Positions 1 to 64,000 of a stretch of 64,000 nt of DNA are shown one piece after another. A model generated the notes under the pieces. The model searched no databases. It had not been told where the DNA came from and worked only from the letters and a program-made list of their open reading frames with translations. The stretch comes from a virus. The translations under genes and the position numbers were made by a program. The stretch covers positions 96,001 to 160,000 of IMG/VR virus record IMGVR_UViG_3300047469_000312. One strand, given 5' to 3'. Within the stretch, counting starts at the first letter, position 1. Each line of letters starts with the position of its first letter.

Positions 1-193
1 CGAGATGGAAGGTCGCATCTACTCGAACCTGGATGACGATCAGGCCGCAGGCTGCCGCGATTGGGCGTACTTCGAAAAGAAGCTCAAGGAACTCGCGATC
101 GCCGTGCCCGATAGCTTCAACACGGTCGTGCGCATGGATGGCCGCAACAATTGCAACGTCAGCGGTGAGCTCACTCACGTGGATGACAAGTAA
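1..193 (+). CDS. hypothetical protein (3' part, truncated by window start)
   Basis: Open frame from the window edge to TAA 193, phage-like codon usage, TAATG overlap with next ORF. Confidence 0.6.
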   Translation, partial: EMEGRIYSNLDDDQAAGCRDWAYFEKKLKELAIAVPDSFNTVVRMDGRNNCNVSGELTHVDDK

Positions 194-360
194 TGGGCAA
201 TCGTCAACTGTACGAACGCGATAAGAATCGCGTCTACATGTCGGGCGACTCAGTGGGCTGGGTAAGGGGCGCGGTCCTCTACCTGCTCCTGGCAGTCGCC
301 CCCATTAGCTTGGCGCTTTATCCGCTGATCCGGCTCATCTGCTCTCAGTTGAAAGGATAG
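193..360 (+). CDS. small membrane protein (55 aa, MGNRQLYERDKNRV...LICSQLKG)
   Basis: Read by hand; TAATG-coupled start, hydrophobic C-half. Confidence 0.5.
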   Translation: MGNRQLYERDKNRVYMSGDSVGWVRGAVLYLLLAVAPISLALYPLIRLICSQLKG

Positions 361-453
361 TCTAATGCTGACGCTACGGGCACGCGTTAGTAGTTGTACA
401 CACTAGCCCACTTATCGCAATAGTCTTTTACAACTTAAACAAGGAGCTTCAAA

Positions 454-1011
454 ATGGGTATCATCAAGGCAATCTTCGGTTCCAAAGAAATCCAAATCGA
501 ACAACTGGAAATCCTTTTCCACACGGAAGCCGCGTACTTTGGTGAGCATGGTCGTCTGATCGCCAGCAACCGTTCGCTCGGCATCATCGAGAAGGAAGTG
601 ATCTTCTGCCTGAAGGGTCACACGACGCCGTTGCCGCTGAACCATCGCCTGTTCGCGCACATCTGGAAGGAAGCGCAAGCGCAGGGCTTCATCCCGCTCG
701 AACTCGCCAAGTACGGTTCGGTCATCGAGTCCGCGGAACCCGATGCCCTGGCTGCGCATAAGCGCGTTCTGGCCATCATGGTCGAACACGGTCAGGCTCC
801 GGCGCTCGCCGATGGTCGCCAGGCGCTGCACATGAACCTGGGTAGCACGTCGGCGGCTGAAGCGGAAGCCGCAGTCTCGAGCGCGATGGCATCCGCTGCT
901 GCGACGAGCGGGCGTGATTACAGCGCGGTCGAAGTGCCTGCGTTCCTGCGCAAACAGCAGGCTGAAGGCGACGGCTTCCAGACGGCAGGCTTCGCTGCTG
1001 CACAAAGCTAA
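454..1011 (+). CDS. hypothetical protein with Ala/Ser linker and FtsZ C-terminal-peptide-like motif (DYSAVEVPAFLRKQ)
   Basis: Strong SD AAGGAG; motif closely resembles FtsZ DYLDIPAFLRKQAD; followed by hairpin. Confidence 0.75.
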   Translation: MGIIKAIFGSKEIQIEQLEILFHTEAAYFGEHGRLIASNRSLGIIEKEVIFCLKGHTTPLPLNHRLFAHIWKEAQAQGFIPLELAKYGSVIESAEPDALAAHKRVLAIMVEHGQAPALADGRQALHMNLGSTSAAEAEAAVSSAMASAAATSGRDYSAVEVPAFLRKQQAEGDGFQTAGFAAAQS

Positions 1012-1023
1012 GTAAGCCAAGTC

Positions 1024-1049
1024 GAGGAGCTTCCTACGGGGAGCTCCTC
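1024..1049 (+). terminator. GC hairpin after gene 454-1011
   Basis: GAGGAGCTTC-ctacgg-GGAGCTCCTC. Confidence 0.6.
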
Positions 1050-1100
1050 CGCTGGGTGTACTTCCTTTTTATTTCCGTTACTGCAACGAGGAGCTTTACC

Positions 1101-1562
1101 ATGAAACAAATCGAATTCAAGTTTGAATACGCTGCTGCCTACTTCCGCCAACACGAAGCCGCATTGCCGAGCAACGATCCAGTGCAGCTCTATCGCAAAG
1201 TGTTTGACATGCTGGCTCTCACAGGCGCGCCTAATGCTGATGCCGTAGAACCGGGCGCCTGGGTCAAGATGAAATACACGAGCGACTACCAGTTCACGCT
1301 CAAGGGTCAGTCTTTCTGGTTGTTCCAAAAGTTCATGGAAAACCTGAGTACGTGGGCGCTGTCTCGACCCCATCAGGCGAAGTCTCGTGCCCAGCAGCAA
1401 GCTGAAGATCTCGTCAATTGGGCTCTTGAGCAGAGCAAAGAAGATCAGCTGGAGTGCGATACTGACATCGCGTTTAAGATCAAGACTTACGGGGTGGCGG
1501 GCTTCCAGATCACTGTGGAAGGTCCGCGTTTTCTGCAACAGAAAATCATCATCATCGGTTAA
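1101..1562 (+). CDS. hypothetical protein
   Basis: SD GAGGAG before ATG 1101. Confidence 0.75.
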   Translation: MKQIEFKFEYAAAYFRQHEAALPSNDPVQLYRKVFDMLALTGAPNADAVEPGAWVKMKYTSDYQFTLKGQSFWLFQKFMENLSTWALSRPHQAKSRAQQQAEDLVNWALEQSKEDQLECDTDIAFKIKTYGVAGFQITVEGPRFLQQKIIIIG

Positions 1563-1572
1563 GGAGAGAGAG

Positions 1573-2205
1573 ATGGGCAAGAAACCTCGTGTGGAACGCA
1601 GCATTCGGATGATCGTCGACGAGGCCCTCCACTTTGACCATCCGAAGTTGTTGGGGTTGAAGCGGCCTCGAGCAGCGCGTGATCTGGACCACCGGCAATG
1701 GATCGCGTACGGCGTGCAGTGCTCCAAAGAAGTGCTGAATCACGTCTACCGCTATCGTGAGTATCAGCGCCCGTTGGAAGACGCCGAGTATTTCTCACGG
1801 CGCAGGACGCTGGACCCCTTGCCGATTCCGGGTGGTCGGGGCGAACGGATGTCGAGCGAGATCCTGGCATCCAAGCACTTGACGGCAGATCCGATCTTCA
1901 TCCGTCGTCAACAGGAGGAGAACCCGTTCCATCCGGCAAAGATCAGTCACAACGCAGACGCTGAATGGGTCTTTCCCGGTGGTCGTCGCTTGCCGCGCTA
2001 TTTCTTCAGCACGCCACAAGTGTCGCTGCAAGATCTGGCGGATTTCGACCATCCCTTCGAAAAGAAGGTGATCGAGATGGCGGGCACGCATTACCAGCTG
2101 ACGGCCAGTAATGTCGGCAAAACGCGGGCGATCACGCAGCTGCCTTTCATGACCACGCAGCTACTGGCTCAATGGTTGCGTAACAACTCCGTGAGGAAAC
2201 GGTAA
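1573..2205 (+). CDS. hypothetical protein
   Basis: SD AAGGAG before ATG 1573. Confidence 0.75.
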   Translation: MGKKPRVERSIRMIVDEALHFDHPKLLGLKRPRAARDLDHRQWIAYGVQCSKEVLNHVYRYREYQRPLEDAEYFSRRRTLDPLPIPGGRGERMSSEILASKHLTADPIFIRRQQEENPFHPAKISHNADAEWVFPGGRRLPRYFFSTPQVSLQDLADFDHPFEKKVIEMAGTHYQLTASNVGKTRAITQLPFMTTQLLAQWLRNNSVRKR

Positions 2206-2384
2206 TGGCATTGCGTATCAAGGGCCTGCCCAGTACCCGCCTGAATCAGCCGCGTCGTGTCGGCTTTGGGCATCTGAAGTACATCACCGAATGCGACAAG
2301 TACTTCGGCTTCGGTGAGACACGACAAGAGTCCTTCTCGGCCTGGAAGGAGGCTAAACAGAAATCCCAACCACAGGTGCCATGA
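2205..2384 (+). CDS. small hypothetical protein (59 aa)
   Basis: TAATG and ATGA overlaps at both ends, SD GAGG. Confidence 0.55.
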   Translation: MALRIKGLPSTRLNQPRRVGFGHLKYITECDKYFGFGETRQESFSAWKEAKQKSQPQVP

Positions 2385-2854
2385 TGGATACCCAGATGCA
2401 GACAAGCTTTGCCCAGCTGGATGCGACACTGTGCCAGCGCATTCGCGAGAATGGTTTCACCATGATGTCGACGCCTTTCCCAGCTGACCAGCGTCAACAC
2501 ATGGTTTACACTATCGGACTGTGTGAGAAGGGCATTCCGGAGCTGATCCTGTTCTCTGCCGGTGATGTCGCAATCAGCTACCAGTACGTTGACAAAGCAG
2601 CGCGTCTGTTGCTTCAGCATCAGAATGAGAACCTAAGCAATCTGGATCTCTCGTCGACGTTCACCCACCGGACCCGACTACGCGATCTCATTGATGTTGA
2701 TGGCGCGTTGAACGAATATTTGAAATATACCAAGCGACTCTATCCGAGCCGCTGCAATCGCGTCATGCAGCTCATGTGGTCCGACAGGCAGGATCGGTTT
2801 CCCGACGAACCCCAGTACGATCATAACCAGTTTCAGCAACACATGCTGACCTAA
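2381..2854 (+). CDS. DUF4262-like protein
   Basis: YTIGL..GIPELIL and QLMWSDRQDRFPDE motifs typical of DUF4262. Confidence 0.65.
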   Translation: MMDTQMQTSFAQLDATLCQRIRENGFTMMSTPFPADQRQHMVYTIGLCEKGIPELILFSAGDVAISYQYVDKAARLLLQHQNENLSNLDLSSTFTHRTRLRDLIDVDGALNEYLKYTKRLYPSRCNRVMQLMWSDRQDRFPDEPQYDHNQFQQHMLT

Positions 2855-2892
2855 GTAGTACCTTTCATCAACGCGTAGCTAATTAGAATGAG

Positions 2893-3258
2893 GTGATCAC
2901 GATGGACATGATTTTCGATTTACCCGGTATCAAGAAGGTTGTCCAATCGTTTCCGGATGATTTCGATGGTCCGGACACAGGCGTGACTGACGATGGTTTG
3001 CCCTTGACATTCCTGACGAACTTTCAGCCGCACCGCTTGCCGGTATATCTGACGGCGATTCAGCATGCAGGTCTGAACGCTTCGGACTTCGGCATTGCCG
3101 ATGTCGCTTATGGGTACAACTCGGAAACTGGTTATCGCTGGGCGCATGATCTGGATGCTTACAAGGCGTTCTTCTACAACCTCGATCACGATGACTTGCA
3201 GAAGTTCCATCGCGCTTTGGAGGCTGTGTTCAAAGCCCATCCGACCTTCATGCGTTAA
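2893..3258 (+). CDS. hypothetical protein
   Basis: ORF in operon orientation. Confidence 0.65.
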   Translation: MITMDMIFDLPGIKKVVQSFPDDFDGPDTGVTDDGLPLTFLTNFQPHRLPVYLTAIQHAGLNASDFGIADVAYGYNSETGYRWAHDLDAYKAFFYNLDHDDLQKFHRALEAVFKAHPTFMR

Positions 3259-3268
3259 GGAGACGACC

Positions 3269-3586
3269 ATGCTATTCAAGCTGCTTGATTTTCTCGGCTT
3301 TCATGATAACACGGTGCAGCTCGGTGTCTCGGCACAGATGAGTAAAGAAAAGCGCCACGGCGTCGTGCATTACGACACGCAAAACGGTGTGCGCCACATC
3401 GGCTTTCTGGCCGATAAGCCCCATCGCTTGACGCCTTACGATCGTGAGATGAATGATCGACTCTTCCGTCAGCTCGATCGCATGTCGATGCCTGCCACCA
3501 CGCTTGAAGTCAAACGGGGTCGCAGTGCTTTTCTGATCAAACGTCTCTCCGGCAGCCTCGCGGCTGCTCGCCTGCGCATCCGGTAA
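3269..3586 (+). CDS. hypothetical protein
   Basis: SD TAAGGAG before ATG 3269. Confidence 0.65.
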   Translation: MLFKLLDFLGFHDNTVQLGVSAQMSKEKRHGVVHYDTQNGVRHIGFLADKPHRLTPYDREMNDRLFRQLDRMSMPATTLEVKRGRSAFLIKRLSGSLAAARLRIR

Positions 3587-3600
3587 CGGAGGCGTGGGTG

Positions 3601-3632
3601 AAGAGTGTCCTCACCGACACTCTTTTTTTTTT
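3601..3632 (+). terminator. intrinsic terminator
   Basis: AAGAGTGTC-ctcacc-GACACTCTT followed by long T run. Confidence 0.8.
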
Positions 3633-3650
3633 GTCTTATTACAAAAGAAG

Positions 3651-3665
3651 CTGGCGATATATTAC
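3651..3665 (+). promoter_or_regulatory. phiKZ-type early promoter (TATATTAC at 3658-3665)
   Basis: Exact match to the phiKZ early consensus TATATTAC, immediately after a terminator and before a gene. Confidence 0.65.
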
Positions 3666-3688
3666 AAACCTAGCCTTATAACCACCGT

Positions 3689-4540
3689 TTGGGGATTACT
3701 GTGTCTTACCTTGATTTGTTAATGCAGGACTTTACGCCCTTGGTGGCTCAAGCCAAGAGCCAGTTGCGTGCGACCGATCTGTACTGGCGCATTGCGTTTA
3801 TTCTCTACGTTATCAGTAGCTTGCAATTTACCAAACGTCAGGTTCGGCGTTTGGTGCGTGCCTTGCCGCCTCCCGTCACCCCCAACCCCGAGGATCAGTT
3901 CATCAGTGTCACGGCCGAGGAGCTGCGATGCTATCGGGATCGCTCCGGCAACTACGATGTGCCACGAGAGTTTCCGCCTGCGTTGGAGAAGTACACGACT
4001 AAACCGACCGCGTCGGATTTCGCCCAATGGATTCTCGAACTGGGCCAAATGGACGAAGCCCTGTTGCTCGACACCAAACGCGCTATAACAGCATCTGCGG
4101 CGTTCCATGACGTACGCATACCCAAGCTCCTGCGCATGGTCGACAACCGCACCAAAGCCCTCTGGGTGCGTCTGGGCTTCGATATGGCGCTACGGGCCGT
4201 GAGCGAGCAACAAGTGCGTCAGGAAGTGACCAATATGCTGGGTAAACGCGAGTGTCCTGATCTGGATGCGCGCAACTATGCATACCTGATGCCCAGTGTC
4301 GGTGCCCTGATTCTCGCCGCCGCCCAGGCCGATGAGTTTCCGTGCCTGTCGGTCTTCTCGAGAAATCTTACCGGCTATCGTGATGTACTGAAGGGTATAA
4401 CGTTGCTCAACACCAACGTGATCCAGTCCCTCGCGACCGCTTACGCTGTGATGTCTGGCATCAAGATCCCGGCCTCGTATGTCCGTTGCGATCATCTGAC
4501 GCTGCAGCTCCTCGAAAGCCCAGAACCTGTAGTGGTTTAA
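3689..4540 (+). CDS. hypothetical protein (putative early gene; start may be GTG 3701)
   Basis: 283-aa ORF downstream of early-promoter motif. Confidence 0.7.
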   Translation: MGITVSYLDLLMQDFTPLVAQAKSQLRATDLYWRIAFILYVISSLQFTKRQVRRLVRALPPPVTPNPEDQFISVTAEELRCYRDRSGNYDVPREFPPALEKYTTKPTASDFAQWILELGQMDEALLLDTKRAITASAAFHDVRIPKLLRMVDNRTKALWVRLGFDMALRAVSEQQVRQEVTNMLGKRECPDLDARNYAYLMPSVGALILAAAQADEFPCLSVFSRNLTGYRDVLKGITLLNTNVIQSLATAYAVMSGIKIPASYVRCDHLTLQLLESPEPVVV

Positions 4541-4611
4541 CCCGTTTTACGGAGACACTTCTAGCACAGGAGTTGGGGTGTCTTCCTTTTTATTCTTTTG
4601 GTGAAAAAGCA

Positions 4612-5343
4612 ATGAGCAATACTCGGGGTGTTTGGGTAACCTTTGAAGGCGCAGATGGCGCGGGCAAGACCACCGCGCTGGAGTCGGCGTACGAATTCTT
4701 AAAGCGTAAGGGCTACAAGGTCCTCAGGACTCGTGAACCGGGCGGCACACCGCTCTCGGAAGAGATCCGAGAGCTGATCCTGCATCGTGACCAGCATCCG
4801 CGCTGTGAGATGCTGTTGTTCGCTGCAGCACGCGCCCAACACGTGGAAGAGCTGATCAAACCTGCGCTCGCCGCGGGCTACATCGTGCTGTGTGATCGTT
4901 TCTCGATGTCGAGCTACGCATACCAGCAAGTCGCGCGTAATCTCGGACCATCGGTCACTATGCTCGATGATTTCGCGCGAGGTGGGGCATGGCCGGATTT
5001 CGTCGCGTACTTCGATGTGGATGTCGAAGAAGGCATTCGGCGTTTGAACGCTCGCGCTGAGGAGAATGGCAAGAGCGATCGCCTGGATCGTGAACTCCTC
5101 GACTTCAAGCGTCGCGTTAATGAAGGCTTCCGTAAAGCTTACGACGAGAAGCTCTTCAAGAACGTCTACAAGGTCGACGCCAACATGTCCAAGCTCTTCG
5201 TCGATCTTCAGGTCGCGGGCTGGTTGGAGTGGGACGTGATTCCGTCGCATACTGGGGAAAACATGCCGATGTTTGGTTACCCGGATAAGCCAGACCTGCG
5301 GCGCTTCTTGGACGGCGTGATTGCTCACGCAACCGACGCTTAA
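4612..5343 (+). CDS. tmk: thymidylate (dTMP) kinase
   Basis: TFEGADGAGKTT P-loop, TREPGGT, LLFAAARAQH, VLCDRF motifs. Confidence 0.95.
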   Translation: MSNTRGVWVTFEGADGAGKTTALESAYEFLKRKGYKVLRTREPGGTPLSEEIRELILHRDQHPRCEMLLFAAARAQHVEELIKPALAAGYIVLCDRFSMSSYAYQQVARNLGPSVTMLDDFARGGAWPDFVAYFDVDVEEGIRRLNARAEENGKSDRLDRELLDFKRRVNEGFRKAYDEKLFKNVYKVDANMSKLFVDLQVAGWLEWDVIPSHTGENMPMFGYPDKPDLRRFLDGVIAHATDA

Positions 5344-5368
5344 GGTACAAAAAAAACAAGGAAGCAGG

Positions 5369-6178
5369 ATGAGCACTTACAGTTTCGAGCACACCGTGAA
5401 TCCGGGGCGCTTTCGTCGTCAGAAAGCTCTGATCAAAGAACGCGCGGGGACGATTCGCTATCTGCATGAGCGCCGTCGGGAAGAAGCGGCGGCCGCTGAG
5501 CGTAAAGCCCAGTTCGATCGCGCCTGTGTGCAAGCCGTGATTGTGGGGATCAAGACTGCGCTGAACTTCACGGTGGCCGAATGTGAGCAACCCGTTTGGC
5601 CTGACAGTCCCTGGTACAAGCCGAAGACTTTCAAGCCGGAGTTCTTTGAGCGCGCCATGCGGTATTTCGATCCCGCTATCACCGAAGAGTTCCTTCATCG
5701 GGAGCTCTCAGCGTTCAAGGAGTTCTGGCAGATCGAGCATTGGATTGGCGCGCGCTACACCATCGTCGAGAAGATGGAATACGACGGTCCGTGGTGGCGC
5801 GTGCCGAGTCGTCATGACTGCCATTACCCGCAGTGGCCGGAAGCGCTTTACTACTTCGACATGTCGCGCGTCAAGCTCGTGAAGGACAACGAGGATGATG
5901 AGGACAGCTGGAAGTACTGGAAGCTCAAGACGCCGGAAGACCATCTGGACGAAGCGCTGAAATCCCTGACGGAACTCCCGACTAACGAAGACGGTCTGGT
6001 CAATGCCGACGATCTCGCCAAGGCGGGGAGAGCCGCCAATGAAGTTTATCGTCGCGTGTTCAGCGACCCTAAGCTCATGCAGGAGATGGCGGACAAGAAT
6101 CAAGGCTACGTGCACGGCCACATGTGGTGGAACGTACCCGGCAAGCTGCTCAGAAAACTATTCAACAGGAGAAAGTAG
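5369..6178 (+). CDS. hypothetical protein
   Basis: Long ORF, coupled to next gene. Confidence 0.75.
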   Translation: MSTYSFEHTVNPGRFRRQKALIKERAGTIRYLHERRREEAAAAERKAQFDRACVQAVIVGIKTALNFTVAECEQPVWPDSPWYKPKTFKPEFFERAMRYFDPAITEEFLHRELSAFKEFWQIEHWIGARYTIVEKMEYDGPWWRVPSRHDCHYPQWPEALYYFDMSRVKLVKDNEDDEDSWKYWKLKTPEDHLDEALKSLTELPTNEDGLVNADDLAKAGRAANEVYRRVFSDPKLMQEMADKNQGYVHGHMWWNVPGKLLRKLFNRRK

Positions 6179-7485
6179 TGAGCGCAGAACAACAACAAGG
6201 GCTGACGTACGAGGAAGCTATTGCGGCCGATCCGGTCGGTTTTATCTACGTCTGTCAAACAGTGCAGAATAACCTCGCGCCTGCGATGATGGAGCATATC
6301 GCGCTGGGCACGCCTGAAACCGTCGCTGGCACGAGGGCGGTGTATCGCGAAGAAGTGGTCAATACGCTCAAGAGCAAGATCGCCGAACTGGAAGATCAGC
6401 TGCGCAATCACGAGATCGCACTGGCGAACCGCCAGACGGAGCTCGAGGCTGAACGAAGCAACAAGTTCTCGGAAGCGGGCTGGTTCCTGCCCAAGGAAAT
6501 GGTGACGGACAACGTCGGCATTTCGCTGGACCATCTGATCAACAAGGCCAAGCGGACCTCGGTCGTCAATGTGGTGGTTGCACCGGGTGAACCGTACGAA
6601 ATCATCTACGAAGCTGACTGGGTCAAATACCTGCGCAAGGTCGAACCCCAGGCCGCACAGACCTGGATCGTTAAGTTGGGCTCGGCAGTGGCCCATCTGC
6701 ATGAACCGTCTCTGATCAGTCGCGTCAGTGCCAGCAAGCAGGAAGAGACCATCAAGCGATTGATGAACGATCTGGGCTCACCGAACAGTACGAGTCTGGC
6801 CCAGGCGTTCAAGCAGTTCGCCAACGAGATCTGCTACGGCCACGTCAGTCTGGAAACAGTCGTACAGAAGGTCGCAGGTACGTACACAGGCAAACTGCGT
6901 GTGGAAGAGCCGATGGACACCTCGCACTACTGTAACCCGTATGCAGTTCCGGCAGACCGCATTAACACGGGTAGTCCGATCAGTACGCCTGAAGTCGTCT
7001 GTACCAATTCGCCCGGTTGCTGCACGCGTAACCGTCCGTTGTCCGAACAAGGCAACTGCAGGCTCAAGCCGTCGATCGTGAATGCGGCGCCGGAGCAAGT
7101 CAAGGTCCACACGGATCTCGGTGTACCGGATGTCAGTTCCGTTAAGGAATTCACCTGTGCGGAATGTCCGAACCAGGCGGTGCTGGAAGGCTGCTGCGGT
7201 CGTAACACGAAGGAGTACCCCCAGTCGACCGAGCGCATCATCGAAAACCTTGCTCGTCTTCCCACGGATGCCACGCCCCAGCAGTTAGCGGCCGCCGTCC
7301 GGGCAACCAAACCCGTCTACGCTGTCTCAGCATTGACTGACCCGACTACGATCCAGAAGGCCGTGGTCATGGGCTTGGTTGGTACTGCAGAGCAGCAAGC
7401 AGAAGCGCGTGAATTCCTCACGCAGTATATCCAACTGGTCAAGGATTACCCCGCGACCATGAGTACGGCTATGCAACGGCAGTAA
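6178..7485 (+). CDS. hypothetical protein with coiled coil and Cys-rich segments
   Basis: SD AGGAG then GTG 6178; CTNSPGCC and CAEC..GCCG. Confidence 0.75.
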   Translation: MSAEQQQGLTYEEAIAADPVGFIYVCQTVQNNLAPAMMEHIALGTPETVAGTRAVYREEVVNTLKSKIAELEDQLRNHEIALANRQTELEAERSNKFSEAGWFLPKEMVTDNVGISLDHLINKAKRTSVVNVVVAPGEPYEIIYEADWVKYLRKVEPQAAQTWIVKLGSAVAHLHEPSLISRVSASKQEETIKRLMNDLGSPNSTSLAQAFKQFANEICYGHVSLETVVQKVAGTYTGKLRVEEPMDTSHYCNPYAVPADRINTGSPISTPEVVCTNSPGCCTRNRPLSEQGNCRLKPSIVNAAPEQVKVHTDLGVPDVSSVKEFTCAECPNQAVLEGCCGRNTKEYPQSTERIIENLARLPTDATPQQLAAAVRATKPVYAVSALTDPTTIQKAVVMGLVGTAEQQAEAREFLTQYIQLVKDYPATMSTAMQRQ

Positions 7486-7532
7486 AACGTCAAGCAGTAA
7501 ATCACCCCATCACGTTAGGAAGTTAATTAGAA

Positions 7533-9284
7533 ATGGAACAAGTGCAAGCTGGTTCGACCGGCACCACAAAGCCGTTCACGAAGTACGACGCTGATTACAA
7601 GGCGCTCGTGAAGCACATGCAACGTACGCTCGACCAGCGTCTCTCCGAAGGCCGGACGTCGCTCTTCCGGACCAGGACGGAAATGAAGCCGACCCCGCAA
7701 ATGGTCGAAAACAAGATTTCCGTCGACGTGACGCTCAACCACGTCTACCTCGGTGCCCTGACCGAAGATGAGCGCGCCTACCACACATGCTCGTGCTGTG
7801 GCTCGTTCATGAAGCACTACGCCGGTACGGTCATGATCGACAAGGACGGGAAGACCAAGTCGGTCCTGTGGGATTCGACGACGTTCCCCACGGATAACTA
7901 CTACTTCACGCTCGTCGAGCGCATGCAAGAAGTGGTGGAGTCGGGTCGGGTGGTCGGTCCGTTCAAGGACAACAAGCAGATCTGGGGTGCGTACGAAAAG
8001 GGCGGCTTCGAGCACTTCGGCATCATGGTGCCCTCGATGCTGCAGCACACTGGTCGTCTCACGCCGCGTCAGCGTCAAGCCCAGCTGCGTGAAGACTACA
8101 AGCTGATGGCGAAGTTCTTCGAGACCGAGAAGGGCTCGGTGGCGACGCTCAAGAAGCTCATGCAGATCATCGAAGCGGAAGTCCTCGTCGGGGATGAGAT
8201 GATCGAAGGCTCGGGTCGTTGGCTGTACGAAACGGCCGTCGAACGCGCGGCGGAAAAGAATACCCGTGCGCGGGAGAACAAGCTGTGGCGTGCCGTGTCG
8301 GCCGCAGCCATGGGTTGGGCCCATCCGAACAAGACCCTGGTCGGCACGGTGCTCGACGCACTGCTCGAAGGTCAGTCGTTCGAACAGATCAAGCGCTCGT
8401 TCGGCAAGAAGACGAAGGCTGACGTTTACCGTCGTCCGGTCGCGGCACCCACGATGAACCAACTCCAGATCGCTGAAAAGCGCATCGCGGAACTCGGCAT
8501 GCAGCAGTCGCTGCGCCGTCGCGTGGCGTACCTCGAGGACATCCCGAAAGATGCCTTCCATTGGGATGCGCGTGATCTGCTGAACTTCACGCCGCCTGAG
8601 GAAAAGCAACCGACTGGTGTGTTCGCTCACCTGGCGCCGAAGACGAAGGACGTCATCGACACCCAGCAAGAAGACCTGAAGTTGCCGCCGGTGACGATGT
8701 CGTGGAACAAGTTCCAGGCTGAAGTGCTCCCCAAGGCATTGGACATCGAAATCTACATCCCGTGGGCAGCGGACTTCTTTACCGGTGTGGCGACGGCCGC
8801 GGATCTCGATGCACCGCCCATCCTGATGTACGATTTCGACGACTACCGCAACCCGATGTCGATGTACCAGCGTTCGTCGAAGGACTTCCGCGGCAGCCTG
8901 ATCGGCACCACGCCCGACATCTGGAACCTGGCAAATAACCAGTACCACAAGGTGCAAGGTATCGTCAAGGCACCGCACATGTTCGGCACGGTTGAGTTCC
9001 CGCAACTGGGTGAGCAGGCGCTCTTCATCATCGAAGGCGCGTACGACAAGCAGAACGAGCGCGGCGACAAGGGCATTGCGCTCTTCCCGCAGCTGCTCAA
9101 GCAGGACCTGTACGACATCTCGCGGGTGGTCGAAACGTTCTCTAACGAGGCCGTCTTCGAAGGCGAAGTGAAGCGTCAGGCGTGCGGCCTCATGATTGTG
9201 AAGGGCGGTAACGCACAACCGCGGCGCCTGAAGGTGAAGACCGAGTTCGGCGATCGCACGATCGTCATCGACCGTTGGGAGTAA
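7533..9284 (+). CDS. large hypothetical protein (583 aa, HxCxCC motif)
   Basis: Long ORF with strongly biased codons, ends at terminator. Confidence 0.85.
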   Translation: MEQVQAGSTGTTKPFTKYDADYKALVKHMQRTLDQRLSEGRTSLFRTRTEMKPTPQMVENKISVDVTLNHVYLGALTEDERAYHTCSCCGSFMKHYAGTVMIDKDGKTKSVLWDSTTFPTDNYYFTLVERMQEVVESGRVVGPFKDNKQIWGAYEKGGFEHFGIMVPSMLQHTGRLTPRQRQAQLREDYKLMAKFFETEKGSVATLKKLMQIIEAEVLVGDEMIEGSGRWLYETAVERAAEKNTRARENKLWRAVSAAAMGWAHPNKTLVGTVLDALLEGQSFEQIKRSFGKKTKADVYRRPVAAPTMNQLQIAEKRIAELGMQQSLRRRVAYLEDIPKDAFHWDARDLLNFTPPEEKQPTGVFAHLAPKTKDVIDTQQEDLKLPPVTMSWNKFQAEVLPKALDIEIYIPWAADFFTGVATAADLDAPPILMYDFDDYRNPMSMYQRSSKDFRGSLIGTTPDIWNLANNQYHKVQGIVKAPHMFGTVEFPQLGEQALFIIEGAYDKQNERGDKGIALFPQLLKQDLYDISRVVETFSNEAVFEGEVKRQACGLMIVKGGNAQPRRLKVKTEFGDRTIVIDRWE

Positions 9285-9294
9285 TCCCTAACTG

Positions 9295-9320
9295 AAGAGA
9301 GGGCTTCGGCCCTCTTTTTA
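9295..9320 (+). terminator. intrinsic terminator
   Basis: AGAGGGC-ttcg-GCCCTCT + T run. Confidence 0.85.
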
Positions 9321-9340
9321 TTTCCTTTTAGGATGAGCTC

Positions 9341-9811
9341 ATGTGGTTTTACGTGGGGCTGGGCATGTTCGCAGTGGGTCTTACCCTTCTGAGTTGTTTT
9401 GGGATCACGCAAGAAGAGCACAAGCAGGGCAAGCCCTATGCCGCCAGTGATCGTGTGGGCTCGGTGCTGTTTGTGTTGGGCTGTTGTATTACTGGCGCGA
9501 CCGTAGTCTGGTGGTTTGTGCAGTTCCTGGTGAGTCTTGCGCAACAACTTTTTTACGGAGTAGAGGCAGCTTATGCTGACACTCCGCTTGAGCCTTGTGC
9601 GCTGGTGTCCTTTAGTAGTGCACTTTTCTTTCTGTTGGCGCTGCTCGCCTGCTTTCGGGCAGAAGGCCAGTTTCGTCAATATCGTCGGACCGATCACGCC
9701 CATGCGCGGCGCATCCGGGCAAGACATTTTCATTACGCTGGAGTTTTGATCTGGTGCGGACAGCTGGCGCTCTTAAGTAGTGTGCTGCTCTTCGTGCTGA
9801 AACGCCTATGA
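9341..9811 (+). CDS. multi-pass membrane protein
   Basis: About 4 hydrophobic segments. Confidence 0.65.
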   Translation: MWFYVGLGMFAVGLTLLSCFGITQEEHKQGKPYAASDRVGSVLFVLGCCITGATVVWWFVQFLVSLAQQLFYGVEAAYADTPLEPCALVSFSSALFFLLALLACFRAEGQFRQYRRTDHAHARRIRARHFHYAGVLIWCGQLALLSSVLLFVLKRL

Positions 9812-9993
9812 TCTTTTTCCCTCTCTTTTCGATTTTCGTTCTCTCCCTCATTGTGTTCGCTGTGTGCGCAATGCGAGAAGAGAAGTCCCGGATAGTCTGT
9901 CGGGTAGAAACCAGTGCGCTCGTGACGACGCTGGTCAGCTTTGGCAGCATCCTGATCTGGGTGATGACAGAGTCAATGAACAAAATCGGATAA
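9808..9993 (+). CDS. small two-TM membrane protein
   Basis: ATGA overlap, two hydrophobic stretches. Confidence 0.55.
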   Translation: MIFFPLFSIFVLSLIVFAVCAMREEKSRIVCRVETSALVTTLVSFGSILIWVMTESMNKIG

Positions 9994-10006
9994 CCAAGGA
10001 TTAGTA

Positions 10007-11887
10007 ATGACTAAGCTTGTCATCATCGCTGCGCGCGACCGTAACAGTGTAATTGGTTTGAACAACCAACTTCCCTGGCACTTGCCGGAGGACCTGGCGT
10101 ACTTTAAGCGCATCACGACGGGCAAGCCCGTCATCATGGGGCGCAAGACGCACGAGTCCATCGGCTTCGCTTTGCCGGGTCGCGAGAACATTATCGTGAC
10201 CACCAAAGCGACCGCGCAGTTTAGAGGGTGCTTGACCGCAGGCTCACTGGAAGCCGCGATCGAGTATTGTAAGTATCGCGGTGAGGAAGAGATGTTTCTC
10301 ATCGGCGGAGCGACCCTCTACGAACAAGCCTTACCCAAGGCCGACAAACTCCTCATCACCGAGATTGATCGAGAATTTGAAGGCGATGCCTTCTTTCCGG
10401 CGATTCGTCCGACCCAGTGGACTGAGACTCGTCGCGAAGATCACGCCTCGGGCATCCACGGTATTAAGTACAGTTTCGTCACTTACGAGCCTGCCCATGT
10501 GGTGCAGGAGCGTCAGCAGGCGGAACAGGCTAAGCGTTTGCTTTCTCCGCAAGAGCGCTGGACGAGTGAGTTTCTCGCCCAGATGCTTTCCCATCGATCG
10601 ATTCACAAAAACAAAGGAACCACGATGAAGACATATAAACACCCCGGTCACATCCTTGCCATCGACAAGGACTTCACGGACAATCTGCCCGGCATGGGAC
10701 TCACGCACGGCCTCACGCGCTTGAGTGCGGAGGAGTACAAAACCTGGCTCTCGATCGTCGGTGCTGAGACGGTCATCCGTCAGCGTGATGGCCTCGAAGC
10801 CAATCCGTTCTACCGTCAGTTGCTGCCGTATTCGCCGGTCGTCTTCCAGGACGACGAAGCCTTCCGTCAAGGGCTGCCGATCAACTGGGACACGGACGAA
10901 ATCTCTTCGTATCAGCGCACCAAGAAAGTCGGCGAAGAGCGTCTCGGTGGCAAGTTCTCGGTGGGCTATGGCGGTCACGTCGATCACCTGGACGTCAAGG
11001 TCAACGACCAGTCGGTGCTCGACATCGAAACGACCATCAACACCAACTTGCAGCGCGAAGTGGCGAACGAAGAACTCATCTTCGTCGATGCCGATGGCCT
11101 CCAAGCAACCCCGCTCAAGACGCCATCGCTATTTCGCTTCGAACACCTGGGTTTCATCCGTGACGACAGCGATAACGTCGGCAAGGTGCATCTGGGTCTC
11201 GTGAACCTGATCGTCGTGCCCAAGTCGCTCAAGGCGCGCGTGGCCGAAGAAGAACTGATCGACGGACCGCGCGGCACAGTCAAGGAACTGCTCGCGGCTG
11301 ACCTGAAGTTCGAGAACTGGTCGCGTATCGTGCTCGAGGCACTGGCAGGTGTCGACTCGACGGTGGAGCCTTCGCAAGTGCGTCCGGCGATTTTCGATCC
11401 GGTCACGCACCAGTACTACATCGAAGCGAAGGAAGGCGACAAGATCACCGAACTGGCGATCGAGTTCCATACCACGGTTGCCCAATTGCGCCGCATGAAC
11501 TTGCATCTGCTCGGCAGTGGGTCGATTCCGGCAGGCTTGCGTGTGAATGTGCCGCAGCCGGACGATGAACTGCCGATGGTGTCGGCCCCGCATGTGACGC
11601 TCGAAGCGGTCAGCAACGTCACCAACATCGAAGACGCGCGAGCGCGCCTCACGGTCAAGGTGTTGCAGATGGTGCTGGCGCTCACGGGCGATGATCTGGC
11701 CGATCACTCGATGCGCTACTACGTGACCGAAGACATGGCGTCACGCTTGCTGAAGCTCGACGAGCGCGTCCAGGCGCTGATCGATGCGAAGGTGGTGATT
11801 GTCGTGGCGTCGGATACGCCGGTGGTGATCAATGGGAACCTGAATATCTCGGGTGGCCTTGTCGGTGCCGATGAGCCGACGCTGTAA
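10007..11887 (+). CDS. folA: dihydrofolate reductase fused in frame to a NUDIX-like phosphoesterase and a LysM domain
   Basis: IGLNNQLPWHLPEDLAYFK, IMGRKT, LPGRENI, IGGATLY, EGDAFFP (DHFR); YQR...GEERL.GK.SVGYGGHVD and GKVHLG (COG4112-like NUDIX); EGDKITELAIEFHTTVAQLRRMN..I.AG..V.VP (LysM); internal SD AAGGA + ATG 10625. Confidence 0.85.
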   Translation: MTKLVIIAARDRNSVIGLNNQLPWHLPEDLAYFKRITTGKPVIMGRKTHESIGFALPGRENIIVTTKATAQFRGCLTAGSLEAAIEYCKYRGEEEMFLIGGATLYEQALPKADKLLITEIDREFEGDAFFPAIRPTQWTETRREDHASGIHGIKYSFVTYEPAHVVQERQQAEQAKRLLSPQERWTSEFLAQMLSHRSIHKNKGTTMKTYKHPGHILAIDKDFTDNLPGMGLTHGLTRLSAEEYKTWLSIVGAETVIRQRDGLEANPFYRQLLPYSPVVFQDDEAFRQGLPINWDTDEISSYQRTKKVGEERLGGKFSVGYGGHVDHLDVKVNDQSVLDIETTINTNLQREVANEELIFVDADGLQATPLKTPSLFRFEHLGFIRDDSDNVGKVHLGLVNLIVVPKSLKARVAEEELIDGPRGTVKELLAADLKFENWSRIVLEALAGVDSTVEPSQVRPAIFDPVTHQYYIEAKEGDKITELAIEFHTTVAQLRRMNLHLLGSGSIPAGLRVNVPQPDDELPMVSAPHVTLEAVSNVTNIEDARARLTVKVLQMVLALTGDDLADHSMRYYVTEDMASRLLKLDERVQALIDAKVVIVVASDTPVVINGNLNISGGLVGADEPTL

Positions 11888-11955
11888 CATGCCGGGACAC
11901 TGTTGTATGTCTATGCAGTGTCCCATCTCCCTTAACAGCAAGGATTGTAGTAGCA

Positions 11956-12282
11956 ATGAGCGAAATCATCAAAAACGCTTCTGACGCGACGTTCGAAGCA
12001 GACGTAGTGCAGTCGTCCAAGCCGGTTCTCGTCGACTTCTGGGCCCCCTGGTGCGGTCCGTGCAAGACGCTCGTCCCGACGCTGGCGGACATCGCGCCCG
12101 AGTACGCCGACAAGCTGCAGATCGTGAAAGTGAACGTCGACGAAAACGACGTAACACCGACTAAGCTCGGTGTGCGTGGTATTCCGGCACTCTTCATCTA
12201 CAAGGGCGGCGCCATCGTCGCGCAGAAAGCCGGTGCGCTTTCGAAGCAGGCCTTGAAGGCCTGGCTCGATCAGCACATCTAA
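11956..12282 (+). CDS. trxA: thioredoxin
   Basis: VDFWAPWCGPCK, KVNVDEN, GVRGIP. Confidence 0.97.
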   Translation: MSEIIKNASDATFEADVVQSSKPVLVDFWAPWCGPCKTLVPTLADIAPEYADKLQIVKVNVDENDVTPTKLGVRGIPALFIYKGGAIVAQKAGALSKQALKAWLDQHI

Positions 12283-12324
12283 CCCGACATCGTGGGGACC
12301 TCGCTTTGACGGGCGAGGCATTTC

Positions 12325-12358
12325 GAGACCAGCTTCGGCTGGTCTCTTTTTTATGCCG
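12325..12358 (+). terminator. terminator hairpin + T run + TATGCCG
   Basis: GAGACCAGC-ttcg-GCTGGTCTC TTTTT TATGCCG. Confidence 0.85.
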
Positions 12359-12393
12359 TTGACCCATTGATTGGACTATTACAGGAGTGTGCC

Positions 12394-12840
12394 ATGACGG
12401 AATTTGTGCGTAAGGAAGATGGTTCGGTTGAAGTGGTCGTGAAGGTGTTGGGAGAGCCGGACCAGCTGGGCCGAGTCTGGAACCCCCAAGCCATGGCTAA
12501 AGCTGTGGAGAAGTTTAATGCGCGTGTGGAGCAGGGCCGCGCGCACGGTGAACTGGGCCAACCTGCTCGCTACGCAGGTCAGTCCCACGAACAGTACAAA
12601 GAGCGCTGCCAGACGGTGGAGATGGGGAATACCTGCTGTCAGATCACTGACGTGAAGATCGAAGAGAACAAGTTGGTCGCCTGCATGAAGCCCTCGGGGC
12701 GCTGGAAGGGCTCGCTTGAACAACTGTTGGAAGACGACGTACCCGTCACGCTGGGGATTCGTGCGCTGTGCGACATTAAAGCAGACGGTGAAGTCAAGGT
12801 AAAGGACATCGTCACGTTTGATGTGATCTCGCCGACCTGA
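12394..12840 (+). CDS. T4 gp21-like prohead protease fold protein, probably non-catalytic
   Basis: GRVW..AM.KAV..F...GRAHGELGQP, LGIRA, IVTFDVI pattern of Peptidase_S77; GELxHP His appears replaced by Q. Confidence 0.55.
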   Translation: MTEFVRKEDGSVEVVVKVLGEPDQLGRVWNPQAMAKAVEKFNARVEQGRAHGELGQPARYAGQSHEQYKERCQTVEMGNTCCQITDVKIEENKLVACMKPSGRWKGSLEQLLEDDVPVTLGIRALCDIKADGEVKVKDIVTFDVISPT

Positions 12841-12869
12841 ATTAACATAAACTAAAACGAGGAATCACC

Positions 12870-13691
12870 ATGTTTATCAGCCAGTACGAAATCGATTACC
12901 GCAAGGCGACGACCACACACATCGGCAAAGAGCTGTTCGGGCGGCAGGCCATGTACTACCATCTGGTCGACGATCACTCGGAGAACCCCGAGAAGCCGCC
13001 GCTGCAAGTGTGTCAGAGCGCTGGGGTCGTAGCTGGTATCCAGGGTGAGCCGGGTCAGGTGCCGTTCTTGGTCGACCTGGCCGTTCCGACGACGGTGGAT
13101 GGTATTTTCGTATTGCTCGAGAAGCTCGAAGTCAGTGCGATCGCCACCGAAGGTCCGGATGAGGTAGCGGACGAGATTGGCTTGGTGGAATTTCACAACG
13201 CAGAACGCATCATCAACGCGGTGAACCACATGCAAGATCAGCGCCAGAAGCCCAAACGCAATCACCTCTCGCTAGTGGTCGATAACGTCAATACCGTCGA
13301 GGCGCTTGTCGAGTCCCTGCATCCGAAGATGGAGCTCAACTACGCGGTGCTCATCGAAGCCCTGGAGCAGCATGTCTCGATCTCGCTGATGCCCTCGGCA
13401 AAAACGACGCACTTTCGTCACCATGTGCCCGTTGCCATCAAAGCCGAAGACGACGGTCACTTCCTCCGGATTTTGCGAGATCAGGGGCGCAGTGGCTTCT
13501 TCTATCGAGACGCTCTGCGTAAAGGTGAAGTCTACGCGGTGATTGCGATCGACGAGCTGGTGTTTATGGTGGGTCTGCGCTCGCACTTTACGGTGTGGGT
13601 CAAGAAGGACACCGAACGCTTTTACGACATGCATGAACAGACCTTCACGGTCGATCGTGAAGCCTTTATGCAGATTGTACGGTCGCTTTAA
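12870..13691 (+). CDS. hypothetical protein
   Basis: SD GAGGA; 273 aa. Confidence 0.8.
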   Translation: MFISQYEIDYRKATTTHIGKELFGRQAMYYHLVDDHSENPEKPPLQVCQSAGVVAGIQGEPGQVPFLVDLAVPTTVDGIFVLLEKLEVSAIATEGPDEVADEIGLVEFHNAERIINAVNHMQDQRQKPKRNHLSLVVDNVNTVEALVESLHPKMELNYAVLIEALEQHVSISLMPSAKTTHFRHHVPVAIKAEDDGHFLRILRDQGRSGFFYRDALRKGEVYAVIAIDELVFMVGLRSHFTVWVKKDTERFYDMHEQTFTVDREAFMQIVRSL

Positions 13692-13706
13692 ACAAGGAAA
13701 CCCGGA

Positions 13707-14306
13707 ATGAAAACCCAAGAAGAGTTGCAAGCCATCGTGAACGAAATTCGCGAAGTCTGCAATTTGCACGGCGTGGTGCTGTTGCCTGCGCCAGATCAGG
13801 AAGCAGGTGGTTTTGAAATCCTGCTGGTGGAGTCGAAAGACATCGCCAACGTCGATCCGCACTGCATCTACTTCGGCGGCGAAGTGTCGCCCGAGAAGCT
13901 CAGCCTCACCAACAAGGTGATTGACCATTCGCATCGACTGGACGGGAGTGATAAGGTCCTGGATCGGTTTGCCATCAAGGGCATCGGTGATGTGGTGGGC
14001 CACACCCAACCACGCATTGTGGTGTCGGAGTATCACGAGGGCGATACCGATCTCTTTAAGGGCGCGGTGAATGCAGTCGACGTGGATTCGCTCAGTGAAG
14101 TCGAGGACATCCTGTTTGTGAAGAACGCCCGTTTCGGGCTGGGGTTCACGCATTTCAGTATCGAGCTCTCGCACGGGCCGTTCGGGGTCCTGGTGGCGCA
14201 TTACCAGGACAGCAAACCGCTCACCATCGGCTTCATTGAAGGTGCGCCCGAAGCTGATTTGCTCAAGCAATGGCCGCCCCAGGAGACGACTCATGGCGGT
14301 GTCTGA
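13707..14306 (+). CDS. hypothetical protein
   Basis: SD AAGGA; 199 aa. Confidence 0.8.
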   Translation: MKTQEELQAIVNEIREVCNLHGVVLLPAPDQEAGGFEILLVESKDIANVDPHCIYFGGEVSPEKLSLTNKVIDHSHRLDGSDKVLDRFAIKGIGDVVGHTQPRIVVSEYHEGDTDLFKGAVNAVDVDSLSEVEDILFVKNARFGLGFTHFSIELSHGPFGVLVAHYQDSKPLTIGFIEGAPEADLLKQWPPQETTHGGV

Positions 14307-14628
14307 ACTGCATGTCCCGATGCGCGAGATTGTGGCACGCGAAGTGGACAACAAGGGCTCCGAGCTGGCGCGTGAACAAGCCATCATCATGGGCACGCAC
14401 CAGCACTACAAGGGCGGCATTTATCAGGTGCTCTTCGAATGTCCGCATTCCGAGACCGGCGAAACGATGGTGATTCGTAAGCATCTGTGGCCGCACCCGT
14501 TCTCCATCAAGGCGGTCCCCAAGGCTGTGTTCATGCAGGACATTGCCGAGGGCATGCCGCGGCACCGCCCGCTCACTGCGACTGAGAAGGACCACGCCGA
14601 AGCGCAACTGAAGAAGAAGTACGCTTAA
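14293..14628 (+). CDS. DUF1653 domain protein
   Basis: HQHYKGGIYQV...HSETGE.MV motif; SD AGGAG. Confidence 0.75.
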   Translation: MAVSELHVPMREIVAREVDNKGSELAREQAIIMGTHQHYKGGIYQVLFECPHSETGETMVIRKHLWPHPFSIKAVPKAVFMQDIAEGMPRHRPLTATEKDHAEAQLKKKYA

Positions 14629-14634
14629 GGCGGA

Positions 14635-14663
14635 AGCGGGGCCTAGACCACCCCGCTTTTTTA
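14635..14663 (+). terminator. intrinsic terminator
   Basis: AAGCGGGG...CCCCGCTT + T run. Confidence 0.75.
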
Positions 14664-14683
14664 TTTAATTTAGAGGAAGAAAA

Positions 14684-16108
14684 ATGAATTACCTCACGAA
14701 TCTCTGGTTGGCGTTTAACGCTTACTCACATTCGAATCCCATGATTGCGGGGGCAGTCTCTCTGTGGGGTTTAGGCCTAGTCACCTGGGTCTTTCGCAAG
14801 ATCCCGATGAAGCTCATCAGCAAGATTCACGGCCAGCTCACCACCACGCTCACCTTCGACAATACGGAGCTGGGCTGGGCACGGGAGAATTATGCAAGCT
14901 TCATGGAGTGGTTCATGCAGAACAAGTGGGCGAAGTATTCGCGCCAGCTGGCTTTGCAGACCTACGGTGCGCAGTTCTTTGATCGACACAATGGTCACGG
15001 CAGTCGCAATGCGGCTGACGTGGCTATCGGTGACGGTAACCACTTTTTTTTCTTCAAGCGACGCCTGTTTCTGATGCACCGCCGGACGATGGAAAAGCAA
15101 GGCCGCGATAATATCGTCTACGTGGTGACGCTCACCATGTTTGGTCGCAACAAAGCGATCATGCAAGACCTGGTGGATGTGTTTTGCCACAAGTTCCCGG
15201 AGAACAAGCTGAAGCTGATGCGCTTTAAGAGCAATTACTGGGCCGATTACGCGATGCTCGATCGCCGTGAGTTGAAAACCGTGATTGTCGAGAAGGCACT
15301 CAAGCAGTCGCTCGTCAAAGCCATTGAAGACTTCCAGATGAGCGAGGCCTGGTACACTGCGCGGGGCTTGCCCTGGAAGAAGACCTTTGTGCTGCATGGC
15401 GTGCCTGGCACCGGTAAGACCAGTCTCATCAAGGCACTCGCCAGCCACTTCAATCTGAACGTGTGTCGGTTGAACCTGAATGCGCTCAATGACGAGATGC
15501 TGGAAGAGGCACTCGCGAATATTCCGAGCCGCTCCATTCTGGCGATCGAGGACTTTGACTCGGCAAAAGCTACGCGGCGGCGTTCAGCTATGAAGAGTGA
15601 CGACAGCACGAAGTACACGGTCGCAGTGAAATACGACAGCAGCGGTAAGCCGAACCTGGAAAGCGCGATCAATTCGATCAAGGGTCTAGGGGTGGATGAC
15701 GCGCCGGTTAATCCGATGGCGAAGCTCCTCGAAGACATGGATGGCCTCACGCTCTCCGGTATTCTGAACGCGCTGGACGGCATTGCCTCGCTGCATGGCA
15801 CGCTGATCTTCCTCACGACCAATACGCTGGATGACATTGATCCGGCGGTGATTCGTAAGGGTCGCGTGGACCACGTCTTCGAGATCAAGCCGCTCACGCA
15901 CAGCGAAGTGCTGGACTACATCGAGCTGATGTTCCCTGGCCGGAGCTCGGAACCCGCTGCGTGCTTTAGCAGTATCCTGGGGTGTGACCTGCAGGCGCTG
16001 TACTTCGAGCATCACGATAACTTCGATCAATTCATCGATGCCATCCCGAAAGTCAACGATCTGGAAGACACGATTCGCCAGATCGACACTCTCATTAAAG
16101 CTGCTTAA
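14684..16108 (+). CDS. BCS1-like membrane-anchored AAA+ ATPase
   Basis: N-terminal TM; WY..RG.PW..; Walker A GVPGTGKT; Walker B LAIEDFD; LTLSGILNALDG; TTN...DPA.IRKGRVD. Confidence 0.85.
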   Translation: MNYLTNLWLAFNAYSHSNPMIAGAVSLWGLGLVTWVFRKIPMKLISKIHGQLTTTLTFDNTELGWARENYASFMEWFMQNKWAKYSRQLALQTYGAQFFDRHNGHGSRNAADVAIGDGNHFFFFKRRLFLMHRRTMEKQGRDNIVYVVTLTMFGRNKAIMQDLVDVFCHKFPENKLKLMRFKSNYWADYAMLDRRELKTVIVEKALKQSLVKAIEDFQMSEAWYTARGLPWKKTFVLHGVPGTGKTSLIKALASHFNLNVCRLNLNALNDEMLEEALANIPSRSILAIEDFDSAKATRRRSAMKSDDSTKYTVAVKYDSSGKPNLESAINSIKGLGVDDAPVNPMAKLLEDMDGLTLSGILNALDGIASLHGTLIFLTTNTLDDIDPAVIRKGRVDHVFEIKPLTHSEVLDYIELMFPGRSSEPAACFSSILGCDLQALYFEHHDNFDQFIDAIPKVNDLEDTIRQIDTLIKAA

Positions 16109-16131
16109 GAACAACAGGAACAAAAAAGAAA

Positions 16132-16896
16132 ATGGATAGTCGTCCGCGCGTTATCTGTGGTTTCCCTGGCGTGGGTAAAACCACCCTGTTTAACAAACTG
16201 CGTCACTCCGGGATTTTGATCCATGACTCCGACAGCAGTCAGTTCAACAAGGACCAGTTCCCCGAGAACTACATCGCTCATATCCAAGCCTGCCTCGCAG
16301 CGGGTGCGTGGGTGCTTTGTTCGACGCACACGGTTGTGCGTGACGCGCTGGTGAAAGCCGGGATCAGTTACGCCATTGCGGCACCCGCGCACAAGTACTT
16401 GAAGGACGAGTACATGGCGCGTTATCGGGAACGTGGCTCCCCGGAAGGCTTTCTTAAGCTGATGGATGCGAAGTGGGACGAGTTCATGGATGACGTGTGG
16501 GTCAATGACAAGCGCGGTATCCATATCGGCCTGGGTGAAGGCGAATATCTCGAGCGCATTGCCAAGGACATCCTCAAAAGCGATGAAGGCATGCGCTTTA
16601 AGGTATTCCACAACCCGCTGAATTCGAAAGAAGCCTTGCGCGTGGGGCAGCCGTACTTCACTACCGAAATGCTGAATGGCTTTCAAGCTGGGCTCATCTG
16701 GGCCGAGATGCTCGAAGCCAAAGCTCAAGGTTGGATCAATCCAGCCGAGAGCGCTCAGTACTCCGTGCGGGCGGACGCGCATCGGATTTATACCGACATG
16801 GCGGCTGCGCTGTCATTGGACCTGGATGTCAAGGTCTCGATGAACCCGCAGGTGATTGATCTCACGTTCCGTCCGCGTCTGAAGGTGCCAGCATGA
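16132..16896 (+). CDS. P-loop kinase-like protein with C-terminal extension
   Basis: VICGFPGVGKTT; DSDSS.F; F..NYI. Confidence 0.7.
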   Translation: MDSRPRVICGFPGVGKTTLFNKLRHSGILIHDSDSSQFNKDQFPENYIAHIQACLAAGAWVLCSTHTVVRDALVKAGISYAIAAPAHKYLKDEYMARYRERGSPEGFLKLMDAKWDEFMDDVWVNDKRGIHIGLGEGEYLERIAKDILKSDEGMRFKVFHNPLNSKEALRVGQPYFTTEMLNGFQAGLIWAEMLEAKAQGWINPAESAQYSVRADAHRIYTDMAAALSLDLDVKVSMNPQVIDLTFRPRLKVPA

Positions 16897-17276
16897 GGGC
16901 CGCGTTCTTTGCTCGCGTCCTGAACCGCAGTTTCGATCCAGTGCGTGACTGCGGTGTGTACCGGAATAAAACCGAAGGCAGTTGCGTGCACGTGGATGGC
17001 ATGCTCTGCGAAGAATCTTGCTCGATGCGTCAAGCGTACGCAGAAGTACGAGCCAAAGTGCCGGTACTGGAAGCATCCGGGGATGACCCGATCGTGTACC
17101 AGTACCGGCATTATGAAGCAAGTCCATACGTTGCCGAAGCTAGTCGGGGTTGGCAAGCGTGGAAGACTTGCGATGAACAAGAATTAGTCGACATTCGCAC
17201 GTACATCTCCCGTGGTCTCAAATACCAGATCCGGATTCTGCGTGAAAGTCGCGTGGAGGGCTTCAGCCCCTCCTGA
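16893..17276 (+). CDS. hypothetical protein
   Basis: ATGA overlap. Confidence 0.6.
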   Translation: MRAAFFARVLNRSFDPVRDCGVYRNKTEGSCVHVDGMLCEESCSMRQAYAEVRAKVPVLEASGDDPIVYQYRHYEASPYVAEASRGWQAWKTCDEQELVDIRTYISRGLKYQIRILRESRVEGFSPS

Positions 17277-17291
17277 GCATTAGGATTTAAC

Positions 17292-17630
17292 ATGAGTGAG
17301 CATAACGCAGTAGTGTATCTGGGCCGTGGCAACATGAACATCCTCCAGCAGACCAATGATGCCGGGACCGATTACGCGGACCCGATCGCCAAGCTGGAAG
17401 TCATCGCGGTGAGCGGCGGACATCAACCGATCACCACGGAGCGCATGACTGCCATGCATTCCACCACGATCATGTTTCGTACCGGCCATCGTCATCGGGG
17501 TACAGTGACGATTCAGCACCAGATCGGGGATGTCCTGGTGCAAGGCGACGACTTGAACGGACTGGACGACGTGTGTCTGCATTTGCGTGTCGTGCGTCAG
17601 AATCTGGCCAAGCGTCGTAAAGCCGCATGA
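17292..17630 (+). CDS. hypothetical protein
   Basis: SD AGGA. Confidence 0.65.
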   Translation: MSEHNAVVYLGRGNMNILQQTNDAGTDYADPIAKLEVIAVSGGHQPITTERMTAMHSTTIMFRTGHRHRGTVTIQHQIGDVLVQGDDLNGLDDVCLHLRVVRQNLAKRRKAA

Positions 17631-17793
17631 AGACCTGCTTCTCGGTTAACATGCGCGTCAAGCGGTTGCAGCAGGCAGGATCGCGTCGGATTAAGATTGC
17701 GATCCGCAAGCTCGGCCAAGAGGCGCTCACCGAGGACGAAATTGTCCGCGCTGTGAAGCGTCTTCAACAACAGATCAAGAACAGGAAATAGCG

Positions 17794-18597
17794 ATGGCAG
17801 TAGATGAAAACGTGCTGGCCCATTTGGAATCCATCCGACTGACGTATAACGTCACCATCCTGCACGCAGTCGAAGTAGGGAGTCGGGCGTGGGGACTGGC
17901 CAACCCACAGAGTGACCATGACATCGGTTTCATCTACGTGCGTCCTAAACACACGTACTTCCAGATCAACCAAGGGCATCGCGACGCGGCCTTGCTGGAA
18001 AACCGTGACACGCTCGAAATCAAGGTCGACGGCTTTGGCGACTTGAATGGTTTTGACATCGAGAAGGCCACTACCCTAGCGTACAACTCGAATCCGTCCA
18101 TCGTCGACTGGCTGCGACTGCCCGAGTATTATTCCACGGATCATGCGAATCGCTTGCGTGAACTGATGTGGAAAGGTTTCTCGACGTTAAAGCTGCGTCA
18201 GCAGAACGTCTCGATCTTGCGGCGCAATTACAAGACCTACGTCGAACCACGCCCCACTGTCTCAGTGAAGAAGTACCTGCACACCGTGCGGCCGCTATTG
18301 AATGCGATCTGGTTCGAACGTACCGCAACCTTCGACCTCGGCACGGAATGTCCGCCGGTGAATTACCTGGCATTGTGCAATGTGGCGGCGTACAACCACG
18401 ACCTGCTCGAAGGCTGCATGCAGCTGTTGCACCTGAAGCTTAAGGGCGAAGAGCGCGTGCAACGCATCGCTGGCATCGACCGTGTGATTGAGAAGATGCT
18501 AGAAAGCCGTGAGATCCCTCAAGGTCTCACCCGTATAGCTCCGGACATTGTCCAGTACGATCGTTTCTTTGCGGACGTTGTCCTTCAACAGAACTGA
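17794..18597 (+). CDS. Pol-beta-superfamily nucleotidyltransferase (YcgL/RlaP, Nuc-transf family)
   Basis: AVEVGSRAWGLANPQSDHDIGFIY, SNPSIVDWL, KKYLH.VRPLL. Confidence 0.88.
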   Translation: MAVDENVLAHLESIRLTYNVTILHAVEVGSRAWGLANPQSDHDIGFIYVRPKHTYFQINQGHRDAALLENRDTLEIKVDGFGDLNGFDIEKATTLAYNSNPSIVDWLRLPEYYSTDHANRLRELMWKGFSTLKLRQQNVSILRRNYKTYVEPRPTVSVKKYLHTVRPLLNAIWFERTATFDLGTECPPVNYLALCNVAAYNHDLLEGCMQLLHLKLKGEERVQRIAGIDRVIEKMLESREIPQGLTRIAPDIVQYDRFFADVVLQQN

Positions 18598-18599
18598 TC

Positions 18600-18833
18600 A
18601 TGAAACTGAGCGAAGCACTAAGCATCATTCGGCGGCATGGGCGCGGCATCGCCGTATGTCAGAACGGACGCGATGAGCATCATGTTCAGTACAGCTACGA
18701 CCGCCATTTGCGGCTCACGTGGCAAGCAGGTAGCACTGCGGGCGGAGTGGTGACTGGTAGCCTCATCCCGGATATGAATAGCGAGGGCTGGCAGGTGTTT
18801 GCCAGCCTGTACTCGCAGACCCAATTGTCGTAA
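18600..18833 (+). CDS. small protein, weakly DUF2829/Tad2-like
   Basis: MKLSEAL...G start and D..SEGWQV end resemble the DUF2829 frame. Confidence 0.35.
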   Translation: MKLSEALSIIRRHGRGIAVCQNGRDEHHVQYSYDRHLRLTWQAGSTAGGVVTGSLIPDMNSEGWQVFASLYSQTQLS

Positions 18834-18842
18834 GGATCAAGC

Positions 18843-19343
18843 ATGGCCAGTAACATGGAAGCAATTGCATCCGTTCAGGGGTTGCGCCCCTGGGTGATGG
18901 AGCTCGTGAAGAACGACGAATGGTTGGACCTGTTCGATGCGGATACGGCTCGCCTGAACAAGGTGGTGATTCTGACTGCGACCAAGCCGTTTAATGGTGA
19001 GAAGGTCGACGTGTTTGGGATCATCCCCAAGGAAGCACTCAAGCCCTTCGGGCTGCACGAAAGTTTCATTGGCCGCCCCGCCCCCACGCACCAACTGGGT
19101 GCCGATCAAGCGATGGTGTTGATGGTGCGCTCGGTCGTTATTCCGCACAAGCAAACTGCCTGGACACCGGGCCGAGACCCAAACAGTCGGGAAGTGGACT
19201 ACTGTGACTTCATCGCTGCTGAACACGGCGTGAAGGACTTCGTGCACCGCACCCTCGTGCATCAGCGTCATACGGCGAAGTTCGGCGAGCAGATCGCCAA
19301 CTTCCTCGCCAAGGGTGTGAAGCCGATCATCCTGCTCACATGA
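18843..19343 (+). CDS. hypothetical protein
   Basis: SD AAGGA. Confidence 0.75.
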   Translation: MASNMEAIASVQGLRPWVMELVKNDEWLDLFDADTARLNKVVILTATKPFNGEKVDVFGIIPKEALKPFGLHESFIGRPAPTHQLGADQAMVLMVRSVVIPHKQTAWTPGRDPNSREVDYCDFIAAEHGVKDFVHRTLVHQRHTAKFGEQIANFLAKGVKPIILLT

Positions 19344-19669
19344 GTGCGAACCTTGATGCGTTTGCTCAGCAATGCATGGCGAAGTATCCGGCTGCTCACG
19401 TATCGTGGTTTCTGATGTCCTCGTTCATTTACTACTACCACTGCAGTTCCTTGATTTCGGACGATCTGTTCGAAGGGATCTGCAAGTGGCTAGAACGTAA
19501 TATCGACACGATTGAGCATCCGCACAAGCACCTCATCACACACGACATGTTTGCGATCGGCAGTGCCTTTGCGCTGAGCTACAAGGATTATCCGTTGCGG
19601 GTGCGCTCGGCTGCCATGGCGCTACTTTTCCAACTCGACGAATTGAATAAGAAGGAAACAACAGCATGA
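19340..19669 (+). CDS. stand-alone NAD-dependent DNA ligase domain Ia-like protein
   Basis: S.IYYY...SLISDD.F+ matches LigA Ia YY..D.P.ISD.EYD. Confidence 0.65.
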   Translation: MSANLDAFAQQCMAKYPAAHVSWFLMSSFIYYYHCSSLISDDLFEGICKWLERNIDTIEHPHKHLITHDMFAIGSAFALSYKDYPLRVRSAAMALLFQLDELNKKETTA

Positions 19670-19980
19670 CTGGAGTAGAACCCAAGACTGAAAGCGACTA
19701 TCCTCTTTCGGGCATGGTTGCTCGCGCTATGCTGCGCGAGTACATCGACGAAGTAGTAGCCAAGAGTCGTGACACCTGCGCGGAGATCATTCAGGAGCTG
19801 CGAGGCACGCTGAAGGTCAAGCGCATCGACCTGAAAGAGTTCGATTGGGCGGAGTATCCGACGATCATCGCGATGTCATTCTCGCTCGTCAATGACGAGA
19901 CCAACATCCGTCATCTGTTCTCGCCCAAGCATTCGGCCTGGCAGACTTCCTGCGACAGCGCTTACGTTAAGGAGGCGTGA
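19666..19980 (+). CDS. hypothetical protein
   Basis: ATGA overlap. Confidence 0.65.
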   Translation: MTGVEPKTESDYPLSGMVARAMLREYIDEVVAKSRDTCAEIIQELRGTLKVKRIDLKEFDWAEYPTIIAMSFSLVNDETNIRHLFSPKHSAWQTSCDSAYVKEA

Positions 19981-20327
19981 TGATCAATCTAAATAACGCG
20001 AATCCGGAGTTCTGTTTTGTCCTCGGCGTGGTGCTTCTGATTGCGATGTTTTACTTCGTTATGCGCGAAGAACAGGCGAAGAAGATTCGCGAGAGTCGTT
20101 ACTGGCCCATTGCCTTTATTGGTTGGCCGCTCGTCCTGTCGATTCCCGCTAAGCTGATGCTACCGTTCTTTGACCAAGCGCAGATCAACGAAGACATTTT
20201 CGTGCCGTCATTGTTCGGCGGTGTCCTGTTGCTGTGCGGCGTGTCGCTCTTTATTCAGCATCGTCGCATGAAGAAGGAAGCTGAGCGAGATTTCCAAAAC
20301 GCTCTACGGCGAGGTAGACGTGGTTGA
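19977..20327 (+). CDS. membrane protein (3 TM)
   Basis: SD AAGGAGG; hydrophobic segments. Confidence 0.7.
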   Translation: MMINLNNANPEFCFVLGVVLLIAMFYFVMREEQAKKIRESRYWPIAFIGWPLVLSIPAKLMLPFFDQAQINEDIFVPSLFGGVLLLCGVSLFIQHRRMKKEAERDFQNALRRGRRG

Positions 20328-20521
20328 TCCAGACATCCGGGCTGAACTCTGCTACGAGATTCGTGATCTGCGCGCGGAGGCTGATCCCGATGCTCCTCAT
20401 GCCGTCTTCAGTTTTTACGTGGTGACGTAACAAAGATAAACGATGAACCTTATCTTCGTCGATCGTGGTCCGGCCACGAGCTGGACCGATCACAACCTCA
20501 TACAAGCTTACAAATAAGAAC

Positions 20522-20929
20522 ATGCTCAAGATCAATATCGAACATGGCGATGTCGGTGTTGCCGCCGCAGTAGCAGGCATTATCGAGAACGCACTGGCTC
20601 AGCACGGTTTCACCAACGTGAAGGGCAAGATCGTGATGGTGTACCAGGAAGTCAAGCGCGATGCCGCAGGCAGTGTCGTGCCTAGCTTCGGCAAGGTCAA
20701 TCAGCTCTCGCCGCTGGTCGATCCTGCAATCGAGTTACGTCCGAAGATGTACACGACGGAACTGATGGACGCCCGCATCGCTTATGGCTACCCGGTTATC
20801 GTCGACTGGATGAAGGCCGATCGACCGGATGTCTTCGCTTCTCCGGTACTGATCGATACGGGTATCGAATCTACTCCGTATCAAGAACAACTGAAAGCGT
20901 TCAAGGAAGGGAAAGATGCTGCGTGCTGA
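20522..20929 (+). CDS. hypothetical protein
   Basis: ORF overlapping thyA start. Confidence 0.7.
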
Positions 20930-21803
20930 ACAACAATACCTGAACGGCCTGCGCCGCATCCATGACGAAGGCGTCGATCTCAAGAACGAACGCACCGGGA
21001 TCGTCTGTCGGACGGTGATCAATGTCGACCTCACGTACGACGCGACCAGCAACAAGGCACCGATCGTCACCACGCGTAAAGCACCGGTGAAACTCCCGAT
21101 CGCTGAGCTGCTCGGTTACATCAAGGGTGTCACGTCCGCCGCACAGATGCGCGAGCTCGGCACCAAGTCGTGGGACGCCAACGCCAACGAAAATACGGCA
21201 TGGCTGAAGAACCCCAACCGTCAAGGTGAAGACGACCTCGGCCTGATCTACGGGGCAGTCGCCAAGAACTGGCCTGTCACTGAGTTTTACACGCCGGATG
21301 GTGGTGAGTCGAACACCACACTCGATCTGTTCCGCAAGGTCTACAACAACCTGAAGAAGGGCGTCGATGATCGGGGCGAAATCATCACGTTCTGGAATCC
21401 GGGTATGTTCCACTTGGGCTGCCTGCGGCCGTGCATGTACGAACATCAGTTCTCGCTGTTGGGTGACGACCTGTATCTGAATTCGACCCAGCGCTCTTCA
21501 GACTGGCCGCTCGGCACCGTGGCGAACATGGTGCAGGTCTGGTTGTTCCTGCGACTGATGGCGCAGATTACGGGCAAGAACCCGAAGTACGCGTATCACC
21601 GTAATGTGAACTCGCACATCTACGGCAACCAGCTGGACTTGGTGCCTGTGCAGTTGAGCCGGTCGATTTTGGCTGAGCCGACGATTGACATCAACCCAGA
21701 CATCAAGACGCTGGAAGATCTGGAAACCTGGGTGACGGTCGACGATTTCAAGGTCACGTATCCGGAATACCATCCGGCGATCAACTATCCATTTGCGGTG
21801 TGA
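20916..21803 (+). CDS. thyA: thymidylate synthase
   Basis: RTG, DLGLIYG, WNPG, LRPCMY (catalytic Cys), [16 protein letters not shown]. Confidence 0.95.
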
Positions 21804-22072
21804 GCATGTCCGAGAAAAGCCTAGAAGAAGAACTCGCGTTCTTGCGTGAGCGCGAGATAGAGGTCATCGGTTTGCTGGGGTTCTTGAAGCCCGTCATGCA
21901 AGCAAACGTTGATGTCAATTTCACGCTCAGTCGGGACGAGCATGGATTTGGAAAGCTCTATATGCATCCGCTCGCGGTCTCTGCAGAAGACGCCGGAGAT
22001 AAGCCTGTCTGGTGTGGTTCGGTGGCGGTGCTTTCACCGAGCTTTCTGAAGACGTTTGTCGATAAGGACTGA
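21800..22072 (+). CDS. hypothetical protein
   Basis: GTGA overlap. Confidence 0.6.
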
Positions 22073-22073
22073 C

Positions 22074-22319
22074 ATGGCCTACGCAAAAGTGCTCTGGCAT
22101 CCGGCACAGAACCGCGCGCTCACGGATGAGGAAGCCGCTTACGTAGATGCGTGCGCGATGCGGGCTATGGAAGGCTATATCTCCCGTGGTACGAATCTCA
22201 CGTCAGCAGACATCGCGGACATCTCGTACAAAACAGCGTTCATGATGCTAGACGTTCGTCAAGATCGCTACATGAAGATGGTCAAGTACGAGGTCAAAGA
22301 AGAAACCCGACCGGGTTGA
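22074..22319 (+). CDS. hypothetical protein
   Basis: SD TAAGGA. Confidence 0.65.
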   Translation: MAYAKVLWHPAQNRALTDEEAAYVDACAMRAMEGYISRGTNLTSADIADISYKTAFMMLDVRQDRYMKMVKYEVKEETRPG

Positions 22320-22330
22320 AGGATAGAATA

Positions 22331-23134
22331 ATGAGAAAGGACAAACTCGGCGATCGCATGAAGCGCTACGAGCTCTCGGACGATCGTCGTCTGATGCCGT
22401 TGCTGCCGATTGTCATCCGCATGGACGGGATCGCTTTCAGTACATTCACACGGGGTTTGAAGCGCCCGTACGACGAGCGGCTATCGACCTGCATGATCGA
22501 GACCACCAAGGGCCTGGTAGAGCGCTGGCACGCTACGTTGGGCTATACGCAAAGCGATGAAATCACGATCTTCCTGAAGAACGACGATCCGTTTGCTTTG
22601 ATGCCTTACGACGGCCGCGTGCAGAAATTGATCGGGGCATTTGCTTCGTCGGTCACGGGCAAGTTCATCCGCCACATGAATCAGCACCTGCCAGAGAAAG
22701 CCCACATCGATCCGGAGTTCGACTGCCGGGTCTGGCAATTGCCGAACATGGCAGAAGTCTTCAACATGTTCCTGTGGCGCGAATCGGATGCGACCACCAA
22801 CAGCATCCAGATGGCGGCGCAGTCGCAGTATAGCCACAAGCAGCTGCACAAGAAGGGCTGGTCGGACTTGAACGAGATGCTCTTCCAGAAGGGCATCAAC
22901 TACAACGACTACCCGGCCTTCTTTAAGCGCGGCACGTACGCGCGCCGCACGGCGGTGCATCGTTTGCTGACGGCTGAGGAACTGAACAAGATCCCCGAGC
23001 AGCACCGTCACCTGCATCAAGGGATTGTCACACGTAATGAGCTCATTGCGGTCGACATGCCTGCGATCCATTCGATCAAGGGTGGCATGGAAGAACTGCT
23101 CGGCCACATGAAGCCGCGCGCGTTATTGGGGTAA
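22331..23134 (+). CDS. thg1: tRNA(His) guanylyltransferase Thg1-like (3'-5' polymerase)
   Basis: LGDRMK.YE, IRMDG.AFS.FT, GYTQSDEIT, FDCRV, WRE.DA..NSI, KRGT. Confidence 0.93.
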   Translation: MRKDKLGDRMKRYELSDDRRLMPLLPIVIRMDGIAFSTFTRGLKRPYDERLSTCMIETTKGLVERWHATLGYTQSDEITIFLKNDDPFALMPYDGRVQKLIGAFASSVTGKFIRHMNQHLPEKAHIDPEFDCRVWQLPNMAEVFNMFLWRESDATTNSIQMAAQSQYSHKQLHKKGWSDLNEMLFQKGINYNDYPAFFKRGTYARRTAVHRLLTAEELNKIPEQHRHLHQGIVTRNELIAVDMPAIHSIKGGMEELLGHMKPRALLG

Positions 23135-23137
23135 GCA

Positions 23138-23890
23138 ATGGTAAAACTAATTCTTAAAGATCTACCGCCTGGTTTCAAAAGCGTGCCAGCAGACAGCAGC
23201 TATCAGCCCGATCTGTCGGAATGGATCAGCAATCAGTCCTATGTGGGACGGAATCTGATTGCGGTAGTGACGCGTAACGTGTCGACCGACCAAGAAAACG
23301 GCGAGCTGTACGCAGGCATGATCAAGGCGATGCTGGAACTCCATCCGTATTCGATCGATGGCTTCTGGACTGGCTTCAGTGAAGATGGTTTCTTCATGCC
23401 AGACCCGCGCTTTAAGGTCAACGAGAAGTATGGTCGGCCCGTCGATCGCCTGCTCACGCACTGGCGGCGGGATTACAACTGCTACCAGCATACCGCGCAC
23501 CCGATCGAGGGCAAACAGCGCCCGACCAAAGAGCAGTGCACGATCGACGTGATGTTTATCGAGCCTGACCCCACTTGCACTAAGGTGGTAATGGCATGGC
23601 ACATGTTCCAGATGTTTCCGGAAGAATACGCGGGCCTGCAGTCCAAGCGCGATCTGATGCGTGCGTCACCGGTGTTCAATTTCCACGGCTTTCGCGTGCA
23701 TCGACGCATCAAGGGCACCGTGTGCGAATTCACGCTCGGTTACGAATCGTACGAAGACGGCGACCGCGTGATCGATCATGCCCAGCGCATCTTGAACGGA
23801 ATCGCTCTTGAGGGCATGAATCCCCACGCACGACAAGAGTTCGTCACCGCCATTGCGCCAGACGCTGGTCCGGAAGTCCAGGCGGGCTAA
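23138..23890 (+). CDS. hypothetical protein, paralog of 24192-25133
   Basis: Shared Y.GRN.IAV..R, KA..ELHP..I.G..TGF, HW...YN.Y, TIDV.F.E.D.T.T.V..AW. Confidence 0.8.
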   Translation: MVKLILKDLPPGFKSVPADSSYQPDLSEWISNQSYVGRNLIAVVTRNVSTDQENGELYAGMIKAMLELHPYSIDGFWTGFSEDGFFMPDPRFKVNEKYGRPVDRLLTHWRRDYNCYQHTAHPIEGKQRPTKEQCTIDVMFIEPDPTCTKVVMAWHMFQMFPEEYAGLQSKRDLMRASPVFNFHGFRVHRRIKGTVCEFTLGYESYEDGDRVIDHAQRILNGIALEGMNPHARQEFVTAIAPDAGPEVQAG

Positions 23891-24211
23891 ATGAACATGT
23901 ATCGTCGCCAGCGTCTTAACTTCACGTACACGCTACCGGAAGGTTGGTCGATGTTCCTGTACGGTAACGAGCCGGTGCACGTCGTCATCATGACGGACGC
24001 AGGCGACATCGTCACGTGGGCAGTGAGTGCCGGTGACATGGTCATTCGGACCGAACAATTGGTCGACGAGCCGTGGGAGTACGACAGCGTCGAGGCCGGT
24101 ATCTCGCTCTACATCGCCACGCTCGTGGGGCTCGAATTAGCCGACATGCGCATGTATGGTTTAAATCAACTTAACACAACAAGAGGTTCTGATGTCAGCA
24201 GGATCGCGTAA
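23891..24211 (+). CDS. hypothetical protein
   Basis: ORF between paralogs. Confidence 0.65.
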   Translation: MNMYRRQRLNFTYTLPEGWSMFLYGNEPVHVVIMTDAGDIVTWAVSAGDMVIRTEQLVDEPWEYDSVEAGISLYIATLVGLELADMRMYGLNQLNTTRGSDVSRIA

Positions 24212-25133
24212 GAAGCACAGCAACAACCACAAGCAGTATCAGGACGGCAATCAGGACCACCTGGAGGTCTCGTCGCTGCTCGCTGGGGCAGGTAATGGTC
24301 GTGACGTCGAAGCGCGTCTGGGTGGCGCTGCTAAGCTCGCTGAGAGCATCGACAATCCACCCCCGCCGGAAGACGACATCATGGGCGGGGTACCGGGTAT
24401 CGGCAATGAAGGCCCGGTTACAGCGGGCAATGCGGATACCGAGAAACAACCGGAAACCCAGCCAGGTCGCATTGCTGAAGCATTCAGCACTTCCGAAGTC
24501 GGCGCTGAAGGCGATGGCGGCCATATCACCAACAATGTCTACCAGGGTCGCAACATCATTGCGGTGCTGGTGCGCGGTACGCGCGAATCGCTTTTCGAGC
24601 CGAACTTCAATGAGTCGCTAAAGGCCCTCGTCGAGCTGCACCCCATCAAGATCAAGGGTCTGCGCACGGGCTTCAAGATTGGCGAACTCTCGAAGACGCA
24701 AACGCGGGTGATGGCCACTGCCTCAGTGGCCGACTTCACCTGGCTGGAGCGCCAGGATCGGGTGATCGACACCACCATGCATCACTGGGGTGATCGATAC
24801 AACGACTACCTGCTTGACGAAGAACAGGCGCGCGATAACCGCTCGTACAAGGCGAAGATCTCGCTGCAAGACGTGACGATCGACGTCGTCTTCTTCGAAA
24901 CCGATGCGACTCACACCAGGGTGCTCGCTGCCTGGAAGGGCATGAACCTGCGGCCCGTGCATTATACGGGTCTGTTATCGGCGCGTGACGTTGGTGGCTA
25001 TCCCTTCGGTAACCAATGCGTCACGGCGACGCTGGATGGGACGTACGTACGTAATCCCGCGGTGCTGGCAGAAGCGCAGGCGCTGCTCGACGGTGTCCGC
25101 CTGCAATGCGCCAACCCGTACGCTTTGACCTGA
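24192..25133 (+). CDS. hypothetical protein with disordered N-terminus, paralog of 23138-23890
   Basis: SD GAGG; shared motifs. Confidence 0.8.
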   Translation: MSAGSRKKHSNNHKQYQDGNQDHLEVSSLLAGAGNGRDVEARLGGAAKLAESIDNPPPPEDDIMGGVPGIGNEGPVTAGNADTEKQPETQPGRIAEAFSTSEVGAEGDGGHITNNVYQGRNIIAVLVRGTRESLFEPNFNESLKALVELHPIKIKGLRTGFKIGELSKTQTRVMATASVADFTWLERQDRVIDTTMHHWGDRYNDYLLDEEQARDNRSYKAKISLQDVTIDVVFFETDATHTRVLAAWKGMNLRPVHYTGLLSARDVGGYPFGNQCVTATLDGTYVRNPAVLAEAQALLDGVRLQCANPYALT

Positions 25134-25309
25134 TGCTGAAGGTTATCGGCATAAGCGCAGTGATGGTCCTCGCGGGCCTCACTGCGATCGGTGTAGTAGG
25201 GTGGGAAGTGGTCGAGGCAGTCACGCTTTTCTTTCGTTTTACCATGACGGGTCTCGGCTCGTTGCTGCGGTAGCCACGAGGTGACACCTTCTTCAGACCA
25301 GGAGGGGCA

Positions 25310-25558
25310 ATGTATCGGCATGACGTGTTGGTGCAGATCGGCAGTCTCTGGTTTACGTTTGTGTTTTTCCTTGTATTGTATTGCCTCTGGTGTTGGTTGG
25401 CTTTACGGTCGCGTCGCTCTCAGGGTAGGATCAGCTATCGTCGCTATGCGATGTATGCGCAGCAACTGCGCCGCCGAACCTGGTGGGTGTTCGGCGCTTC
25501 CTTTCTCGTCGTGACGTTTCTCTACGCAGTGATTACCGAACTTAATTCAAAGGGGTAG
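25310..25558 (+). CDS. small membrane protein
   Basis: SD GGAGG; 2 TM. Confidence 0.6.
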   Translation: MYRHDVLVQIGSLWFTFVFFLVLYCLWCWLALRSRRSQGRISYRRYAMYAQQLRRRTWWVFGASFLVVTFLYAVITELNSKG

Positions 25559-25560
25559 GC

Positions 25561-25884
25561 ATGGCATTTGAACAACCGAAGAGCAGTGAGAACCGCGATG
25601 GGTTCTGCTTTGACACTCTCCTCGCACTGGCCAAAGACGGTCCGTGTTGGGACGGTGACGTGCCCTCGAAGTCCGGGCGCAATGACCTGATCGAGCACGG
25701 GATGGCGATCCGGGTGGTCGTCAAGGGTGAGGACGGCTTCACCGCACTTACCTACAAAGGGCGTGACTTCTTCGTGAAGTACATGGAGTGCGACACGCTG
25801 AAACAGGCGCTCGAAAAGCAACGCCAGAGCTTTATCAAAGGCTGGCGCGAGCGTAACGAACTCACGGATATTGCGGTCAATTAA
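25561..25884 (+). CDS. conserved-looking phage protein (GP.WDGDVPSKSGR motif)
   Basis: SD AAGGGG. Confidence 0.7.
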   Translation: MAFEQPKSSENRDGFCFDTLLALAKDGPCWDGDVPSKSGRNDLIEHGMAIRVVVKGEDGFTALTYKGRDFFVKYMECDTLKQALEKQRQSFIKGWRERNELTDIAVN

Positions 25885-25902
25885 CCCTCCTCTCAGATAC
25901 CA

Positions 25903-26024
25903 CATTCTGTGAGGAACATGCACGGCGTTTGTAGGAGTTCGACAGACGACTGGGCTTTTTAGCGTGAGCAGGGACTGCCTTGTCAGGCCGTCTCCTGCTT
26001 TCGCTAGAAAATCTATTTATGCCG
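25903..26024 (+). ncRNA. candidate late sRNA with long imperfect hairpin
   Basis: CATTCTGTG late-like motif; TTTTTAGCG-GAGCAGGGAC-GCCT...AGGC-GTCTCCTGCTT-CGCTAGAAAA hairpin; ends TATGCCG; no credible ORF. Confidence 0.4.
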
Positions 26025-26120
26025 TTGTTCCGTTAGGGAATAGATGAGTCATGTCTAGTAAATTCTATCCAGACACGGCATTTTGTAGAAGAGTACGACC
26101 CTTATAACTGACAAGAAACC

Positions 26121-26768
26121 ATGGCCGCTAATCACGGGGCACGTAATACGCACGGCATGTCACGAGACCGACTGTACTGGCGCTGGATGGGGATTCACGC
26201 CAAGTGCTACCGTGAAGAGAACCAAAGCTACAAGCGCTACGGTGCGAGGGGAATTATCGTTGAGTGGGACTGGCATCGGGATAACAATCTCGGGCTGCAG
26301 AACTTCCTCAACTGGCTGACTGAGAAATTGCAAGAACAGGGTAATCCTGAGAAGTACGCAGTCGTGCTTGATGATCAGTCGAAGAACTTCGGACCCGGCA
26401 ACTGCCTGGTGCGTAGTCATCAGTTCGCTATCCAGCGGCGCGAGCACAATGCGTTCAGTCCTGCTAAAGTGATCGAGATGCGCCAATACAAACGAGCGTA
26501 TCCGGAGGCCACACTGGAGCAGATGGCTGAACTATTCGGGGGGTCCGCTTCAGGCGTCTCACGAGTACTGTCGGGCGTAGATTACGCCAACCTGAATGAG
26601 ATTGCACCACCCATTGACGTCGACCAAATAAGAAAGGGGATTAAAGCGACGCACGGAAAACGCCGTAAGGCGAAGAAGCCTGCCCAAGAAAATAAACCTG
26701 ATCCCAACCCACCGACGACCGTTCGCCGTCTATACCGAAGCGGACAACTCATGGTAGTAATTGAATAA
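26121..26768 (+). CDS. HNH-like homing endonuclease derivative with C-terminal HTH
   Basis: THGMS...LY..W.G....CY......YKRYGARGI.V; ..GPGNC; the usual IDRIDN catalytic segment is diverged. Confidence 0.65.
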   Translation: MAANHGARNTHGMSRDRLYWRWMGIHAKCYREENQSYKRYGARGIIVEWDWHRDNNLGLQNFLNWLTEKLQEQGNPEKYAVVLDDQSKNFGPGNCLVRSHQFAIQRREHNAFSPAKVIEMRQYKRAYPEATLEQMAELFGGSASGVSRVLSGVDYANLNEIAPPIDVDQIRKGIKATHGKRRKAKKPAQENKPDPNPPTTVRRLYRSGQLMVVIE

Positions 26769-26790
26769 GCATCTTCTCGGGGATAACAAG

Positions 26791-27474
26791 ATGTTTGGCT
26801 TCTTTGTGTGGTTTCGTGTAGCGGTAGTAGTTGCAACTGTGTGGATGTTGGTCAGTGCGCGGGCGTCGCATCCGAGCCATCTCCTCACCTTCTTGGCTGG
26901 CATGGCGCTGCTCAGTCTTCTCTCCGATGAGAAGCTCAAGCGGTGGTTCGTTCTACCCGAACCGCCCCGTGCTGTCAAGGTTCCAGATCACGACGGGGCT
27001 TCTCCTGGTCTGGAATGTTTGATTGGTAGTCCGGACGAGTTCAAGGAACATCGTGCGGACCTGTACGACGAAGAGCGCATCGTGGGTTCCGCGGTGCTGC
27101 ACTACGGTACGGGTCAGATCTGGGCAGTCGAGGCGCCTGGACGCCATCATCATGTCCTCTGGGCCATGGACATGCTGAAGGTTCCGCACGCGTATCACCG
27201 AGACCAGGGCTTTCTCACGAATTGGGGACGTTACGTCGACCGGAAAGAAGCAGCACTGATCGCCGCCGCGGCCAATCAGTTGCTCGATAAACAATTTACT
27301 CCGCCCGAACTCTTCAGTGAAGACGTTTGGGTGACACCCCCGTGGGAGAACAAGTATGACGGCAGTAGCAGTACCGAAGGACTACACCAGCCCGCAGTGG
27401 GACAGCACGACGCAGCGTGGGGACTGGAAGAACTACATCAACGAGGGGCTTCAGAAGGTCTGGGCGTCGTTTAA
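26791..27474 (+). CDS. hypothetical protein (N-terminal TM; RHH...QGFLTN.GRYVDRKEA...LFSEDVW domain)
   Basis: ORF with recurrent phage motif. Confidence 0.65.
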   Translation: MFGFFVWFRVAVVVATVWMLVSARASHPSHLLTFLAGMALLSLLSDEKLKRWFVLPEPPRAVKVPDHDGASPGLECLIGSPDEFKEHRADLYDEERIVGSAVLHYGTGQIWAVEAPGRHHHVLWAMDMLKVPHAYHRDQGFLTNWGRYVDRKEAALIAAAANQLLDKQFTPPELFSEDVWVTPPWENKYDGSSSTEGLHQPAVGQHDAAWGLEELHQRGASEGLGVV

Positions 27475-27545
27475 CGCCGCGCAACAGATGCTGATTGCCG
27501 TGAACGCGCAAGAACACGCGGACAAAGAAGAGCAGGAATAACGTC

Positions 27546-27908
27546 ATGCCCTACCATGAGTCGATGAGCAGGCTCGACCACGAACGTATCGTGGCAGACC
27601 TCGAAGGCAGCCTCAATAAGCTGCTTGCTGAGAACCTCGAGCTGCGTGCCCGCAACAACGACCTCACGGTCTTCCTGGATGCGTACCAGCGCGACTGTCG
27701 TCGTACGCTCGATGCGGCGCATTACTACAGCCAGGATATTCCGGGACTCGTTGGCACCACCGGAGAAGATGCGGTCTACTATTTGGCGTTTCTGTATCTG
27801 AACGCCATGGCAGGACCCCGCGCTCGCAAGCTCACCGCCATGGACGGGCGTCGTCAATTCAAGCGTCAAGCCAAGCGTCGCGTGAAGTACACCATCAGAC
27901 GGGGATAA
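27546..27908 (+). CDS. hypothetical protein
   Basis: ORF in operon. Confidence 0.65.
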   Translation: MPYHESMSRLDHERIVADLEGSLNKLLAENLELRARNNDLTVFLDAYQRDCRRTLDAAHYYSQDIPGLVGTTGEDAVYYLAFLYLNAMAGPRARKLTAMDGRRQFKRQAKRRVKYTIRRG

Positions 27909-27911
27909 GAA

Positions 27912-28241
27912 GTGACGAAGCTTTTGAGTAAAGTGCTTTCTCAAGAGGAAGCCGATGCTTTCGCTGAGACGGCGGTGCGCACCAAAGCCCGCGAACTGTT
28001 GGAGCTCGCTGATGAGCTCGGCCTGAAAGTCACGATCGATCTCGTGCCGAACCAGCCGCTCTCGACCGCGGATGCGAAACCCCGAGTGGACTTACGTCGC
28101 AAGCGTATCCTGCTCGATAAGGGTGCGTACCTCTTCACTGATCCGGACGTGGTCAAGAAGGTTGTGACCAAAGCGTTCCCGATTGATCAGTTGCAGCACA
28201 TCGCCTTCAAGACGGAAATGAAGCTGAAGCGCGAGCAATAA
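27912..28241 (+). CDS. hypothetical protein
   Basis: SD GGGGA, GTG start; followed by hairpin 28248-28269. Confidence 0.65.
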   Translation: MTKLLSKVLSQEEADAFAETAVRTKARELLELADELGLKVTIDLVPNQPLSTADAKPRVDLRRKRILLDKGAYLFTDPDVVKKVVTKAFPIDQLQHIAFKTEMKLKREQ

Positions 28242-28298
28242 CACGTACCCAGGGGCTACGGTCCCTGGGACAAGACCACGACTTTTTTTGGCATTACC

Positions 28299-29489
28299 AT
28301 GACTTACAGCGAAATGGTGGGACAACTCAAAAGCACCATCGAAGAAGATGGCCATAGTGCCTCGGCGATGGTGACGCTGGAGCTTATCGAGCTTCTGCGA
28401 AGCGGCATGAAGAAGCCCGAACCGCAGTTGGAGAGTTTGGCCAAGTCGCTGAATAGCCATATCGTCGCCATGGCGCAGCACAAGTGGAGCGTGGCGAAGT
28501 ACTTCTCGGGCCGTGGTCCGATTGCCAACAAGCTGCGCGACTATGCAGCTATCAGTCGTCATTTCTCGATGGGGATTTTCAAGCTCGAAGACAAGCTGAA
28601 GAAGTTTGACTTCCAGCCGGTGACGGACGACGCGGATCGCTCGAAGGCGTTCCGGGTGTGGCTCGAAGAAGCAGCGATGAATGCCTTCGGTACTTACCAC
28701 GACATCGAGCTGCCGCTGCCTTACATCCCCGGTATCGAAGTGGGTCTGCCCTCGGGCATCCACCGTACGAACCCGGAATCGTACGCAGCCGGGGCCGAGA
28801 GCCCGCAATGGCTGGTACTGGCCGCTGACCTCGAGAACGGCCTGAAGGCGCGCTACATCGTGCGGCGGGACCATCGTGCGGTGTTGCTGTACTGGCACCC
28901 GCATGAAGAAGTCTGGCTGGCTGATCCGGGCGAGACGATCTTCCCTGGCGTGCTGGAAGCGTTTGCTCTCGAGTGGGAGAAGCTCGCCAACAAGAGTGGC
29001 TACACGGCGGAGAAGCCCGTGGATGTCGAGGCGAACCTCGCTGAGCTGCACACGAAGATGAACCAGGTCTTCGATGCCGAAGAGAAGCTCCCGGATGTCA
29101 CCCAGCATTATGTCCGCAACGACGACGGTCTGTCTTCGTTTGTCCGCATCCAGGTCGAAGACTATATCCTCACCTTCATGAACACGAAGGGCCAGTGGGC
29201 AAGCCGCAATATCTTACTCTCGGTGAATGGGGCTGGACCGTACAACATGCGTGTGCAGTGGAGTGACCTGCGCGAATTCACCCGCCAGGAAGTCTTCAAG
29301 CAAGCGCACCTGGTGCTCGACGGGCTAATCCAGCAGTACATTAGCGTGCCGGAAGAACCAGCGCCCTTGCCGCAGGCGCCTGAGATGGCTGACACCGTCG
29401 CTGAAGTGCAGACGCAACTCGCTTCTGAAACCCCGGACTATACGCCGGTGTACCTGAAGCTGCAGCGTCAAGCGAAGAAGGAAAAGTAA
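28299..29489 (+). CDS. hypothetical protein (396 aa)
   Basis: Long ORF. Confidence 0.8.
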   Translation: MTYSEMVGQLKSTIEEDGHSASAMVTLELIELLRSGMKKPEPQLESLAKSLNSHIVAMAQHKWSVAKYFSGRGPIANKLRDYAAISRHFSMGIFKLEDKLKKFDFQPVTDDADRSKAFRVWLEEAAMNAFGTYHDIELPLPYIPGIEVGLPSGIHRTNPESYAAGAESPQWLVLAADLENGLKARYIVRRDHRAVLLYWHPHEEVWLADPGETIFPGVLEAFALEWEKLANKSGYTAEKPVDVEANLAELHTKMNQVFDAEEKLPDVTQHYVRNDDGLSSFVRIQVEDYILTFMNTKGQWASRNILLSVNGAGPYNMRVQWSDLREFTRQEVFKQAHLVLDGLIQQYISVPEEPAPLPQAPEMADTVAEVQTQLASETPDYTPVYLKLQRQAKKEK

Positions 29490-29839
29490 TGCTCGCCTTC
29501 TTCCATCACTCCGCGGCTACTCTCCTGTACCTGTTGATCTTCGGTCACTTTGTGGCTGATTATCCGCTCCAGGGACCGTACCTCAGTGAAGCGAAGAATC
29601 CCGATAGTGCGTTGGGTCAGAACGGCGTGTGGAAACATGCGCTGTTCGCCCATGCGTACATTCAGTCCGGATTCGTCTTGCTCTTTACCGGCTCGATGCA
29701 TTGTGCGGTGATTGAGCTGGTGGCGCACGCGTTCATCGACTACGGCAAGTGCAAGAAGTACATCACCTATAACACCGACCAGGCACTACACATCGCCTGC
29801 AAGGTCCTTTACCTCTTTGTGGTGTTTGGTCAGTTATGA
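29489..29839 (+). CDS. DUF3307 membrane protein
   Basis: GHFVADYPLQ, H..I, H.FID..K, DQALH. Confidence 0.85.
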   Translation: MLAFFHHSAATLLYLLIFGHFVADYPLQGPYLSEAKNPDSALGQNGVWKHALFAHAYIQSGFVLLFTGSMHCAVIELVAHAFIDYGKCKKYITYNTDQALHIACKVLYLFVVFGQL

Positions 29840-30555
29840 ACTCCCAACTCAAAGTCTACGACGTCGACCCGGTGTTTGGACGACATGCGAAAGACGGCAA
29901 GATTACCCACTCGATGCGAGTCGGCTACACCACCTTTCGTCCCGGTATTGCCGTGACTACGGTGCTCGATGCAGCTGCGCGGCGTTACGAGATGTCGATG
30001 GACCCGGATGACGCGATTGCGGTGGCGGAGAAGATCAGCTTTGAGCGACTGCAAGAGCTCGATGAGTTGATCCCGCAAACGGGGCGGGAGTTCGTGCCCT
30101 ACGGCATGTATCTGAGCCTGCAGCGCGAGCTCGCGGAGTACCAGCTGCAAGTGTTGCAGATGCAGCGTATCCCGGTGCCGTCGTTTCAGCAACGTGTGTG
30201 GGAATGGTTCAAGTCGTGCTTCGGCCCGGCAGGCATCAAGGACAAGCTGCAGCGCTACTTCCGCTTCTACGAGGAGGCGACGGAGCTGGTGCAAGCAGGC
30301 GGCATAAGTCGTCAAGACGCTCACCGCATGGTCGATAGCGTTTACGACAAGACGCCCGGTAAGGTCTATCAAGAAGTGGGCGGCGTCGCCACCACCTTGG
30401 CGATGGTCTGTAACGCCGAAGGGCTCGAGCTGGATCATACCGCCGACACCGAGCTCGCACGGGTCTGGGGTAAGCAGGACGAGATTCGCGAAAAGCAAAA
30501 GCAAAAGCTTCACCCCGCATCGGGTGTGAGCAAGCGGCTCTACGCGGACGACTAA
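29836..30555 (+). CDS. protein with C-terminal MazG-like NTP pyrophosphohydrolase domain
   Basis: FQQRV.EW...CFG...R..RF.EEA.ELVQA...QEVGGV..TLA. Confidence 0.6.
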   Translation: MNSQLKVYDVDPVFGRHAKDGKITHSMRVGYTTFRPGIAVTTVLDAAARRYEMSMDPDDAIAVAEKISFERLQELDELIPQTGREFVPYGMYLSLQRELAEYQLQVLQMQRIPVPSFQQRVWEWFKSCFGPAGIKDKLQRYFRFYEEATELVQAGGISRQDAHRMVDSVYDKTPGKVYQEVGGVATTLAMVCNAEGLELDHTADTELARVWGKQDEIREKQKQKLHPASGVSKRLYADD

Positions 30556-30618
30556 GGCAAAGTTCACTCGGGCGACTCATCCATTGCAGAGTGAGATCAA
30601 CAACTAAAAACAAGGATT

Positions 30619-31011
30619 ATGGCCATGCCGTTGGTGTATTTGCGGTTCGGGGTTTTGCCCATTGGAGGCAAGAGCTACAACCGGGAAAAGAAAAAGCATG
30701 AAGCAGGAGTGGGCGTCTGGGAAGCCATCGAAGAAGAGTGCGGTGATCGTAAGCAGTACCGCATTTTGATGCCCCGGATGAAGCGTGATGAATGGCAGCG
30801 CGCAGCCGTTGAGCTGCATGCCTCGCACGGCAAACCCTGCTTTTTGGTGACGGGGAAGGTGCTAAAGGGCTTCGGCAGCTTTGGCGAAACGCTTCTGGGC
30901 GACGTGAAGATCGTCGAAGAAGTCAATCCATGCGCTGGGCGTAACTGGCGCGAACTTGCTGATCGTCCCCTGGATGCCGAGCAGGACGAAGCAGCAGGAG
31001 AGTATCTGTAA
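30619..31011 (+). CDS. hypothetical protein
   Basis: SD AAGGA. Confidence 0.7.
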   Translation: MAMPLVYLRFGVLPIGGKSYNREKKKHEAGVGVWEAIEEECGDRKQYRILMPRMKRDEWQRAAVELHASHGKPCFLVTGKVLKGFGSFGETLLGDVKIVEEVNPCAGRNWRELADRPLDAEQDEAAGEYL

Positions 31012-31499
31012 TGGAATTTCACCTCATTCCGAAGTATCGCTCGCTCGATGTCGTCGAAGCACTGAAGATCAAAGAGATCAAGTTTGTCAACATCGCGGGT
31101 GCGGATGTGACGAAGTTGGTTCCGGAAGACGAACGCTTCGACGAACTCACGCTGCCGTTCGAATTCTCGCTGCACCATACCCTGAAGCCGGGCGGCTACT
31201 GGGTGCGGCGTGCGAACGAGGCTTCCTCGTCGTATGTTCCGGCTGAACTGATCGAAGGTCATTACCAGCAAGCGACCGAAATCAGCCCGGACGTGCTCAA
31301 GAACATCCGTGCAGTGGTAGCCAAGGATCTGGTTTCGGACGAAGAAGTCTCGAAGCTGAGCCAGATGGTCTACAGCGAATTGCACGACGAGAACCAGGGC
31401 GTGATCGGTGGCCCGGACGTGATCCACATGCAGTATCCGGCGCGCCTGGCTGAAGCCGTCACCGAGCTGGTACTCAACAAGCTGGTGGCGCTGGCATGA
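31011..31499 (+). CDS. hypothetical protein (Y.S...VEA.KI...PGGY.V......SY.PA...E..Y domain)
   Basis: TAATG overlap; motif like phage domains often fused to DUF2829-type proteins. Confidence 0.65.
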   Translation: MEFHLIPKYRSLDVVEALKIKEIKFVNIAGADVTKLVPEDERFDELTLPFEFSLHHTLKPGGYWVRRANEASSSYVPAELIEGHYQQATEISPDVLKNIRAVVAKDLVSDEEVSKLSQMVYSELHDENQGVIGGPDVIHMQYPARLAEAVTELVLNKLVALA

Positions 31500-31942
31500 T
31501 CCGCTACGAGCAAGGCACACGTCTCGTCGACACCTTGGAAGCCGGTAAGCTACTGCACGGCATGGATATTCTCTATCCGGACTTTAGCTACTGGTTCACC
31601 AACAAAGTCATGCCCGGTGTCATGGTCGGGCGTGACATCCTGATGCTCGCCAAGGATAAGCACCAAGTCATTGGCGTGGCACTGGGTAAGAAGAACGCGC
31701 ACGAGACCAAGCTGCGCTGCGTGCGGGTGTTGCCGGAATACCAGAAGCGGGGAACCGGGATTCATCTCGTTGAAAAGATGCTCGTTCAATTGGACGACGA
31801 CAAGCCCAGTTGTACTGTGGCTGAAGAGATGTTTCACCAGTTCTCCCGACCGTTTATCAATCTGTTCGATTTCGATCTCACCAAAGTCGAAAAGGGCATG
31901 TACCGAGCGGGGAAGCTTGAGTATGTCTTCAACCAACATTGA
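31496..31942 (+). CDS. GNAT-family acetyltransferase
   Basis: KLRCVRVLPEYQKRGTGIHL motif A. Confidence 0.8.
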   Translation: MIRYEQGTRLVDTLEAGKLLHGMDILYPDFSYWFTNKVMPGVMVGRDILMLAKDKHQVIGVALGKKNAHETKLRCVRVLPEYQKRGTGIHLVEKMLVQLDDDKPSCTVAEEMFHQFSRPFINLFDFDLTKVEKGMYRAGKLEYVFNQH

Positions 31943-32177
31943 AGCCGTGGTCAATGGTGTTGCCGAAGGTGACATCAAGTTACTCAACACCAAAGACCTC
32001 ATGAACATCCTGCGGGTCTCACGTTCGACGATCAATCGTTGGTTAAAAGATTCGACGGCCTGCGACGTGCCCTTTCCTCAGCCGACGTTTATCTTCGGTC
32101 GAAGCGGTCGTTGGACCAAAGCCCATATCGTTGCCTGGGTGGATGCGAGCGTCAAGAAAGCTAAAGAGAAAGGATGA
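31923..32177 (+). CDS. AlpA/excisionase-like HTH protein
   Basis: LLNTKDLMNILRVSRSTINRW...FPQP...GRSGRW...I.AW. Confidence 0.8.
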   Translation: MSSTNIEAVVNGVAEGDIKLLNTKDLMNILRVSRSTINRWLKDSTACDVPFPQPTFIFGRSGRWTKAHIVAWVDASVKKAKEKG

Positions 32178-32178
32178 C

Positions 32179-32400
32179 ATGCGCTATAGGACAGCAAGAG
32201 AAGAAGTGAACCTCGTATGTTTTTGGCTCTGTCTGATCGCGGTCATCATTCTCGGCCTCTATCAGCTGCACGTGTATCGGGGCGAAGGCGTTCAGGACAA
32301 GGATCTCATCTGCACGCAAGGCGGCGCGGCTTACGTGATGTCGCTCGCCAAGATGATTCCGGTACCGAGCAAGGACGCGGTCTGTAAGAAGAAGGAGTAG
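32179..32400 (+). CDS. small membrane-anchored protein
   Basis: SD AAGGA; one TM. Confidence 0.6.
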   Translation: MRYRTAREEVNLVCFWLCLIAVIILGLYQLHVYRGEGVQDKDLICTQGGAAYVMSLAKMIPVPSKDAVCKKKE

Positions 32401-32402
32401 TC

Positions 32403-32690
32403 GTGAGCACACCGGTCAGGTTGATGACCATCGGGGACGTGTGTCGTTTTACCAAAAAGAGCCGGGAGAAGATCGAGCTCTATTTGAGGCGACCAGAGAA
32501 GGCACCCGTGCCCTTTCCCCTACCTGTGGTGGTAGAAGGTAAGGAGCGCTGGTGGGACCGCAAAGCGATTAGACGTTGGGCAACGTGTTATGCGCAGTAT
32601 CGGAGCATTGTGAACTTACGCGTGCGGGGCAATACGCGCGTACTGCATACACTTCCGAGCGCACGGATCAAAGAGACTGATCCAAAATAA
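32403..32690 (+). CDS. second AlpA-like HTH protein
   Basis: LMTIGDVCRFTKKSR..I...FPLP......RWW...AIRRW. Confidence 0.65.
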   Translation: MSTPVRLMTIGDVCRFTKKSREKIELYLRRPEKAPVPFPLPVVVEGKERWWDRKAIRRWATCYAQYRSIVNLRVRGNTRVLHTLPSARIKETDPK

Positions 32691-32716
32691 TTTCAGACCT
32701 ATATAACAAAGGTGAG
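32689..32716 (+). promoter_or_regulatory. phiKZ-type early promoter (TTTCAGACCTATATAAC-N4-GTGAG)
   Basis: Shared motif with 48125-48152 and 61864-61891. Confidence 0.7.
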
Positions 32717-32767
32717 TTGGAAACAATACCAGCTTAATCCACTTCACCAACGGAAAATACAATCATC

Positions 32768-34798
32768 ATGAAATCGAATTCGATCAAGAAGAATGCCCTC
32801 CTCATCGCTTTGCTCGCTTCTGTCTCGGTTGGCGCTTATGCCAACTGCGGAAACGGCTACAACGGTAACGGTAACGGCTGCGGCGAAGGTCAAGTCGGCC
32901 CGCAAGGCCCGGCAGGCCCCGCAGGTGCCAACGGCAAGGACGGCGCGTCGGTTACTGGCGTGAACATCAGCGGTTCGACGGTGACGACCACGCTGTCGAA
33001 CGGCACATCGGTACAAGGTTCCGTGTCGGGTCTGGCCACCTCGGCTCAGCTGAACAGCACCAACCAGAACGTGTCGCAACTGCAGCAGACCACCCAGCAA
33101 CAAGGCTCGGCGATCAACAGCCTGCAGGTGAACAGCGCCACGCATCAGGAAGTGACCGACACTGCTGCAGGCACGCTGGCTGCAGCGAACGTGCATACCG
33201 ACGCTTCGGTGGCGGCTGAAGCAAGCCGTGCCAAAGGCGCGGAAGCCAACCTGCAGTCGCAAGTAAATGGTGTGTCGAGCACGGCTAACCAAGCCTTGTC
33301 GAACTCGCAAGCCGCGCAAGCAACGGCCGGTCAAGCGAAGTCGATCGCGCAAGGTGCAGACGCCAAGGCCAATACGGCAATCGGCATCGCCACCGGTGCC
33401 GCTATCACGGCAACGGGTGCTGCCATCGTCGCGGGTCACGCTGAAGGCGTCGCTGAAGGTGCAGCAGCTCTTGCACAATCGGCTACGGCTACGGCAAACA
33501 CCGCCAATGCGAAGGCCGACGCCAACGCAACGGCGATCAGCAAGGAAACCACCCGTGCGACCACCGCGGAAGCAGGTCTGCAAACCGGTGTGAACAAGGC
33601 GCAAGCGACGGCAGACGCAGCGGGTAAAGCCGCTTCGCATGCACAAGGTACGGCAGATGCCGCCCTGGTCGTCGGCAGTGCAGCACTCGGTCTGGCAGGT
33701 AAGGCAGAAGGCGACGCTCAGCACGCCCAGTCGACCGCGAACACGGCGCTGAATCAGTCCAAGCAAAACAGCTCGGCTATCTCGGACCTGCAAGCGAACA
33801 GCGCAACCCACGCTGAAGTTGCGACCGCCACGCAAACGGCGATCGATACGTCGATGGACTACACCAACAACGTCGCGCACGATTTGCAAGCCCAGCAACA
33901 AGCCGGTGATGCGGCTACCCTGAGCGCCGCTAACGCGAACGCAGCAGCAGGGGATGCGAAGACGCTGAAGTCGGCGAACTCGCACGCCGATGCGGCCGCC
34001 GCCGCAGCTTACGTCGGTGCAGTGGCTACGTCGGGTGCTTACACCGACTACGTCGCAGGCAAGACGCTTAACTCGGCCAAGGGCTACACCGACAAGCAAG
34101 TCGGCGCAGAATCGAGCCGTGCCCAAGCTGCCGAAAGCACGTTGCAGTCCAACATCAATACGGAATCGAATCGCGCCCAGACTGCGGAAGCAGGCCTGAA
34201 CACGAAGATCGACAACGAAACGACGCGTGCTACGACGGCAGAAGCCGGACTGCAAACCCAGATCACCGGGAATACCCAGTCCATCACCCAGCTCCAAGCT
34301 GATGTGAATAAGGGCCAAGTCGGCGCAACCGCGAAGGTGCAGTCGAACAACTCGGTGGCACTCGGTGCGAACTCGGTGGCTGATCGTGACAATTCGGTGT
34401 CGGTGGGTTCCGCCGGTAACGAACGTCAGATCACCAACGTGGCGGCCGGTACGGCGCCGACCGATGCAGCGAACGTGGGCCAGGTGAACTACGCGCAGCA
34501 ACAGTCGTACGCTTACACCGACCGTGCGGTGGCGAACCTGCAGAACCAGTTCGACAGCTACAAGAAGGACACCTACGGTGGCCTCGCTTCGGTGCTGGCG
34601 ATCGCGGGTCTGCCGCAACCGACGCAAGCAGGCAAGTCGATGATCTCCGCTGCGGTGTCGAACTACCATGGCCAACAAGGCCTGGCAATCGGCGTCTCGA
34701 CGGTGACCGGTGACAACCACTGGGTCATCAAGGCAGGCGTGTCAACCAGCAGCCGCGGCGACGTGGCGGCAGTGGGTTCGGCTGGCTTCCAGTTCTAA
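32768..34798 (+). CDS. YadA-like trimeric autotransporter adhesin
   Basis: Signal peptide, [10 protein letters not shown] collagen triplets, E..RA..AE..L stalk repeats, SVALGA head, [10 protein letters not shown]...TDAANVGQ neck, YadA anchor ending GFQF. Confidence 0.93.
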
Positions 34799-34808
34799 AC
34801 TGCTTCAT

Positions 34809-34871
34809 GCCCACTACTTCCGGCTTCGGCTGGGGTAGTGGGTTGAGGGATTTCGATCCCTCTTTTTTTTT
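34809..34871 (+). terminator. hairpins + T run after adhesin
   Basis: GCCCACTAC...GTAGTGGGT then GAGGGAT-ttcg-ATCCCTC TTTTTTTT. Confidence 0.8.
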
Positions 34872-34889
34872 GTTCAAAACGAGACTAAA

Positions 34890-35237
34890 TTGGAGACCGT
34901 TGTGGATTCACTTATTAAGTTCCTGGCATTTGCATTTCAAGACGGTGCATTCGAAGGTGAGCACAGCGCAGAAGAGTTGCTGGCGAAGCTCTCGACACGC
35001 GAAGACTGTAGCGAAGACACTGTGACCTTCTTGCGTCATTCGGCCAAGACAGGTTTACTCAATCTGAGCGTCTGCGAAATCCTCTCGGGCAAGCGCAGTG
35101 AAGCCAAGCGCGAAGCATTCGGGCTGGATTACCTGCAAGCGAAGTTGCTGGTCCGTTCGCTGCCGGATCGCATCGAGCACGTCATGCGTGAAGCAAGGCA
35201 TTGGGAACACCTACGCAATACCGCAGCAGCTGCTTAA
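34890..35237 (+). CDS. hypothetical protein
   Basis: ORF; start probably GTG after GGAG. Confidence 0.6.
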   Translation: METVVDSLIKFLAFAFQDGAFEGEHSAEELLAKLSTREDCSEDTVTFLRHSAKTGLLNLSVCEILSGKRSEAKREAFGLDYLQAKLLVRSLPDRIEHVMREARHWEHLRNTAAAA

Positions 35238-35408
35238 AGGAGCAACGATGTACAAGCGTTACTGTCATTACCTGCCATGCATGTTTAAGGGTTGTATTAA
35301 CCCGACCATGCTAAACAGCGACTACTGCTACGAGCACTTCGACGTGCAAGGGCGTGAAGCCAAGTGAAGTAGCGCAGCAGGTCCATTAACCTAGATGGGA
35401 GAGAAGAC

Positions 35409-35909
35409 ATGCGCCGATGGGGAAACGTCGTGGCGTTTTACACTCGTCGTGATTTCATGTCAAACCACTACATCTGTCACTTCAAAGTGAAGGGCATTTC
35501 GTTCTCGTCGCTCGAGCAGTTCATGATGTACTGCAAGGCGATGCTCTTTAAGGACCACGATGTAGCGGAGCTCATTCTGAAGACCGATAACCCGCAAGCG
35601 CAGAAAGTCTTAGGACGCAAAGTGCGCGGTTACGTCGATGCAGTGTGGGTGGCCAAGCGAGAGCAGTTTATTCTCATTGGCATGCTTGAGAAGTATAGTC
35701 AGAACCCGCAGGAGCGCCAGTGGCTCCTCGAGACGGGCAATGACATCCTGGTCGAAGCCAGCGAACGCGATACCGTGTACGGCGTGGGTCTCAGTGAAGA
35801 CGATCCCCGTATCGAGAATCCCTATGAGTGGAAAGGTGCCAACTTGTGTGGTGTCCTGACCATGAAGGCTCGGGAGCAGTTGCAGACCCGAGCAGTTCGT
35901 GTGGGGTAA
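35409..35909 (+). CDS. NADAR (YbiA) family protein
   Basis: MSN.Y...F....F.S.EQFMM..KAMLF.D, K.LGRKV, L.ETG...LVEAS..D.VYGVG, W.G.NLCG. Confidence 0.93.
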   Translation: MRRWGNVVAFYTRRDFMSNHYICHFKVKGISFSSLEQFMMYCKAMLFKDHDVAELILKTDNPQAQKVLGRKVRGYVDAVWVAKREQFILIGMLEKYSQNPQERQWLLETGNDILVEASERDTVYGVGLSEDDPRIENPYEWKGANLCGVLTMKAREQLQTRAVRVG

Positions 35910-35925
35910 GGCCAGGAGGGAGGTG

Positions 35926-36333
35926 ATGGCAGAGAAGTGTAGTAGCTGCAAGACGGCACGGGTGTTTGACGCGTCGGCTTGCGTAGAGTGTGGTCGCGGT
36001 TTTCCTGCGACTGCGGTATCGGCGGAAAACGCCTACTGGGCGCTCTTGCCTGTCATGCGTGACATGGCGCGACGACTCGGCTGGTGTTTGGCGCTTTATG
36101 GACCACTGCGTCGGGACATGGACATGGTGGCCGTACCGTGGAAGGAAGACGCTGTGCCTCACGAACAGCTTCTCGAAGAAATCATTAAGACTTTTGGCGA
36201 TCGCTATTCCGACGCGCAACCCGATTCGACAATCGGCCGACAGGGCGTCACCGTAATCTGTCGCAAGCGCATCGTGCGTGAGTGTGGCAGCTACATCGAC
36301 GTCTCGGTAGTAGACCCTCGCATCAAAGAGTGA
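35926..36333 (+). CDS. minimal nucleotidyltransferase-like protein with N-terminal Zn ribbon
   Basis: CSSC...CVEC; A...GW.LALYGPLRRDMDMVAVPW (G-S...DxD-like). Confidence 0.5.
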   Translation: MAEKCSSCKTARVFDASACVECGRGFPATAVSAENAYWALLPVMRDMARRLGWCLALYGPLRRDMDMVAVPWKEDAVPHEQLLEEIIKTFGDRYSDAQPDSTIGRQGVTVICRKRIVRECGSYIDVSVVDPRIKE

Positions 36334-36343
36334 AAAGGAACCT

Positions 36344-36679
36344 ATGCGACTCGTTAATCGTCGTTTGATGTTACAGATGCCGATCTCCACTGTGTATTCG
36401 ATGTGGATTCCGAATAGTTACGTCGAGCTGTTTGTGTTCACGGGACTGCGTGGCACAGAAGAGTGGGAAGCCATCAAGTTAGTCGATGGCGTGAAAACCG
36501 CGTTCTTCCTTGATCCTGTTTTTGTTAAGTCCGTGCCGCGCTTCACGCCTGCACCAGGCGACACGCGCAGCCAGCTGTATCTGATCTGGGAAGAGGCAGA
36601 CATTCAACGCATGCTGGGCCGCATGCAAGCGGCACTGGCATCCGTGCCGAACCAGGCACACGTATTCTTAGGGGACTGA
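36344..36679 (+). CDS. hypothetical protein, paralog of 36923-37282
   Basis: MR.V....L..P..T.. / ..E..D+..+..R+. Confidence 0.65.
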   Translation: MRLVNRRLMLQMPISTVYSMWIPNSYVELFVFTGLRGTEEWEAIKLVDGVKTAFFLDPVFVKSVPRFTPAPGDTRSQLYLIWEEADIQRMLGRMQAALASVPNQAHVFLGD

Positions 36680-36680
36680 C

Positions 36681-36920
36681 ATGAGTTGGTGGGTGAAGAT
36701 CACGGCGAGTGCCTTTGGCTGCTACGCGATGGGTAGTTGTTTGCTGGCCATGATGATGGTGTTGCACTACGTGGGACATCGTCGCAAACTTGGGCGCGCA
36801 GAATGGCTGACCGTGCTCACGTGCTTGCCGCTGGTCAATGTCGTGGTCATCGCCTACCTCGTCCTCGAAGGCGTCACCAAGGTCACGGGCAAGCCGATTA
36901 ATATCGGACCAAAGAGGTAG
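36681..36920 (+). CDS. small membrane protein
   Basis: SD GGGGA; 2 TM. Confidence 0.65.
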   Translation: MSWWVKITASAFGCYAMGSCLLAMMMVLHYVGHRRKLGRAEWLTVLTCLPLVNVVVIAYLVLEGVTKVTGKPINIGPKR

Positions 36921-36922
36921 CG

Positions 36923-37282
36923 ATGAGAATTGTAGGCTTGGAAGAATTCCTCGCTCTGCCGAACGAGACCCTCTTCTGTAAGTATTACAACGAGGCGAGC
37001 TGGGGGGATCTGCGTATCAAGACGGGACTGGCGGCTCAGGGCGACTACATGTTCCAGAACGTGTTGGAGGTGAAAGCCGATGACGCGGACCATAGCCGCA
37101 TGCTTCAGCGCACTGCGGTAGCCAGTTGCAGTCGTTTCAGTCTGGACTTACGCTGTCCGGCACGCGATACCCTCGGCCACGCCAATGCGAAATTCGTGGT
37201 GTTCGAGAAAAGTGACGTTAAAGCCATCATGGAGCGACTCAAGTCCGTGATGAAAGCATTTGAGGAAAAGAATGGCAGTTGA
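36923..37282 (+). CDS. hypothetical protein, paralog of 36344-36679
   Basis: SD GAGG. Confidence 0.65.
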   Translation: MRIVGLEEFLALPNETLFCKYYNEASWGDLRIKTGLAAQGDYMFQNVLEVKADDADHSRMLQRTAVASCSRFSLDLRCPARDTLGHANAKFVVFEKSDVKAIMERLKSVMKAFEEKNGS

Positions 37283-37448
37283 ATCGGGTTGCATCGGCGT
37301 GTGTTCCACGCTTTTCGATGCAGTGTGTAAGGGCTGTGGTCGCACTCAGGCAGATGTCGATGGCTGGGTGTTTCTCACGGAAGATGAACAACGTGAAGCA
37401 GTCCGAAACGCACAGGAACGACTGCGGCAGGCGGAGGCGCAGAAATGA
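37272..37448 (+). CDS. DUF1289 Cys-rich protein
   Basis: S.CIGVCS....VCKGCGRT..+V..W. Confidence 0.85.
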   Translation: MAVESGCIGVCSTLFDAVCKGCGRTQADVDGWVFLTEDEQREAVRNAQERLRQAEAQK

Positions 37449-37921
37449 AGCAGCTGGCTCAAGGACTGGATAAGGGTTACACGAACTCGTTCCGGGAGTA
37501 TTTCGAGAACTTCCTCTGGGCACGGGAAACCACCCCGGAAGTGAACCTGACGGACATCGGCTTTACGCTGACGCCGAAGGGAGCGATCGACATGCGCCAC
37601 GGGGTGGACAACGTGCGCTTTGCTTACGGCACGTTTGCCAAGTTCAAGACCACGACTGGCATGCGAGTGGTGCTGCTGATGACGCGCCTCGGTGCGATCG
37701 GGTTGTACGAGTACATCGAAGACCCGAGTAAGCCGAACAACCTGAAGCTGGGGCTGCTGCAATCCACCGCCGTCGCCACGCACTGGTTTATCCGCAAGGC
37801 AGAAGGCAACGACGCGCAACTCGAACAACTGCTGTGGCTCTTTGGTGTCCCGGAGAAGGGCATCATGAATCTGGCTGAACGACTCGATGCGCTTGCTGAG
37901 CAGTTGAGTGTGAAGCCGTAA
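37445..37921 (+). CDS. hypothetical protein
   Basis: ATGA overlap, SD GGAGG. Confidence 0.7.
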   Translation: MKQLAQGLDKGYTNSFREYFENFLWARETTPEVNLTDIGFTLTPKGAIDMRHGVDNVRFAYGTFAKFKTTTGMRVVLLMTRLGAIGLYEYIEDPSKPNNLKLGLLQSTAVATHWFIRKAEGNDAQLEQLLWLFGVPEKGIMNLAERLDALAEQLSVKP

Positions 37922-37936
37922 CATCGGGGAAGGACC

Positions 37937-38221
37937 ATGCCGTACCAATTTGTTTTGGGTTCGCCCACGCGCGCCGGTGCGCACAGCAACATCGAGTATT
38001 TTAGCGAACACGCGGACCGGGGCGATGTCCCCAACATCGTGACGCTGGAAATTCGTGCGATGCGTTTCAATACGCAGGCTGAGGCCGGTGCCCGCATTGC
38101 CGACTTCATGCAAGCAAAGCAAGGCCAGAAGCAAGCGATTCGTCGTTCGTTGGGTCGGGAAGAAAAACCGCTTTACGAACCGCAGGATAGTTCGCCGATC
38201 TACATCTTGCCAGTGGAGTGA
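37937..38221 (+). CDS. hypothetical protein
   Basis: SD; followed by hairpin+TATGCCG 38230-38259. Confidence 0.65.
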   Translation: MPYQFVLGSPTRAGAHSNIEYFSEHADRGDVPNIVTLEIRAMRFNTQAEAGARIADFMQAKQGQKQAIRRSLGREEKPLYEPQDSSPIYILPVE

Positions 38222-38272
38222 CTGGACCTGAGGCGGGCTTCGGCTCGCCTCCTATGCCGCTAAATCGAAAGC

Positions 38273-38281
38273 CATCGTATG
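38273..38281 (+). promoter_or_regulatory. late-promoter candidate CATCGTATG
   Basis: TATG core (phiKZ late consensus) upstream of structural-type genes. Confidence 0.5.
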
Positions 38282-38309
38282 AATCTATTCTTTCTCACTG
38301 GAGCAGTAC

Positions 38310-38834
38310 ATGGCACTCTCTGACGAACTCGCTCAACTTCAAACCGCAGTTGCCAGCACCGGCACCGCGATCCACAATAAAGACAGTGCTGAAGCCACGA
38401 CGCGCCAGAATGCGGATATTGCGCTCGGCGCGCAGGTCGGCAGTCAACGGGGTCTGGTATCGATCAAAACGGGCGCCAGCACCCTGCCAGCCGATCCTTG
38501 GGGGTATGTCTACCAGACCGACGCGGCGAACACCACGGGTGCGCTGAGCACTGCTTTGCCTGCTGCAGCACCTGCCAACGCGGGTAAGCGCTTGGTCTTT
38601 GAAAATACCTCGGGGTTTAACTGGACGCTCACGGCGTCCAACATTTTGTCCTCGCAAAGCAACGGCGCGGCTTCACTGGTGCTCGCCCCTGGTACGACGG
38701 CTGAACTCTATCACGACGGTGCCAGCTACCTGGTCGAAGGCGGCACCTATGTAAGTGGCGGCAACGGTAAGACGACAGTGTCCGCTGCGGCTCCCTCGGG
38801 TGGTGCGAATGGCGATACTTGGTATCAGGTGTAA
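38310..38834 (+). CDS. tail-fibre-like virion protein
   Basis: G/A/T/S-rich; TALPAAA..NAGKRLVFEN; VSAAAPSGGANGDTWYQV tail-fibre motif. Confidence 0.7.
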   Translation: MALSDELAQLQTAVASTGTAIHNKDSAEATTRQNADIALGAQVGSQRGLVSIKTGASTLPADPWGYVYQTDAANTTGALSTALPAAAPANAGKRLVFENTSGFNWTLTASNILSSQSNGAASLVLAPGTTAELYHDGASYLVEGGTYVSGGNGKTTVSAAAPSGGANGDTWYQV

Positions 38835-38836
38835 AC

Positions 38837-39550
38837 ATGCCGATCTACAAGAACATTAGCGGAACGTGGACTGTCACCAAACACCTCTGGCGCAACATCA
38901 ACGGCACCTGGACCAAGGTGCGGCGCGCCTTTCGCAATGTGAACGGCACCTGGACGCAGTACCACGGCGATAACGACTTTACGGCGTATTCGTTGGGCTT
39001 GCTCCAGAACCGTATTGCGGCGGCCAATGGGGGACTGTGGATGAATGGGGCCCAGAAGTTGGGTCCGACTCGCTCTTACAGTCTTGTCACCTTTGACAAG
39101 TACGGCAACATCGCCTTTAGTCGCTCGTACGATATTTTCGGCGAAGCCTCGGACGGCTCACCTACCGCGACCCCGTATGGTTCGGCACAGTTTTCAGCCG
39201 ACGTGGGCGCGCTCGCGACGGGTACGAACTTCGTGCTCGTCACCTACGACGAACCCGCGAGTGGTGTCGCCCCCGTTGAGCCAGGGGTGACTAATCCCCC
39301 GATCGCAGCGGTTGATAACGCACTGGTGGCGCTCGGAGCCTCGAGCTCGATGTTAAACAGTATTCAGTATCGAGGCGCGTACTTGCTGCTCGGTAGCAAG
39401 GGGGGCACCAAGGCGGCTGAGCTCTACGCCGGGACGTATCAAACCGGCATTGGTAGCGGTGGCACGGACGCGGGTTGTTTGGATGGCGCCGTGGGTGTCA
39501 CGTTCAATGTGGTCAACGGAGTCATCAGTAACGTGGTAAGGACACTTTAA
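38837..39550 (+). CDS. virion-type protein with N-terminal NxxGTW repeats and ILEI/PANDER (GG-type lectin) domain
   Basis: 3x (K/R)N(I/V)(S/N)GTW; RSY.LV.FD..G.....RSYD.F, VLVTYDEP, L..LGA, YRGAY.LLG.KG. Confidence 0.65.
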   Translation: MPIYKNISGTWTVTKHLWRNINGTWTKVRRAFRNVNGTWTQYHGDNDFTAYSLGLLQNRIAAANGGLWMNGAQKLGPTRSYSLVTFDKYGNIAFSRSYDIFGEASDGSPTATPYGSAQFSADVGALATGTNFVLVTYDEPASGVAPVEPGVTNPPIAAVDNALVALGASSSMLNSIQYRGAYLLLGSKGGTKAAELYAGTYQTGIGSGGTDAGCLDGAVGVTFNVVNGVISNVVRTL

Positions 39551-39553
39551 GCA

Positions 39554-40276
39554 ATGAACCCAATCGCCCTTCTGGCAGCAGCGCAGCGTGCGCAAGCTGT
39601 CTATATTCCCGATGCGCTGGCTGCTCAGAAGGCCTTCAGCGGGCTCGGGATGACTTACCTGGGACAATACCAGGATGCCACTCACCAAGGCGCTGTATCG
39701 ACTGATAGCAAGGGTCGTTACTATGTGTCCATTTCCGGCACGCGTTACTCCGAAGGCTACGGGGCGGATCTCTTTGCTGATATTTGGCTGGCACCGCATG
39801 ACTGCTTAAAGGGCGGTCAAGTCGCCTCAGGCATCATCGAAGGCATGGACAAGTTCTGGGCCTGGGCTTTGAGTAAGATCCCGGCTACCGCAGAAATCAG
39901 TGTCGAGGGTCACTCCTTGGGGGCTGAGCGCGCTTTGCTCACGCCGATGTTTCTGCCCAAAGAACGCGTCGGTGACATCTATGCATTTGAGCCGCCGATG
40001 TTTGCCACCCCGGAATGGTGGGCAGCCTATGGACCCGATCTGGTGAACGCGGTCTGTACGGTACAAGGTGCTGACCGCTGGTTTGCCTGGCCCCCGCGTC
40101 AAGGCTATGTCCACAACCCGGCAGGCAAGTATATGTGGTTGATGTCGACCGCCGCTGAGTGGATCAAGGCGACTGACTGGAAACCCTCCGGCTTCTCAGA
40201 CCAGGACCACTCGATTGACCGTTTGGTGGAGCGGGTGCAAGAAGCCATTCATGGCAACTGGTTCCCGCAATTCTAG
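39554..40276 (+). CDS. class 3 lipase / alpha-beta hydrolase
   Basis: VSISGT, VEGHSLG nucleophile elbow, YAFEPP, D, DH. Confidence 0.85.
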   Translation: MNPIALLAAAQRAQAVYIPDALAAQKAFSGLGMTYLGQYQDATHQGAVSTDSKGRYYVSISGTRYSEGYGADLFADIWLAPHDCLKGGQVASGIIEGMDKFWAWALSKIPATAEISVEGHSLGAERALLTPMFLPKERVGDIYAFEPPMFATPEWWAAYGPDLVNAVCTVQGADRWFAWPPRQGYVHNPAGKYMWLMSTAAEWIKATDWKPSGFSDQDHSIDRLVERVQEAIHGNWFPQF

Positions 40277-40386
40277 TATTCTATGGAACTGTTCGTGATG
40301 GGGCATCGTTCCTTCTCCTGAGAGGTGGTTGTCGTTCGGCGCGAGCCGGTTATAAGGGTGGGCTCTCCGGGCCTGCCTTTATGACG
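40277..40386 (+). ncRNA. candidate late sRNA 1
   Basis: TATTCTATG start motif, CU-rich TTCCTTCTCCT, terminal hairpin ATAAGGGTGGGC...GCCTGCCTTTAT + TATGACG. Confidence 0.4.
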
Positions 40387-40387
40387 C

Positions 40388-40528
40388 TATGTTATGCAGA
40401 GCCTGTGTGGCCTGTTAAGTCTACGCGATGAGAGCGCTTCATTGAAAGCGCATACGCTCGATGAGACCGTGAGACCTCCTCCGGAAAGGGGACATGGATG
40501 CCGGGACTTCGGTCCCGGCTCTATGCTG
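40388..40528 (+). ncRNA. candidate late sRNA 2
   Basis: TATGTTATG start motif, GCGCTT..AAGCGC hairpin, ACCTCCTCC, terminal GCCGGGAC-ttcg-GTCCCGGC + TATGCTG. Confidence 0.4.
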
Positions 40529-40576
40529 CAAATTTTACGTATGTGGCTTACGGTATGCGGAAATGAGGAGGAATTC

Positions 40577-40978
40577 ATGGAACAAACAGAATACTTAATC
40601 ATCGATACCCTGAAGCCATTAGGGCGGTTTCTGAAGGACACGGCGTTCTTTAGACAGACCCAGTACGATGGTGAAGTGATTGCTCAGGAATACATCGAGG
40701 ACTATTTAGATCAGGTGCTCGATCGGGTGATTGATTGTGTCTCGCACGAGCATCAGGCCCACTCTCGGCTGTGGGACTACGCCAACGAAATCAAGGACAA
40801 TGGTTTCTTGACGGACTCGGCACCCGAATCTATTGTTCTGGCGCAAGGCGTCGTGGTGTTGGGTGATGCGTTGGTGGACCAGCTGCGTGAGCTGCGGGCT
40901 TACGATGAGAAACACCAATTCAATTATCATCTCTCGGGTCGCATTGCACACGCTGACCTGATTCTCGCGAAGATCTAA
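40577..40978 (+). CDS. hypothetical protein, tandem paralog of 40981-41394
   Basis: SD GAGGAGG sets start at 40577. Confidence 0.75.
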   Translation: MEQTEYLIIDTLKPLGRFLKDTAFFRQTQYDGEVIAQEYIEDYLDQVLDRVIDCVSHEHQAHSRLWDYANEIKDNGFLTDSAPESIVLAQGVVVLGDALVDQLRELRAYDEKHQFNYHLSGRIAHADLILAKI

Positions 40979-40980
40979 TC

Positions 40981-41394
40981 ATGCTCTATCCTAAAACTGT
41001 GGAAACACCACCGGGCCCGGAGCGCATTGTGTTCGATCTGTGGGACATCGAACCCGCGTTTCGCAAGAAGGTCAACTGGATGAAAGACTTCGAGGGTTCA
41101 CTACCCGAAGTGCTGGAGCTCTTGCCGCCGTACATCAACAACCCCATCGACGCGGAGCAGGGACTGAAGTCGTACATGGAGTGGACTGTCAGAGAACATG
41201 CGCTGCAAGGTTGCGAGAACGATGGCAAGATCTACGCGGGAGCAATCCAGTTAGTGGGTCAGTACATGATCGAGCAGTTCATCAAGCTCGGTCTTTATCG
41301 GGACGGCATGTGCTACTACGTGCCCGATGGTTGGCTGGATAGCTACTCACCGGTCTACAAGAAGGTGAGCATCGAAGAACTCTTTAACGTCTAA
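40981..41394 (+). CDS. hypothetical protein, tandem paralog of 40577-40978
   Basis: AIQLVGQYMIEQFIKLGLY vs GVVVLGDALVDQLRELRAY. Confidence 0.75.
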   Translation: MLYPKTVETPPGPERIVFDLWDIEPAFRKKVNWMKDFEGSLPEVLELLPPYINNPIDAEQGLKSYMEWTVREHALQGCENDGKIYAGAIQLVGQYMIEQFIKLGLYRDGMCYYVPDGWLDSYSPVYKKVSIEELFNV

Positions 41395-41398
41395 CATC

Positions 41399-42142
41399 AT
41401 GGAAGAAGACAACAAGAAAGTCCCCCTCCTGCTTTTTTCAGGCGGCATGGACTCAACCTACCTGCTTCAGTGGTTCCTGCACTATGGGGATGTGGATACG
41501 CTCTTTGTGCAAGCTAACCCGCATCCGCTGAAGTTGGTCAAGGAAAAGGAGGCGCGCAAGAAGCTCTTCGCGCTCTTCGAAAAGCACTATAAACATCGCG
41601 TACTCCAGGATCACGAGATCGAGCTGAATCGACTCTTTGGCGAGAATAGTGACATCAAGGCGGTGCAACCGATCAGCTGGTTGACGGCGGCGTTGATTGC
41701 CTTTGATTCGCAACGCCATCATTCGGTGAGCGTGGGCTACGTGCTCGGGGACCAAGCACCGGTCTATCAGCAACAGTTTAAAGCTTACTGGGAAGCGGGC
41801 TGGGTGATGACGCGTGGACCACGTGAGGCCGTGCCGCAGTTGGTCTTCCCGCTGGTGGAAACGCACCACACCAAGTACGACACCATCAATCGAATCGACA
41901 AGCGGCTCGTGATGGCCACCTGGGTGTGTGAGACGCCGTATGAAGTCGGCGAGGCTGCGCACAAGACCATCAAAGCGTGTACGCGCTGTGGTCCGTGTCG
42001 ACTCTTGCATCACACGGTCAAAGACTGGGAAGACAATCACCATCAGAACTACCTGGGTGAAGTGATCAAAGCAATGAATCCGGACAAGTACCCGAGTTCC
42101 TTGCTGCATGAATTGGCCGTCCAGCCGAAGGACTTCGTCTAA
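41399..42142 (+). CDS. QueC-like PP-loop ATPase
   Basis: LLFSGGMDSTY, FPL...K, TW.C..P...C.RCGPC. Confidence 0.75.
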   Translation: MEEDNKKVPLLLFSGGMDSTYLLQWFLHYGDVDTLFVQANPHPLKLVKEKEARKKLFALFEKHYKHRVLQDHEIELNRLFGENSDIKAVQPISWLTAALIAFDSQRHHSVSVGYVLGDQAPVYQQQFKAYWEAGWVMTRGPREAVPQLVFPLVETHHTKYDTINRIDKRLVMATWVCETPYEVGEAAHKTIKACTRCGPCRLLHHTVKDWEDNHHQNYLGEVIKAMNPDKYPSSLLHELAVQPKDFV

Positions 42143-42330
42143 AAGTAATTTTTGCCTTGCATTCACCATGTTGTGCACACATGACCACATGACCGATCTA
42201 ACCGGATTCCCCACTCGATTGCGAGGCTAACAGGGGAGACCAACCAGATCGTCCTGCTCGAGGAGCCAACATGAAAAAGGAAGCGTGATGAAGAAGTACT
42301 AATTCATTTCAGTTTCTGTTTGAGTGTAAG

Positions 42331-42681
42331 ATGAGCAATTACGACGAAGTTAAGATTGACCTGGGGATGCCCGCCTCGCACAACTTGTTGTCTGAGACGG
42401 ATCGCATGGAGTACGCCGATGACACGGATTGCGTGGAGTCGGTCGAAGTAATGAGTGTTGCGGGGCACGGCTTCACGTGGGATGCCATCAGGCGAGTGCC
42501 GATGCCTGCGCGTCAGATCGGTTTTGAGATCAAACGCGACGGCAAGCATGAAGGCCTGGTGGTATTCAACACGGAGCTCGGGGATGTCACCCTGGCACCA
42601 ACAACGAACGTCGGGGCGCTCGAAGGGGTGATGATGACGGTGCGCGTCACGCGCGTGAACTACAATCGTCAGCTGCGGTAA
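42331..42681 (+). CDS. hypothetical protein
   Basis: 116-aa ORF. Confidence 0.65.
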   Translation: MSNYDEVKIDLGMPASHNLLSETDRMEYADDTDCVESVEVMSVAGHGFTWDAIRRVPMPARQIGFEIKRDGKHEGLVVFNTELGDVTLAPTTNVGALEGVMMTVRVTRVNYNRQLR

Positions 42682-42688
42682 AGCAGGA

Positions 42689-42742
42689 CCTTTAATGGTG
42701 GGGCGGCGGGATTCGAAAACTAATCGAACCTCCGTTAAAGGG
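42689..42742 (+). promoter_or_regulatory. SD-occluding leader hairpin containing anti-tRNA-3'-end sequence
   Basis: CCTTTAATGG/CCGTTAAAGG outer stem, TTCGA/TCGAA inner stem. Confidence 0.4.
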
Positions 42743-42749
42743 TAGTAAA

Positions 42750-43328
42750 ATGAAGAAGATCATCTCGCTGTTTCAACGCAACTGGGACAAGGACACGCAC
42801 GGGGAACGGCGTGTTCGTGATGAAGTGACTGCTGGTGCAGAATGGGTGTTAAATGGCGAAGGGGTTGCCACGCGCAAGTGGGACGGCGTCGCGGTCTTGA
42901 TTCAGGCAGGAAGCGCTTTCATGCGTTTCGATCTGAAGCAGGGTCGCCAACGGCCGGAAGGCTTTATCCCCGCCCAGCCTGAAGCTGATCCCGTTACCGG
43001 TCACTGGCCGGGTTGGGTGAGTGCGCAGACACCTGCCGGTAAGTACGTCATGGAAGCGGTCTTGAAAGCGCTGGACGCGTGGGGGGAAGTACCCGATGGA
43101 ACCTACGAGGTGTGTGGGCCGAAGATTGGCACTCGTCATGGGGCGAATCCGGAGAAGTTGACGGAGCACGTTCTGATCCCGCACGGGAAAGATGTGATCG
43201 AAGACTGTCCGCGCACGTTCTGGGAACTGAAGGCGTATTTGCAAGCCCGCTCGATTGAAGGCATTGTGTGGCACCACCCGGATGGCCGCATGGTGAAGAT
43301 CAAGAAGGCGGATTTCCCCGTTCAGTAA
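42750..43328 (+). CDS. ATP-dependent RNA ligase-like protein (DUF5565/RLIG1-like)
   Basis: ATRKWDG (motif I KxDG), HWPGW, GTYE.CGPKI...NP, EGIVW...DGRMVKIK (motifs IV/V). Confidence 0.75.
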   Translation: MKKIISLFQRNWDKDTHGERRVRDEVTAGAEWVLNGEGVATRKWDGVAVLIQAGSAFMRFDLKQGRQRPEGFIPAQPEADPVTGHWPGWVSAQTPAGKYVMEAVLKALDAWGEVPDGTYEVCGPKIGTRHGANPEKLTEHVLIPHGKDVIEDCPRTFWELKAYLQARSIEGIVWHHPDGRMVKIKKADFPVQ

Positions 43329-43332
43329 TGGT

Positions 43333-43368
43333 CATAGGCCCGGAGGGAAACCTCCGGGCTTTATGCCG
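43333..43368 (+). terminator. hairpin + TATGCCG
   Basis: CATAGGCCCGGAGG-gaaa-CCTCCGGGCTTTATG-CCG. Confidence 0.75.
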
Positions 43369-43374
43369 CTCGTC

Positions 43375-43383
43375 CATGCTATG
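43375..43383 (+). promoter_or_regulatory. late-promoter candidate CATGCTATG
   Basis: TATG core upstream of large virion gene. Confidence 0.5.
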
Positions 43384-43406
43384 TTAATACTAAGCAAGAG
43401 GACATC

Positions 43407-46400
43407 ATGAGCTTGATCAAGGCCAAGCTGGCAGCGCTGGTCAAAATACTCGACCCCACTGGCGCGCTAATGCCACAAGAAGTTCAAGAGCCGCCGGTGT
43501 CAACTGAGATGGCTGAGTCTACCGAGACCCTCAGCGTCGATGAAGCTCCTCCACAAGAACCCGCCGTTGTTGAGCCGGTGGAAGAGCCGATTCCTGAACC
43601 TGAACCCGCGCCGCTGGTCGAAGAGCCCGTTGTGGTGGCTGAAGCCGAAGTGGAACCGGAAGCCGTGGCTGAGCCCGAGCCAACACTCGAACCGACTCCT
43701 GAGCCCGAGCCCATCGTGGTCGATGAAGTAGTCGAAGCTGCTCCAGCACCCAAGATGGCTTTACGGATGATGGCTGCGCCGCATCGAGCGCTGAAAGCAA
43801 CCCCGAGCACGAGCCCACTCACATCCTCGTTGCAAAGTCTGCAGACCGCCATGACGGACTTCGTGGCGCCGTATAACTCAGCGCTCGTGAACACTAAAGT
43901 GCAAGAAGCGGTCACTGCCGACAGTGCTGCCGAACTGGGTGGAGCAACACCTGCTGCTGTGATCACAGCCTTGGAAGCAGATCTGGATGCTCACGCCGCG
44001 ACTTACGGTCAATCGCACAACGTCACGCCAGTTCAAGCAGGAACCTATTCGAAAACGCAAGTAGATAGCGAGTTGCAGGGTCGAGTGGCCTTTAGCGGCA
44101 TGCCGCTCACGCGCTATGGGGAGCTCAGTTATCTTCCGGCTGGCGTGTCCGGTTCGTTCGAGGGTGCTACCACCAACATCGCCCTCTACGGGGAAGCGCG
44201 TAACTATCCAGGCATTGTGGAAGATGATGGCACCTTTGTCTTCTTGCGCAGCGGGACCAATGGCTCCAAGCAAGGGGTGTACTATGCGTACACCAAGAAC
44301 GTACTGGCTGCCACGGATCTGACGCCCACCCGAACCAACCGCAAGTATGCTCCGGCGTATTTCCCGTCGGGCTCGAGTGCGCGCTACGTGTGTCGCAGTG
44401 ACATCAATGGTGCCTGTATTTTGGGCCGACTGCAAGATGCCAGCAACAATCTCACGGGCTGGTTCCTCTCACTCACGCACGGCACCTTTAACGATGCCAA
44501 TCATACGGGTTGCGTGATTGCTGCCGGTAGCCTGCCGGGGGTGATTAATAACGCCTACCCGGAAGCATTCGTCGGCAATGATTCGGTTTTCCTGATCTTC
44601 CCCAATGCGGACGTGACGGACAATACTGGCTCACCGGTGGAATACCAGATTTACCAGATTCCCTTGTCGTCTATCGGCAATGGCAATACCGTTGTCCCCA
44701 CGGCGCTCACGGGCTGGACGATCAATAGTTTCTACGGGCAGAACATCGCCAGCACCAACATGCGCTTTGCCAATGCCTGCGTGGATGTGGCAGCCAATCA
44801 ACCGCTGGTGGTACGTGACCCGAGCGCGAACGGCTGCTACATCGTGCCGTTCTATCCGAACCAGTTGGGCCACTGTACGTATAGTGCACAAGGCTCGGAC
44901 GGCAATATCCGCACCCGCATCATGGTGGAGTTCCTGGTGCAAAATCCGGCTACGGGCGAGCAACCGGTGGTGAACATGTTCTACACCTTTGTGTGGAATC
45001 CCACCAATCGCACGGGTGGTGTGGAGGCGGCCTATAAGGGACCACTCACCGTGGCGGTGAACGGGAGCAATAACGTCGTGCTCTCGGGACCCATTCTGTT
45101 AACGGATCGCAGCGCGATTTCCTCGGGTAACTGGCTCACGGGTGAAACGCTTTCCTATCATCCCTCGGGCTACTGGGTCTCGGTGGTCGATCAGAACCAA
45201 CCGGACTTGAACTGCTGGGTGACGCGCTGTAAGTTAAATGCGGGTGCCACTACACCCGTGCTGGCGTTGGCGGGCGGTCTCACGGTCACCGGCAAGCTTA
45301 ACACTGTATTCACCCCGGCGTACGGTTCAGCGGTCGGTGGGGGGTTGATGGGTTCGTTTCAGCTTCCCAATAACCGGGTGATGGTGTACGGTGGTGGCAA
45401 GAACGCCGCGGGGAGTTTCCAGACCGATCTGATCTTGGCTCAAAAGGGTGCGGATGGCTACACCTATAGCTCGCAGAACTTTGGCACGCTCACGGGCTTT
45501 GCCCCGAATGCCTACCGGCAGTTCTTAACGGACATCGGGAAAAATCCGATCACGTATGGGGGCATGATCAGTGAAATCACCGCAGCAGGCGCAATCACCT
45601 GTACGGGCGCTTCGTATATGGAGAACATTTCCAATACGGGCTACACGAACTGTGATAGCAATCTGACGCTCACGGGCAGTACCTCAATTGCCCCTGCGCT
45701 GTATGGTTCGATCAAATCTGCAATGCTCTCGGCATTGGGAGTGGGGGCAGTGGATTCACGTGTGACGATCGTGGTGCCGCAGAATGCTTCGATTCCGCCG
45801 TTTGCTGTGCTAAACTGGGTCTCCACCGATGCCGTGGCGAGAGACATGGCGGCTTTGGGAGAACTCTCCATTACAGCGGGTTCTCGGGCAGGGGCGATTA
45901 CGGGCTTGTCGCTGGTGTCGGTGTCACCGGCAAAGCAGAATTACAACTTTGCGAGTGGCTTCACGGACAACCAGAGTAATTACAAGTACACCTACATGGG
46001 TGGCGGCGTGACGATCGTCGAGTGTTCGGACTGCTGGCTCATTGGTGGGTCGTCCAAACACTTCCTGAATCGAGTGCTCTTCACAGGTGTCTACACGTAT
46101 CGTTTTGCGGTACCGAAGAGTACGAACCGTCCCGACTGGAATCGCTTGGTGACCAATCCCGTGTGGGGACAAATCGCCTCGACTTTCTGGGGCGGGGTGC
46201 CGGGGAAGGGTTTCGGGGAATTCCAGCAGCTGGTGACGAATTCCGATGACCTGACTAAGCTCACGTTCCGACCCTTTGCGACCAACCTCTCGACCTACGA
46301 TGCGTGGACGCAGTCCACGCAAGCCAATTGGTCGGTGCAGGTGTCGCAGGATGTGGCACAAGGCTGGATTGTCTACTTTACGGACATTCAGCCCCTGATC

Positions 46401-46724
46401 ATGAATGGCGTGTATTACAAGCTACAACCCGCCACGATTGATCTCACCACCATCCAGGCCAGCCCGGCGAACACGACCTTCTATATCTACGTGGTGTTCA
46501 CCAATGGGACTCCAGCGTACGTGATTCGCACCACCGATCAGCCCGAGTCACCGACTGTGCTGTTCGTGGGCACGCTAGTCACCAACGCAACGCAGATCAG
46601 CGCGATCAACATGCAAAAGGTCACGCGGCTGGGGAACTATCGGGTCTCCGCCACGCGTGCAGGCGGCGCGATTCCGGTTTCGGCAGGCACGCCGGATGCC
46701 ACTGCAGCACTTATCTGGAAGTAA
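43407..46724 (+). CDS. large tail/tail-fibre virion protein with acidic Pro/Glu-rich N-terminal extension
   Basis: H......H.VT..Q.G.Y fibre motif; G/S/T/N-rich body; C-terminus shared with 46820-47503. Confidence 0.8.
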   Translation: MSLIKAKLAALVKILDPTGALMPQEVQEPPVSTEMAESTETLSVDEAPPQEPAVVEPVEEPIPEPEPAPLVEEPVVVAEAEVEPEAVAEPEPTLEPTPEPEPIVVDEVVEAAPAPKMALRMMAAPHRALKATPSTSPLTSSLQSLQTAMTDFVAPYNSALVNTKVQEAVTADSAAELGGATPAAVITALEADLDAHAATYGQSHNVTPVQAGTYSKTQVDSELQGRVAFSGMPLTRYGELSYLPAGVSGSFEGATTNIALYGEARNYPGIVEDDGTFVFLRSGTNGSKQGVYYAYTKNVLAATDLTPTRTNRKYAPAYFPSGSSARYVCRSDINGACILGRLQDASNNLTGWFLSLTHGTFNDANHTGCVIAAGSLPGVINNAYPEAFVGNDSVFLIFPNADVTDNTGSPVEYQIYQIPLSSIGNGNTVVPTALTGWTINSFYGQNIASTNMRFANACVDVAANQPLVVRDPSANGCYIVPFYPNQLGHCTYSAQGSDGNIRTRIMVEFLVQNPATGEQPVVNMFYTFVWNPTNRTGGVEAAYKGPLTVAVNGSNNVVLSGPILLTDRSAISSGNWLTGETLSYHPSGYWVSVVDQNQPDLNCWVTRCKLNAGATTPVLALAGGLTVTGKLNTVFTPAYGSAVGGGLMGSFQLPNNRVMVYGGGKNAAGSFQTDLILAQKGADGYTYSSQNFGTLTGFAPNAYRQFLTDIGKNPITYGGMISEITAAGAITCTGASYMENISNTGYTNCDSNLTLTGSTSIAPALYGSIKSAMLSALGVGAVDSRVTIVVPQNASIPPFAVLNWVSTDAVARDMAALGELSITAGSRAGAITGLSLVSVSPAKQNYNFASGFTDNQSNYKYTYMGGGVTIVECSDCWLIGGSSKHFLNRVLFTGVYTYRFAVPKSTNRPDWNRLVTNPVWGQIASTFWGGVPGKGFGEFQQLVTNSDDLTKLTFRPFATNLSTYDAWTQSTQANWSVQVSQDVAQGWIVYFTDIQPLIMNGVYYKLQPATIDLTTIQASPANTTFYIYVVFTNGTPAYVIRTTDQPESPTVLFVGTLVTNATQISAINMQKVTRLGNYRVSATRAGGAIPVSAGTPDATAALIWK

Positions 46725-46819
46725 GCATTCATGAGAACCAGGGTACTTCGGTATCCTGGTTTTTATGCTGTCGGTTTAATCGGCAATCTTATAGAAGATC
46801 TCTTTACACGGATGTGATC

Positions 46820-47503
46820 ATGGACCTGAGCGGATTGAACGGCGCGCTGAATACTTTTAGCACGGCGGTAGTAGGTGGGATTAGCCGGAAGGTGCAAACT
46901 GCCTACTCGGCTGATAACGCACTGGCTCTTAATGGCCAGACCGCCACCCAGATGACCAACACGGCCAACGCCCATACGGACGCGCACGCCAATAACACCA
47001 GCAACCCGCACGGTACGACTGCCGCCCAGATTGGCGCGTATAGCTCGGGCCAGATTGACACGGCCGTCGCTGCGCTCTTGCCTTCCGGTATTGTTCCGCT
47101 GTCCGCCTTTGGCGATGCGATGGGCACCCCGATTCCGGTCAGCATCAATACGTCGAACAAGACGGTGAATTTCACCGCAGGCATTCCGTGTCTGATTGCA
47201 GGCCAGGCGTTTACGCTGGGTGCTTACAGTCTCGCCTATGCGACCAATGCGACGACGCTTTATTACCTGAAGCTGACAGCGGGAGTCATCAGCATCATCG
47301 CTTCGTCCACAGTCCTGGCGGAGTCGAACACCACCATGTACATTGGTAAGATTGTGACGGATGCCTCGGGCAATGTCACCACGAACACCATTGCGCGGGT
47401 GGTACGGGTCGATGTCTATCGGGTGTCGGCAACCGCAGCGGGCTCTTCGATTGCTGTCTCTAACGGCACTCCTGACCAAAGCGCGAGCCTCGCCTGGTCC
47501 TAA
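46820..47503 (+). CDS. short tail-fibre-like paralog of 43407-46724
   Basis: NPHGTTAAQIGAY; RVSATAAGSSIAVSNGTPD vs RVSATRAGGAIPVSAGTPD. Confidence 0.8.
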   Translation: MDLSGLNGALNTFSTAVVGGISRKVQTAYSADNALALNGQTATQMTNTANAHTDAHANNTSNPHGTTAAQIGAYSSGQIDTAVAALLPSGIVPLSAFGDAMGTPIPVSINTSNKTVNFTAGIPCLIAGQAFTLGAYSLAYATNATTLYYLKLTAGVISIIASSTVLAESNTTMYIGKIVTDASGNVTTNTIARVVRVDVYRVSATAAGSSIAVSNGTPDQSASLAWS

Positions 47504-47523
47504 TTTTATTTTGAGGTTTTACG

Positions 47524-48024
47524 ATGCCTTACTACCGCGACGCGAGCGGCAATGTGCTCTTTTTCAATTCGATTGCGTTCGCGCATGATCTGCCTGCCGG
47601 TGCCACGGTGATCAGTGATGCGGAAGCGCTGGCGGATACTCCCACACCCTTGGGTGAAATCCAGAACTTGCAGATCCAGCAAATCGACGATGCTTGTGCA
47701 GCGGCGATTGTCAATGGTTTCACGTCCAGTGCACTGGGTGCCGCCTATCACTATCCGGCCAAAAGCACCGATCAGGCGAACCTGGCAGCGGCGGTGCAGC
47801 GCTCGATGTTGCCGGGTTTTACTTCGGTGCTCTTCTGGTGTGCAGACCGGTACGGTAACTGGGCCATGCGTGGTCACAACCAAGCCCAAATCCAGCAAGT
47901 CGGCATTGACGGCTTTAACTGGATTAGCAAGTGCATCGCCCAAAAGGCTCAGCTTGAAGTGCAGGTGATGAGCCTGCAAGATCCGGCTGCCATTGCCAAG
48001 ATCGTCTGGTCGAATCCGACCTAA
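47524..48024 (+). CDS. tail fibre assembly protein (DUF4376-like)
   Basis: C.AAI..GF.SSALG..Y.Y....DQ.NL; WCAD..G.W....H...QI..VG.D. Confidence 0.75.
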   Translation: MPYYRDASGNVLFFNSIAFAHDLPAGATVISDAEALADTPTPLGEIQNLQIQQIDDACAAAIVNGFTSSALGAAYHYPAKSTDQANLAAAVQRSMLPGFTSVLFWCADRYGNWAMRGHNQAQIQQVGIDGFNWISKCIAQKAQLEVQVMSLQDPAAIAKIVWSNPT

Positions 48025-48124
48025 TTGATGCCCAGGGCTACGGCCCTGGGTCTATGCCGTTTTTACTCGTGGCCGCCATGATTTGTCTATGGTGGAAAGA
48101 GGACCCGGATCAAGGATTCCAGAT

Positions 48125-48152
48125 AAAATCAGCCCTATATAACAGGAGTGAG
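48125..48152 (+). promoter_or_regulatory. phiKZ-type early promoter (AAATCAGCCCTATATAAC-N4-GTGAG)
   Basis: Matches 32689 and 61864 motifs. Confidence 0.7.
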
Positions 48153-48219
48153 AAGGTTGTAGTACCCTCTTCTCCTAGGCTTGAATTGATCAACGAAGAA
48201 GATAAAGGAGTTGTTTGTG

Positions 48220-49875
48220 ATGGCTAAAGGTCGTGCCCTGAAAGATCTGCGTAACATTCACCAATTGTTCACTCCGGCGAAGCCTGAGAAACCTTTTGCG
48301 CAACAACTGGCCGCTGCTGAGAAAGCACCGCCTCCGGCCGAAGACATCGACGTCGCGATGCTCGCACTGATGACCAACTACCGGGGTTGGACGGTAGGTG
48401 ATGTGCAGCGTTGTTTGGCCAAGCATCCGGACGCAGATCAGATTCCGGCTCTCATGAACAAGTTCGTCAATGAAGGAAAATTCGAAATTATGACTATTAC
48501 AGGTCGCCCCGCAACGTATACCCTGAAGCGCAAGCCCCTGGAAACTATCACCAGCGCCCGCAACAAAGCGGCGGCGTTCAAGCTCACTGATCCGGTGGGC
48601 ACCCGGCAAGCTCCGGACCCCAAGGGCGTCATCGTCCTTGAAGAAGGGCTGGACGTGGCCATCTGGAAGGTGATGTCGGACAACAAGGCGCGCACCAAGA
48701 ACGAAATCTGCGCGATGCTGGCCGAGTACAAGTTCGATCGCATCCAGATCAATCGCCGGGTCGATTCGATGATCAACTCGCGCAATTACTTCGACCGTCG
48801 TGACGGTGGCTCGGGCGGTATGCGCTACTCGATGAAGAAACACGTGCCGATGCCTACCCCGCTCAATCAGGTGCTCCTGGAAGAGCAGACGGCGCTCGCC
48901 AAGATCCGCGACAACCTCACGACACCGCGCGTCGAAGACGAACGCGAAATTCGCATCCGCGCGATGTATGAATCCAGCGCGCAGGGCAACTTCGCTCCGC
49001 TGCATTCGGCTTCGCGTGAAGTCGGTTCGGTGTTTTCGATCGTCTCGAATGCACTCAATAGCGAGCATGCTGAGAAGGTGGATGGTGCAAGCGTCCTGGC
49101 GCAGGAAGAAGTCTCGGCTGAAGCTATCAAGCAAGTAAACGCAACCTCGGAAGCCCCGATGAATCCCGTGATTGACCTCGCCCCGACGATGGCGGAAGAC
49201 GACCATTTGAACACACTCATCTGGAAGGCGATGTCCGACCACAAGCCGTACAAGTCGGAGGACGTGGTCACGCTGGTGCAGCTGGTGCGCCCGAGCCAGT
49301 CAGCGAAGAGCATCGGCAACCGTCTCTCGGCACTCGGTATCGACGGCTGGTTTAATATCTCGAAGGAAGGCCGCGCGAATGTCTGGGCTCTGAAGCCCGG
49401 CATTCCCAATCCGAACCTGAAAGTGAACGAGCCGCTGGCCGCGCACCACGCGAGCCTGCGTGCAGCCCAGTCGAAGTCGCCACAACAAGAACTGCCGGTG
49501 CAAACTGAGCAGCCCGTAGCACAACCCGAAATCACCGATAACCAGGAAACCGACATGTCTGCTGCCACCAATACGAAGTACAACACCACCCCCTCCCTCG
49601 TGCAAGTCGCTCCGAAAGCTGCGCCGATCGCTGCACCCCTGATCGAACTCGCCATCCCCATCAAGGGCGAGAAGTTCAGCTTCGCCGAATGCCGTCAGCT
49701 CGTCGAAGAACTGCGCGCACTCGGCTACGGCCGTGAGTCGGGCGCCGTCTCGCAGCTGTCGTTGGTGAATCAGCAAGTCACCATCAAGGGCATCGTGTTC
49801 GAGAAGAACGAGCTCGATGAGATTGTCAAGTCGCTGCTCGCTGAAGGTTTCGGTAGCCACGCTGTCAAGCGCTAA
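48220..49875 (+). CDS. multi-repeat winged-helix-like protein
   Basis: SD AAGGAG; repeats LDVAIWKVMSDNK / LNTLIWKAMSDHK and tandem IKG..F...E...+V..L...G+G. Confidence 0.8.
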   Translation: MAKGRALKDLRNIHQLFTPAKPEKPFAQQLAAAEKAPPPAEDIDVAMLALMTNYRGWTVGDVQRCLAKHPDADQIPALMNKFVNEGKFEIMTITGRPATYTLKRKPLETITSARNKAAAFKLTDPVGTRQAPDPKGVIVLEEGLDVAIWKVMSDNKARTKNEICAMLAEYKFDRIQINRRVDSMINSRNYFDRRDGGSGGMRYSMKKHVPMPTPLNQVLLEEQTALAKIRDNLTTPRVEDEREIRIRAMYESSAQGNFAPLHSASREVGSVFSIVSNALNSEHAEKVDGASVLAQEEVSAEAIKQVNATSEAPMNPVIDLAPTMAEDDHLNTLIWKAMSDHKPYKSEDVVTLVQLVRPSQSAKSIGNRLSALGIDGWFNISKEGRANVWALKPGIPNPNLKVNEPLAAHHASLRAAQSKSPQQELPVQTEQPVAQPEITDNQETDMSAATNTKYNTTPSLVQVAPKAAPIAAPLIELAIPIKGEKFSFAECRQLVEELRALGYGRESGAVSQLSLVNQQVTIKGIVFEKNELDEIVKSLLAEGFGSHAVKR

Positions 49876-50047
49876 AGAGGTGACGACATGAGCGTGAGAT
49901 TCTTTCTGTTCTGTTGTCGCCTGCTGAGAATCTCGCCGACCATCGTCGTCTCTCAGCCTAGCGACAAACCCAAGCGCTAAACCGCAGTAAGTTGCCGGGA
50001 CCTTCGGGTCCTGGCTTTATGACGTCGCTTTCTTTCAGGAGAACGTA

Positions 50048-50785
50048 ATGATTAAGCATCTGTTAGCAGCTGCATTGCTTGTTAGTGTCTCGAGCATGGC
50101 GCTCGCAGACGGCCCCCTCAGTGCCTATGACGGTACTGAGGATCTTGCGCTCGCCCCGAACGAGCGCGTCATCCCCGAAAGCCAATACAACATCGATGGA
50201 GCACAAGAAGACCCCGCTGCACCGATGACCGGAACCGCCCGCGCCTTTCGCAATGGTCGGATACAAGGTGCCGCAGAACAAAAAGAAAAAGATGCCCAAA
50301 ACTATCCGCCCCTGCCGCCGCTACCGAAAGGTTACGCAGGCTACCCCCAAGCCGCCCAAGTGGCTGCCATCCCTAAACCTGTTATGCGTCAAGCGCCAGC
50401 GCCCGTCTATGCTGCGCCCCAACAGCAAGCTGAGGTCGCCTATCAGCCGCAACCGCAACAGTACGTACATGCTGCTCAGCCACCGGTTGTGGTGAATGTC
50501 GTGCAGCCGGACCCGCGCTACTACCAGCCTGCCACTGACTTTGGTCGCGCACCCAGCTGGCGCAACCGCCAAGAAGCCATGGAAGAATATGGCTACGACC
50601 CGTACCCGCCCCCCGGCTATCAGCCGCCGCCCCGGCCGGTTTATATCGCCCCGCAACCAGTCTATGTACAGCCTGGTTATGTGGTGCGCTCACAACCGCG
50701 TTACTACCAGCCTTACCCGGTCTATCGGGACAGTGGTTACGCTGTGATTCGGGGACGTGGTTGGTCGGTGGGAACAGGATGGTAA
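50048..50785 (+). CDS. secreted Pro/Tyr/Gln-rich protein
   Basis: Signal peptide MIKHLLAAALLVSVSSMALA; PVY repeats. Confidence 0.75.
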   Translation: MIKHLLAAALLVSVSSMALADGPLSAYDGTEDLALAPNERVIPESQYNIDGAQEDPAAPMTGTARAFRNGRIQGAAEQKEKDAQNYPPLPPLPKGYAGYPQAAQVAAIPKPVMRQAPAPVYAAPQQQAEVAYQPQPQQYVHAAQPPVVVNVVQPDPRYYQPATDFGRAPSWRNRQEAMEEYGYDPYPPPGYQPPPRPVYIAPQPVYVQPGYVVRSQPRYYQPYPVYRDSGYAVIRGRGWSVGTGW

Positions 50786-50798
50786 AATTAACGTAGTG

Positions 50799-50914
50799 GC
50801 ATCATCGAGTGAGTACTGTTCCATGAACGGGGAGAGGGCACAGACCGTTGTGCTCGCATGCGACACGCGCTCTGCTAGGAGTTCGCCCTCCTCCCGTTCG
50901 AAAATCGACGATGC
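50799..50914 (+). ncRNA. rod-like structured RNA candidate
   Basis: GCATCATCGA/TCGACGATGC and GAACGGGGAGAGGGC/GCCCTCCTCCCGTTC nested stems. Confidence 0.45.
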
Positions 50915-50917
50915 GTA

Positions 50918-51016
50918 ATGAGTAAATTGAAAATAACAAAAGCCGATCTTATTTTTGCGCTCTTGTGTCTGGGTGCATTAATAGGCGGTATGATAAATGG
51001 CTATTATAGCCAATAA
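50918..51016 (+). CDS. 32-aa hydrophobic peptide MSKLKITKADLIFALLCLGALIGGMINGYYSQ
   Basis: Read by hand; AT-rich; single TM. Confidence 0.4.
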   Translation: MSKLKITKADLIFALLCLGALIGGMINGYYSQ

Positions 51017-51026
51017 GAGGAATGAA

Positions 51027-51722
51027 ATGAACAACGCACCGACCTGGGTGAAGAAGATTACATTTGAACTGCGCCACCCGGCGTATAAGGACAATAAGCT
51101 CGTGCGGACGCTCGTCGTGTCCGACACAGTGCACGTGCCAGAGGGAATGCTGACACCGTCGATGGACAGTCTCGGGTTGGTGGATTTTGACTATCGTGAT
51201 CCGGGGGATTACGACAAGATCCGCGAACTCATCATCAAAGAAGTGATCCGCTCCAAGATCGATGGTTTGCCGCCGCATGCAGTGTCGGATGTGATTCGGG
51301 TGACGAAGGAAAGCACGTTCCAAATCATCACTACGGCAACCGATCGCATCGCAGGCAGGCCGACGCGACGCTTTGGGATCAAGCTCACGCTGGAAGGACG
51401 CGAAAACGAGTCGCTCTGGTACGGTGGCAGTGACATGCCGGTCTACCACTTTGTCGGGGGAGAGTGGTCAGGCGTGGGTGACCCGATGTTCGACGCGCAT
51501 TGCTGCTGGGTGGGCAAGCTCGTCGCGACGCAAAAGGCTGAGGAAATTCTGCGGGACTGGCAGCGCATGGGTTTTAACCAGCCGCCGATTAAAACCGATG
51601 TCCAGGAATTGTGCTATGCCAAGCAAACCATTCAGTTGGTGAGCGAAGTACAGCGCGATGCTCTGGCAGGTGGCGTGACTGCGTTCGGTTCGCGTGCATT
51701 GGCGGAATTGGACTTGCACTAA
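51027..51722 (+). CDS. hypothetical protein
   Basis: SD GAGGA. Confidence 0.75.
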   Translation: MNNAPTWVKKITFELRHPAYKDNKLVRTLVVSDTVHVPEGMLTPSMDSLGLVDFDYRDPGDYDKIRELIIKEVIRSKIDGLPPHAVSDVIRVTKESTFQIITTATDRIAGRPTRRFGIKLTLEGRENESLWYGGSDMPVYHFVGGEWSGVGDPMFDAHCCWVGKLVATQKAEEILRDWQRMGFNQPPIKTDVQELCYAKQTIQLVSEVQRDALAGGVTAFGSRALAELDLH

Positions 51723-51785
51723 GGTGCATAGGGAGCCAGTAGGCTCCCGACTCGTCCGGTTCCTTTTTCTTTTCTATTGAAGGAC

Positions 51786-51803
51786 AAAATAAACATATAT
51801 CAT
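51786..51803 (+). promoter_or_regulatory. possible early promoter variant (AAACATATATCAT)
   Basis: Partial match, after terminator. Confidence 0.4.
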
Positions 51804-51847
51804 CAAGTAGCAATGCAACCGAGGTCGTTAACTTTGGAGGAAGTATT

Positions 51848-52180
51848 ATGACCGATACCACACAGAAAGAGCTGGGTCAAGAGTTCGTGCGGAAACTCAA
51901 TAATCTAGCGCTGGAGGCCGAAAAGGTGCGCGGGTCGGGGGCGATCATGTCCGATCGTCGCCAGTTTTACCGCCGTCGCTTGGCGAAGTATTTCATGGAT
52001 GCGAACTACACCGTGGTGCTCGAACGTATTAACCGCGCTGAGTACCCGGATGCATTCCTGCAAGAGAAGATCAAACAGATGGACGATCTCATGTCGAACT
52101 CCTCAGCGCTCGAACGAGCCCTGAGTGATGGTGCTCGCGCGGAGAGCACGTTTGACCTGGGTTCTTTTAACCGTTCTTAA
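51848..52180 (+). CDS. hypothetical protein
   Basis: SD GGAGG. Confidence 0.75.
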   Translation: MTDTTQKELGQEFVRKLNNLALEAEKVRGSGAIMSDRRQFYRRRLAKYFMDANYTVVLERINRAEYPDAFLQEKIKQMDDLMSNSSALERALSDGARAESTFDLGSFNRS

Positions 52181-52194
52181 CGAGGAGCAGTGAG

Positions 52195-53286
52195 ATGAAT
52201 GAGTTGCAAGCGACCAGCCCGATGCAGTCGCAGTACATGATCAAATGCGTGAAGTCCGGCAACACCGCAGAAGCCTTTTACGCGTTCTTGTTCGATCGGG
52301 AATTCTGGGCGCAACGCGACCAGGCGGCCCAGTTCAGTGATCTGGCCATGGCGATTACGAAGTTGGAGGCGATTGCCAATGATGAGATCGGCGACGGGCT
52401 TTTCATCAGCCTGAAAGAGCAACTCGATGGGGATGTGGCGGCACTGTACGTCGTGCGCACCGATGACGATGCGATCATGCACAGCATCGCTTACCTGGAT
52501 GATAGCGCAAAGGCGCCTGCGAATTCGCAAGACTCCGATGCTTTCCAGCTGAAAGTCGTGCGCGAAGGCCAAGACGACGTGTATGTCAACGTCGACGAAG
52601 ATGCCAACATCAACCTCACCGTGAACAAGGAGGAAGCAACCCTCTACGGGCACATTAACTTAGTGCGACAGATCATCCAGCAATTGCAGGATGCGACGAT
52701 TGGTGAAATCGGTGTGGACCATGAGTCGGTGGAAAGCGCAGACACAGCACTCGAGCAAAGCGACGGTTGGTCGCAGCTCAAGCTGCATCTCTGTAGGCGC
52801 CCGGCCGACTATACCGAGGAAGTACCCCAGGACGCCGACGGCAGCCCATCCAAAGGACTGTGGTGGTACGAGAAGGTGGTACTTGAAATCGTCGACGTGA
52901 ATCGAGAGGAGACCGTCGAGACGCACATGCTGCGCACGGTGGTGAAGATCAGTGACGCCCATCATTTCACCGTACGCATCGTACGCGAACCGATGGCCGA
53001 TCTCTGGCTCACCGCCGATGGCCAGACCAGTGAAGACTACGTACCCGATGAAGCACTCATCGTCAGCATGAACGAGGGTGTGGAGTTGTTGCGCAGTCTG
53101 ATGGAAATGAGCGACGTGAAGGACCTGGCAGCAGGGCAAGAACCGTTGCCCTTCCAGGCGTTGAAGTCGCAGTTGATTCGGGGTAGTGAAGAAGTGTGGG
53201 CGGAGCTGATTGACATCGAGGACCAAAAGGCAGTGGGGTCGGTGTACTTGAAGCAGCCGTTCTACATGGAAGAAGTCAAGCTCTAA
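52195..53286 (+). CDS. acidic hypothetical protein (363 aa)
   Basis: SD GAGGAG. Confidence 0.8.
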   Translation: MNELQATSPMQSQYMIKCVKSGNTAEAFYAFLFDREFWAQRDQAAQFSDLAMAITKLEAIANDEIGDGLFISLKEQLDGDVAALYVVRTDDDAIMHSIAYLDDSAKAPANSQDSDAFQLKVVREGQDDVYVNVDEDANINLTVNKEEATLYGHINLVRQIIQQLQDATIGEIGVDHESVESADTALEQSDGWSQLKLHLCRRPADYTEEVPQDADGSPSKGLWWYEKVVLEIVDVNREETVETHMLRTVVKISDAHHFTVRIVREPMADLWLTADGQTSEDYVPDEALIVSMNEGVELLRSLMEMSDVKDLAAGQEPLPFQALKSQLIRGSEEVWAELIDIEDQKAVGSVYLKQPFYMEEVKL

Positions 53287-53390
53287 TTCATAACGAGCAT
53301 AAGGAGCGCTATTCCCGCTAGGTAAAACTAACGGGGTAGCCTCCTTTTATGCCGTATATGGACTAGTTGTCAACAATAACAAGGAGTTAG

Positions 53391-53996
53391 GTGATGATCC
53401 CAACGGAAACGCTGTGTGACTGGAACTGTATCGACGAAAAGACGCAGCAGCCCCAGTCATTCTCGCCGCTGGTCGAGTGCAATCTGCATGACTTTACGCT
53501 CACGTTGCTCTCGTGGGTACGTGGCCATAACCTGAACAATCCGCGGAACCGGCAAGCACTCACTTACGGGCAGGAAGCGGGGGACGGCTACTTCGCTTTT
53601 GAATTCAAGCTGCACGGGGACCTGGTGGCCAAACGCACCCAGGCATCGAGCACGTACCATCTGGCGAAAGTCATCTGCTTCGATGATGATCGCACCAAGG
53701 TCCGGATTCGTTACTTGGTGTGGCGCACCGTGCGTGGTCCGCATGGTCGTGCGCACCCCATCGCCCAAGAACTGCTCGATATGCTGGAAGTGGATTATTC
53801 GCTGAACACCCATCCCCGCATGAACAACGTGAAGAAGGCCGCAGTTGACGTGTACAACCACATCAGCGATGGTACGTTTGATTTCACGCTGTATCGCGAG
53901 CACTTGGCGCATGAGCCACGCATCAATGGCAAGCAAGGCTTCAAGCAGTCGGCAGCTAAACGGCTGATTCAGCCCGACAGCCATCAGACGGCATAA
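53391..53996 (+). CDS. hypothetical protein
   Basis: SD AAGGAG. Confidence 0.75.
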   Translation: MMIPTETLCDWNCIDEKTQQPQSFSPLVECNLHDFTLTLLSWVRGHNLNNPRNRQALTYGQEAGDGYFAFEFKLHGDLVAKRTQASSTYHLAKVICFDDDRTKVRIRYLVWRTVRGPHGRAHPIAQELLDMLEVDYSLNTHPRMNNVKKAAVDVYNHISDGTFDFTLYREHLAHEPRINGKQGFKQSAAKRLIQPDSHQTA

Positions 53997-54020
53997 ACCC
54001 CCGGCAGCGGCCGGGGGAAA
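53989..54020 (-). terminator. hairpin + TTTATGCCG on the minus strand (convergent junction)
   Basis: CGGCATAAA-CCCCCGGC-agcg-GCCGGGGG on +. Confidence 0.65.
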
Positions 54021-54034
54021 GCGTCTGCCTCGCG

Positions 54035-54430
54035 TTACGCGGTGGGCGCTGCTTTTTGGATGGCGGGAATCATCTTCCCGTTTTCATCCAGAGTGATCGT
54101 AAAGCTCAGACCCGCGGCATTACACTTCGCAATCATGCGCTCGATGTACTGCCACAGATCCTGCTCACTGGTCACCGGTTTGGGTTGCGTCGCATCCTGC
54201 GCTTCGCGTTCTTTTGTGAACGCAATCGCTGCAAAGATCGCGTGTGCAAAATTCAGTGTCACCCCTTGCGGGTTCGCAAGGACAGCAGCACCGAGTTTGG
54301 TAGGGTCGGCCGCATCCAGAACACCCAGACGTTGGGCTTCCTGGATAATGCCAGGGTTGTTAGGGCGATCACCACTGGGAGTCGTTTGAACCACACTGAG
54401 TACGGTGGTCGCTGGAGTAACAGTACTCAT
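54035..54430 (-). CDS. hypothetical protein; only convincing minus-strand gene
   Basis: SD GGAG before ATG 54430; natural composition; fills gap between + genes. Confidence 0.7.
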   Translation of the reverse strand: MSTVTPATTVLSVVQTTPSGDRPNNPGIIQEAQRLGVLDAADPTKLGAAVLANPQGVTLNFAHAIFAAIAFTKEREAQDATQPKPVTSEQDLWQYIERMIAKCNAAGLSFTITLDENGKMIPAIQKAAPTA

Positions 54431-54498
54431 TAGAATGCTCCAAGAAAGAGGATCGGTGTGGGGGTTCATCAGATATGTGTTTCCCTAGGGGAGGTTGT

Positions 54499-54783
54499 AT
54501 GCTTAATCTGATCATACTCAACTGCGACGATGGTCGCAAGCTCTACTATTCCAACGGACAACGCACGCCGCAGGGCTTCCATGAGAACATCCAGGACGCC
54601 ACGTTGTATCCGGACGGAACAGCAGCGAGTCATGATTTTGGGATGTTGCGCTCGACGCTACACGGTCAGTCGTTGGTTCGCAATGGCTTGATCCGGCCGA
54701 CCTGGAAACAAGTCACAGGTCACTTGACTGTGGAACAGTTCGGTCACGGCGAAGCAGTCACGAGTGCAGCGGTGCGTCTCTAA
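54499..54783 (+). CDS. hypothetical protein
   Basis: SD GGAGG. Confidence 0.7.
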   Translation: MLNLIILNCDDGRKLYYSNGQRTPQGFHENIQDATLYPDGTAASHDFGMLRSTLHGQSLVRNGLIRPTWKQVTGHLTVEQFGHGEAVTSAAVRL

Positions 54784-54802
54784 CTGCGAAAAGGTCATTA
54801 CA

Positions 54803-55093
54803 ATGGACAGAACAAAAAAGAAGATTGAAGTCCAGGCACGCGTGCGAGTCATTGGTAAGATCAAACGCCAGGAGCTCACGCGGCCTGAGAACTTCAACAC
54901 CGTCGTCGAAATTGAGCGCTCCGCCATCTACGCACCGGGGGCTCAACAGACGCTGGTGGAAACCGCTACGCGTAAATCATTCGTGGACCATTTCCTGAAC
55001 CGCATGCGCCACGACGCCGACGCGAAGCGCCGAATCGGTGGCACCAAGTGGGAGGTGGACGTGTTGGAGCTTCGTTATAAGGACGCAGTATGA
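54803..55093 (+). CDS. hypothetical protein
   Basis: SD AAGG. Confidence 0.6.
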   Translation: MDRTKKKIEVQARVRVIGKIKRQELTRPENFNTVVEIERSAIYAPGAQQTLVETATRKSFVDHFLNRMRHDADAKRRIGGTKWEVDVLELRYKDAV

Positions 55094-55629
55094 ACTTCGG
55101 TGAGATGGCTTGGCGACCCAGGCTGCGCCAGATCGGCTTTGCCCCGAAAGGTGAAGAGTGGCGTTGCTTTCAGCCGGGATTGAAGACTCGACCCGGTGAG
55201 TACTACTCGGAAGACATCACGCTCTCCCTCGCCGAGCGCTGGCACATGTTCCTCGGGTATCGGGAACATGATGCACGCGAGCTCCTGAAAGAGTTCGATG
55301 TGTATCAGATCGTGCACCTGGACGATCTCTTTCGCTTTGTCCTGCATCTGCCCAAGCCGCTCGCGCAGTTGTTGGACGAGGCGAAGATTCCGCGTACCAA
55401 AACGCTGACTCACTTTAACCCGTTGTTTGGGCCACCGCCTGAATTCCATGGTCCGCTGGAACCCTCAGGGCTGCTGCCTTACGGCGCACCGACGGGCAAT
55501 GACAAAGAGCTCGGGGTTCAGCCGTCGTTCAGACACATCGAGAACTTGCCGATCTTTTCGATGCCATCAGTGGAAAGCTGGCGCAAAGTAGCTGCGGCGC
55601 TTGCAGACCACACGCATAAGCAGGCATAA
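55090..55629 (+). CDS. hypothetical protein
   Basis: ATGA overlap. Confidence 0.7.
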   Translation: MNFGEMAWRPRLRQIGFAPKGEEWRCFQPGLKTRPGEYYSEDITLSLAERWHMFLGYREHDARELLKEFDVYQIVHLDDLFRFVLHLPKPLAQLLDEAKIPRTKTLTHFNPLFGPPPEFHGPLEPSGLLPYGAPTGNDKELGVQPSFRHIENLPIFSMPSVESWRKVAAALADHTHKQA

Positions 55630-55700
55630 AGAGAGTAGTTGGAGAAAACCAGTAATCTAACCAGGAGTATTGCCCACTTGTAATATGGAGGATAAGAAAC

Positions 55701-56063
55701 ATGCCGTCGAATGTAATTACTGCACGGCTCTATACGGGGAAGATGTTGTATCTCGGTAGAGTAGAGTCAGGAAAGCTCGGAGATTGGTATGGTGAATTGG
55801 ACCGCGCTGAAATCCTCCCAAATGAGGGAGATCTCTCGTCACTTTTCGATGCACTCTGTATGCACGTGCAATACAAGACTGGTCGGACGCTGTTTGATCC
55901 GAATCTCTTGAAAACACTGCAACAAAAGGCCCGCCTCTTTGAATTGGGGGCAGCTCGGGTGGTGGAGGGACAGGTACGCACCTTCCGCCATCGCATTATT
56001 GACACCCATGCGCTGGAACAACGCTTTAGTAGTCCCGTCTTAAAGTTATCAGCCACAATGTAA
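55701..56063 (+). CDS. hypothetical protein
   Basis: SD GGAGG. Confidence 0.7.
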   Translation: MPSNVITARLYTGKMLYLGRVESGKLGDWYGELDRAEILPNEGDLSSLFDALCMHVQYKTGRTLFDPNLLKTLQQKARLFELGAARVVEGQVRTFRHRIIDTHALEQRFSSPVLKLSATM

Positions 56064-56145
56064 GTAGAGGGCGGCCTACGGGCTGCCTTCTATGCCGTTT
56101 TTACGCTGTCGCCCCATCGGTTGAGTACCCATCCAAGGATAAATC

Positions 56146-56682
56146 ATGCCCACCAAATCAGGTCGTATCAAACTGGAAGACGTCCGTCAGGGCAAAACCA
56201 TCTTCCAGCCGTTCTTTGATCCGAAGCAAAAGAAGATGGTCCCCAAGGCTCACCTGGTCAGCTTCGGCATCACCTACCGTCTGGTGGGGCTGGTCGCTAA
56301 TGAGGACGGTATCCTCGAAGGCTACAGCCTGCCGATGTATTCCGTCAGCAAGCCGAGCGCCATGTCGCACAGTAAGACTCCGTCCCTCCTCACCTTTCAT
56401 CCGACACGTAACTTCGCGGTGGTGGAACTGCCCGACGGGTCGCTGTGTCTGCGCAATGGCTTCACGAGCCGTCGGCGCTGCCAGCAGTATCTCGAGGATC
56501 TGGAAGCCGGTCGGATCGACGAGAAGACGCACGGCATCGTGGTGGGAAGTCCTACCCGTGAAGCGGTGGAAAAGCACGCGAAGCTCGGCGGTGATCTGCC
56601 CGACCCGATCGAATTCAACGATCTGAAATGGGAACCCACGCGCGGCAGCGCGCCGGACTACAGTGGTCGTCAGGCAGGTTAA
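56146..56682 (+). CDS. hypothetical protein, paralog of 63476->64000
   Basis: MPTKSGRIKLEDVRQGKTIF vs MATKAGRAEVSDVRTGKTLW. Confidence 0.75.
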   Translation: MPTKSGRIKLEDVRQGKTIFQPFFDPKQKKMVPKAHLVSFGITYRLVGLVANEDGILEGYSLPMYSVSKPSAMSHSKTPSLLTFHPTRNFAVVELPDGSLCLRNGFTSRRRCQQYLEDLEAGRIDEKTHGIVVGSPTREAVEKHAKLGGDLPDPIEFNDLKWEPTRGSAPDYSGRQAG

Positions 56683-56686
56683 AAAG

Positions 56687-56935
56687 ATGGCGACCACTAC
56701 GTCCAGCGAGAAGCACCCGTGCTGCCGGGGTGAGTATCGGGACTCACCCGTAGGCGTGGTGTACGTGTGCGGCTATAACACCGTGATTCAGTGCGAAGAG
56801 TGTCGCTACCGCACCAATCGCAACTTCAGCTATCTGGAAGTCCGTAAGAATCCGGAGGCCAAAGGGAACCGCCCGCTGGGTGGTCGTGCTGAACAACTGA
56901 CGTTTTTCCCGAGGAAAGAATATGGAACCGAGTAA
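56687..56935 (+). CDS. small Cys-rich (Zn-binding) protein
   Basis: C.G......C....CEEC.Y. Confidence 0.6.
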   Translation: MATTTSSEKHPCCRGEYRDSPVGVVYVCGYNTVIQCEECRYRTNRNFSYLEVRKNPEAKGNRPLGGRAEQLTFFPRKEYGTE

Positions 56936-57347
56936 AGAAGCCGCTGAACCCGTGAAGATTGTGGATTACCTCAGTCTGATCTCGCGCAAGCCGGACCCCA
57001 ATCCGAAGGCGACCCAGCGCCTGTGCGAGCAGATCCGCACCCTGCTGAAAGACCACGAATTCCCGCCGATCATTCCGACGCGATTCAAGACCATCGAAGA
57101 AATGATCCCGAAGGGTGGCTTCAAGCTAGGCGAGCTGACGCTCTTTATGACGTCGCCGCGCCCGAGTGAGCGCAAGTCGGACGTCATGTTCCACACGGTC
57201 TTGCGCAAGATGGCTGAAGACCCGAACTTTAAACCCGTGTTCCGCTTCGAGCAGGAAGGGTCGCCGTATGACCAAGAACGCTTCGAAACCGCGCTCAAGA
57301 GCATGGGCATCGAAATCACTAACGATAACAAGGAAGTCAAGTCATGA
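56922..57347 (+). CDS. protein containing DnaB/RecA-like pre-Walker-A fragment
   Basis: IPTRFKTIEEMIPKGGFKLGELTLF..RP..RKS. Confidence 0.6.
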   Translation: MEPSKEAAEPVKIVDYLSLISRKPDPNPKATQRLCEQIRTLLKDHEFPPIIPTRFKTIEEMIPKGGFKLGELTLFMTSPRPSERKSDVMFHTVLRKMAEDPNFKPVFRFEQEGSPYDQERFETALKSMGIEITNDNKEVKS

Positions 57348-57880
57348 GTAAGTCGAACGCCGCCCAACGTCGTCTGGAGCAAAAGAAGCTGCCGCTGGCC
57401 ATGCAAAAGCTGCTGGCTAATGGCTACAGCGGCAAGGCGCAAGCCGCTGCGGATAACGAGTTCTATCTGAACTATCTGGAGAACCGTCGTCAAGCCGCGC
57501 TGGAGCAAAAGCCCTTTCGTGAAGCTCTGAATGCGCTGCACGAAACGAACCCGTTCAAGGAAGTCGAGTACGGCGCGGCGATCTTCACCTATGTGCCCAC
57601 AGAACTGTCGGTCAAGATCGGTGAGCTCTGTGCTGAGTGGAAGGTGGCGGTGCAAGAGAACCTGCAAGGCAAGAGCTGGTCGTCGGTGCGCTACCCGTGG
57701 AATGACGGTAAGCCCGTCAGTCAGGAGTACGTGATGCCGTCGCCCGATCACGCAGACTTCATGAAGTTCGTCACGTATGAACAACTGCGCGCTACGCCCG
57801 AGCAGGATCTGAACATGCGTGCCTTGCTCACCCAAATGGCCAAAGATCTGGGGATCGCCGATGAAGCTCAAAACGTTTGA
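57344..57880 (+). CDS. hypothetical protein
   Basis: ATGA overlap. Confidence 0.7.
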   Translation: MSKSNAAQRRLEQKKLPLAMQKLLANGYSGKAQAAADNEFYLNYLENRRQAALEQKPFREALNALHETNPFKEVEYGAAIFTYVPTELSVKIGELCAEWKVAVQENLQGKSWSSVRYPWNDGKPVSQEYVMPSPDHADFMKFVTYEQLRATPEQDLNMRALLTQMAKDLGIADEAQNV

Positions 57881-58169
57881 CATCCTCATGAACGGCAAGC
57901 TGAGGCCGTTCGAAGTCGTGCTCGATAAAGGCACGAAGGTGTTGGATTTTATCGACCATACGGGCGAAAGCACAGTACAGTTGGTGATCCTCGAACCCGA
58001 GAATATGGGCGATGAGCTCGAAACGCGTAAGCTCTGCTTCTATCAGGTCAATGATAAGGAAACGAGTGTGCCCGAGCTCGCGCGCTACATCGCGACGTCC
58101 AAGGGCAAGTACTGGGCTCCATTCATGCTCTTTGACGTGACGGGGTGCGTGCTCGACGAAGAAGAGTAA
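57861..58169 (+). CDS. hypothetical protein
   Basis: SD GGGGA. Confidence 0.65.
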   Translation: MKLKTFDILMNGKLRPFEVVLDKGTKVLDFIDHTGESTVQLVILEPENMGDELETRKLCFYQVNDKETSVPELARYIATSKGKYWAPFMLFDVTGCVLDEEE

Positions 58170-58196
58170 ATAGGCTAATTAAAAGGAGTAGGACAA

Positions 58197-58739
58197 ATGG
58201 CAGAAGAAAAGGCAGTTCCGGCGATCCTCTCGTTTAACGAAAAGCGTATGCGCCCGGTTGTGGCACGGGCGTTGCCCATGATTGGTAAACTGCTGACGAT
58301 GCAGCGCGAGATTAACTTTGTTTTGCCGCGGGTCGACAAGCCGATTGGGGACTTCTTTGTAATGGCGTTTCCGTACGGGGGTCCGATCGGTGTCAATAGC
58401 CGAGGGATCGTGAATGAAGAAGGGGATTTCTTCTGCCTGATCGAGAACTCCGCCCATGCTGCTTTTGAGCGCGAAGAGCTGACGCTCGGTCAAGTGCTGC
58501 ACGACGCACTGAGCTTCGTGTGCATCGAGCACAAGCTCGTCGACGATAAGGTCAGCGTGTTGTTGCGTAATCGGGCCACGGAAATCATGGCGCGGGCATA
58601 CTTTGTCGGCAGCACCACGTTTGACATGGCGGTGACCGTCACGCAGGCGCTCATGTGCATGAATGCGCCGTCTCCTAAAGAAGCGGCAGCGATCGCCGCC
58701 TCGGAGCTGCAACGTATCATGAATAGGAAGGAGGCGTAA
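58197..58739 (+). CDS. hypothetical protein
   Basis: SD AGGA. Confidence 0.75.
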   Translation: MAEEKAVPAILSFNEKRMRPVVARALPMIGKLLTMQREINFVLPRVDKPIGDFFVMAFPYGGPIGVNSRGIVNEEGDFFCLIENSAHAAFEREELTLGQVLHDALSFVCIEHKLVDDKVSVLLRNRATEIMARAYFVGSTTFDMAVTVTQALMCMNAPSPKEAAAIAASELQRIMNRKEA

Positions 58740-59011
58740 TGCCCAGGCCAGCGCATACGGTGGAGAAGGTACGCCTGAATCTGGACATGCATCCGGACGT
58801 GAAAGCCGAGATTCAGGCCATCCAGGAGCGCCTGAGCGCCGACAGCATGGGTGAGGTTATCCGGCGTTGTGTGAAGGCCGTGACGAGCGTTCTGGAAGCC
58901 CACGACCGGGGTGATCGTGTCATGGTGTACCCGAAGGATGGCAGTACGCCTTACGAAATGTTGCTTTTTCCGCCGAGGAGGAAAGATGTACCCGAAGGAT
59001 CTGATGACTAG
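58739..59011 (+). CDS. ribbon-helix-helix-like DNA-binding protein
   Basis: VRLNLDMHPDVKAEIQAIQERLSADSMGEVIRRCV. Confidence 0.6.
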   Translation: MPRPAHTVEKVRLNLDMHPDVKAEIQAIQERLSADSMGEVIRRCVKAVTSVLEAHDRGDRVMVYPKDGSTPYEMLLFPPRRKDVPEGSDD

Positions 59012-59453
59012 GCCCGATGAGCAACTGACGCCTTACGAGCGGCAGCTGAAGTACGGCGAGAACGGTGACCCGCAGCAACTGAACCCGTATATCGACCAAG
59101 CGCTCGCGTTGATGGAAGAGTGCGACAAGTGGAATGTCGACAAAGTCTTCCAGAAGGCATGGCGCGTCGGTAAGGGTTATGTCAATTCGCGCAGTCTTTG
59201 GGACCTGGTGAAGGCACGCATCATTGCGCAGCTCAAAGAGCAGGCTCGTAAATCGATCCAGTCTTACCTCAGCGATCATGACGCGTTGCTGGGTTTCATG
59301 ACTGAAGATGCTCGCTGGCACCATACGCGGGCTAACCTGGTGACGGTGTTGTTTGAGGTCACGGGCGGCGGTGTCGCGCTGGACGAGCTGGCTCAGGTGG
59401 CTGACGAAGCGATCGCCGACTGTATCAAAGCTAACCAAGGGGGGAGAGCGTGA
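58986..59453 (+). CDS. hypothetical protein
   Basis: SD GAGGAGG. Confidence 0.7.
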   Translation: MYPKDLMTRPDEQLTPYERQLKYGENGDPQQLNPYIDQALALMEECDKWNVDKVFQKAWRVGKGYVNSRSLWDLVKARIIAQLKEQARKSIQSYLSDHDALLGFMTEDARWHHTRANLVTVLFEVTGGGVALDELAQVADEAIADCIKANQGGRA

Positions 59454-59881
59454 GCCGGAGTTCCGCGATTCGCAGACGTCGTAAAATCATGCGTGGCATT
59501 GGGGTCAAGCGCCTCACCTATCGGCAACAGATGGAACACATTGCCGTGAGGACGGTGAAACGCATTATCGCCACCGTTGGCTGGGATCACGTGAAGTTCA
59601 TGCAAGACACGTCGTTCTCCTTGGAAGCGGCTATCACCCCGGAACGAGAAGCTCTCGTCGAGCAAATTTTGCTCGAGCAGGGGTATCTTAAGACACGCAC
59701 CGGAGAGTTCGTCCACAAGAAGATGCGCTTGTCGGACTTCGCTTCAATAGGTGCGATAAGTATTGTGCCTACCGTTATCAGCGAACCTGATCGAATGCCA
59801 GGGGCTTTTGGCTGGCCGGAAATCACTCCGGAAGAAATCAAGGCCGTCGAAGAACGGCTCGCGGCGCCACACGGTATCTGA
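59450..59881 (+). CDS. hypothetical protein
   Basis: GTGA overlap, SD GGGGAG. Confidence 0.65.
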   Translation: MSRSSAIRRRRKIMRGIGVKRLTYRQQMEHIAVRTVKRIIATVGWDHVKFMQDTSFSLEAAITPEREALVEQILLEQGYLKTRTGEFVHKKMRLSDFASIGAISIVPTVISEPDRMPGAFGWPEITPEEIKAVEERLAAPHGI

Positions 59882-59892
59882 GCTGTATTAGT

Positions 59893-60058
59893 GCTAGTCA
59901 CCTGAGTGCTGGGCGCGGCGCTCACGGGGAGTGGTCCATCGTGCCGGTTTTCAGGTTTGGCCGGATTATCAAGTCGGTGGGAAAAGGCCCGTTGGTAGGG
60001 GTGAGGGGCGTGGAAACCTCTCTGCCTGAATCCAACCCCCAGCACTCAGGTGATTGGT
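59893..60058 (+). ncRNA. multi-branched structured RNA closed by 21-bp stem
   Basis: GCTAGTCACCTGAGTGCTGGG / CCCAGCACTCAGGTGATTGGT; 16 contiguous WC pairs plus G-U pairs favouring + strand. Confidence 0.6.
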
Positions 60059-60088
60059 GAGCCATATGCGCATAGCCGGGGATTCACA

Positions 60089-60418
60089 ATGTCTGATTTA
60101 GTTCGGAGTTCAGTAAGGGAGACAGTCGAACTGCTCTATGGCCTGATTGCCAATCCTGAATCGATCGATAAGTTTGCTGCTTTCTTTAGCAAAATCAACG
60201 AGCGAGCGTTCGTGATGTCGGTGTCAGAGGGTAGGTACAACAATAAAGAACTCGGAACTGTGGTGACCATTACGGTCCACGACAGCAAAGGCACGTTTGA
60301 ACTGCTGCAGGGTTTTCTACCCTTGGCAGAAGAGATGTTTGAAAGAACAGGTAAGCGCTACTTCACGGACTTCTTCGAGCCAGAGTTTGGTTCGATTCTG
60401 CTGATTGATAGCGAATAG
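60089..60418 (+). CDS. hypothetical protein
   Basis: SD GGGGA before ATG 60089. Confidence 0.65.
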   Translation: MSDLVRSSVRETVELLYGLIANPESIDKFAAFFSKINERAFVMSVSEGRYNNKELGTVVTITVHDSKGTFELLQGFLPLAEEMFERTGKRYFTDFFEPEFGSILLIDSE

Positions 60419-60453
60419 GCATAATAACGAGATTGACACTACAGGTTGAGAAC

Positions 60454-61335
60454 ATGACCACCATCCTTTACCACGACGGCCGACTCTTTGCTGACTCTAC
60501 TATCTACAAGGGTAGTGATCGCATCAACAGTCTGGAAAAGATCGTGTTGCTGAACCCGCCGTTTAAAATCCTCTCGGACAGGCCGGAGTTCGAATTCAAT
60601 GACATCGTCTACGGCTACTCGGGCACGGGCAGCCAGGACGCAATGGAGGCCTTTGCTGAGCACTTGCAGGGCAATGTCAAGGAGCGCGAGGATAGCAAGC
60701 TCACGCTCGCTTTCTACGACATGATCTCGACCTCCAACATGGTGGTGCCAGGCAATACGTTCGAGATCTTCTTCATCGGCGAGCAAGCCAACCACAGTTT
60801 TCGGTTGGACCACCACGGCTTTATCTACACGCGCTACGAGCTGGATCAAACCGTGGCGCTGGGCAGTGGCTCGCAAGACGTGATTCGCAATATCACGCAC
60901 CACCGGGACCCGATTCGCGCGATGATGGAAACCTTCATCACCGATACAACCTCGGGTGGCTGGATCGACTGTTGGGCGCTGCGCGAAGACGATGGTCTCA
61001 AGCGCTTTCGACGTGTGGGGTTGTGTGAGCCGATTCCCACTGATCTGATTCGGGCAGTGATGGAGAAGTTCCATGCCGACATGGAAGAGATCCCGCTGCA
61101 ATTCGTGCGCAATGCGAAGAACACGCAGGACATCATCAACATTGCCAATATGAATCAGAAGCTGTTCGATCAGAATAAGCGCCTGAAAAAGCAGCTTGAC
61201 ATCTTGCGCAAGCAGGGCGTGCCCATTCCGGTCGTGCCGACGAAGGTCGCCAAGACGAAGCCCAAAACCCAGAAGCTGCCCTACACCAAGCTCTCCGGTG
61301 AAAAGGCAGTCACTGAGGTGAAGAAAAATAAGTAA
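60454..61335 (+). CDS. proteasome-beta/HslV-like Ntn hydrolase with basic coiled-coil tail
   Basis: M-TTI.......ADS, G.SG.G, ALGSGS, D..SGG. Confidence 0.7.
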   Translation: MTTILYHDGRLFADSTIYKGSDRINSLEKIVLLNPPFKILSDRPEFEFNDIVYGYSGTGSQDAMEAFAEHLQGNVKEREDSKLTLAFYDMISTSNMVVPGNTFEIFFIGEQANHSFRLDHHGFIYTRYELDQTVALGSGSQDVIRNITHHRDPIRAMMETFITDTTSGGWIDCWALREDDGLKRFRRVGLCEPIPTDLIRAVMEKFHADMEEIPLQFVRNAKNTQDIINIANMNQKLFDQNKRLKKQLDILRKQGVPIPVVPTKVAKTKPKTQKLPYTKLSGEKAVTEVKKNK

Positions 61336-61404
61336 AGGTTTTTTTCTGCAGTACCCACACTAAAAGCAGTCTCCGTTAAACAAACGAGGAAAGGAAATAC
61401 AACC

Positions 61405-61788
61405 ATGGTTAAGAACATTATCAACCTGCTGTGCAACGGCTTCGAAAAGATGACGGCCCCGGCCCTGGGCAACCACAAGCACCGGATCGCGTCCGACTGC
61501 GGTTTGTCGGATGAAGACTTCCAGCTCGTGCTGGATGGCGAGATGGAAATCAGCCCGGCCTTGGCGCTCAAGCTCGAACAGACCATGGGTATCGATGCCC
61601 ACGACATTCTGAACGCCCAGTCGGCGGATCAACTCGCGGCCCTCGGCAAGGCCCGCACCAAGAAGGTCGAAGTGCCGAAGGAAACCAAAACCGAGAAGGC
61701 TGCTAAGCCCGCTTCGGATGGTCGCCCGAAGCAGTCGCCGATGCACCGCGGCCCGCGCCCGACTGGCGCTGTCGCCATCAAGCTGTAA
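61405..61788 (+). CDS. HigA/VapI-like HTH (orphan antitoxin-like) with basic tail
   Basis: IA..CGLS......LDG...ISPALALKLE..MG..A...LNAQ. Confidence 0.7.
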   Translation: MVKNIINLLCNGFEKMTAPALGNHKHRIASDCGLSDEDFQLVLDGEMEISPALALKLEQTMGIDAHDILNAQSADQLAALGKARTKKVEVPKETKTEKAAKPASDGRPKQSPMHRGPRPTGAVAIKL

Positions 61789-61863
61789 GCTGAACCACGG
61801 CATATGAGCGGAGCCTTCGGGCTCCGCTTTGTGACAGCCTTTCTTTTTTTGATACTGAATCCG

Positions 61864-61891
61864 ATTTAAAACCTATATTACCCCTGGTGAG
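61864..61891 (+). promoter_or_regulatory. phiKZ-type early promoter (ATTTAAAACCTATATTAC-N5-GTGAG)
   Basis: Exact TATATTAC at 61874-61881. Confidence 0.7.
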
Positions 61892-61924
61892 TAGTGTAGC
61901 TCTTAAATCTGACGTAAAGGAATC

Positions 61925-62452
61925 ATGACCAAGAGTTTGCTTTACTATACATGTCCGAATGAGAAGTGCGGTAAGTCCGACCGACTCGAACTGGACAATG
62001 GTGATACGGTTGTCAGCCATGCGACCTTGCACAACGCCAATGCTGCGATGACGACAGCGCTGATGGCATTGACTGAACAGGTCGTGTGCTACTGGTGTAA
62101 GACGCGCGTGTCGTTCGAATGGGAAACCATTCGCGTACCCAAAGCGGTCAAGTACACGCCCTATTCCAAACTGAATAGCGACGCGTTGTTTCTGGTCGAG
62201 GGCTCTGATTTGGCAGGTGGCAAAGCCCATCTGGACGCGATCGTCGAACACGAGAATTTCGTGGCCCTGCTCAATCGTGAATTGGGTCGGCTGGACCACA
62301 CGCATTATCCGCGTGACTGGAAGATACGGCTCGCAGGCAAATGGCTGCGCTCGCTCATCACCACGTGGGTCAAAGGCAACAAGTCCGGCACGCCAGACTA
62401 TCACACGCTGGATGTCGAGTACACCCAACTCATGACTGTTTATATTCGCTAA
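61925..62452 (+). CDS. hypothetical protein with Zn-ribbon (CPNEKC...CYWC)
   Basis: SD AAGGA. Confidence 0.75.
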   Translation: MTKSLLYYTCPNEKCGKSDRLELDNGDTVVSHATLHNANAAMTTALMALTEQVVCYWCKTRVSFEWETIRVPKAVKYTPYSKLNSDALFLVEGSDLAGGKAHLDAIVEHENFVALLNRELGRLDHTHYPRDWKIRLAGKWLRSLITTWVKGNKSGTPDYHTLDVEYTQLMTVYIR

Positions 62453-62464
62453 GGAGTAGCATAA

Positions 62465-62722
62465 ATGTCGACTGTAGGAATGGTGCGCGGTAAGGCCGCA
62501 CGGCGTCGGGAAGAGCAAGGCAACGGCAAGGGCGCGCCGAACCTCTATACGCCGGAGCAACTCAGGCGTTGGGACGTGTCGGTCGAAGCCAACAATGGCG
62601 ACTGGGTTCCGGCGCGCCCGATGGGCTGGCAGGGCTGGGGTCTCTACGGTTTGAAACGCCGTTTCAAACTGGCCTGGGGTGTCTTCACCGGTCGCTACGA
62701 TGTACTGAAGTGGCCGCTCTAA
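62465..62722 (+). CDS. hypothetical protein (WVPARP...R.K.AW.VFTG motif)
   Basis: SD AAGGAG. Confidence 0.75.
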   Translation: MSTVGMVRGKAARRREEQGNGKGAPNLYTPEQLRRWDVSVEANNGDWVPARPMGWQGWGLYGLKRRFKLAWGVFTGRYDVLKWPL

Positions 62723-62728
62723 GGAGGT

Positions 62729-63082
62729 GTGATGCAGACAGACCACTTGCAGCGCATCGCCATGAACGCGATGGCCCATGTGTACGTCGAGAACAACGTC
62801 GAAGAGGCGGCGCTGCTGTGGCAATTCCACGCGTGGTGTCGTAAACAGTTTGCTCTCTTCGATGCCTGCGATTTGGCCGAAGCGGTGACGATTTCGCTCA
62901 CTGAGCGCGCCTGGCTGCAAGTGCCGGGCTACACTAACAAACAGTACGGGCATGTGTTTTCGATGATCTTCGAAGACGCGCTTCTGAAGCCCGAGCAGTA
63001 CAAGAAGGCCGAGCTCTTTATGCGGGTTTCCGAATGTGGGAAGATCGTCGAGCTGCTGCAATTCCAACCCACTATGCATTAG
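62729..63082 (+). CDS. hypothetical protein
   Basis: SD AAGGAGG. Confidence 0.7.
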   Translation: MMQTDHLQRIAMNAMAHVYVENNVEEAALLWQFHAWCRKQFALFDACDLAEAVTISLTERAWLQVPGYTNKQYGHVFSMIFEDALLKPEQYKKAELFMRVSECGKIVELLQFQPTMH

Positions 63083-63091
63083 GAGAACGAC

Positions 63092-63292
63092 ATGGTTCTG
63101 TTCAATGAGAAAGGCGAAGTCGCCCTCGATACAGAAGGTTACATGGATCGCCTGAACGCCAACATGGAGTTGATTCAAACGCGTCAGCTCCACAACGCAC
63201 CGCCCGCGCGCGTCTTCACAGCGGCCGACATTGCTGCAGTAAAAGCTGCACCGGTAATGATGGTGATCGACAGCTGCGGAGAGATGCCATGA
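63092..63292 (+). CDS. small hypothetical protein
   Basis: SD AGGAG. Confidence 0.6.
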   Translation: MVLFNEKGEVALDTEGYMDRLNANMELIQTRQLHNAPPARVFTAADIAAVKAAPVMMVIDSCGEMP

Positions 63293-63486
63293 GTCAGCGC
63301 AAACCCATGAGAGAACACATCAACGACAAGGTGATGGAGCTCACTGATGTGTTCGCAGCGTTTCCTGCCGAAACCAAATCGGTGGATTCCCGAGCCTGGC
63401 AGCACTTGCTGGTGTACGTGCCCAAAGAAGAACTCGAAGCCCGTCTAAAGAAGATAAACGAAAGGAAAGAAGAAGATGGCAACTAA
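63289..63486 (+). CDS. small hypothetical protein
   Basis: ATGA overlap, SD GGAG. Confidence 0.6.
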   Translation: MSQRKPMREHINDKVMELTDVFAAFPAETKSVDSRAWQHLLVYVPKEELEARLKKINERKEEDGN

Positions 63487-64000
63487 AGCAGGCCGTGCCG
63501 AAGTCAGTGATGTCCGCACGGGGAAGACACTGTGGTATGCGGCAATCGATCTCGTTACTGGTAAGCGTTATCCGTTACCGACACTGGTAGGGACATCGGC
63601 CAGAAAGCTTATCCGTCAGCGTGAGTTGCCAGATGGTAGCGCCGCGCCCGAAGTCTTCTGGGTTTTCTACGACTATCGACGCGGCCAACTCAGCGGCCGC
63701 TTGATTTACATCGAGAATTTCCCACTGAATCACAAGGAGGAGCCGTCCTTCGATAAGTGCTTTGTCAGTCGCTCAGCCGTGCTGCGCTGGATTAAGCGCT
63801 ACGAAAGCAATCGGGTCGAGACGCTCTGCGAAGATCGACGCGTCTTCAAGTACGGCTCGCACTTCCTTCGCCGCTCGGGAATCGACACAGCCAATCTGGC
63901 GGACAACCAGTTCGTCAAGACGGAACAATGGCTGGTGAACGAAGCCAAGTACGAGCGGCATCCGTCAACGCCGTTCAATCTGTTCGAAGCCACTCAGGCG
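63476..64000 (+). CDS. hypothetical protein (truncated by window end), paralog of 56146-56682
   Basis: Read by hand; open to window edge; not in ORF track. Confidence 0.7.
   Translation, partial: MATKAGRAEVSDVRTGKTLWYAAIDLVTGKRYPLPTLVGTSARKLIRQRELPDGSAAPEVFWVFYDYRRGQLSGRLIYIENFPLNHKEEPSFDKCFVSRSAVLRWIKRYESNRVETLCEDRRVFKYGSHFLRRSGIDTANLADNQFVKTEQWLVNEAKYERHPSTPFNLFEATQA

Follow-up and report, generated by a model that had tools for sequence, protein, structure and literature searches.

The locus examined here raises the question of why a phage would carry a close copy of the conserved C-terminal peptide of FtsZ on a protein that is not itself FtsZ, and what such a protein could do to the host cell. 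The protein, P0001, is 185 amino acids long and is encoded on the + strand by positions 454-1011 (stop codon included) of a 64-kb window, by which we mean the whole stretch of DNA that was analyzed; the window belongs to a 172-kb IMG/VR virus record whose completeness is estimated at ~54%. A first-pass annotation, made from the DNA letters and a list of open reading frames, had delimited this frame and placed its motif DYSAVEVPAFLRKQ at nt 916-957, and both sets of coordinates proved exact, the motif corresponding to D155-Q168. The coding sequence is divided into the following features:

454..1011, + strand: the P0001 gene (open reading frame list, translation, 18 homologues, one copy per genome)
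454..489, + strand: N-terminal segment, residues 1-12 (MGIIKAIFGSKE), short, hydrophobic/basic and amphipathic-helix-like; a putative membrane-targeting sequence
502..729, + strand: conserved alpha/beta domain, residues 17-92 (PHROG 19581 match; pLDDT 85-95)
742..813, + strand: helical insert, residues 97-120, present in the closest relatives only, with gaps there in 12 of the 19 sequences aligned
844..912, + strand: Ala/Ser-rich linker, residues 131-153 (S131-G153; alignment, pLDDT 41-51)
916..957, + strand: look-alike of the FtsZ C-terminal peptide, DYSAVEVPAFLRKQ, residues 155-168 (alignment, profile searches in both directions)
973..1002, + strand: second motif, GFQTAGFAAA, residues 174-183, with the pattern G[FH]x[ST]AGFxAA, in which G174, F180, and A183 are nearly invariant

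The reading frame is real and under purifying selection, since synonymous differences exceed non-synonymous ones in both of the close relatives that were compared with it (28:9 and 34:19). The opposite strand carries a frame of 202 codons, which simply shadows this gene. The downstream gene at 1101-1562 was rejected as a paralogue, the local match extending over just 33 residues and the family profile finding a single copy in each phage genome.

The tail of E. coli FtsZ, taken from the genome record, reads KEPDYLDIPAFLRKQAD, with the peptide region at residues 370-383 reading DYLDIPAFLRKQAD, and serves here as a reference even though E. coli may not be the host of this phage. In P0001, EVPAFLRKQ is preceded by DYS, an arrangement that fits the consensus [DE]-[IV]-P-x-[FY]-[LM]-[RK]-[RKNQ] together with its upstream acidic/aromatic flank. 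Across an alignment of P0001 with 18 homologues, whose identities to it run from 94% down to 43%, P162 and R166 are invariant and the pattern [DE][VI]P[AT][FY][LM]R is present in 19/19 proteins, while the linker that precedes the peptide changes in both length and sequence; conservation of PAFLR amid drifting flanks, which the first-pass annotation had proposed as a check, is thus what the 18 homologues display. The substitutions that do occur inside the motif among close relatives (F164Y, E160D, and those at the A158 position) are ones that FtsZ tails also show.

The specificity of the likeness was assessed with profiles built from either side. An HMM of the 18 phage tails, searched against 177,635 distinct PDB sequences, returned three matches at E<=10, all of them extreme C-termini of FtsZ, with an E-value of 0.044 that is modest for a single match. 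The same HMM, run over all six frames of 61 whole genomes, a sample that represents one bacterial class and includes one genome flagged as unpublished (G038; none of the sequences given here is taken from it), found a match in 57, and in 53 of those 57 the best match falls within an open frame of FtsZ size (381-525 codons). For 28 genomes, the match was confirmed to be the 3' end of ftsZ (21 through ftsZ coordinates and 12 through reading of the locus, with 5 in both sets), and the best-matching bacterial FtsZ tail read, PDYSDLDIPAFLRKQAD from genome G036, has its DYS flank at the same spacing as the phage peptide. In the reciprocal direction, an HMM of 30 FtsZ tails, run over all 3,224 segments from the six frames of the phage record, matched solely the P0001 open reading frame (E 0.0025, 14.9 bits), the runner-up segment scoring 5.4 bits. 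A word-index search of the tail by itself against longer proteins gave nothing at E<=10, the region being too short for a database of that size, and parvalbumin, the sole phmmer match of a single tail sequence in the PDB, was set aside as chance (E 0.89). From these sequence comparisons, it is well supported that the peptide of P0001 genuinely resembles the conserved C-terminal peptide of FtsZ and that the likeness is under selection; the original proposal to that effect is borne out by the conservation, by the PDB and genome profile matches, and by the reciprocal search. The FtsZ model TIGR00065 has no match in the phage record, and because the peptide is not attached to a tubulin fold, P0001 is to be regarded as an FtsZ mimic and not as an FtsZ.

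The remainder of the protein is modular. A globular part of ~130 residues had been described ahead of the linker; the globular part stands, whereas its size does not, as the conserved domain spans ~76 residues (17-92) and is followed by the helical insert at 97-120. In the AlphaFold model, the conserved domain consists of three strands, a helix, and a further strand, and helices are predicted within the insert at 98-111 and 116-119 with a pLDDT of ~55. From residue 120 onward, pLDDT is 41-53; the linker that carries the peptide is thus modeled with low confidence, in agreement with the flexible Ala/Ser-rich linker of the first-pass annotation (residues 131-153), the length of which varies among homologues. 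This linker retains one semi-conserved stretch, EAxxAVxGA, in which A137 is invariant.

The conserved domain matches PHROG 19581 (E 5.1e-17), residues 8-94 aligning with profile positions 10-96 of 108. Within residues 17-92, F22, H32, G33, F51, G55, A74, G78, and Y87 are invariant across the family, and H32, which lies in a GxHG loop, is the sole polar residue with family-wide invariance. A metal site composed of H23, H32, C52, and H69 was considered and rejected given that family-wide conservation holds for H32 only. Searches for a known fold or family gave little: Foldseek with the AlphaFold model found nothing in the PDB at E<=0.001, VIA-align against 48,161 chains (best Z 3.5) and the ESM Atlas (TM<=0.32) yielded no convincing fold for the N-domain, the Atlas feature search returned no usable match, the BFVD fold search matched uncharacterized relatives from RP12 and RSF1 only, and Pfam, NCBIfam, and PADLOC gave no match for P0001.

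Two features that the earlier annotation did not contain are the membrane-targeting-like segment at the N-terminus and the second motif near the C-terminus. The hydrophobic/basic pattern of the N-terminal segment recurs in most of 168 family members, with MGIIKAIFGSKE, MSLLNLFLGRRAR, and MNILNALLGRKEK as examples. At the related locus L006, the sequence of the segment has been swapped entirely (10 non-synonymous and 0 synonymous changes) with its hydrophobic/basic character kept, and in P0043, P0058, P0063, P0074, P0122, and P0138 a transmembrane-like helix stands in place of the segment. The hydrophobic moment of residues 1-12 is moderate at 0.33, the N-terminus of E. coli MinE giving 0.29 by the same measure. 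The N-terminus of P0001 is thus probably a membrane anchor, the best evidence for this putative role being the replacement by a transmembrane-like helix in the six relatives.

The peptide is followed, after a short interval, by the second motif, variants of which recur in distant members of the family, including some that lack the first motif (P0024, P0043, P0059, P0068, and P0103). No counterpart of the second motif was found, and FtsZ tails do not have it. The possibility that it copies the FtsZ strand TAGFD was rejected: the HMMER alignment is weak and its score negative, and outside the Enterobacterales and Vibrionaceae the strand reads TAGLD, TAGMD, or TAGPD, which argues against a copy.

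An exhaustive profile search identified 183 clusters that have the N-terminal part in common (E<=0.001), and tail counts were taken from an alignment of 168 of these 183 relatives, which provided 150 non-redundant tails. The strict motif is present in 15 of the 150 tails, compared with 0.044 on average and never more than 1 over 500 shuffles, and in a reduced alphabet no other 6-mer of the family tails recurs nearly as often. In a tree of the N-domain, the motif bearers fall into at least two well-supported and well-separated clades plus scattered single rows, and the branches with strong support require the motif to have been gained or lost at least six times, a count that comes from a short domain with a tree that is in part poorly resolved and that is not to be read as a number of independent gains. 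Among distant members, the motif lies inside the protein, with 17-180 unrelated residues after it, and degenerate forms ([IV]PAV[VQFW]R, LPEFLRKQ) are found in other members. Most members of the N-domain family, including those of the cultured Ralstonia phages RP12 and FLC1-1B, do not have the motif, so the main role of the family lies elsewhere, and the motif may be there for targeting only.

The nearest records to the source phage are two uncultured viral contigs (311 and 315 kb), one of which carries terminal repeats, and the Burkholderia glumae phage FLC9 (322 kb). The related records span 310-322 kb, and a PhuZ-like tubulin of ~337 residues is encoded in 5/5 records searched, its PF00091 match (~E 2e-8) lying just under the curated cut-off, so the jumbo-phage setting assumed at the outset is upheld. 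The PhuZ-like tubulin of the source phage ends without an FtsZ-type tail. The gene neighbors of P0001 differ between the source phage and FLC9, with no conserved neighborhood. A shorter relative of P0001 is present in the Ralstonia jumbo phages RP12, RP31, FLC1-1B, and FLC4-3B; the distant motif-bearing relatives sit on contigs of 1.3-1.5 kb that provide no gene context, and no closer cultured phage was found for them. A search of one genome from each of 185,579 bacterial and archaeal species turned up no relative, and the family is phage-only.

The DNA on either side of the gene contains the following elements:

367..391, + strand: upstream hairpin (arms 367-374/384-391 in the fold), between an upstream small open reading frame and the P0001 gene
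414..434, + strand: leader or promoter block ATCGCAAyAryCTTTTACAAC, conserved upstream of the gene in the window, L005, L006, and FLC9
441..446, + strand: Shine-Dalgarno sequence AAGGAG, read directly, 7 nt 5' of the ATG
1010..1074, + strand: downstream hairpin and U-rich tract (hairpin 1010-1063; core 1024-1049)

The strong Shine-Dalgarno sequence and the separate hairpin that had been attributed to the gene are both present. The region of the former, ACAAGGAG, is invariant across four aligned loci, and the latter has a perfect 11-bp core (1024-1034/1039-1049), is followed by the U-rich tract, and folds at -33.2 kcal/mol (z = -4.74, with an equal fold in 0/200 shuffles), making it a probable terminator or 3' stabilizer. 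A consensus terminator scan made no call at this hairpin because the T-run begins ~12 nt past the stem. The upstream hairpin is retained in three related phages, its arms bearing compensatory changes, and is probably a terminator or stabilizer of the upstream unit. The block at 414-434 is specific to the P0001 gene, being unique within the window even at 3 mismatches; a promoter motif common to other genes of the window was rejected, as there is no recurrent k-mer and the conserved leader block is unique. With hairpins on both sides and a leader block of its own, the P0001 gene looks to be a self-contained unit.

Given the FtsZ-like peptide, its flexible linker, and the probable membrane anchor, we hypothesize, as the most likely of the readings considered, that P0001 may act as a membrane-associated decoy for the partners that bind the FtsZ tail (FtsA, ZipA, and others), by which division would be delayed or blocked; this is a tentative reading of the sequence to which we give a little less than an even chance. 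The N-terminal amphipathic segment would hold the protein on the inner face of the cytoplasmic membrane, and the copied peptide would fill the pockets of host proteins that normally take the tail of FtsZ, with the membrane anchors FtsA and ZipA as first candidate partners and MinC, SlmA, ZapD, and ClpX as further possible ones. In its treatment of the FtsZ tail, PMC10769210, with its reference to Du et al. 2015, describes a docking site for FtsA, ZipA, MinC, and others, gives a KD of about 20-35 uM for the weak binding of the monomeric tail to ZipA, and states that the tail becomes a high-avidity ligand when FtsZ is oligomerized. Confinement to the membrane, possibly combined with oligomerization of the N-domain, would raise local concentration or valency to what a weak monomeric peptide needs to compete with FtsZ, and FtsZ filaments would then lose their anchors, leaving division of the infected cell delayed or blocked. 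Free fragments of the extreme C-terminus of E. coli FtsZ (354-383) inhibit growth (work of Savinov et al. described in PMC10769210). Counting against the decoy are the moderate hydrophobic moment of residues 1-12 (0.33) and the absence of the motif from most members of the N-domain family, and in a pure decoy the strictly conserved GxHG loop of the N-domain would be needless.

The main rival is a reading in which P0001 targets rather than blocks, the N-domain being its working part and the FtsZ-like peptide an address label, with no division inhibition required; the label could direct the N-domain to the FtsA or ZipA of the division site, or it could recruit FtsA or ZipA to a structure of the phage, for instance the PhuZ spindle or the phage nucleus. 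All 183 clusters have the N-domain and N-terminal segment while the motif is found in only about a fifth, the invariant GxHG loop suggests that the N-domain has a predicted binding site of its own, and the related phages all encode a PhuZ-like tubulin that has no FtsZ-type tail. We nonetheless consider targeting rather unlikely, as P0001 seems to own a membrane anchor and could get to the membrane without FtsA or ZipA, the fold searches of the N-domain yield nothing and the domain has no known partner, and fragments of the free FtsZ tail are inhibitory by themselves (PMC10769210). Alternatively, the peptide could titrate negative regulators or the proteolysis machinery (MinC, SlmA, ClpX) and would thereby affect where the Z-ring forms or how FtsZ turns over, rather than how FtsZ is anchored. 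The motif includes an RKQ end, which presumably falls in the part of the E. coli FtsZ tail that ClpX recognizes. MinC, SlmA, and ClpX also dock on the same FtsZ peptide, as given in the partner list of PMC10769210. Set against this are the internal position of the motif in distant relatives, where no FtsZ-like end comes after it, the lack of any sequence feature favoring MinC, SlmA, or ClpX over FtsA or ZipA, and the lack of a clear benefit for a lytic jumbo phage, and we regard a decoy aimed at these regulators as very unlikely.

It is also conceivable, if distinctly unlikely, that the peptide is a convergent helix motif whose partner is a phage protein or a host protein outside the divisome, such that its likeness to FtsZ would be functionally meaningless. 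The degenerate variants [IV]PAV[VQFW]R of some relatives do differ from typical FtsZ tails, and the second motif has no FtsZ counterpart; the likeness nevertheless covers 12-14 residues, the DYS flank and the KQ end among them, and three independent searches show it to be reciprocal and specific. That the resemblance arose by chance within a functionless disordered tail is extremely improbable. The motif is short and the E-values are modest for single matches (0.044 in the PDB, 0.0025 in the phage record), but it is conserved in 19/19 aligned close homologues (P0001 included), its frequency in the wider family exceeds that in shuffles more than 300-fold, and the gene is under purifying selection, such that the conservation data already contradict chance. 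A more far-reaching reading would see in P0001 a member of a membrane-anchored jumbo-phage family with exchangeable short motifs that imitate the host, the two C-terminal motifs together forming a "pseudo-FtsZ tail" that would rewire FtsA and ZipA to a phage structure. Under this scheme, the tail-less PhuZ or the phage nucleus would gain membrane attachment in trans, and the phage would take over the division apparatus instead of just switching it off; we offer it as a speculation with a slim prospect of being right.

Phages stop host division by means of small proteins that bind FtsZ or its regulators, and if the decoy reading is correct, imitation of the docking peptide of FtsZ itself would be a different phage route to the control of division. 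No phage protein with an FtsZ-tail motif was found in the full-text literature, of which our coverage is incomplete, and in the division-related literature searched, with the same incomplete coverage, PAFLR always belonged to FtsZ itself. The contact between FtsZ and FtsA or ZipA is already pursued as an antibacterial target, and P0001 would, if the decoy reading holds, be a natural competitor of that contact tuned by evolution. It would also mean that short-motif mimicry, familiar from eukaryotic viruses, is used by phages as well, and the recurrence of the motif in separate clades of the family points to a possible wider strategy.

Of the known systems, the closest in sequence to the P0001 peptide is the conserved C-terminal peptide of FtsZ (E. 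coli; PDB 2vaw, 9isk, and 8h1o), which shares with it the pattern D-[YF]-x(1-3)-[DE]-[IV]-P-A-[FY]-L-R-[KR]-Q, follows a disordered linker of variable length in the same way, and is its mutual match in the reciprocal profile searches. Unlike the FtsZ peptide, that of P0001 is not attached to a tubulin-fold GTPase and does not end the protein, 17 more residues with the second motif coming after it, and P0001, unlike FtsZ, is a phage protein with an N-terminal segment of membrane type. This segment resembles the N-terminus of E. coli MinE, MALLDFFLSRKK, in having Met, paired hydrophobic residues at i, i+1, i+4, and i+5, and then basic residues; the N-terminal stretch of MinE targets the membrane, and the likeness is one of pattern only, the rest of P0001 being unrelated to MinE.

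Among phage-encoded effectors of division, lambda Kil, T7 Gp0.4, and Qin DicB are small phage or prophage proteins aimed at the FtsZ ring that bind FtsZ, ZipA, or MinC directly, and they are not known to imitate the FtsZ tail. Comparison of P0001 with these inhibitors gave no family match in Pfam, NCBIfam, PADLOC, or the functions of PHROGs, and no fold match to a characterized division inhibitor was obtained in the PDB or in BFVD, the BFVD matches being the uncharacterized relatives. The members of PHROG 19581, a group with no function assigned, share part of the architecture: RP12 ORF225, FLC1-1B gp244, and the RSF1 homologue have the N-terminal segment and the alpha/beta domain as P0001 does, but they are 98-135 aa long and are without both C-terminal motifs. 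The fragments of E. coli FtsZ covering residues 354-383 are like P0001, as known from its sequence, in presenting an FtsZ tail peptide detached from the polymer, and such a fragment is an inhibitor predicted to dock on FtsA and ZipA (Savinov et al., in the description given in PMC10769210). Those fragments are laboratory-made, whereas P0001 is the product of a natural, conserved phage gene in which the peptide is joined to a further domain and what is putatively a membrane anchor.

The family defined by the N-domain (residues 17-92 of the 185-aa protein) has a modular build, in which highly diverse tails are attached to a scaffold. In six metagenomic relatives (P0043, P0058, P0063, P0074, P0122, and P0138), a true transmembrane-like helix replaces the short amphipathic N-terminus, and other family members carry C-terminal extensions of up to approximately 340 residues. 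The gene downstream in the window (1101-1562) encodes a 153-aa protein, the N-terminus of which resembles strand 1 of the N-domain in a local match (pairwise E 3e-4; IEFKFEYAAAYFRQHEA in the aligned stretch of the 153-aa protein versus LEILFHTEAAYFGEHGR in the N-domain), and this protein was not detected in the family profile search. Either very distant paralogy or chance could account for the resemblance.

Two elements lie upstream of the gene at 454-1011:

367-391, hairpin kept in three related phages, its arms bearing compensatory changes
414-434, leader block of 21 nt (ATCGCAAyAryCTTTTACAAC), with conservation reaching the Burkholderia glumae phage FLC9

The leader block occurs once in the window; possible roles are as a promoter specific to this gene or in the control of translation. 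Immediately 5' of the gene, a 55-codon ORF (193-360) encodes a single transmembrane-like helix; the ORF at the equivalent position in FLC9 also has 55 codons and a transmembrane-like product, with no detectable sequence similarity between the two. Within the coding region, a weak Rfam match to the IS1222 frameshift element (822-926; E 0.13) scored 21.9 bits, where the gathering score is 45, and is most likely due to chance.

Positions 1468-2472 of locus L101 (record contig G000:C1), which lie outside the window, encode a 334-aa PhuZ-like tubulin, matching PF00091 with an E-value of 2.8e-8, slightly below the curated cut-off. All five related phage records contain a PhuZ-like tubulin, as would be expected of a jumbo phage of the phiKZ type that possibly forms a nucleus.

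Among bacterial FtsZ proteins of the sampled class, many contain an internal second tail-like motif, DYxxL[DE]RP[TA][YVFI][MI]R[NKQ], read at seven ftsZ 3' ends (loci L088, L089, L091, L094, L095, L096, and L098) and positioned approximately 25-40 residues upstream of the terminal peptide, in agreement with the suggestion that the FtsZ linker holds a second ZipA-binding region (PMC10769210).

Follow-up and report, generated by a model that had tools for sequence, protein, structure and literature searches.

A conserved leader of jumbo-phage RNA ligase genes encloses the Shine-Dalgarno sequence and is antisense to tRNA-type 3′ ends

A group of jumbo phages carries, directly 5′ of the start of an RNA ligase gene, a real, conserved and previously undescribed leader RNA. 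The leader folds as a hairpin whose outer helix, P1, contains the Shine-Dalgarno (SD) sequence of the ligase gene, and it bears a segment complementary to a tRNA-type 3′ end. We give a probability of roughly 0.4 to the reading that it is a new SD-sequestering riboregulator that would be opened by exposed tRNA or tmRNA 3′ ends.

Results

An SD-containing hairpin precedes a phage RNA ligase gene

The window (the whole stretch of DNA analysed, 64,000 nucleotides) is a fragment of a jumbo phage from IMG/VR, kin to Burkholderia phage FLC9 and to Ralstonia phages RP12, RP31, FLC4-3B and FLC1-1B. The features discussed below all lie on its + strand:

42331–42681, + strand: ORF of 116 aa, directly upstream of the leader (from the ORF list)
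42689–42698, + strand: 5′ arm of P1, the anti-SD strand CCTTTAATGG (folds, covariation in 13 leaders, RNAalifold consensus)
42696–42717, + strand: segment antisense to a tRNA/tmRNA 3′ end (sequence, invariant columns, tmRNA matches, duplex energies)
42718–42731, + strand: variable loop and inner 3′ arm (folds, comparison of the members' sequences)
42732–42741, + strand: 3′ arm of P1 with the SD (AAAGG, 42737–42741) (folds, covariation, RNAalifold)
42750–43328, + strand: gene for an RLIG1-like 5′-3′ RNA ligase of 192 aa (profiles, KWDG motif, PDB match)
43338–43368, + strand: terminator-like GC hairpin with a GAAA loop, then TTTATGCCG (read directly from the sequence)

By its sequence, the gene at 42750–43328 encodes an RLIG1-like 5′-3′ RNA ligase. 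Its product matches phrog_14301 ('RNA ligase') over the full length (E = 9e-83), the Pfam family PF17720 RLIG1 over residues 126–187 only (29.8 bits against a cut-off of 25) and the PDB entry 9c6l, 'RNA ligase1' (E = 9e-5), and the translation contains the nucleotidyl-transfer motif KWDG at residues 43–46. Human RLIG1 ligates tRNA in vitro (PMC11494293). The same window encodes an RlaP nucleotidyltransferase (17794–18597; PF10127, E = 1e-46) and a Thg1-like protein of the tRNA 5′-end repair type (22151–23134; PF04446, E = 1e-30); together with the ligase they indicate that the phage possesses a set of tRNA-repair tools at dispersed sites.

Shortly before the ligase start, TGGTGGGGCGGCGGGATTCGAA at 42696–42717 is exactly antisense to 22 nt of a tRNA-type 3′ end. 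Its complement reads as a 7-nt T-loop (TTCGAAT), the 3′ strand of the T-stem, the 3′ strand of the acceptor, A and CCA. In the leader, UGGU thus faces ACCA, a G-rich run faces the 3′ strands of acceptor and T-stem, and AUUCGAA faces the T-loop. An earlier note on this DNA had described the segment in this way, as one nucleotide shorter than the canonical 23, and on re-reading the sequence the description proved exact. The same note had offered chance as one explanation of the resemblance. This is disfavoured by the single occurrence of TGGT-N8/9-GGRTTCGAA in the window against 0.01 expected from shuffles, and by its conservation in the phage clade.

There is no 5′ tRNA half to go with the segment, as the earlier note had also seen, since ARAGORN found 0 tRNA and 0 tmRNA genes in the 64-kb window and in the 172-kb contig; nor did it find any in the related loci L002–L004. 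The 5′ strand of the T-stem is absent beside 42696–42717. Rfam cmscan gave no family for positions 42660–42770 at E ≤ 10, nor for four loci at E ≤ 1, and a loose regular-expression scan of the 172-kb contig gave no convincing further copy of the leader.

In RNAfold predictions the hairpin spans 42689–42741 (z = −1.9 to −2.8) and is closed by a P1 of 10 bp (42689–42698 with 42732–42741). The AAAGG SD lies in the 3′ arm and ends 8 nt 5′ of the ATG at 42750. The claim that the outer stem covers the SD of the ligase-like gene thus stands, on the fold and on the covariation in 13 leaders described below. The 9-nt bulge that was to serve as a toehold fared less well: the G-rich interior is indeed weakly paired, but it is alternatively paired in the minimum-energy fold and does not form a clean bulge.

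The flanks suggest a transcription unit. The 116-aa ORF, which has no Pfam or PHROG match, is separated from the ligase gene by 68 nt, and FLC9 has its homologue, gp222, in the same location. Because the stop codon of the ORF lies 8 nt before the hairpin, the two genes are probably co-transcribed. The ORF may encode a functional partner of the ligase. On the other side, the terminator-like hairpin at 43338–43368 sits 3′ of the ligase stop codon and closes the unit; a consensus terminator scanner does not list it because its T-run is short. RP12 and L380 show the same hairpin-plus-TATGCYG arrangement 5′ of the leader, and hairpins of this type followed by TATGCYG fit a phage-specific terminator/promoter grammar.

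The leader is conserved in a clade of jumbo phages and its outer helix covaries

We found the leader directly 5′ of the ligase start in 13 jumbo-phage loci with 10 distinct sequences: the window, FLC9, FLC4-3B, RP12 and nine metagenomic relatives (L005, which is identical to L008, L006, L007, L010, L029, L375, L376, L380 and L389). The ligases of these loci share 49–82% identity with that of the window. The element is missing, and the upstream region unrelated, in about 150 further homologues of the ligase, which come from mycobacteriophages and small metagenomic phages. Conservation upstream of ligase homologues, which the earlier note had proposed as a check, is thus present in all 13 loci of this clade. 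A targeted scan of viral contigs found such leaders only before the ligase genes of the clade: of 58 matches to GGTG-N8/9-GGGATTCGAAA, three were genuine ligase leaders, and the others appear to be coding-sequence matches that arose by chance.

All 13 leaders fold as a hairpin with the SD inside P1 (z = −1.1 to −3.9). Each 3′ arm contains an AAGG, GGAG or GAAGG motif as SD; the arm motif ends 1–9 nt before the start codon, or 5–9 nt when counted from the motif itself. In a structure-guided alignment, 63 of the 65 cells at positions −1 to −5 of P1 are paired, compared with a mean of 39 and a maximum of 56 when the partners were shuffled among the sequences in 5000 trials. Two or three types of Watson–Crick pair occur at each of these positions, as in the variants CCUUAA/UUAAGG, CUCCG/CGGAG, CUUCG/CGAAG and CCUUG/CAAGG. 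RNAalifold recovers P1 from the structure-guided alignment, which was built in Python and is biased toward the structure it was built on; from plain MAFFT alignments it predicts no pairs, because these misalign the arms of the stem. Several P1 pairs of the + strand are G-U; the opposite strand would have A-C in their place. The covariation, together with these strand-specific G-U pairs, therefore indicates a selected + strand RNA structure and not a decayed gene or an att scar.

The surroundings of the leader have features of their own. Most members carry a GTAGTAA, CAGTAG or CAGTAA motif about 10–25 nt 5′ of P1 (for example, L002 2846–2856 and L375 520–541), which could provide stop codons in several frames, a processing site or a promoter element. 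The Ralstonia-phage members have a conserved noncoding region of about 250–300 nt just 5′ of the leader (L003 2120–2430, L004 2180–2470, L007 2620–2930). It holds a T-arm-like GG-TTCGA(A/G)T-CC hairpin on the + strand and ends with a GC-rich terminator and a TATGCTG-like motif; ARAGORN and Rfam do not recognize it, and it may be a tRNA-like or Y-RNA-like non-coding RNA tied to RNA repair. In L029 (2800–2935) and L389 (300–530) the leader lies directly 3′ of same-strand tRNA-like genes with visible D-arm and T-arm motifs, so that in these two lineages the ligase mRNA may be co-transcribed with tRNAs.

Invariant bases face the conserved bases of tRNA

Within the antisense segment, GGU, GG and UCGA are invariant in 13 of 13 leaders, and the next A is nearly so. 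Read antiparallel, these bases face A73-C74-C75, C61-C62 and 54/55–58 of tRNA, respectively. Positions 73–75, 61–62 and 54/55–58 hold the universally conserved bases of the tRNA 3′ part and the commonest discriminator base. The leader positions that face variable bases of the acceptor and T-stem vary. The complement has the canonical span of 23 nt in 6 of the 10 distinct leaders, 22 nt in the window and 24 nt in L380; it is shortened or diverged, to 20–21 nt, in RP12, L010, L029 and L389. Every leader has a (U/C)GGU on the inner side of P1, where it joins the SD helix.

Pairing within the leader accounts for some of this pattern. The variable region partly pairs and covaries with the cis 3′ arm (in the window, the inner arm within 42718–42731 pairs with part of the conserved segment), as seen in UGAUGG/CCAUCA of FLC9 and GGUGG/CCACC of L007, with A-U pairs in FLC9 where L006 and L007 have G-C; cis structure alone thus explains part of the observed variation. 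A UGGUGGG quasi-repeat, present twice in L006, L007 and FLC4-3B, permits two pairing registers. The AUUCGAA, however, varies from member to member between stem and loop positions, and in L029 and L389 the whole conserved segment is single-stranded in cis, beside an unrelated hairpin. Cis pairing therefore does not explain its conservation, which implies a ligand in trans.

The 3′ end of bacterial tmRNA is the best natural complement

Scanned with the antisense pattern, viral contigs yielded many tmRNA 3′ termini as well as tRNA genes, of which most were for tRNA-Ala. Three leader variants are the antisense of real tmRNA 3′ ends except opposite U70, where they have a G or a deletion; in the window the base is missing. 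A G at this place is what the 5′ strand of tmRNA itself has (the G3-U70 pair). Among 401 genomes of one bacterial class, 186 have a tmRNA-type end of this kind, with TTCGATTCCCGCCGCCTCCACCA as the dominant form. By its coordinates, TTCGATTCCCGCCGCCTCCACCA maps to the 3′ terminus of tmRNA in 5 of 5 checked genomes and in two further ones; the identification rests on G008, G026, G170, G255, G372 and G405, and the searched sets also included G007, G047, G149 and G304, on which alone we base no claim. Burkholderia and Ralstonia tmRNAs presumably share the dominant form.

The window complement differs from TTCGATTCCCGCCGCCTCCACCA by one T-loop base and the missing U70 partner. From the sequences compared (the 401-genome class sample and the phage tRNAs), the best natural complement of the leader appears to be the 3′ end of bacterial tmRNA. 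The predicted duplex with TTCGATTCCCGCCGCCTCCACCA has an energy of −41.6 kcal/mol for the window and of about −41.8 kcal/mol for L006, FLC4-3B and L007 (all four within −41.6 to −41.9), beating those with 80–82 of 82 phage tRNA ends, although such values overstate specificity because G-rich RNA pairs promiscuously with pyrimidine-rich strands. The FLC9 leader reaches −34.9 kcal/mol with the tmRNA end, and RP12, L010, L029 and L389 have only average predicted affinity for it.

Searches among the phages' own RNAs gave no comparable partner. The tRNAs encoded by FLC9, FLC4-3B, RP12 and two metagenomic relatives include none specific for the leader of the same phage; their matches are generic (T-loop, CCA and G-U-tolerant pairing), the best being tRNA-Ser of FLC9 and of the L006 phage, with 22 of 23 positions paired through three or four wobbles. 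Nine related genomes, complete relatives included, have no tmRNA above the cut-off, and in the complete relatives the 22/23-mer does not recur. On the host side, tRNA-Ala, tRNA-Ile and tRNA-Leu were obtained from named chromids, and for tRNA-Ala (of the Ralstonia GMI1000 megaplasmid and a Burkholderia sp. chromid) uninterrupted pairing is limited to CCUCCACCA. The comparison of the 22-mer with tRNA and tmRNA 3′ ends, suggested in the earlier note, therefore has a mixed outcome: a tmRNA end matches 21 of 22–23 positions, while no specific phage tRNA emerges, the host tRNA-Ala match is confined to the stretch just given and in the distant members the complement is shortened and no more than generic. 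A BLAST comparison of the element with plasmids and phages yielded no useful match, and in the full-text literature the tmRNA end was matched only in a Legionella context.

We also considered the + strand as a mimic of the tmRNA 5′ end (acceptor strand plus GGAUUCGA), but rejected it as the main reading, since the spacing agrees with the antisense layout of 7+5+7 and the mimic would leave the invariant GGU unexplained. Separately, a stretch of Alcaligenes phage vB_Af_QDWS595 annotated as empty (about 54430–56290 of the record; L464 500–2360) contains, according to ARAGORN, six tRNAs, a permuted two-piece tmRNA (tag ANDNVYAAAA) and two odd tRNA-like calls.

A model for opening of the leader

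We infer pairing in trans, the nature of the trigger and the direction of regulation as follows. In the + strand RNA, P1 would pair the anti-SD strand with the SD and keep translation low. Just inside P1, a segment of 20–24 nt, unpaired or weakly and alternatively paired in cis, would remain available to a complementary tRNA-like 3′ part, from the T-loop to ACCA, with the tmRNA end as the best fit. The trigger would be an RNA that offers a tRNA-type 3′ end as a single strand; since the target strand is base-paired in intact tRNA and tmRNA, it would have to be a damaged or unfolded form. Candidates are a 3′ fragment cut in the T-loop, a 5′-truncated tRNA or tmRNA with a bare acceptor 3′ strand, and an end that has not yet folded. 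A 5′-truncated tRNA is a substrate of Thg1-like repair. Nucleation could take place on the unpaired GGU/G-rich stretch and on the AUUCGAA loop, after which the trigger would zip through the short inner helix, P1 would lose its support and the SD would be freed. Accumulation of broken tRNA-like RNAs would in this way bring about synthesis of the ligase.

Cofolding, an equilibrium model and no proof of function, is consistent with these steps. With the 23-nt tmRNA end the predicted net gain is about 20–25 kcal/mol and P1 is dissolved; the unpaired probability of the SD rises from 0.39 to 0.60 in the window, from 0.21 to 0.59 in FLC9 and from 0.00 to 0.77 in FLC4-3B. In the same models an 11-nt acceptor strand is enough for the window (0.94) and too little for FLC4-3B.

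The earlier note's idea of a broken-tRNA sensor is plausible and in part supported, and it is better framed with tmRNA-type ends as the best complement. In its full form, the leader would be a phage RNA sensor of tRNA/tmRNA damage that turns on translation of a repair ligase by toehold strand displacement just at the time repair is called for, the T-loop-cut or 5′-truncated RNAs arising from host anti-phage or contact-dependent tRNases; this we regard as possible, though doubtful.

Discussion

The main rival to a riboregulator opened by RNA is a translational operator bound by protein, in which the ligase or another tRNA-binding protein would repress or activate translation and no RNA would act in trans. 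The conserved GGU/G-rich bulge and the UUCGAA loop would then be protein contacts. Such an operator would resemble those of ThrRS and of ribosomal proteins, which imitate the RNA substrates of these proteins. In its favour, the SD lies within a conserved hairpin that adjoins the start codon, and the conserved bases occupy bulge and loop positions, as protein contacts typically do. The segment corresponds, moreover, to the 5′ strands of an acceptor/T-stem stack, including the G opposite U70, and with the 3′ arm it partly resembles a tRNA minihelix; the enzyme family of the regulated gene acts on tRNA (PMC11494293). Yet no T-arm is formed, the hairpin loops being of 7–20 nt and of varied sequence, a mimic of a minihelix would give no role to the invariant GGU that faces ACC, and in L029 and L389 the segment lacks the partner strand of such a mimic. 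We consider a protein operator a real but somewhat unlikely possibility.

The covariation of the variable region bears on a second view, in which the leader is purely structural and sets basal translation or mRNA stability, its antisense segment having been exapted from an old tRNA or tmRNA fragment and having no partner today. SD-masking hairpins are common, the variable region is partly compensated in cis, and in two lineages the ligase genes adjoin tRNA genes that could have donated the sequence. A structural role without a ligand can hardly explain, though, why the unpaired GGU and UCGAA are invariant down to 49% ligase identity, or why 6 of the 10 distinct sequences keep the canonical 23-nt geometry, and we think it unlikely.

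Lower still we place sensing of intact, uncharged tRNA or tmRNA in the manner of a T-box discriminator, with only the free ACCA pairing with (U/C)GGU and the remaining resemblance to tRNA stabilizing stacking or being ancestral. Four base pairs cannot outcompete P1, and the conserved UCGAA and GG, 12–16 nt away, would be left unexplained. The leader has neither Stem I nor a specifier, and neither the T-box nor any other Rfam family matched at E ≤ 10. What speaks for such sensing is the GGU, invariant in 13 of 13 leaders at the junction with the SD helix and analogous to the UGGN bulge of T-box leaders; on balance it is quite improbable.

A relic at the DNA level, either a decayed minus-strand tRNA/tmRNA gene or an attP/attB core, was the other alternative raised in the earlier note. 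The 3′ ends of tmRNA and tRNA genes are classic integration cores, and the 22-mer is nearly identical to the tmRNA end. The covariation largely refutes this explanation, as the helix changes are compensatory and the G-U pairs are valid only on the + strand. The position and orientation before the ligase start are constant in phages of different hosts, no tyrosine integrase (PF00589) was found in the 172-kb contig, and the missing T-stem 5′ strand, the lack of any tRNA/tmRNA call and the single copy in complete relatives point the same way. The sequence also departs at U70 from tmRNA ends, whereas an att core should be identical to the 3′ end of the host gene. A relic is therefore very improbable.

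A retroelement-like primer-binding site, at which an annealed tRNA 3′ end would act as primer for DNA or RNA synthesis, is hardly credible: the segment begins with TGG and complements about 22 nt of a tRNA-type 3′ end (at least 18 nt being the criterion), but its flanks are the 116-aa ORF and the ligase gene and not a retroelement, its close link to the SD and start codon points to translation, and the Ralstonia phage members start with CGG, which leaves the terminal A mismatched and is bad for priming.

Returning to the riboregulator that we favour, its closest known counterparts include the T-box leaders. These tRNA-sensing leaders of Gram-positive aminoacyl-tRNA synthetase and amino-acid genes pair UGGN with NCCA. 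The phage leader would likewise read a tRNA-type 3′ end by base pairing, with (U/C)GGU opposite ACCA, and its output would be SD sequestration, as in the translational T-boxes of actinobacteria. Unlike T-boxes (RF00230), it has no Stem I, specifier, T-box consensus or Rfam match, and it is about 50 nt long (~53) compared with about 200. Its complementarity runs for 20–24 nt into the acceptor strand, T-stem and T-loop, which intact tRNA hides, and it is found in phages of Burkholderiaceae hosts, where it would control an RNA ligase.

Other systems share single traits with the leader. Primer-binding sites of retroviruses and LTR retrotransposons also start with TGG and complement the last 18–22 nt of tRNA including CCA, but the leader lies within an SD-hiding hairpin of a bacterial-type mRNA with no context of reverse transcription. 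The 22-nt span equals that of a T-loop-cut fragment, as in targeting by tRF-3 (tRNA 3′ fragments of 18–22 nt). Much as in engineered toehold switches and in natural antisense pairs that nucleate at loops or bulges, such as CopA-CopT, the SD is locked in a helix with adjacent single-stranded nucleation sites and a displaceable short helix, whereas the proposed trigger is the end of a housekeeping RNA and not a dedicated antisense RNA. The rtcBA RNA-repair operon under RtcR follows the same logic of inducing an RNA ligase in response to tRNA damage, but its sensor is the CARF domain of the RtcR protein and acts on transcription, whereas here it would be an mRNA leader acting on translation. By analogy, the most that the leader would do is to combine a T-box discriminator with a toehold switch.

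Even without the idea of an RNA acting in trans, the leader is an undescribed conserved cis-regulatory RNA motif of jumbo phages, and since cultured members exist (FLC9, RP12 and FLC4-3B) it is directly testable. To our knowledge, leaders that read tRNA come essentially from one family, the T-box, and the induction of RNA repair by damaged tRNA is known from the protein sensor RtcR. If the proposed reading is true, a phage leader of 50 nt that reads the broken 3′ end of tRNA or tmRNA would embody a novel and very compact way of sensing: a counterpart of RtcR made of RNA alone, a reader of tRNA with no relation to T-boxes and a natural toehold switch triggered by tRNA fragments. It would also tie the RNA-repair genes of these phages (the RLIG1-like ligase, the Thg1-like enzyme and RlaP) to the tRNA-targeting defences of their hosts.

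What the first reader, a model, noticed from the sequence alone, without database searches (positions are those of the whole stretch)
59893..60058. ~165-nt multi-branched RNA closed by a 21-bp stem, with retron msr-msd-like layout but no RT nearby
Seen: the terminal inverted repeats pair over 21 bp (16 contiguous Watson-Crick; the G-U pairs only work on +). Inside are two abutting hairpins (CACG-GGA-gtgg-TCC-CGTG; CCGGTT..GGCCGG), a short linker, and a longer imperfect hairpin (GTTGG..AGG..GAGG/CCTC..CCT..CCAAC) next to the 3' repeat. Known: retron ncRNAs have a1/a2 repeats enclosing short msr stem-loops and a long msd hairpin, and long closing stems also mark RNase III-excised RNAs. The 5' part also loosely recalls a tRNA D-arm/anticodon arm (GAGTGGTCCATC, TTCAGGT) but has no T-loop. 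Inference: an undescribed processed ncRNA, possibly a decoy for host retron/RT or tRNA-targeting defences. It lies upstream of an Ntn protease and an orphan HigA-like gene.
Basis: partly seen in the sequence, partly recalled or inferred. Interest (0 to 1): 0.75.

Follow-up and report, generated by a model that had tools for sequence, protein, structure and literature searches.

The report
New folded RNA of jumbo phages
The gap between two small genes of this giant phage encodes a real, tightly folded non-coding RNA of about 166 bases that related phages keep in shape by matching mutations; it fits no catalogued RNA family, is not a retron, and its job is unknown.

Summary
The observation mostly holds. 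Window 59893-60058 (+) folds with a 21-bp closing stem, and it is the strongest inverted repeat in the window. I collected 13 distinct homologues: Burkholderia phage FLC9 and uncultured ~250-325 kb relatives. There is one copy per genome, always on the strand of the flanking genes, and it fills almost the whole intergenic gap. A four-way-junction model (P1, P2, P3, P4) pairs 98.1% of cells. 24 pairs changed on both sides, and there are 93 G.U against 4 A.C cells, so the + strand RNA is under selection. The RNA core stays 82-94% identical where the neighbouring protein is about 41-43% identical. No Rfam family, tRNA or conserved ORF matches. No reverse transcriptase occurs in the complete relatives, so the retron reading fails. 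A MITE is excluded: single copy, no target-site duplication, absent from 185,579 bacterial species genomes. The RNA sits on different sides of a neighbouring gene in different clades, and one phage keeps it without the Ntn-like gene. Most likely it is cut from a polycistronic transcript at P1 (host RNase III, inferred) and acts as a discrete RNA. This scan found the same family earlier on another genome (e1-5643309).

The parts
59893..59913 (+). P1, 5' arm of the 21-bp closing stem
   Evidence: Pairs with 60038-60058. 98.9% of cells are paired across 13 homologues and 15 of 21 pairs changed on both sides. In G003 the stem is 26 bp with an entirely different sequence.
59914..59918 (+). J1/2 junction strand (CGCGG), invariant
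   Evidence: Invariant in all 13 sequences.
59919..59933 (+). P2 hairpin: 5-bp stem (27-31/37-41) with loop RCGGG
Evidence: 100% paired. Pair 28-40 occurs as AU, GU and GC; pair 30-38 as UA and CG.
59936..59980 (+). P3 arm: proximal helix 44-49/83-88, pair 50-73, G51 bulge, distal hairpin 52-57/67-72 with a 9-nt loop, and a 9-nt 3' bulge (74-82)
   Evidence: The proximal helix is 100% paired, with G-C to A-U and C-G to U-A changes in L145. Pair 50-73 switches UA to AU in two separate lineages. The distal stem is invariant.
59981..59990 (+). J3/4 junction strand (NAAAAGRCCC), nearly invariant and A-rich
   Evidence: Conserved and unpaired in the supported model. The alternative GGG/CCC hairpin is broken in L145.
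59991..60036 (+). P4 arm: GUUGG/CCAAC base, two conserved internal loops, variable apical helix and loop
   Evidence: The basal 5 bp are invariant. The apical helix pairs 112-129 and 113-128 switch AU to GC in about half of the sequences. Loop length varies by up to 7 nt.
60038..60058 (+). P1, 3' arm of the closing stem
   Evidence: See the 5' arm.
59450..59881 (+). Upstream gene 'A' (143 aa, no Pfam hit); its stop codon lies 11 nt before P1
   Evidence: ORF list, Pfam. Its FLC9-clade homologues lie downstream of the RNA instead.
60089..60418 (+). Downstream gene 'B' (109 aa, no Pfam hit); its start codon lies 30 nt after P1
   Evidence: ORF. It is 55-92% identical across clades and absent from G003.

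Best explanation
This is a single-copy gene for a compactly folded non-coding RNA of about 166 nt, specific to a clade of FLC9-like jumbo phages. Shown: four helices (P1-P4) meet at a four-way junction; the helices covary, while the junction strands and internal loops are almost invariant; the + strand is the one under selection; and the RNA evolves much more slowly than the genes around it. Inferred: it has no promoter or terminator of its own and is transcribed inside the rightward polycistronic message. The 20-26 bp P1 duplex, about two helical turns with its length conserved while its sequence is free, is cut by a double-strand-specific RNase, most likely host RNase III. That cut would release a nuclease-resistant RNA of roughly 125-165 nt and separate the two flanking cistrons. 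The invariant core would then act in trans as a specific binding surface for a protein or other partner, not as a leader of one particular gene. My probabilities: real structured ncRNA 0.93; excision at P1 about 0.5; trans-acting partner-binding role about 0.4.
For: The structure is significant (z -4.0) and unique in the window. I found 13 distinct homologues in about 8 lineages. In the four-way-junction model 98.1% of 688 cells are paired, 24 pairs changed on both sides, 0 of 500 shuffles reach this, and slid controls give at most 50% paired. RNAalifold finds the same P2 and P3 independently. There are 93 G.U against 4 A.C cells, and the RNA is co-oriented with the flanking genes in every locus. 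There is one copy per genome. The core is 82-94% identical where protein dn2 is 41-43% identical; blastn aligns only the element between the window and FLC9, not the flanks. The gaps to neighbouring ORFs are 1-11 nt upstream and 12-31 nt downstream, and no sigma-70-like promoter or + strand terminator is present. The RNA lies after gene A in the window clade and L145 but before gene A in the FLC9 clade. G003 has it in another context without dn1 or dn2, which argues against a gene-specific cis leader.
Against: There are no expression or end-mapping data, so excision and RNase III involvement are inference only. None of the phages encodes an RNase III of its own. No partner has been identified. 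The family is phylogenetically shallow (one phage clade), so some 'invariant' bases may only reflect limited divergence. The alignment used for counting was fitted to a covariance model containing P1, distal P3 and P4, which favours those helices; P2 and proximal P3 were not in that model. A purely cis role in mRNA processing or stability is not excluded.
Confidence: 0.5

Rival explanations
1. It is a purely cis-acting intercistronic element: a large RNase III processing site or mRNA stabiliser that separates and protects the flanking cistrons, like the RNase III sites of T7 early mRNA. No function resides in the excised piece.
For: It is embedded between ORFs with no transcription signals of its own. 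It has a long P1 duplex. The upstream stop codon and the downstream ribosome-binding site lie directly next to P1.
Against: A processing site needs only the duplex. Here the interior junction strands, the internal loops and three further helices are conserved more strongly than the stem, whose sequence is free. The flanking genes differ between clades.
Confidence: 0.2
2. It is a ligand-binding or catalytic RNA: a new aptamer (for example a sponge or sensor for a metabolite or signalling nucleotide) or a new self-cleaving ribozyme used for transcript processing.
For: It shows the usual signature of such RNAs: covarying helices around nearly invariant junction nucleotides, with an A-rich junction strand. 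Small ribozymes are often found between phage genes (general knowledge).
Against: It matches no known riboswitch or ribozyme model even at E<=10. A 21-26 bp P1 is too stable to act as a switching helix. There is a single copy and a single context class. There are no biochemical data.
Confidence: 0.1
3. One reading: a retron msr-msd-like RNA, or a decoy for host retron/RT or tRNA-targeting defences.
For: Terminal inverted repeats enclose internal hairpins.
Against: No RVT_1 domain is found in the window's genome, in two near-complete or complete relatives, in G003 or in FLC9. No tRNA-like call is made, and the proposed D-arm hairpin is rejected by covariation. Nothing links it to any defence system.
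Confidence: 0.03
4. It is a miniature inverted-repeat transposable element (DNA-level mobile element), or another DNA-level palindrome such as an origin or packaging signal.
For: It has 21-bp terminal inverted repeats and is about 166 bp long. Its position relative to gene A differs between clades.
Against: There is one copy per genome. No target-site duplication is seen in the flanks. A core pattern finds nothing in 185,579 bacterial species genomes; the 106 loci hit by the stem arms alone are unrelated repeats. The 'TIRs' change by compensatory and G.U-preserving substitutions on one strand only.
Confidence: 0.02

Closest known systems
Orphan stable small RNAs of lytic phages, e.g. T4 RNAC and RNAD
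   Same: They are phage-encoded, discrete structured RNAs of 100-200 nt with no assigned role. [quoted passage not shown]
   Different: There is no sequence or structure relation. This RNA is not in a tRNA cluster (no tRNA in the window). It belongs to FLC9-like jumbo phages of Burkholderia-type hosts.
RNase III processing stems (T7 early-mRNA intercistronic sites; 16S/23S rRNA precursor stems)
   Same: A long duplex is formed by sequences that flank the RNA inside a longer transcript. The duplex sequence is free while its length of about two helical turns is kept. The comparison itself rests on established knowledge of RNase III substrates.
   Different: T7 sites are single hairpins with no conserved interior. 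rRNA stems enclose kilobase RNAs. Cleavage here is untested.
Retron msr-msd non-coding RNA
   Same: Inverted repeats (a1/a2-like) close a multi-hairpin RNA.
   Different: There is no reverse transcriptase anywhere in the complete genomes, there is no effector, and there is no evidence of msDNA. The interior is a four-way junction, not msr hairpins followed by one long msd hairpin.
Bacterial and phage Y RNAs (YrlA) and tRNA-like cloverleaf RNAs
   Same: The 5' and 3' ends form a long stem and the other helices radiate from a four-way junction, a cloverleaf topology.
   Different: There is no Ro60/TROVE protein in these phages, no T-loop or D-loop signature, no ARAGORN call and no Rfam hit. The stem sequence is not conserved, which a sequence-specific Ro-binding site would need.
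Large-scale catalogues of candidate structured RNAs in viruses (PMC10690425)
   Same: It is the same kind of object: a covariation-supported intergenic RNA motif in IMG/VR phage contigs.
   Different: I could not check whether this motif is in that catalogue, because no supplementary files are held. It is not in Rfam 15.

Membership tests
Retron ncRNA (msr-msd) | A cognate reverse transcriptase gene next to the ncRNA | tested here: not met
   PF00078 gave no match at E<=1 in G000, G001 (98% complete), G002 (100%, terminal repeats), G003 or FLC9, while the control genomes responded.
Retron ncRNA (msr-msd) | a1/a2 inverted repeats flanking msr hairpins and one long msd hairpin | tested here: inconclusive
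   Flanking inverted repeats exist, but the covariation-supported interior is a four-way junction, not the msr/msd layout.
Retron ncRNA (msr-msd) | Production of branched msDNA from a conserved G | not testable with these tools
   This needs nucleic-acid analysis of infected cells.
MITE | Multiple dispersed copies in the genome | tested here: not met
   The covariance model finds exactly one locus in each of five genomes. The stem motif occurs once in the window.
MITE | Target-site duplication flanking the terminal inverted repeats | tested here: not met
   The flanks ...GTATTAGT and GAGCCATA... share no direct repeat. The flanks also differ between homologues.
Any Rfam 15 family (including ribozymes, riboswitches, 6S, Y RNA, tmRNA, SRP RNA) | Covariance-model score at or above the family's gathering threshold | tested here: not met
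   No hit reaches gathering in the window. The best permissive hits are 9-19 bits against thresholds of 35-100 for three divergent copies.
tRNA / tmRNA | Cloverleaf with D- and T-loop signatures that ARAGORN recognises | tested here: not met
   ARAGORN genes in the window. A tRNA-Sec hit of 15 bits (E 1.3) on L117 is noise.
Y RNA (YrlA) | Co-occurring Ro60/Rsr (TROVE) protein and a conserved Ro-binding stem | tested here: not met
   PF05731 is absent from all five genomes. The stem sequence is completely different in G003.
RNase III substrate | About 20 bp or more of nearly uninterrupted double-stranded RNA | tested here: met
   P1 is 20-26 bp in all 13 homologues, with 98.9% of cells paired.
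RNase III substrate | Staggered cleavage in vivo or in vitro | not testable with these tools
   This needs end mapping in wild-type and rnc hosts, or an in-vitro assay.
Protein-coding small ORF | A reading frame kept open across homologues | tested here: not met
   No frame is stop-free in all lineages. Indels of 1-7 nt occur in the loops.

The most novel reading that the evidence does not exclude
The RNA is a new functional class, not a passive processing product. Either would add a new kind of RNA-based activity to jumbo-phage biology.
Probability: 0.12. Interest if true: 0.9.

Novelty: new variant of a known kind. Interest (0 to 1): 0.55.

Why it matters
Jumbo phages carry many genes of unknown function, but very few of their non-coding RNAs have been described. 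This RNA has covariation support of publication quality. Its core evolves far more slowly than the neighbouring proteins. It also has a cultured representative (Burkholderia phage FLC9 on B. glumae), so its expression, processing and partners can be tested directly. A conserved four-way-junction RNA with invariant junction strands suggests a specific molecular partner, and identifying that partner could reveal a new RNA-based step in jumbo-phage infection.

Tried and rejected
1. Rfam at gathering and at E<=10, on the window copy and on two divergent copies, gave only noise.
2. ARAGORN found nothing.
3. A scan of 185,579 bacterial species genomes with the P1 arms returned 106 loci. All are unrelated repeat families (REP-like palindromes, heptamer arrays, a MITE-like family in one MAG); none shares the interior. 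A core-specific pattern found nothing.
4. L005 from the viral scan is a chance match.
5. Reverse transcriptase, RNase III and Ro60/TROVE domains are absent from all five phage genomes.
6. So were my first interior model (a CGGC/GUCG helix plus the 49-74 pair) and a GGG/CCC hairpin in J3/4. The RNAalifold-derived four-way junction has no unpaired cells in P2 or proximal P3.
7. Relatives fetched through other proteins added little. window:14684-16105 and window:43407-46721 are not conserved outside the close clade. The 243-aa protein at 38819-39547 recovered only the three IMG/VR records already known. The G003 upstream ORF had no indexed homologues.
8. No RNA was found in the fetched regions of three further lineages (L141, L138/L139, L146) even with filters off. 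In L138 genes A and B abut without it.
9. No sigma-70-like promoter or + strand intrinsic terminator flanks the RNA.
10. The supplement of the viral structured-RNA catalogue could not be searched.

Full report
**The observation.** Window 59893-60058 on the + strand folds with a 21-bp closing stem: 16 contiguous Watson-Crick pairs plus outer pairs that include three G.U. MFE is -82.2 kcal/mol, z = -4.0 against dinucleotide shuffles. The reverse strand also folds, because the stem is a palindrome at DNA level, but it loses the wobble pairs. Among inverted repeats within 400 nt this is by far the longest in the 64-kb window. The stem motif occurs nowhere else in the window.

**Not a known family.** Rfam 15 has no match at gathering thresholds in the whole window. 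Permissive scans at E<=10 of the window copy and of two divergent homologues gave only noise, 9-19 bits against thresholds of 35-100. ARAGORN finds no tRNA or tmRNA. No reading frame stays open across homologues, and indels of 1-7 nt fall in loops.

**Where it occurs.**
- The window is part of a 172-kb IMG/VR virus record estimated 54% complete.
- blastn against 50,697 phage records hits only Burkholderia phage FLC9 (321.8 kb). The match is 84.6% identical over exactly the element, in an unannotated gap between gp200 and gp199, and the flanks do not align.
- Pattern scans, and look-ups through the neighbouring proteins, gave further copies: three IMG/VR jumbo-phage records of 254-315 kb and several JGI, ENA and Logan contigs.
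- In total there are 13 distinct sequences in about eight lineages (alignment A6, model R1).
- Each of five whole or large genomes holds exactly one copy.
- A core-specific pattern is absent from 185,579 bacterial and archaeal species genomes.
- The 106 bacterial loci that match only the two stem arms are unrelated repeat families.

**Structure.** P1 is maintained in every homologue at 20-26 bp. In G003 it is 26 bp with a completely different sequence. FLC9, L140, L142, L144 and L145 each carry separate compensatory changes. P4 has an invariant 5-bp base (GUUGG/CCAAC), conserved internal loops, and an apical helix in which two pairs switch between A-U and G-C in about half of the sequences.

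A column-pair survey and an independent RNAalifold run point to two other features:
- a 5-bp hairpin, positions 27-31 with 37-41, where pair 28-40 occurs as AU, GU and GC and pair 30-38 as UA and CG;
- a 6-bp helix CCAUCG/CGGUGG, positions 44-49 with 83-88, with G-C to A-U and C-G to U-A changes in L145. It encloses pair 50-73, which switches UA to AU in two separate lineages, and the invariant CCGG hairpin.

The result is a four-way junction of P1, P2, P3 and P4. On A6 this model pairs 98.1% of 688 cells, and 24 of 53 pairs changed on both sides. None of 500 column shuffles reaches the observed values, and sliding the partners by 1-3 columns drops pairing to 30-49%.

One caveat applies. A6 was aligned to a model that already contained P1, distal P3 and P4, which favours those helices. 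P2 and proximal P3 were not in that model, and they are the helices with 100% pairing.

There are 93 G.U cells against 4 A.C cells. The RNA lies on the strand of the flanking genes in every locus. Selection therefore acts on the + strand transcript.

**Constraint.** The RNA core (without P1) is 82-94% identical to the window copy in lineages where the neighbouring protein dn2 is only 41-43% identical and protein A 30-43%. The junction strands CGCGG and NAAAAGRCCC and the P4 internal loops are nearly invariant.

**Context.** The RNA fills the intergenic gap, leaving 1-11 nt to the upstream stop codon and 12-31 nt to the next start. In G003 the putative upstream ORF even ends inside P1. No sigma-70-like promoter or + strand terminator is nearby.

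The gene order differs between clades:
- A-RNA-B-C in the window clade and in L145;
- RNA-A-B-C in the FLC9 clade (FLC9, L142, L140, L144);
- A-B-C with no RNA between A and B in L138.

G003 is 253.7 kb with terminal repeats. It has the RNA among unrelated genes and lacks detectable B and C. The RNA is thus an independent module, not the leader of a particular gene and not tied to the Ntn-like gene C. Genes A, B, C and the supposed HigA-like gene have no Pfam hit at E<=0.01.

- Retron: no RVT_1 domain at E<=1 in G000, G001 (98% complete), G002 (complete), G003 or FLC9, with positive controls responding.
- MITE: single copy, no target-site duplication, RNA-type covariation of the 'TIRs'.
- tRNA-like: rejected by ARAGORN and by covariation.
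- Y RNA: no TROVE protein, and the stem sequence is not conserved.
- Phage-encoded RNase III: none. Any cleavage of P1 would have to be done by the host enzyme.

**How it most likely works.** The gene has no transcription signals of its own, so it is probably co-transcribed with its neighbours. The only feature that delimits it is P1. P1 keeps a length of about two helical turns while its sequence drifts, which is what a sequence-tolerant double-strand-specific RNase would need. From established knowledge of RNase III substrates (T7 early mRNA, rRNA precursors), I infer excision at P1. That would yield a stable RNA with its ends protected in a helix.

A bare processing site would not need three further covarying helices and invariant junction strands. 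I therefore favour a trans-acting role in which the junction core binds a specific partner. My probabilities are given under the best explanation. The rivals are a purely cis processing or stability element (0.2), a ligand-binding or catalytic RNA (0.1), a retron or decoy (0.03) and a mobile or DNA-level element (0.02).

**Novelty.** Full-text searches found nothing describing an ncRNA in FLC9-like phages. T4 RNAC and RNAD are the nearest precedent for orphan phage RNAs. A 2023 catalogue of more than 10,000 candidate viral RNA motifs (PMC10690425) might include this one, but I could not check it. This scan noted the same family earlier on another genome (e1-5643309: about 165 nt, four-way junction, 15 phages, no known job). 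My independent analysis agrees and adds the two gene orders and the loss of linkage in G003.

Noticed in passing
L113:3523-3687 (-), L144:2960-3127, L145:3226-3387 (P4 apical part): In three separate lineages the P4 tip reads GGAGG-CUUAGAUCA-CCUCC (with small variants in L144 and L145). The loop plus 3' strand (AGAUCACCUCCU in L113) resembles the 3' end of 16S rRNA as I recall it. That would make it a Shine-Dalgarno:anti-Shine-Dalgarno-like hairpin. The window copy has GAGGGG/CCUCUC instead.
   Followed up: no
L007, L009, L010, L016, L021, L023, L025, L026 and others (MAG CAMCWV01): A ~155-nt MITE-like element with ends CTCTTTGGAGTGCTGGGAC...GTCCCAGCACTCCAAAGAG and two internal CTCGACATGTCGAG hairpins. 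It occurs in more than 25 copies in one MAG labelled Waddlia. It is unrelated to the phage RNA.
   Followed up: no
L022, L032, L036, L042, L050, L063, L070, L071 (Planctomycetota and Verrucomicrobiota MAGs): Units of about 145 nt bracketed by the palindrome AGCCCAGCACTTGAGTGCTGGGCT and containing paired GTCCC...GGGAC hairpins. They recur across phyla and look like a REP- or MITE-like family.
   Followed up: no
window 60089-60418 and its homologues (FLC9 gp198, L142:7614-7976, L138:236-583): The small protein B (109-120 aa, no Pfam hit) is unusually conserved, at 55-92% identity, across clades in which its neighbours A and C are only 24-54% and 36-57% identical.
   Followed up: partly
L138:1-240 and L139:1-80: In the P0016 lineage genes A and B are separated by only ~75 nt, with no RNA. 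Whether the RNA lies upstream of A there (FLC9 order) or was lost cannot be told, because the contigs end.
   Followed up: partly
L117:7615-8085 (G003): The putative ORF upstream of the RNA ends inside the 5' arm of the 26-bp P1. If the ORF is real, terminating ribosomes would have to melt part of the stem, which hints at an interplay between translation and folding or processing.
   Followed up: no
window 59587-60045 (-) and 59922-60065 (-): Antisense ORFs of 152 and 47 aa overlap the RNA. They are not conserved in the homologues and are spurious.
   Followed up: yes
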